Shown: positions 1-16,435 of the stretch, piece by piece
Numbering within the stretch: position 1 is the first letter of the stretch
How the letters are laid out: each line of letters begins with the position of its first letter
Assembly (NCBI RefSeq): GCF_006345805.1
Contig: NW_021825153.1
Coordinates: 1-16,435 of the forward strand
DNA from: Octopus sinensis
Lineage: Eukaryota
DNA length: 16,435 bases
Direction of reading: 5' to 3'
The notes under the pieces: generated by a model
Seen by the model: only the letters and a program-made list of their open reading frames with translations
Told to the model about the DNA's origin: nothing
Database searches by the model: none
Made by a program: the position numbers and the translations under genes

Positions 1-3
1 ATG

Positions 4-298
4 GCCAATGAGGGAGACCTCTACATGGTAGCTAGATCTGCTAGAAATAGCAGCCAAATCTCCCTCAAATCACACCCTACTCTCTTATCTATGTATATAT
101 GTATGTATGAGCCAATGAGGGAGACCTCCACATGGTAGCTAGACCTGCTAGAAATAGCAGCCAAATCTCCCTCAAATCACTCCCTACTCTCTTATCTATG
201 TATATATGTATGTATGAGCCAATGAGGGAGACCTCTACATGGTAGCAAGACCTGATAGAAATAGCAGCCAAATCTCCCTCAAATCACACCCTACTCTA
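4..298. repeat. 107-bp tandem repeat (~2.8 copies), with degenerate copies to ~540
   Basis: Unit gccaatgagggagacctctacatggtagc...cttatctatgtatatatgtatgtatga starts at 4, 111 and 218. Diverged copies at ~315-400 and ~485-540. Related opposite-strand fragment (ttggctgctatttct) at ~6726-6781. Confidence 0.9.
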
Positions 299-402
299 CT
301 CTCATATGTCTGTAAGAGCTATTGAGAGGGACATGTACATGATAGTCAGTCCTAGTAGAAATAACAGCCAAATCTCCCTCAAATCAAATTCAACTATCTT
401 AC

Positions 403-421
403 CTATCTATCTATCTCTCTC

Positions 422-471
<50 letters not shown>
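403..471. repeat. Compound microsatellite (ATCT)n/(CT)n/(TA)n/(GT)n
   Basis: Direct reading. Confidence 0.95.
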
Positions 472-474
<3 letters not shown>

Positions 475-1060
475 ACAAACTAACAAGAGACACCTCTACC
501 TGGTAGCTAGGCCAAACAGAAATAACATCAAACCAAATTTCAGTCTTCACTTTCTACCAGTGCAAAGAAACAATCTCTCAACTAGGACATTTAAATAAAG
601 AAACTTTTTTCATTGAAAAATACAAAACACGTCTTAATATGCACGCATAACCAACTTTTATCTTTTCACATATTTCAATTCACGATTACATCACTGTACA
701 TAAATACCCTTACTAAACAAGGTTTTTGAAAATTTGTCTCTATCTGTACACATATATATTCCCTTCCCATTACCGAAAGCTGAACAGTTATCTCCCTTAC
801 CCACAACAATAACAATAATAACAACAACCAATTACATCCCTATCTACTTGTGAAGTCATACACTTGTGAATTTCACCACACACAACATGGACAAAATTTC
901 TTCTAAAGAAAAAATATATATTCAAATAAGTAAAACATAATATCATGAATAGCGATAGCGAAACCGGCCGATATATTAAAAATTATATTAAAACTATGTA
1001 AGTGTGCGTATTTTCCTTTTTTAATTTCTTATATATATATATATATATATATATATAGCA

Positions 1061-1212
1061 GGTTTCTTTCAGTTTCTGTCTACTAAATCCACACACAAGA
1101 TCTTGGTCTGTTTGAGGCTGTAGAAGACATTTGCCCAAAGTGCCATGCAGTGGGACTGAACCTGGAACCATGTAGTTGGGAAGCAAGCCTCTTAACCACA
1201 CACTCACCCTGC
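1061..1212 (-). mobile_element. tRNA-derived SINE, 5' head fragment
   Basis: Reverse complement of the SINE head at 10944 (B box GTTCAGTCCC, CORE-like ttgggcaaatgtctt), next to (TA)n at 1031-1057. Confidence 0.8.
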
Positions 1213-1495
1213 ACCAATTGCTTCTGAGTAACTCCACCACCACCACCACCACCACCATGCCCACTGCCATCATGTCAATTGCAATGGCTCTCACGAATTT
1301 ATTTACAGACACCATAAAACTTGCTACCAATCTCCACCCCATCCAGTGCAAACTAACGCCCCCCCCCACTCTATCGATTGACCACCACTTCTGTCTTCCT
1401 CCTTGCAAATTCTCTTCCTACTCGTCCACTTACTACAGCTCCAACACCACAATCACATCTGTCCACGCCCTCACCCAAACACCTACACTAAATCA

Positions 1496-1618
1496 ATATA
1501 TATATATATAAAAACACACACACACATATATACATATATATGTACATATATATATGCATGTGTATATATGTATATATATATATATATGTATATATACACA
1601 CAGATGCATGCACATGTC

Positions 1619-1655
<37 letters not shown>

Positions 1656-1945
1656 CTCATACATATATGTGTGCATATTTATGTCTATATATATATATAT
1701 GTGTGTATATATATACACACACACATCCATATATACACAAAGATATATATTATATATATATATGTATATATATACACACACACACATCCATATATACACA
1801 CAGATACATGCACACTATATATATATATATATATGTATATATATACACACACACATCCATATATACACGAAGATACATGCACACATGTCTATATATATAT
1901 ATATATATACACATTTATATGTGTGTATGTGTATGTGTATATATT
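1496..1945. repeat. Large compound (TA)/(CA)/(TG) microsatellite with higher-order repeats
   Basis: The block tatatatacacacacacatccatatatacac recurs three times (~1708, ~1770, ~1840). Confidence 0.95.
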
Positions 1946-2236
1946 GATCTCTATTCATGTTCTAAGAAACCAATGAAGAACCATCATCATCATCATCACG
2001 ACGACCACCACCACCATATTCCAAGAGACGTATTCTTCCTGTTAGATTAGGCAGTGCAACACCAGCTGCACACAGCTGCGAGCCATGGCAATGGTGGTGG
2101 TGGTTTTGAAACGAGACTACACACGTGTGCGTGATTGTGGGTTTAAGAATTCAAATGCCAGTATGTACACCACCACCCCTACACACACACACACACAAGC
2201 ACGCATGCAAATGTATTTTAAAAAACAACTATGTTT

Positions 2237-2628
2237 ACTCTTTACTCTCTTGTACTCGTTTCAGTCATTTGACTGCGGCCATGCTGGAGCACCGCCTTTA
2301 GTCAAACAAATTAACCCCGGGACTTATTCTTTGTAAGCCCAGTACTTATTCTATCGGTCTCTTTTGCTGAACCGCTAAGTGACGGGGACGTAAACACACC
2401 AGCATCGGTTGTCAAGCAATGCTAGGGGGACCAACACAGACACACAAACATATACACACACATACATATACGACGGGCTTCTTTCAGTTTCCATCTACCA
2501 AATCCACTCAAAAGGCATTGGTCGGCCCAGGGCTATAGCAGAAGACACTTGCTCAAGATGCCACGCAGTGGGACTGAACCCAGAACCATGTGGTTGGTTA
2601 GCAAGCTACTTACACACACAGCCACTCC
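2237..2628 (-). mobile_element. Full-length tRNA-derived (CORE-like) SINE with 32-bp target-site duplication
   Basis: Head (A box TGGCTGTGTG, B box GTTCAGTCCC), central microsatellite and gtaaaagagt-type tail are all present. Flanked by identical atgcaaatgtattttaaaaaacaactatgttt at 2205-2236 and 2629-2660. Resembles octopus OR-type SINEs from memory. Confidence 0.9.
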
Positions 2629-2772
2629 ATGCAAATGTATTTTAAAAAACAACTATGTTTGATTTATCAAAGATTTTCCCACAATTCACTTTTACCTGTT
2701 CAGGTTTTGTTTGAAATATCAAGACTCCTAAATCCATTAGGCTGACGGCATTTTCGGATTTTTCCAGTTTAA

Positions 2773-2967
2773 CCCTTTAGCATCCAGATAATTCTGTCAA
2801 GCATAATCCTTTTTTATTCACCATGTTTTTGATTAATCTTGCATTATCTCACAACCTAGAAATCAACGATGCAACTTTTATTTTCTCAAAGGGACATGGT
2901 AGGATTTGTGTGAGAAGCCAGATCTAGCCAGTTTGGACATAAAACAGGTAGAACATGGCTGGTTTAA
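2773..2967 (+). mobile_element. TTAA/piggyBac-type MITE lacking its right TIR; a second copy starts at ~2964
   Basis: Begins TTAA-CCCTTTAGCA. The same start (ttaatcctttagca) recurs at 2964. Family recognised from memory of octopus repeats. Confidence 0.6.
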
Positions 2968-3000
2968 TCCTTTAGCATTTGGATTATTCTATCAACTCTA

Positions 3001-3520
3001 ATCCTTTTACATGTCACTGCATGGGCGAGATATAAAAGCACCTGTCGCTACATGGACACTTTACATGTCACAACATGGATGCTTTTACATGTTGCCACAT
3101 GGACAAGATATAAAAGCACCTGTTGACACATGGACACTTTATATGTCACCACATGGGAAAGACATAAAAGTCCCTGTTGCCACATGGACACTTTACATGT
3201 CACAACATGGATGTTTTTACATGTTGCCACATGGACAAGATATAAAAGCACCTGTTGACACATGGACACTTTATATGTCACCACATGGGAAAGACATAAA
3301 AGTCCCTGTTGCCACATGGACACTTTACATGTCACAACATGGATGTTTTTACATGTTGCCACATGGACAAGATATAAAAGCACCTGTTGACACATGGACA
3401 CTTTATATGTCACCACATGGAAAAGACATAAAAGTCCCTGTTGCCACATGGTAAAAAGACATAAAAGCATCTGTTGCCGCATGAGCACCCGTCGCCACAC
3501 GGATGTTTTTACATGTCACA
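3001..3520. repeat. 132-bp minisatellite (78+54-bp subunits), 3 full copies plus partial flanks
   Basis: Units start at 3053, 3185, 3317 and (partial) 3449 and are nearly identical. Confidence 0.93.
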
Positions 3521-3906
3521 GCTTGTAAAATCATTAATGTAGTACCTTGCTGGCATTGGGTTTAAATCAAACTCTCAACACCCCCCACTCACAGAGCATA
3601 TACACAAAATCAATACAAAGAAATTCATGACCATTTTCTTTTACTTCTCCTTTCATATTATTGATTTCTTCTCTCTCTCTTTTCCCCTTCCTATCCACCC
3701 ATGCCCACTAGCACAAATTTAAATACAAAGTAAAGCCCTACATGCATCCACCCTCCCATAGTCTATATGGGAGGGTGGAAGTATAGCTATCTGTATGATA
3801 AATCATAATAGTCACAGGTACCGACCATAAACCCTACAAGTTCTTCTGATTGGTATAAATTAGTAAATATCCGTTAATTAAGCACTCAACACAGCCAGAA
3901 CATTAA

Positions 3907-4127
3907 CCCTTTCATTACCATATTTCTGTTGAGATGCTCTGTGTTTCTTTCAATTAATTATAAATACAACGAAGAATTTAGTAAAATAACTTAGTTATCA
4001 TTAAGCTAGTGTTAGGAACATAAATTGTGACTAAGGTTTGGAGGAAGATTTTAATTCAGAACTAATGAAAACAAGACATTTGTACTCAGAGCCAGAGGTG
4101 GTTTCAGCCAGGTTGGTAACGAAAGGG
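3907..4127. mobile_element. Complete piggyBac-type MITE (221 bp)
   Basis: TTAA TSD at 3903-3906 and 4128-4131. TIRs CCCTTTCATTACCA / TGGTAACGAAAGGG (13/14 match). No ORF. Confidence 0.85.
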
Positions 4128-4158
4128 TTAATGCAACTTTTGCCTGAAGAAACGAACA

Positions 4159-4610
4159 CATCATCGTTTAACATCTACTTTCCGTGCTAGGACAGGTTGG
4201 ACGGTTCGACCGGGGTCTGGGGAGCCAGGCAGCTGCACCAGGCTCCAATCTTGATCTGGCAGTGTTTCTACTGCTGGATGCCCTTCCTAACGCCAACCAC
4301 TCCATGAGTGTAGTAGGTGCTTTTTACGTGCCACCGGCACAGGTGCCAGGGAGGCTGGCAATGGCAACAATCGGTTGGTGCTTTTTACGTGCCACCAGCA
4401 TGGAGGCCAGGTGAGGCTGGCAACGGCCAAGATTGGATGGTGCTTTTTACATGCCACCGGCAAGGATGCCAGACGAGGCTGGCAATGGCCACAATCGGAT
4501 GGTGCTTTTTACGTGCCACCAGCACAGAGGCCAGGTGAGGCTGGCAGCGGCCCCGATCGGTTGGTGCTTTTAACGGGCCACCGGCACAGAAGCCAGTCAA
4601 GGCAGCGCTG
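4159..4610 (-). mobile_element. RTE-clade LINE 3' UTR with an internal 61-62-bp tandem array
   Basis: Reverse complement of 13528-13704 and of the UTR following the RTE ORF end at 13953. Contains ggatgcccttcctaacgccaacc. Array units start at 4316, 4377, 4439, 4501 and 4563. Confidence 0.8.
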
Positions 4611-4811
4611 ATCTATTAATATTCTCCTCAAGGTCCATGGATTTCACAAATCATATTTGTAATATCCTAAGGATGGGGAATACAACAACTAAAACATGGA
4701 ATTTCTGGAAACGTATGTAGCAATGCATTAAAATAGTTATGAATTTCCATCTAAAGTTCTTGTTATTATTAAATATATATATATTATTTAATAAACACAA
4801 TATATGTATTT

Positions 4812-4897
4812 ATGTGCTACTATTAGTTTCATGTGCTGAGAGCATGCCAAACAGTGTTTTTTAATATGTCAGGTGTCCTAGCACAATCATCAGACAT
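4812..4897 (-). ncRNA. Degenerate type-I hammerhead-ribozyme-like motif with long stem II
   Basis: Minus strand: atgt-CUGAUGA-u-UGUGCU-[~42 nt]-AGCACA-u-GAAA-CU-aau-AG-UA-gcacau. GUA triplet present; 10.1-11.1 is a U-U mismatch; stem I is only 3-4 bp. Confidence 0.35.
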
Positions 4898-4983
4898 TGC
4901 CCCATTTTTAGTTCATTATGCCATGTGTGTAGTTTCTGATGATTGTGCTAGGACATCAGACATATATATATATATAAACTTAC

Positions 4984-5405
4984 TTGGAGAACAGAAAAGA
5001 AACGATCGTCTAGGCTAAAAAAAGGCCCTCAATGTTTGTTTCCTTGTCCTGTTTTTATTCTTTACTTGTACTGTATTTTTTTGTATTTTTATTTGTATTG
5101 TTTTTTTTTATTTGTATTGTTTTTTACGTCGTCTGTTTTTGTCACATTTTTTTCATTCCTTGTTTTTACCCCTCTGCAAAGGAATTTTATTTAATTCTTT
5201 CGCAGGAAGGGCTAGTTCGACGAGTCGTGTTCTGTCTTTACCTTCGAAACACGCTGGAGTTGAACTAGGGACAGCAGATGAAGGGGAATTTTCCTTGTGT
5301 AGTTTGTCTTGTACTCTGTTTTTTCTTTGTAAAAAATAGTCTGTTTCCATGTTTGTTTTTACGTTTTCGTTTCTTGTTGAGTTCTACGTCTATTTGTGGT
5401 GTCCA
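4984..5405 (-). mobile_element. Probable 3' fragment of a non-LTR element (basic ORF1-like C-terminus followed by an A-rich 3' end)
   Basis: Minus strand: WTPQIDVELNKKRKRKNK..., then the ORF-track peptide ...ELALPAKELNKIPLQRGKNKE*, then an A-rich tract ending gggcctttttttagcctagacgatcgtttcttttctgttctcc, which resembles a recalled octopus repeat end. Confidence 0.4.
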
Positions 5406-5481
5406 TATATAATTTTATATTGAATGTATATATAACTGTAGATGTAGGTACGTACATATATGTATGTATGCATGCATATAC

Positions 5482-5535
<54 letters not shown>

Positions 5536-5645
5536 ATTTAGGAATGGTCATTTTGCCAGTTTAGCCAATAAAAACACACGCACTATATTTGGTGTTACTT
5601 TGCTTCAGTGTTATTTATTTTTTACATTAATCTTAATCTTATTTC

Positions 5646-5689
5646 GGCAAAGTTCTTTCGTCACACTCCTGTGACCTCATCAGTGGTCC
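5646..5689 (-). ncRNA. Hammerhead motif, damaged inverted copy (sense to PAPSS)
   Basis: Same core and stem II as 6398-6442, but the 3' side reads GAAAGAAC-UU-UGCC: CUU triplet and disrupted stem I. Confidence 0.6.
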
Positions 5690-6397
5690 TTTGTTTTTCT
5701 TACTTATTTTGTGTCTCTCCTTACTAACCGTCAGCCATTTGTATTTCTATTGTATGTCTTCATTGCGCATGCTTATATCTCTATGTGCGTCTATGTTTAT
5801 TTAGTGTGTATGTGGGGGATGCCTGTAATATTTGTATCTTCTGTTTATATATGTTCATGTAATTTTTTAATTTGTATTTTTTTTTTTTTTATTTTTTTTT
5901 TTGTTTTTTTGTTTTGTTGTTTTGTTTATATTCTTATTTTGTTCATGTGTTTATATCCACCCATTATTATCATTACAAATGCTTGTATGTATGTATGCAT
6001 GTATGTATAACAACAATACTAGTAATAATAATAATAAATTGAATCGAAAAATATATATATTATTATTACTAGTATTGTTGTTATACATACATGCATACAT
6101 ACATACAGCATTTGTAATGATATAATGGGTGGATGTAAACACATGAACAAAATAAGAATAAACAAAAACAACAAAAACAAAATACAAATTACAAATTACA
6201 TGAACATATAAAATTACAAATTACATGAACATATATAAACAGAAGATACAAATATTACAGGCATCCCCCACATACACACACTAAATAAACATAAACGCAC
6301 ATAGAGATATAAGCATGCGCAATGATGACATACAATAGAAATACAAAATGGCTGACGGTTAGTAAGGAGAGACACAAATAAGAAAGAAGAAAACAAA

Positions 6398-6442
6398 GGA
6401 CCACTGATGAGGTCACAGGAGTGTGACGAAAGAACTCTGGCC
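6398..6442 (+). ncRNA. Type-I minimal hammerhead ribozyme motif
   Basis: GGACCA-CUGAUGA-G-GUCACA(GGAG)UGUGAC-GAAA-G(AA)C-UC|UGGCC. Full catalytic core, 6-bp stem II, 2-bp stem III, 5-bp stem I with a bulged A. Predicted cleavage after C6437. Confidence 0.75.
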
Positions 6443-6818
6443 GAAATAAGATTAAGATTAAAGTAAAAAATAAATATCACTGAAGCAAAGTAACACCAGT
6501 GTTTTTATTGGCTAAAGTGGCAAAATGACCATTCCGAAATACAACAATATCTGTTTCAACACACGACTTCACATAAAAAATCTTGCACAACAAATATTTA
6601 AACGTATATATATATATATATATATATATAAAGCCACGTGATTCGGAGGTGCAAGCTCCTTCACCTGCACAACCAGCTATGTGCCTTTTACCTTTCCCCA
6701 TAACAGTAAAATGCGATTTGGCAAAAACTCTTGGCTGCTATTTCTCGCACCAAGTGGAGCACCAACACAGAGGTCCTCGTTCATGACATGATATATTCGT
6801 TAGAGGTCATCCACTTAC

Positions 6819-6937
6819 CTTATCAATTAAAGCTCTCAGTATGTTGTTAATGCATTCGTCAACAGTTGTCTCCCCTGCTTTCAGGACCACATCGGGATTT
6901 TCGGGGGGTTCGTACACTGAGTCAACACCAGTGAAAG
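6819..6937 (-). CDS. PAPSS: Next coding exon (119 bp) of PAPS synthase, end of APS-kinase domain
   Basis: Joins in frame with the previous exon (T+CT = Ser): SFTGVDSVYEPPENPDVVLKAGETTVDECINNILRALIDK, matching the FTGIDSxYExPxxPELVLKT motif. Acceptor tttgtttatcgttacag; donor GTAAGT (6818-6813). Confidence 0.96.
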
Positions 6938-6989
6938 CTGTAACGATAAACAAACAGAAGGATTGTCACTGTCAGAGGAGGTGGCCATC

Positions 6990-8340
6990 GGGATGGTGAC
7001 AGTGTTGATGGTGGTGGTAGTGGTGGTGATGGCAGTTGTAGTGTTGGTAGTGGTGGTTGTGATGGTGGTGGTGGGAGGTGGTGGAGATGGTTGTGGCATT
7101 GATGGAGGTGGTTGTGGTGCTGGTTGTAGTGTTGGTAGTGGTGGTTGTGATGGTGGTGGTGGTGGTGGTGGTGGAGACGGTTGTGGCATTGATGAAGATG
7201 GCTGTTGTAGCTGTGATGACTGTGGTGTTGGTTGTGATGGTGGTGTTGGTGATGGTTGTGGTGTTGGTTGTGGTGGTGTTAGCGCTAATGGTTGTCATGG
7301 TGATTGTGATGGCTGTGGTGGTGGTGGTGGTGGTGGTTGTAGTGTTGGTGATGGTAGTGTTATTACTGGTGGTTGTTGTGGTGATTGTGGCATTGATGGA
7401 GGTGGTTGTGGTGGTGGTTGTAGTAGTGTTGATAGTAGTGATGGGGTGGTGGTGGTATTTGTGGTCACGGAGATGATGGTTATGTGTGTGATGTTTATGC
7501 CGATGGTGGTGGTGGCAGCGTTGGTTGCTATGGTGGTGGTGGTGGTAGTAGTGGTATCATGCAATGTTTAGGCAACAGTAGCAGTAAAAGGCCAATTTCC
7601 TGTCCAATATAAAAGACAGTTGACTTTATTTTGGTAAATATTGACATAGTGGTGGTGGTGGTGGTGGTGGTGGTGGTGGTGGCAAAGGTGATGGTGGTGG
7701 TGGAGGCAGTTCTAATAATGAAAATGGTGGTAGTGATAGCAAAGGTGGTGTGGATGGCGCCGGGTGAAGATAATAGAGATTGGTGGTGGTGGTGGAGGTG
7801 GTGGTGGTGGTGGTGTGGTGTAGGAGCTAGCAGTAGTTGCATTGGTGATGAGGATGATGATGGTGTCAAAGGTGATGATGGTGTTGGTGGCAGTGCTGAT
7901 AATGAAAATGGTGATGGTGATAGCAAATATGGTGGTGGTGGTGGGGCTGGTGCCGGTGAAGAGAATAGAGATGGTGATGGTGTAGGAGCTAGTAGTAGTA
8001 GCATTGATGATGATGATGATGAGATGATGACGGTGAGAAAGTCGTGTGACACATAAAAATGTGGTGGAGTTGTTGGTGAAGATAGTGATGACGGCGGTGG
8101 AGACAACGACGACAATGATGGTGGTGTTGGCGGTGGTGGTGATTGTGGTACAACTGATGTTGACGATGATGACTGTTATGATGATGTTGACGAGATCATG
8201 ATGACAGTAATGATTGTGATGATAATGATGGTGGTGATGATGATGATGACGATGATGACAATGATGATGACAATGATGATGATGATGATGTTGGCGATAA
8301 TGATGATGATGATGATGATAATGACAATGTGATGTGATGT
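6990..8340. repeat. Degenerate (GGT)/(GAT)/(GTT) trinucleotide expanse
   Basis: Direct reading. Source of the poly-V/G/T/P/H pseudo-ORFs. Confidence 0.95.
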
Positions 8341-9109
8341 CGTTTCAGCTCCGAAGGTAATCATTTATTTTGACCATTTAAAAGTGTATATTGACAAACA
8401 TTTTGTGCTTAAAAGTTTGTGCAACAACATCCACTGTAACCTTTGATAAATATCGACACAAATTTTTGCCCCTTGTGGGCAAAATTTAAAAGAAAAAATC
8501 CTCATAGCCTTCGTGGTTTCATTTAGCCATTTATTTCCAAATGGCCACTGGCCACCACGAGGCTGAGTTGCAAGTGAAGCGTGACGCAGAACAGAAAAAC
8601 AGGATGCTCTGTTAGCTACGCCGAACCTGACAACTCCCACCACCACCAACACAAAAATACAAACAAAGGTCGCAAGGCCGCACCGTCAACACCATCAGTG
8701 AGTCCACCACCACCACCAACACCATGGCAGAATCTGCTATACTAAACTGCTATCCCTACTAAAGATATCGCCACCAATCACAACATCACCATCAACCGCC
8801 ACCAAAGACCGTGCCGTCAATGCTACTAATACTACCAACACCGGGACCGCCGTCACAAGAACGACAATACAACAACAACAACGACGACAACAACAATTCC
8901 CTTCAACCACTGCTCACTCCATCACCAACAAGTGAAAAAATAACGACGACAAGCAAACGAAATGTCGAATTTTTGCCCTAGTGCAGGACTAAAGTACGCA
9001 GGCAATTTTCCACCCCCTTCCTACTAGCACGATCGAACCAACACACCAATTTTTACAAACTGCAGCCAACACAACATCACCACAAGCAACAACAATAACA
9101 AAACAACAA

Positions 9110-10545
9110 CAAATTTCGCTGAGGCGATTAAAGAAAAAAAAACAACAATATACTTTACGGCTCAACAATACAGGACACGAACATCAAAATAACAGAATCA
9201 GAAGGTATAGTACAAATAAACATACCAGAAATATTTTGGAAAATGAAAAAGACGACAATCATTTATAAAATAGTTAACAAAAAAACAAAAATCCCAGAGA
9301 AGGCCAACACAAGCAAAATAGAGAAGTGCTTGAACCCATCTGGGATCACAAAAGATATGTAACCTGGTGGAACAAATTTGCCCACATACAAGTTGTTTTC
9401 TACACCGAAGAGTTTAGCTAGACATTTTCTCAACGCTAACTCTTCACTCAGATGAACTCCAACTTACACCAGCTATCGGGGACAGAAAGTGACTAAGATC
9501 ACTCTAAACAATGTCCCCAAAATAGCCAATAGTCTATGGCTTGTAAAGGCCTTATGCGTAAAATGGCGAACTATACTATTTTGGAAACCACAGTCACAGA
9601 GCATAAAAACTGGGTGGGACAAAAATAGAATTTCTTCTACATATACATCATGAGGATATAAAAAAAATACCCACCCAGAATGTGTATCAGACGACCACAA
9701 GTTATGTGGTCGTCGATGGCAGAAGACCACGTTGCTACATATGCGGCAGTGAGCAACACTCAAAAAAGACTGCAAATCTGCCGCAAGAAAACAACAGCAA
9801 CAACAACAGCAGCCGGAAACAAAAACAAATAAACAAGGTTTACTACCCACACCACTTTTTGCAGGAACAACAACCTCACCAAACAAAACAACCACACACC
9901 AACTGAGCACCAAGAACAGAAGCAGCATCACCAACAACAACAACCAAGAATATACCAACTCCCAAACCAAGGACATCTGCCAAAAACCCACCCAGCAAAA
10001 AAAAGAAACAATTACACTCCAAATCCCCACAAAATTGACACCCTAACAACACACAACAATCCCACAATCACTCAAACAGCAAAATACCCAAACCCACATC
10101 CAAAACCGCATACACCACAACCAACGCTCCCAACCACACCAACAAACAAAACCAACACAGTCGACAATAGACCCCAATTCTTTCCCTCTTCCAGACTCCG
10201 ATTCGTCTGATCTGTCATTAGACGAAGAAGACAACAGGAAGATTGGCAAATAGCCACAGGGGGGAGAAGAAAAGGGGAAAAAAAAGAAAAGAAAAATAAC
10301 AAACAAAGCGGGAGATACACCAAAAAACCCGAAAACAAAAACATCCCAGAAAACACACACATCAACACAAACCCCCCCAAAAATGTTGACAGCCATAAAC
10401 ACAAACAACCACGACCTAATGGAACACATTAGGTCAAACACTAACATTACTGAAAACGACATAAAAACAAGTAACCACCCACATACAACACCACCACAAC
10501 ACATTAAAATAATACACGTGACACAGAACACATACAGCACCCCAA
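9110..10545 (+). pseudogene. Decayed gag-like ORF1 of a non-LTR retrotransposon (L1/Tx1-like probable) with a CCHC zinc knuckle
   Basis: Frameshifted pieces: NFAEAIKEKK; YRGQKVTKITLNNVP; EDIKKIP..VVVDGRRPRCYICGSEQH / KKDC (one base missing at ~9760 restores CX2CX4HX4C, 9733-9773); then a Q/T/N-rich linker, PLPDSDSSDLSLDEED, a stop and KKKKRK. The 5' region may extend to ~8560. Confidence 0.7.
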
Positions 10546-10775
10546 TGATGATGATGACAATGATGATGATGATAATGACGATGATGATGATGATGACAAT
10601 GATAATGACGATGATGATGATGACAATGATGATGATGATGATGATAATGACAATGATGATGATGATGATAATAATAATGATGATGATGATGATGATGATA
10701 ATAATAATGATGATGATGATGATGATGATAATGATAATGATGATGATGATAATGACAATGATGATGATAATAATA

Positions 10776-10807
<32 letters not shown>

Positions 10808-10915
10808 AATGACAATGATGATGATGATGATAATGATGACAACAGAGGTGTTGCAACAACTGATGCTGATGGTGATGATGATGGTGGTGGTGATGAAAAG
10901 AGAAATGGTTGTGAT
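10545..10915. repeat. (ATG)/(ATA)/(ACA) trinucleotide array
   Basis: Direct reading. Confidence 0.95.
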
Positions 10916-10943
10916 CCTTATGAACATTATATATACAAGCACA

Positions 10944-11230
10944 GGAGTGGCTGTGTGGTAAGTAGCTTGCTTACCAACCACATGGTTCTGGGTTCAGTCC
11001 CACTGCGTGGCACCTTGGGCAAGTGTCTTCTGCTATAGCCTCGGGCCGACCAAAGCCTTGTGAGTGGATTTGGTAGACGGAAACTGAAAGAAGCCATCAT
11101 ATATATGTGTATATATGTCTGTCTTTGTCCCCGCCAACATTACTTGACAACCAATGCTAGCGTGTTTGCATCCCCGTAACTTAGAGGTTCGGCAAAAGAG
11201 ACTGATAGAATAAGTACTAGGCTTACAAAG
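10944..11230 (+). mobile_element. tRNA-derived SINE, 3'-truncated by a (GAT)n array
   Basis: A box TGGCTGTGTGG, B box GTTCAGTCCC, CORE-like accttgggcaagt. Matches the 2237-2628 copy. Confidence 0.9.
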
Positions 11231-12070
11231 ATGATGATGATGATGATGATGATGGTGTTCACGTTATTGATGTCGATGATTGTGATGTTGATGATGATCA
11301 AAATCGCAATGATTATGATGATGATAAAGATGATGGTGATGAAGATGATGATATAAGATGATGATGATAAAGATGGTGATGAAGATGATGATAATATGAT
11401 GATGATAAAGATGATGTTGATGATGATGACGATGATAAAGATGATGGTGGTGATGATGATGATGATGATGATGATAAAGATGATGGTGGTGATGATGATG
11501 ATGATAAAGATGGTGATGAAGATGATGATATAAGATGATGTTGATGATGATGACGATGATAAAGATGATGGTGGTGATGATGATGATGATGATGATAAAG
11601 ATGATGGTGGTGATAAAGATGATGCTGGTGATGATGATGATGATGATGTGGTAATGATGATGATGATGATGATGATGATAAAGATGATGATGATGATGAT
11701 GATGATGATAAAGATGGTGATGAAGATGATGATAAAGATGATGTTGATGATGATGACGATGATAAAGATGATGGTGGTGATGATGATGATGATGATGATA
11801 AAGATGATGGTGGTGATAAAGATGATGCTGGTGATGATGATGATGATGATGGTGGTAATGATGATGATGATGATGATGATGATAAAGATGATGATGATGA
11901 TGATGATGATGGTGATGATGATAATGATGGATCAAAATCGCAATGATGATGATGATTATGACGGTCATGATTGTTATGAAGATTACCTGCGGCATGACGA
12001 CAACGACATCAACAACGATGACGAAGGTGGTGAGAAGAGCGGTGACGACGACAACAACGACAACAACAAA
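11231..12070. repeat. Large (GAT)-based array with higher-order duplications
   Basis: The block gataaagatgatgttgatgatgatgacgatgataaagatgatggtggt recurs three times. Confidence 0.95.
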
Positions 12071-12256
12071 CGAAGGTATTGCTGATTAAATGCGAGATTA
12101 CACAGGAATGGGGAAAAAAAAAAAATGAAGTAAAAAAGATTTTAAAAAAATACGAACCAACAAACAAACAACATCGAAAAACCAAACCAAATTTCCTCAA
12201 AATCTTTCAGAAAATATCTGACTTGAAAACTTTCTTATATCATGGCTGCAGATTCT

Positions 12257-12270
12257 GTTGCTATGGCGAC
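12257..12270. promoter_or_regulatory. RFX X-box-like motif
   Basis: GTTGCTATGGCGAC is one mismatch from GTHNYYATRRNAAC and is followed by a C-rich tract. Motif match only. Confidence 0.3.
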
Positions 12271-12346
12271 ACCCCCCCCCCCCGCTCACTCCCCCTCCCC
12301 GAAGCTAAGATGAACTGGATTCAACCAGATTCAACCAGTTTCAACC

Positions 12347-12454
12347 AATAACCTGTGTATACCACGTCATAGGTGTACATATATATGTGTATATATGTCT
12401 GTGTATATGTATATATATGTATATATATATATGTATATATATATGTGTATATAT

Positions 12455-12488
<34 letters not shown>

Positions 12489-12718
12489 GTATATGTGTAT
12501 ATATGTATATATGATTGATTGATTCTAGTTTCAGCTCACGAGCTGTGGCCATGCTGGGGCATCATATGTATATAATGTATATAATATATATAATATATAT
12601 ATATGTATATATGTATATATATGCATATATATATATGTATATATATTATATGATCTATGTATATCTATATATATATATATATATGTGTATATGTATATAT
12701 ATGTATATATGTAATATG

Positions 12719-12760
<42 letters not shown>

Positions 12761-12957
12761 TGTGTGTATGTGGGCGTGGCTGTGTGGTAAGAAGCTTGCT
12801 TCCCAACCACATGGTTCCAGGTTCAGTCCCACTTGTGGCACCATGGGCAGGTGTCTTCTGCTATAACATTAGGCTGGCCAAAGACTCGTGAATGGATTTG
12901 GTAGACGGAAACTGAAAGAAGTCCGTTGTATAGATGTATATATATGGATATATTTGT
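12347..12957 (+). repeat. Local duplication, copy 1 (paralog at 15192-16295)
   Basis: Shared unique flank aataacct.tgtataccacgtcataggtgtac and a SINE head with shared diagnostic variants (ataacattaggctggccaaagactcgtgaatgg; tgtatagatgt; ggatatatttgtg). Confidence 0.8.
12513..12563 (-). mobile_element. Short SINE-like 3' end with (ATCA)n tail
   Basis: Minus strand gccccagcatggccacagctcgtgagctgaaactagaatcaatcaatc resembles the SINE 3' motif ccagcatggccgcag...tgaaac. Absent from the paralogous copy. Confidence 0.55.
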
Positions 12958-13200
12958 GTAGGCATGCCCGTCGTATATATGTATATATATATATGTACAT
13001 GTGTGTTTGTGTTTGTCCCCCTAGCATTGCTTGACAACTGGTGCTGGTGTGTTTATATCCCCGTTACTTAGCGGTTCAGCAAAAGAGACCGATAGAATAA
13101 GTACTGGGCTTACAAAATAATAAGTCCCGGGATCGAGTTGCTCGAGTAAAGGTGGTGCTCCAGCATGGCCGCAGTAAAATGACTGAAACAAGTAAAAGAG
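12773..13200 (+). mobile_element. Near full-length tRNA-derived SINE
   Basis: Head, central microsatellite and tail (tgactgaaacaagtaaaagag). Confidence 0.88.
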
Positions 13201-13527
13201 TATATATATAATAAATCTCTGAACGAGGTATACACAGAAGCTGCACGACAATGTGAAGTATATTTGCCACTTAAATGTGGCTGACCACTAAAGGTAGATG
13301 CTACTGTAGCTTGTAGCCCCATGAGAACATCTTCTCCAGCTGGCTATTGACACACTTTCTGTGCCCTATCGGTATTTGCAAAGGGAAGCCATCCTTCCCA
13401 TCGTCGACCTGACGTGATACGCACAGACCCGGGTTTCTGGGTATTTACCCGTCATCAGCGCATGACAATCACCAGTTTTTGATGCGATATATATATATAT
13501 ATATAGATAGATAGATATATCTGTGCA

Positions 13528-13704
13528 GGTGGCACGTAAAAAGCACCCACTACACTCACGGAGTGGTTGGCGTTAGGAAGGGCATCCAGCCGTAGAAACA
13601 CTGCAAGATCAGACTGGGCCTGATGAAGCCTTCCAGCTTCACAGACCCCAGTTGAACCGTCCAACCCATGCTAGCATGGAAAACGGACGCTAAATGACGA
13701 TGAT
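13528..13704 (+). mobile_element. RTE LINE 3' UTR fragment ending in a GAT-type tail
   Basis: ggtggcacgtaaaaagcacc...gttggcgttaggaagggcatcc...ggacgctaaatgacgatgat. Homologous to 4159-4340 (reverse). Confidence 0.8.
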
Positions 13705-13706
13705 AT

Positions 13707-13864
13707 AACTTATAAACAAGGGCAAAAGTAAAAAATTCTAATGCCAAATATGCTGAAAATAAACAAATTGTCAATAACCATATAATTATATGGTTATTGA
13801 CAATTTGTCTATTTTTGGCATATTTGGCATTAGAATTTTTTACTTTTGCCCTTGTTTATAAGTT
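13707..13864. repeat. 158-bp AT-rich palindrome with no spacer
   Basis: 79-bp arms centred at 13785/13786, with 3 mismatches. Confidence 0.95.
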
Positions 13865-13952
13865 GTTTATAAATTTAACCTTTAAAGGTATTTTTTAATA
13901 TGCTGGCCATTGATAAAAATTTTTTCGAAAAATTTTATCCTATATTAGATGT

Positions 13953-14384
13953 AAAACCTGGGATGAGGTGGTGAAGCACGACCTTCGAACTTTAGGTCTC
14001 ACCGAGGAAATGACTAGAGACCGAGACCTTTGGAAGTATGCTGTGCATGAGAAGACCCGGCAGGACAAGTGAGACCATAACCCATGGCCTCAGTCCACTT
14101 ATGCATACCTTTCCTTCTTGGGACACAAAGCTCTACTTGTGACGAACTGTTGAGGCAAGTGAATATCAAAAATCAAAACCAAAATCAAAATCGATCAACA
14201 TGAATGGAAATTGTAACTGTGATACCAGTGCCGGTGGCACATAAGAGAACCATCCGAACGTGGCCATTGCCAGCGCCGCTCCGACTGGCTTCCGTGCCGG
14301 TGGCACGTAAAAAGCACCATCCGATCATGGCCGTTTGCCAGCCTCGCCTGGCATGGAAAGCGGACACTAAATGATGATGATGAT
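13953..14384 (+). mobile_element. 5'-truncated RTE-clade LINE: ORF C-terminus plus 3' UTR and (GAT)n tail
   Basis: 13953-14072 reads KTWDEVVKHDLRTLGLTEEMTRDRDLWKYAVHEKTRQDK*, matching the RTE C-terminal KTW...DL...DR..W pattern. Confidence 0.85.
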
Positions 14385-14694
14385 ATATATATATATACAT
14401 AAATACACATATTTATGTATCCAACACATGCTAGCATGGAAAATGGACATTAGAAGATTGTGGTGGTGGCGGTGGTGGTGGCAGCAGTGGTGGTGATGAT
14501 GATGATGGTGATGATGATGATGGTGATGATTATGATGATGATGACAACCATCTGACCCATACCAGCATGGGAAACAGTCATTAAAAGATGATGATATGAT
14601 GATGATGAAGGATTACAATGGCGATGACGGTGATGATTATGATCAGAACAACATTCCACACAGTTTCTGCCAACCAAATTGACCACACTAGGCT

Positions 14695-14808
14695 GTGGTC
14701 AGCCCATGGCTACAGCAGGAAGACACTTATCCTGAGGCGCCACACACTGGGATTGAACCCAGAACCCCATGTCCGTACAAAAGCATGCACCTTAACCACC
14801 CATCCACA
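14695..14808 (-). mobile_element. Diverged SINE head fragment
   Basis: gaagacactt...gggattgaacccagaacc...cttaaccac is the reverse complement of the SINE head. Confidence 0.65.
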
Positions 14809-14823
14809 CATGGGTATACTTAC

Positions 14824-14962
14824 ATTTAATAAGTCCAGCCCGAGCTTTCTTGTAAAGGCCCTTGATGTCTCGATTTTCACAAATCTCCAGCGATGTGTTC
14901 ACGTAACATTCGACAAATGGCAACTTGTCATCGTTATGAAGCTGGCGTGCGTTATTCCGATC
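14824..14962 (-). CDS. PAPSS: Internal coding exon (139 bp) of bifunctional PAPS synthase, APS-kinase domain
   Basis: Minus strand reads [46 protein letters not shown], matching the APS-kinase motif (DRNNARQ...[19 protein letters not shown]). Acceptor ttttcttctttccag; donor GTAAGT (14823-14818). Phase 0 start, phase 1 end. Missing from the ORF track. Confidence 0.96.
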
Positions 14963-15032
14963 CTGGAAAGAAGAAAACGAAGGACAATCAGAATTAATTA
15001 ATTAATTAATTAGATAATGAAATTTTTTACAT

Positions 15033-15125
15033 TTTATCTTTTACTTGTTTCAGTCATTGGATTGCAGCCATGCTGGAGCACTGCCTTGAACAAATTTATT
15101 TTAGTCAAACAAATTGTCCCTGGAA
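15033..15125 (-). mobile_element. SINE 3' end fragment
   Basis: ttttacttgtttcagtcatt...gccatgctggagcac. Confidence 0.8.
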
Positions 15126-15259
15126 ATTTGAAAATTTCATTTGTAAAACCTGGTTCTTATAATAAGAAAACTAATAAAAAAAAACTAATAAAATAACCTT
15201 TGTATACCACGTCATAGGTGTACATATATATGTGTATATATGTCTGTGTATATGTATAT

Positions 15260-16028
15260 CTGAATGACTGTCTGTTTTCCGTGTTCGTCAATTCGTGAAT
15301 TTCACGTTCTTTATATATAAAGTTTTATTCTATATTATCGCAGAGTACATGCACCAATCTATTTATGTTTGTCATATCTCCACCATTGCACGACTTCTTT
15401 AACTTTAACTTTCCCTTTCCCATTCGCCATTGCTTCTTCCTCAAGGTATTTTGGCGCTTCTTTACCAAGTTATTTTGGCGCCTCTTCCTCCCATCCTCTT
15501 GAATTCTTTCTTTCTCTCTCTCTCGGTCATTGCTTCTGTTCTCGGCCCTCCTTAATCCCCTCTCTCTCTGTCTCTCTTTCTCTGTCACCTTCTTGCAACC
15601 TGCTGCTACTAAGCCATTCCATTGGTGACAGCCGCCTGTACTACACGTGTCATCTCTACCGAAAAGGTAACCGCTTCCCACGCTTGCTGATCAGTTGTTT
15701 TTGTCCCATTTTGTCTCAAAGTCGTAAGACGCCCCCCCCCCCGTATCATTCCTGTTTTTATTCGTTACTGTTTCCAATTTTATCTTCGTCTCTTGTTTTC
15801 CTATTCGTCTCGGTTGTCACATTCTTTCCTTCTACCAAGGGAATCTAATACCCATAGCTTAGCTTTTCCTTGGGGCTGGCCGTTTTGGAGCAAATCCCAG
15901 AATTAAACAGCCGAAATTTGCCATGATGAATCGGTTTCTGACTGAAGAATGAAATCTCTGAATGACTGTCTGTTTTCCGTGTTCGTCAATTCGTGAATTT
16001 CACGTTCTTTATATATAAAGTTTTATTC
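15260..16028. mobile_element. Unclassified 769-bp non-coding insertion with 71-bp terminal direct repeats and a possible 9-bp TSD
   Basis: 15260-15330 is identical to 15958-16028 (period 698). tatgtatat at 15251-15259 and 16029-16037. Absent from the paralog at ~12405. Confidence 0.75.
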
Positions 16029-16089
16029 TATGTATATATATATATATATATATAATGTGTCTGTGTGTGTATAGGAGTGTGTGTATGTG

Positions 16090-16333
16090 GGCGTGGCTGT
16101 GTGGTAAGAAGCTTTCTTCCCAACCACACGGTTCCAGGTTCAGTCCCACTGTGTGGCACCATGGGCAGGTGTCTTCTGCTATAACATTAGGCTGGCCAAA
16201 GACTCGTGAATGGATTTGGTAGACGGAAACTGAAAGAAGCCCGTTGTATAGATGTATATATATATATATATATATATACGGATATATTTGTGCATGCATG
16301 TGTGTGTATGTGTGTCTGTGTTTGTCACCCAAC
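16090..16333 (+). mobile_element. SINE 5' half (part of duplication copy 2)
   Basis: Near-identical to 12773-12957. Confidence 0.85.
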
Positions 16334-16338
16334 CATTT

Positions 16339-16435
16339 TATTAGTTTTCTTTTGCTGAACTGCTAAGTTATGTAAACACACCAACACTGGTTGTTGAGCG
16401 ATGGTGGGGGAACAAACCCAGACACACACACACAC
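16339..16435 (-). mobile_element. SINE central fragment
   Basis: cttttgctgaactgctaagt...gtaaacacacca...ggttgt matches 2359-2460. Confidence 0.75.

What the first reader, a model, noticed from the sequence alone, without database searches (positions are those of the whole stretch)
5527..6604. ~1-kb hammerhead-bearing foldback element 264 nt into a PAPSS intron
Seen: ~500-bp head-to-head inverted arms with a 24-nt spacer, (TA)n on both sides, and a hammerhead core in each arm. Known: Penelope-like elements carry minimal type-I hammerheads in their pLTRs and form inverted pLTR structures, and coleoids have extensive ADAR editing. Inference: this is a non-autonomous Penelope-like or retrozyme-like insertion that folds the PAPSS pre-mRNA into ~490 bp of dsRNA just past a splice donor. 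It could be a hyper-editing, small-RNA or splicing-modulating substrate.
Basis: partly seen in the sequence, partly recalled or inferred. Interest (0 to 1): 0.8.

Follow-up and report, generated by a model that had tools for sequence, protein, structure and literature searches.

The report
Inverted hammerhead-bearing retroelement pair in intron
A dead, non-coding mobile-element insertion of the Penelope-like kind sits as two mirror-image ~500-bp copies in an intron of a sulfate-activation (PAPSS) gene; its layout is textbook for this element class, so it is ordinary, although the intron RNA is predicted to fold into a long double-stranded hairpin.

Summary
Window 5527-6604 is a 1,078-bp insertion. 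It has a left arm (5527-6033), a 24-nt spacer, a right arm (6058-6549) and a one-sided 55-nt extension (6550-6604), and it is bracketed by (TA)n tracts. Each arm carries the same 28-nt hammerhead core, on opposite strands.

The motif goes beyond chance. A full type-I descriptor gave 0 hits in 20,000 arm shuffles. The motif also shows published hallmarks of Penelope-like-element (PLE) minimal hammerheads, although no Rfam hammerhead model matches it.

Five features match the documented anatomy of PLE insertions made by target-primed reverse transcription from both cut DNA strands:
- 3' ends facing outward
- 5' ends meeting at the centre
- a tail on one side only
- a (TA)n target
- an A-rich sense strand

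The host gene, an APS-kinase/PAPSS gene, runs on the minus strand. The element starts 214 nt past the splice donor, not 264. The pre-mRNA is predicted to form a hairpin of 456 bp.

Several things could not be tested here: copy number, linkage to an RT/GIY-YIG ORF, the organism, RNA editing and small RNAs. "Retrozyme" membership fails. The hammerhead in the sense orientation of the pre-mRNA is the degraded copy, and the duplex would sequester it.

Verdict: a real but ordinary, decayed PLE-type insertion. Any regulatory role is speculative.

The parts
5488..5526 (.). Left flanking (TA)n microsatellite; presumed half of the target tract
5527..6033 (-). Left arm: element copy in minus orientation, with its 3' end at 5527 and no tail
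5645..5692 (-). Left-arm hammerhead motif, decayed. CTGATGA is at 5683-5677, helix II at 5675-5660 and GAAA at 5659-5656. The putative cleavage site follows U at 5650. Helix I has only 2 contiguous bp. This is the copy in sense orientation in the PAPSS pre-mRNA.
6034..6057 (.). 24-nt unique spacer at the centre, where the two 5' ends meet. (AT)5 runs 6051-6060.
6058..6549 (+). Right arm: element copy in plus orientation, with an A-rich sense strand. It contains an exact 25-nt tandem duplication at 6186-6235 that the left arm lacks.
6398..6442 (+). Right-arm minimal type-I hammerhead motif. Helix I pairs GG-A-CCA (6398-6403) with UGGCC (6438-6442). CUGAUGA is at 6404-6410, followed by an extra G at 6411. 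Helix II is GUCACA/UGUGAC with a GGAG loop (6412-6427). GAAA is at 6428-6431. Helix III is G-AA-C plus U (6432-6436). C17 is at 6437, with putative cleavage between 6437 and 6438.
6550..6604 (+). One-sided 55-nt A/C-rich extension ('tail') beyond the end of the inverted repeat
   Evidence: compare PMC8557442 and PMC11167929
6605..6630 (.). Right flanking (TA)n microsatellite
6819..6937 (-). PAPSS exon encoding the C-terminal end of the APS-kinase domain (..SFTGVDSVYEPPENPDVVLKAG..LIDK). The GTAAGT donor is at 6818-6813.
14824..14962 (-). Upstream PAPSS exon ([18 protein letters not shown]), 66% identical to human PAPSS1 residues 137-183

Best explanation
This is a decayed, non-coding insertion derived from a Penelope-like retroelement (PLE). 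It is either the 3'-terminal/pLTR part of a PLE or a short non-autonomous element mobilised by one.

Inferred mechanism: a GIY-YIG endonuclease cut both strands of a (TA)n microsatellite in the PAPSS intron, and reverse transcription was primed from both exposed 3'-OH ends. That would leave two copies with their 3' ends against the flanks and their 5' ends meeting at the centre. One copy would have started at the outer of two initiation sites and so kept a 55-nt tail. The other would have started at the inner site and has no tail.

Each copy carries a minimal type-I hammerhead about 110 nt from its 3' end.

Today the element does nothing autonomous. It has no ORF. Its two hammerheads lie on opposite strands, so they cannot form the dimer that such minimal motifs need. 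The copy in sense orientation in the PAPSS transcript has lost helix I. Its one predictable effect is passive: the minus-strand pre-mRNA should fold into a hairpin of about 456 bp, starting 214 nt after the splice donor. That is the kind of intronic inverted-repeat dsRNA that ADARs commonly edit.

Shown: the sequence anatomy, the motif statistics, the gene context and the predicted fold. Inferred: the insertion mechanism, the PLE family assignment and any RNA-level consequence.
For: - The inverted arms, spacer, one-sided extension and flanking (TA)n tracts are all present.
- The hammerhead core plus a helix II of at least 4 bp appeared in 8 of 20,000 arm shuffles. The full descriptor appeared in 0 of 20,000 arm shuffles and 0 of 500 window shuffles. 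The only hits in the window are the two arm sites.
- The isolated right-arm motif folds at minimum free energy into helix I (5 bp with one bulge) and helix II (6 bp).
[quoted passage not shown] That paper also reports paired motifs 100-700 bp apart on opposite strands; here they are 721 nt apart.
- PMC8557442 describes inverted 5'-truncated copies, a tail at one end only, and a (TA)n target bias.
- PMC11167929 shows that a purified PLE protein cleaves and extends both DNA strands. It also shows that the tail equals the interval between two RT start sites, in an AC-rich region roughly 90 nt past the hammerhead cut. Here the 3' ends lie 112 and 167 nt past the putative cut site.
- The sense strand is A-rich.
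- The arms differ by 3.7% plus indels, which argues against a recent artefact.
Against: - No Rfam hammerhead family matches, even at E<=10 on a 101-nt slice.
- The helix III loop (AA) is not palindromic, so even a dimer would pair poorly.
- There is no RT or GIY-YIG coding remnant in the element or in the larger ORFs of the window.
- No second copy was found in the 16-kb window or in any reachable collection, so repetitiveness is unproven.
- The tail is 55 nt, against the 30-40 nt usually reported.
- The two arms end within 24 nt of each other at the centre. That is unexpected for independent 5' truncations. It needs either a short full-length template or a fold-back step.
Confidence: 0.65

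Rival explanations
1. A single 5'-truncated PLE or hammerhead-bearing copy (the right arm plus tail) inserted first. The left arm arose later, by a local fold-back or template-switch inverted duplication at the DNA level, helped by self-complementary (TA)n/(AT)n tracts.
For: The arms meet almost symmetrically around a 24-nt spacer, as fold-back priming produces. (AT)5 sits at the centre (6051-6060) and (TA)n lies at the outer edge. The central 50 nt are 100% complementary.
Against: This reading needs a second event whose outer breakpoint happens to land exactly at a (TA)n tract and 55 nt short of the first copy's end. Both-strand priming by a PLE explains the inversion, the tail asymmetry and the shared (TA)n target in one step.
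Confidence: 0.13
2. A foldback or MITE-type DNA transposon with ~500-bp terminal inverted repeats and a TA target-site duplication (5529-6547). On this reading, 6550-6604 is host sequence and the right-hand (TA)n tract is a coincidence.
For: The outermost repeat bases, TA...TA, could be a TA duplication. (TA)n tracts are common in this window, with 13 perfect tracts.
Against: A hammerhead motif with PLE-specific traits in each arm is not expected in a DNA transposon. The strong A/T strand asymmetry of each arm fits a retro-copied sense strand. Only about 8% of the window lies within 60 nt of an unrelated (TA)n tract.
Confidence: 0.1
3. An assembly artefact: a chimeric palindromic read or a mis-join.
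For: PMC8557442 notes that complex PLE insertions often cause assembly problems. The homopolymer-rich patch (5860-5930 against 6150-6235) is error-prone.
Against: The palindrome is short and precisely bounded. Different unique sequence lies on each side, including an intact exon and donor. The arms differ by 15 substitutions, a 12-nt indel and a 25-nt duplication. A self-copied read would not show that.
Confidence: 0.05

Closest known systems
EN+ Penelope-like element insertions (Penelope/Poseidon and Neptune clades) with pLTR hammerheads
   Same: A minimal type-I hammerhead lies near the 3' end. The copies are inverted and head-to-head with 3' ends outward. There is an extension on one side only. 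The target is AT-rich (TA)n. The sense strand is A-rich.
   Different: No RT/GIY-YIG ORF is present or shown to be linked. The tail is 55 nt rather than 30-40 nt. The arms are almost equal in length. Family copy number is unknown. PMC8557442 names a (TA)n bias for Naiads and proposes that the Neptune EN linker mediates such a bias; Naiads lack canonical hammerheads. A Neptune-like source is therefore only a guess.
PLE minimal hammerhead (min-HHR; Cervera and de la Pena 2014, PMC4209133)
   Same: [quoted passage not shown]
   Different: Loop 3 (AA) is not palindromic. The left-arm copy has lost helix I. There is no match to Rfam hammerhead models. Activity is untested.
Metazoan non-LTR retrozymes (PMC7229834; bioRxiv 10.64898/2026.07.22.740005)
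   Same: A short, non-coding, AT-rich element that carries a hammerhead and is probably mobilised by PLE machinery.
   Different: Retrozymes are tandem direct repeats of 150-450 bp with canonical hammerheads on one strand, and they yield circRNAs. This element is an inverted pair with minimal hammerheads on opposite strands, so a circle cannot be excised. In vertebrates retrozymes are reported to be depleted from introns.
Intronic inverted-repeat dsRNA, such as inverted Alu pairs, as ADAR substrates
   Same: Two young, nearby, inverted repeat copies in one transcript are predicted to form long dsRNA. PMC9989829 reports this as the main A-to-I target across metazoans.
   Different: No expression or editing data are available here. 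The spacer is unusually short (24 nt), so the structure is a near-perfect hairpin.

Membership tests
Penelope-like element (EN+) insertion | Hammerhead motif in the terminal (pLTR) region | tested here: met
   The full descriptor hits only the arm sites and gave 0 hits in 20,000 shuffles. The traits match PMC4209133.
Penelope-like element (EN+) insertion | An ORF with a telomerase-like RT and a GIY-YIG endonuclease, in this copy or in autonomous family members | not testable with these tools
   This copy has no ORF, and no Pfam RT/EN domain was found in the window's ORFs.
Penelope-like element (EN+) insertion | Complex tandem or inverted arrangement, with an inverted copy adjoining at the 5' end | tested here: met
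   Head-to-head arms with 3' ends outward. Orientation follows from the hammerhead strand and the A-rich strand.
Penelope-like element (EN+) insertion | An optional 30-40-bp tail at one end only | tested here: inconclusive
   A one-sided A/C-rich extension exists at 6550-6604, but it is 55 nt long. Without other copies it cannot be proven to belong to the element rather than the host.
Penelope-like element (EN+) insertion | AT-rich or (TA)n microsatellite target | tested here: met
   (TA)19 abuts the left end and (TA)13 abuts the right end.
Penelope-like element (EN+) insertion | Dispersed multi-copy family | not testable with these tools
   There is no other copy in the window. No eukaryotic genome collection is available.
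Type-I hammerhead ribozyme | Conserved core CUGANGA / GAAA, with an NUH cleavage triplet and three helices | tested here: met
   The right arm has a 5-bp helix I with a bulge, a 6-bp helix II, a 2-bp helix III and a CUC site. The left arm has only 2 bp of helix I.
Type-I hammerhead ribozyme | Match to a curated Rfam hammerhead covariance model | tested here: not met
   No hammerhead family was reported at E<=1 on the whole window or at E<=10 on 6370-6470.
Type-I hammerhead ribozyme | Palindromic 15.2-16.2 / loop 3 that allows a dimeric helix III | tested here: inconclusive
   G15.2 and C16.2 are complementary, but the AA loop is not palindromic (read from the sequence; criterion).
Type-I hammerhead ribozyme | Self-cleavage activity | not testable with these tools
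   This needs an in vitro transcription assay.
Metazoan non-LTR retrozyme | Tandem direct repeats (150-450 bp) with hammerheads on the same strand | tested here: not met
   There are only two copies, they are inverted, and the hammerheads are on opposite strands.
Metazoan non-LTR retrozyme | Canonical type-I hammerhead (helix I 6 bp, helix II 4 bp, loop-loop contacts) | tested here: not met
   Helix II is 6 bp with a bulged G, and helix I is short with no defined loop 1.
Foldback / MITE DNA transposon | Terminal inverted repeats that reach both ends of the insertion, with a target-site duplication | tested here: inconclusive
   A TA duplication is possible at 5527-5528 and 6548-6549. If the insertion filled one (TA)n tract, the right end (6604) lies outside the repeat.

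The most novel reading that the evidence does not exclude
The arms are full-length copies of a short (~510-565 nt) non-autonomous element that carries a hammerhead and is mobilised by a PLE. That would be a solo, SINE-like relative of animal retrozymes. The near-perfect 456-bp intronic hairpin, 214 nt from the donor, would then be a heavily edited or diced dsRNA that affects PAPSS splicing or expression.
Probability: 0.07. Interest if true: 0.5.

Novelty: new member of a known kind. Interest (0 to 1): 0.2.

Why it matters
Taken alone, this is one more decayed insertion of a described class of mobile element. It is a clean single-locus illustration of features that recent biochemistry attributes to PLE integration: priming from both strands, two start sites that leave a one-sided tail, and a (TA)n target. 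It would serve as a seed for annotating the family in its genome. If the host gene is well expressed, the hairpin is a convenient natural substrate for asking how a long intronic dsRNA next to a donor site is handled, whether by editing, dicing or splicing kinetics. Nothing here shows that it is handled in any special way.

Tried and rejected
- Rfam scans found no hammerhead family, either on the whole window at E<=1 or on a 101-nt slice at E<=10. The miRNA-type hits are microsatellite or palindrome artefacts well below the gathering scores.
- I tried to find other copies through spurious ORFs. The 88-aa arm ORF had no candidates in the protein collection.
- Exact-pattern scans for the hammerhead string gave 0 hits in metagenome, prokaryote-genome and viral contigs. 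A 22-mer from the arm also gave 0 hits in metagenome contigs.
- I tried to identify the organism and orthologous loci. A 41-aa exon peptide found nothing. An 86-aa two-exon peptide found only 10 distant metagenomic APS kinases. An exact-ORF look-up was not on record. The coleoid attribution, presence or absence in relatives, and copy number therefore remain untested.
- blastn and nhmmer of the arm against the rest of the window gave only low-complexity matches.
- Pfam on ten larger ORFs gave no RT, endonuclease or transposase. The hits to the tandem-repeat ORF are spurious.
- There are no tRNA genes in the window.
- The supplement of PMC8557442 is not held, so its consensus sequences could not be compared.
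- I rejected a retrozyme reading and active self-cleavage in the PAPSS transcript. The sense-strand copy is degenerate, and it would be paired with its antisense partner in the hairpin.

Full report
**Observation**

The region 5527-6604 contains a genuine head-to-head inverted repeat. The left arm is 5527-6033 and the right arm is 6058-6549. They are separated by 24 nt, and the central 50 nt are perfectly complementary.

A global alignment of the right arm with the reverse complement of the left arm gave 451 matches, 36 mismatches and 80 gap columns. Most disagreement lies in one A/T-rich low-complexity patch. Other differences are:
- a 25-nt exact tandem duplication found only in the right arm (6186-6235)
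- a 12-nt indel found only in the left arm

Outside the low-complexity patch the arms differ at 15 of 401 aligned positions (3.7%) and by 7 indel events.

The right side carries 55 further nucleotides (6550-6604) with no counterpart on the left. Perfect (TA)n tracts abut the unit at 5488-5525 and 6605-6630. Only 8-10% of the window lies within 60 nt of such a tract.

**Hammerhead**

The 28-nt string CTGATGAGGTCACAGGAGTGTGACGAAA occurs once in each arm, on opposite strands: 5656-5683 (-) and 6404-6431 (+). It gave no match in 200 shuffles.

I wrote a type-I descriptor with these requirements:
- CUGANGA, followed by 0 or 1 extra nucleotide
- helix II of at least 4 bp
- GAAA
- a 15.2/16.2 pair with a loop of 0-4 nt
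- U16.1 and H17
- helix I of at least 3 bp

It finds only the right-arm site in the whole window. The left-arm site passes only when helix I is relaxed to 2 bp. Among dinucleotide-preserving shuffles, core plus helix II arose in 8 of 20,000 arm shuffles and 19 of 500 window shuffles. The full motif arose in none.

The isolated right-arm RNA folds at minimum free energy into helix I (GG-A-CCA / UGGCC, 5 bp with one bulge) and helix II (GUCACA/UGUGAC, GGAG loop). Putative cleavage follows C6437 (triplet CUC).

[quoted passage not shown] They also describe a long helix II and a short helix I for these motifs. They further note pairs of motifs 100-700 bp apart on opposite strands. This motif has the extra G, the G-C pair, a 6-bp helix II and a short helix I, and the two copies are 721 nt apart on opposite strands. 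Its loop 3 (AA) is not palindromic.

No Rfam hammerhead model reports it, even at E<=10 on a 101-nt slice. It is therefore a minimal, non-canonical variant, and its activity is unknown.

**Gene context**

- 14962-14824: 66% identity to residues 137-183, E=6e-16
- 6937-6819: residues 182-223

. The second exon also reaches the Pfam APS_kinase threshold.

The donor GTAAGT begins at 6818. The insertion therefore starts 214 nt into the intron, or 269 nt if measured to the end of the repeat. No further PAPSS exon lies in 1-6818.

Because the gene is on the minus strand, the hammerhead in sense orientation in the pre-mRNA is the degraded left-arm copy.

**What it is**

Three published descriptions fit the anatomy.
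1. PLE insertions are often 5'-truncated and carry an inverted copy at the 5' end. They have a 30-40-bp tail at one end only. A (TA)n target bias is reported for Naiads, and a Neptune EN linker has been proposed to mediate such a bias. Canonical PLEs carry hammerheads in their pLTRs (PMC8557442).
2. A purified PLE protein cleaves and extends both DNA strands, prefers AT-rich DNA, and starts reverse transcription at two adjacent internal sites. The interval between those sites corresponds to the tail. The sites lie in an AC-rich region about 90 nt past the hammerhead cut (PMC11167929).
3. Priming from both strands would place two copies with 3' ends at the flanks and 5' ends at the centre. This step is my inference, and it is the arrangement seen here. 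Orientation is given by the hammerhead strand and the A-rich sense strand.

Here the two 3' ends lie 112 nt and 167 nt past the putative cut site, and the 55-nt difference between them is A/C-rich.

I therefore read the unit as a single PLE-type integration into one (TA)n tract. The near-equal arm lengths suggest one of two things. The template may have been a short (~510-565 nt) non-autonomous RNA copied in full twice. Alternatively, one cDNA may have switched onto the other or folded back. I cannot separate these alternatives without other copies.

**How it works now**

The element has no ORF. Its hammerheads are on opposite strands, so they cannot form the cis dimer that minimal motifs need. 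The arms have diverged by about 4%. It is a dead insertion.

The minus-strand RNA of 5527-6549 is predicted to form one hairpin:
- 456 arm-to-arm pairs
- longest perfect run 56 bp
- -687 kcal/mol
- -724 kcal/mol when the flanks are included

That hairpin would hold the sense hammerhead in duplex with its antisense partner.

Such nearby inverted young repeats are the usual A-to-I editing substrate across metazoans (PMC9989829). Editing is a reasonable expectation if the gene is expressed, but it would be neither special nor demonstrated here.

**Rivals**

- A later fold-back duplication of a single PLE copy (0.13). This fits the symmetry, but it needs a second event that ends exactly at a (TA)n tract.
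- A long-TIR foldback/MITE with a TA duplication (0.10). This is not excluded by the termini, but it does not explain the PLE-type hammerhead or the strand asymmetry.
- An assembly artefact (0.05). This is unlikely given the unique flanks and the substitutions and indels between the arms.

**Limits**

The source genome and its relatives could not be reached. Protein-index, exact-ORF and DNA-pattern routes all returned nothing useful, and the window holds no second copy. Copy number, linkage to RT-GIY-YIG, the organism (the coleoid attribution), insertion polymorphism, editing and small RNAs remain untested.

**Verdict**

The Penelope-like interpretation is well supported by anatomy and motif statistics, but family membership is not proven. 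The retrozyme label fails. A regulatory role is speculative. This is a new member of a known kind, of low interest.

Noticed in passing
window 2330-2613 (+); 10958-11231, 12835-13116, 16104-16267 (inverted relative to the first): A dispersed SINE-like repeat of about 140-280 nt is present in at least four copies at 80-94% identity. All lie in PAPSS introns or flanks. No tRNA gene was detected by ARAGORN.
   Followed up: partly
window 4252-4342 vs 13521-13611; tandem array 4316-4596: A second repeat family. The two segments are 95% complementary, and the first adjoins a 62-nt tandem array of 4.5 units.
   Followed up: no
window 13740-13831: A near-perfect palindrome of about 92 nt with no loop. 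It scored as a plant miRNA family far below the gathering score, so it may be a small MITE-like hairpin.
   Followed up: no
window 7009-7456, 8155-8339, 10545-10839, 11230-11929: Very long imperfect trinucleotide arrays, (TGG)n, (TGA)n, (ATG)n and (GAT)n, fill much of the intron upstream of the 6937-6819 exon.
   Followed up: no
window 3006-3451 and 4-414: Two minisatellites: a 132-nt unit x3.4 at 96% identity, and a 107-nt unit x3.9 at 85% identity.
   Followed up: no
window 1496-1950 and 12379-12758: Large compound (TA)n/(TG)n microsatellite blocks account for nearly all the Rfam miRNA-type hits (mir-297, mir-3149, mir-466). All are below the gathering scores, so these are artefacts.
   Followed up: yes
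window 6051-6060: (AT)5 sits at the junction of the spacer and the right arm, at the centre of the palindrome. It could be microhomology used in joining or fold-back, or part of the element's 5' end.
   Followed up: no
window 4864-4894 / 4935-4965: A small 31-nt inverted repeat, 94% complementary with a 40-nt loop, lies downstream in the same intron.
   Followed up: no
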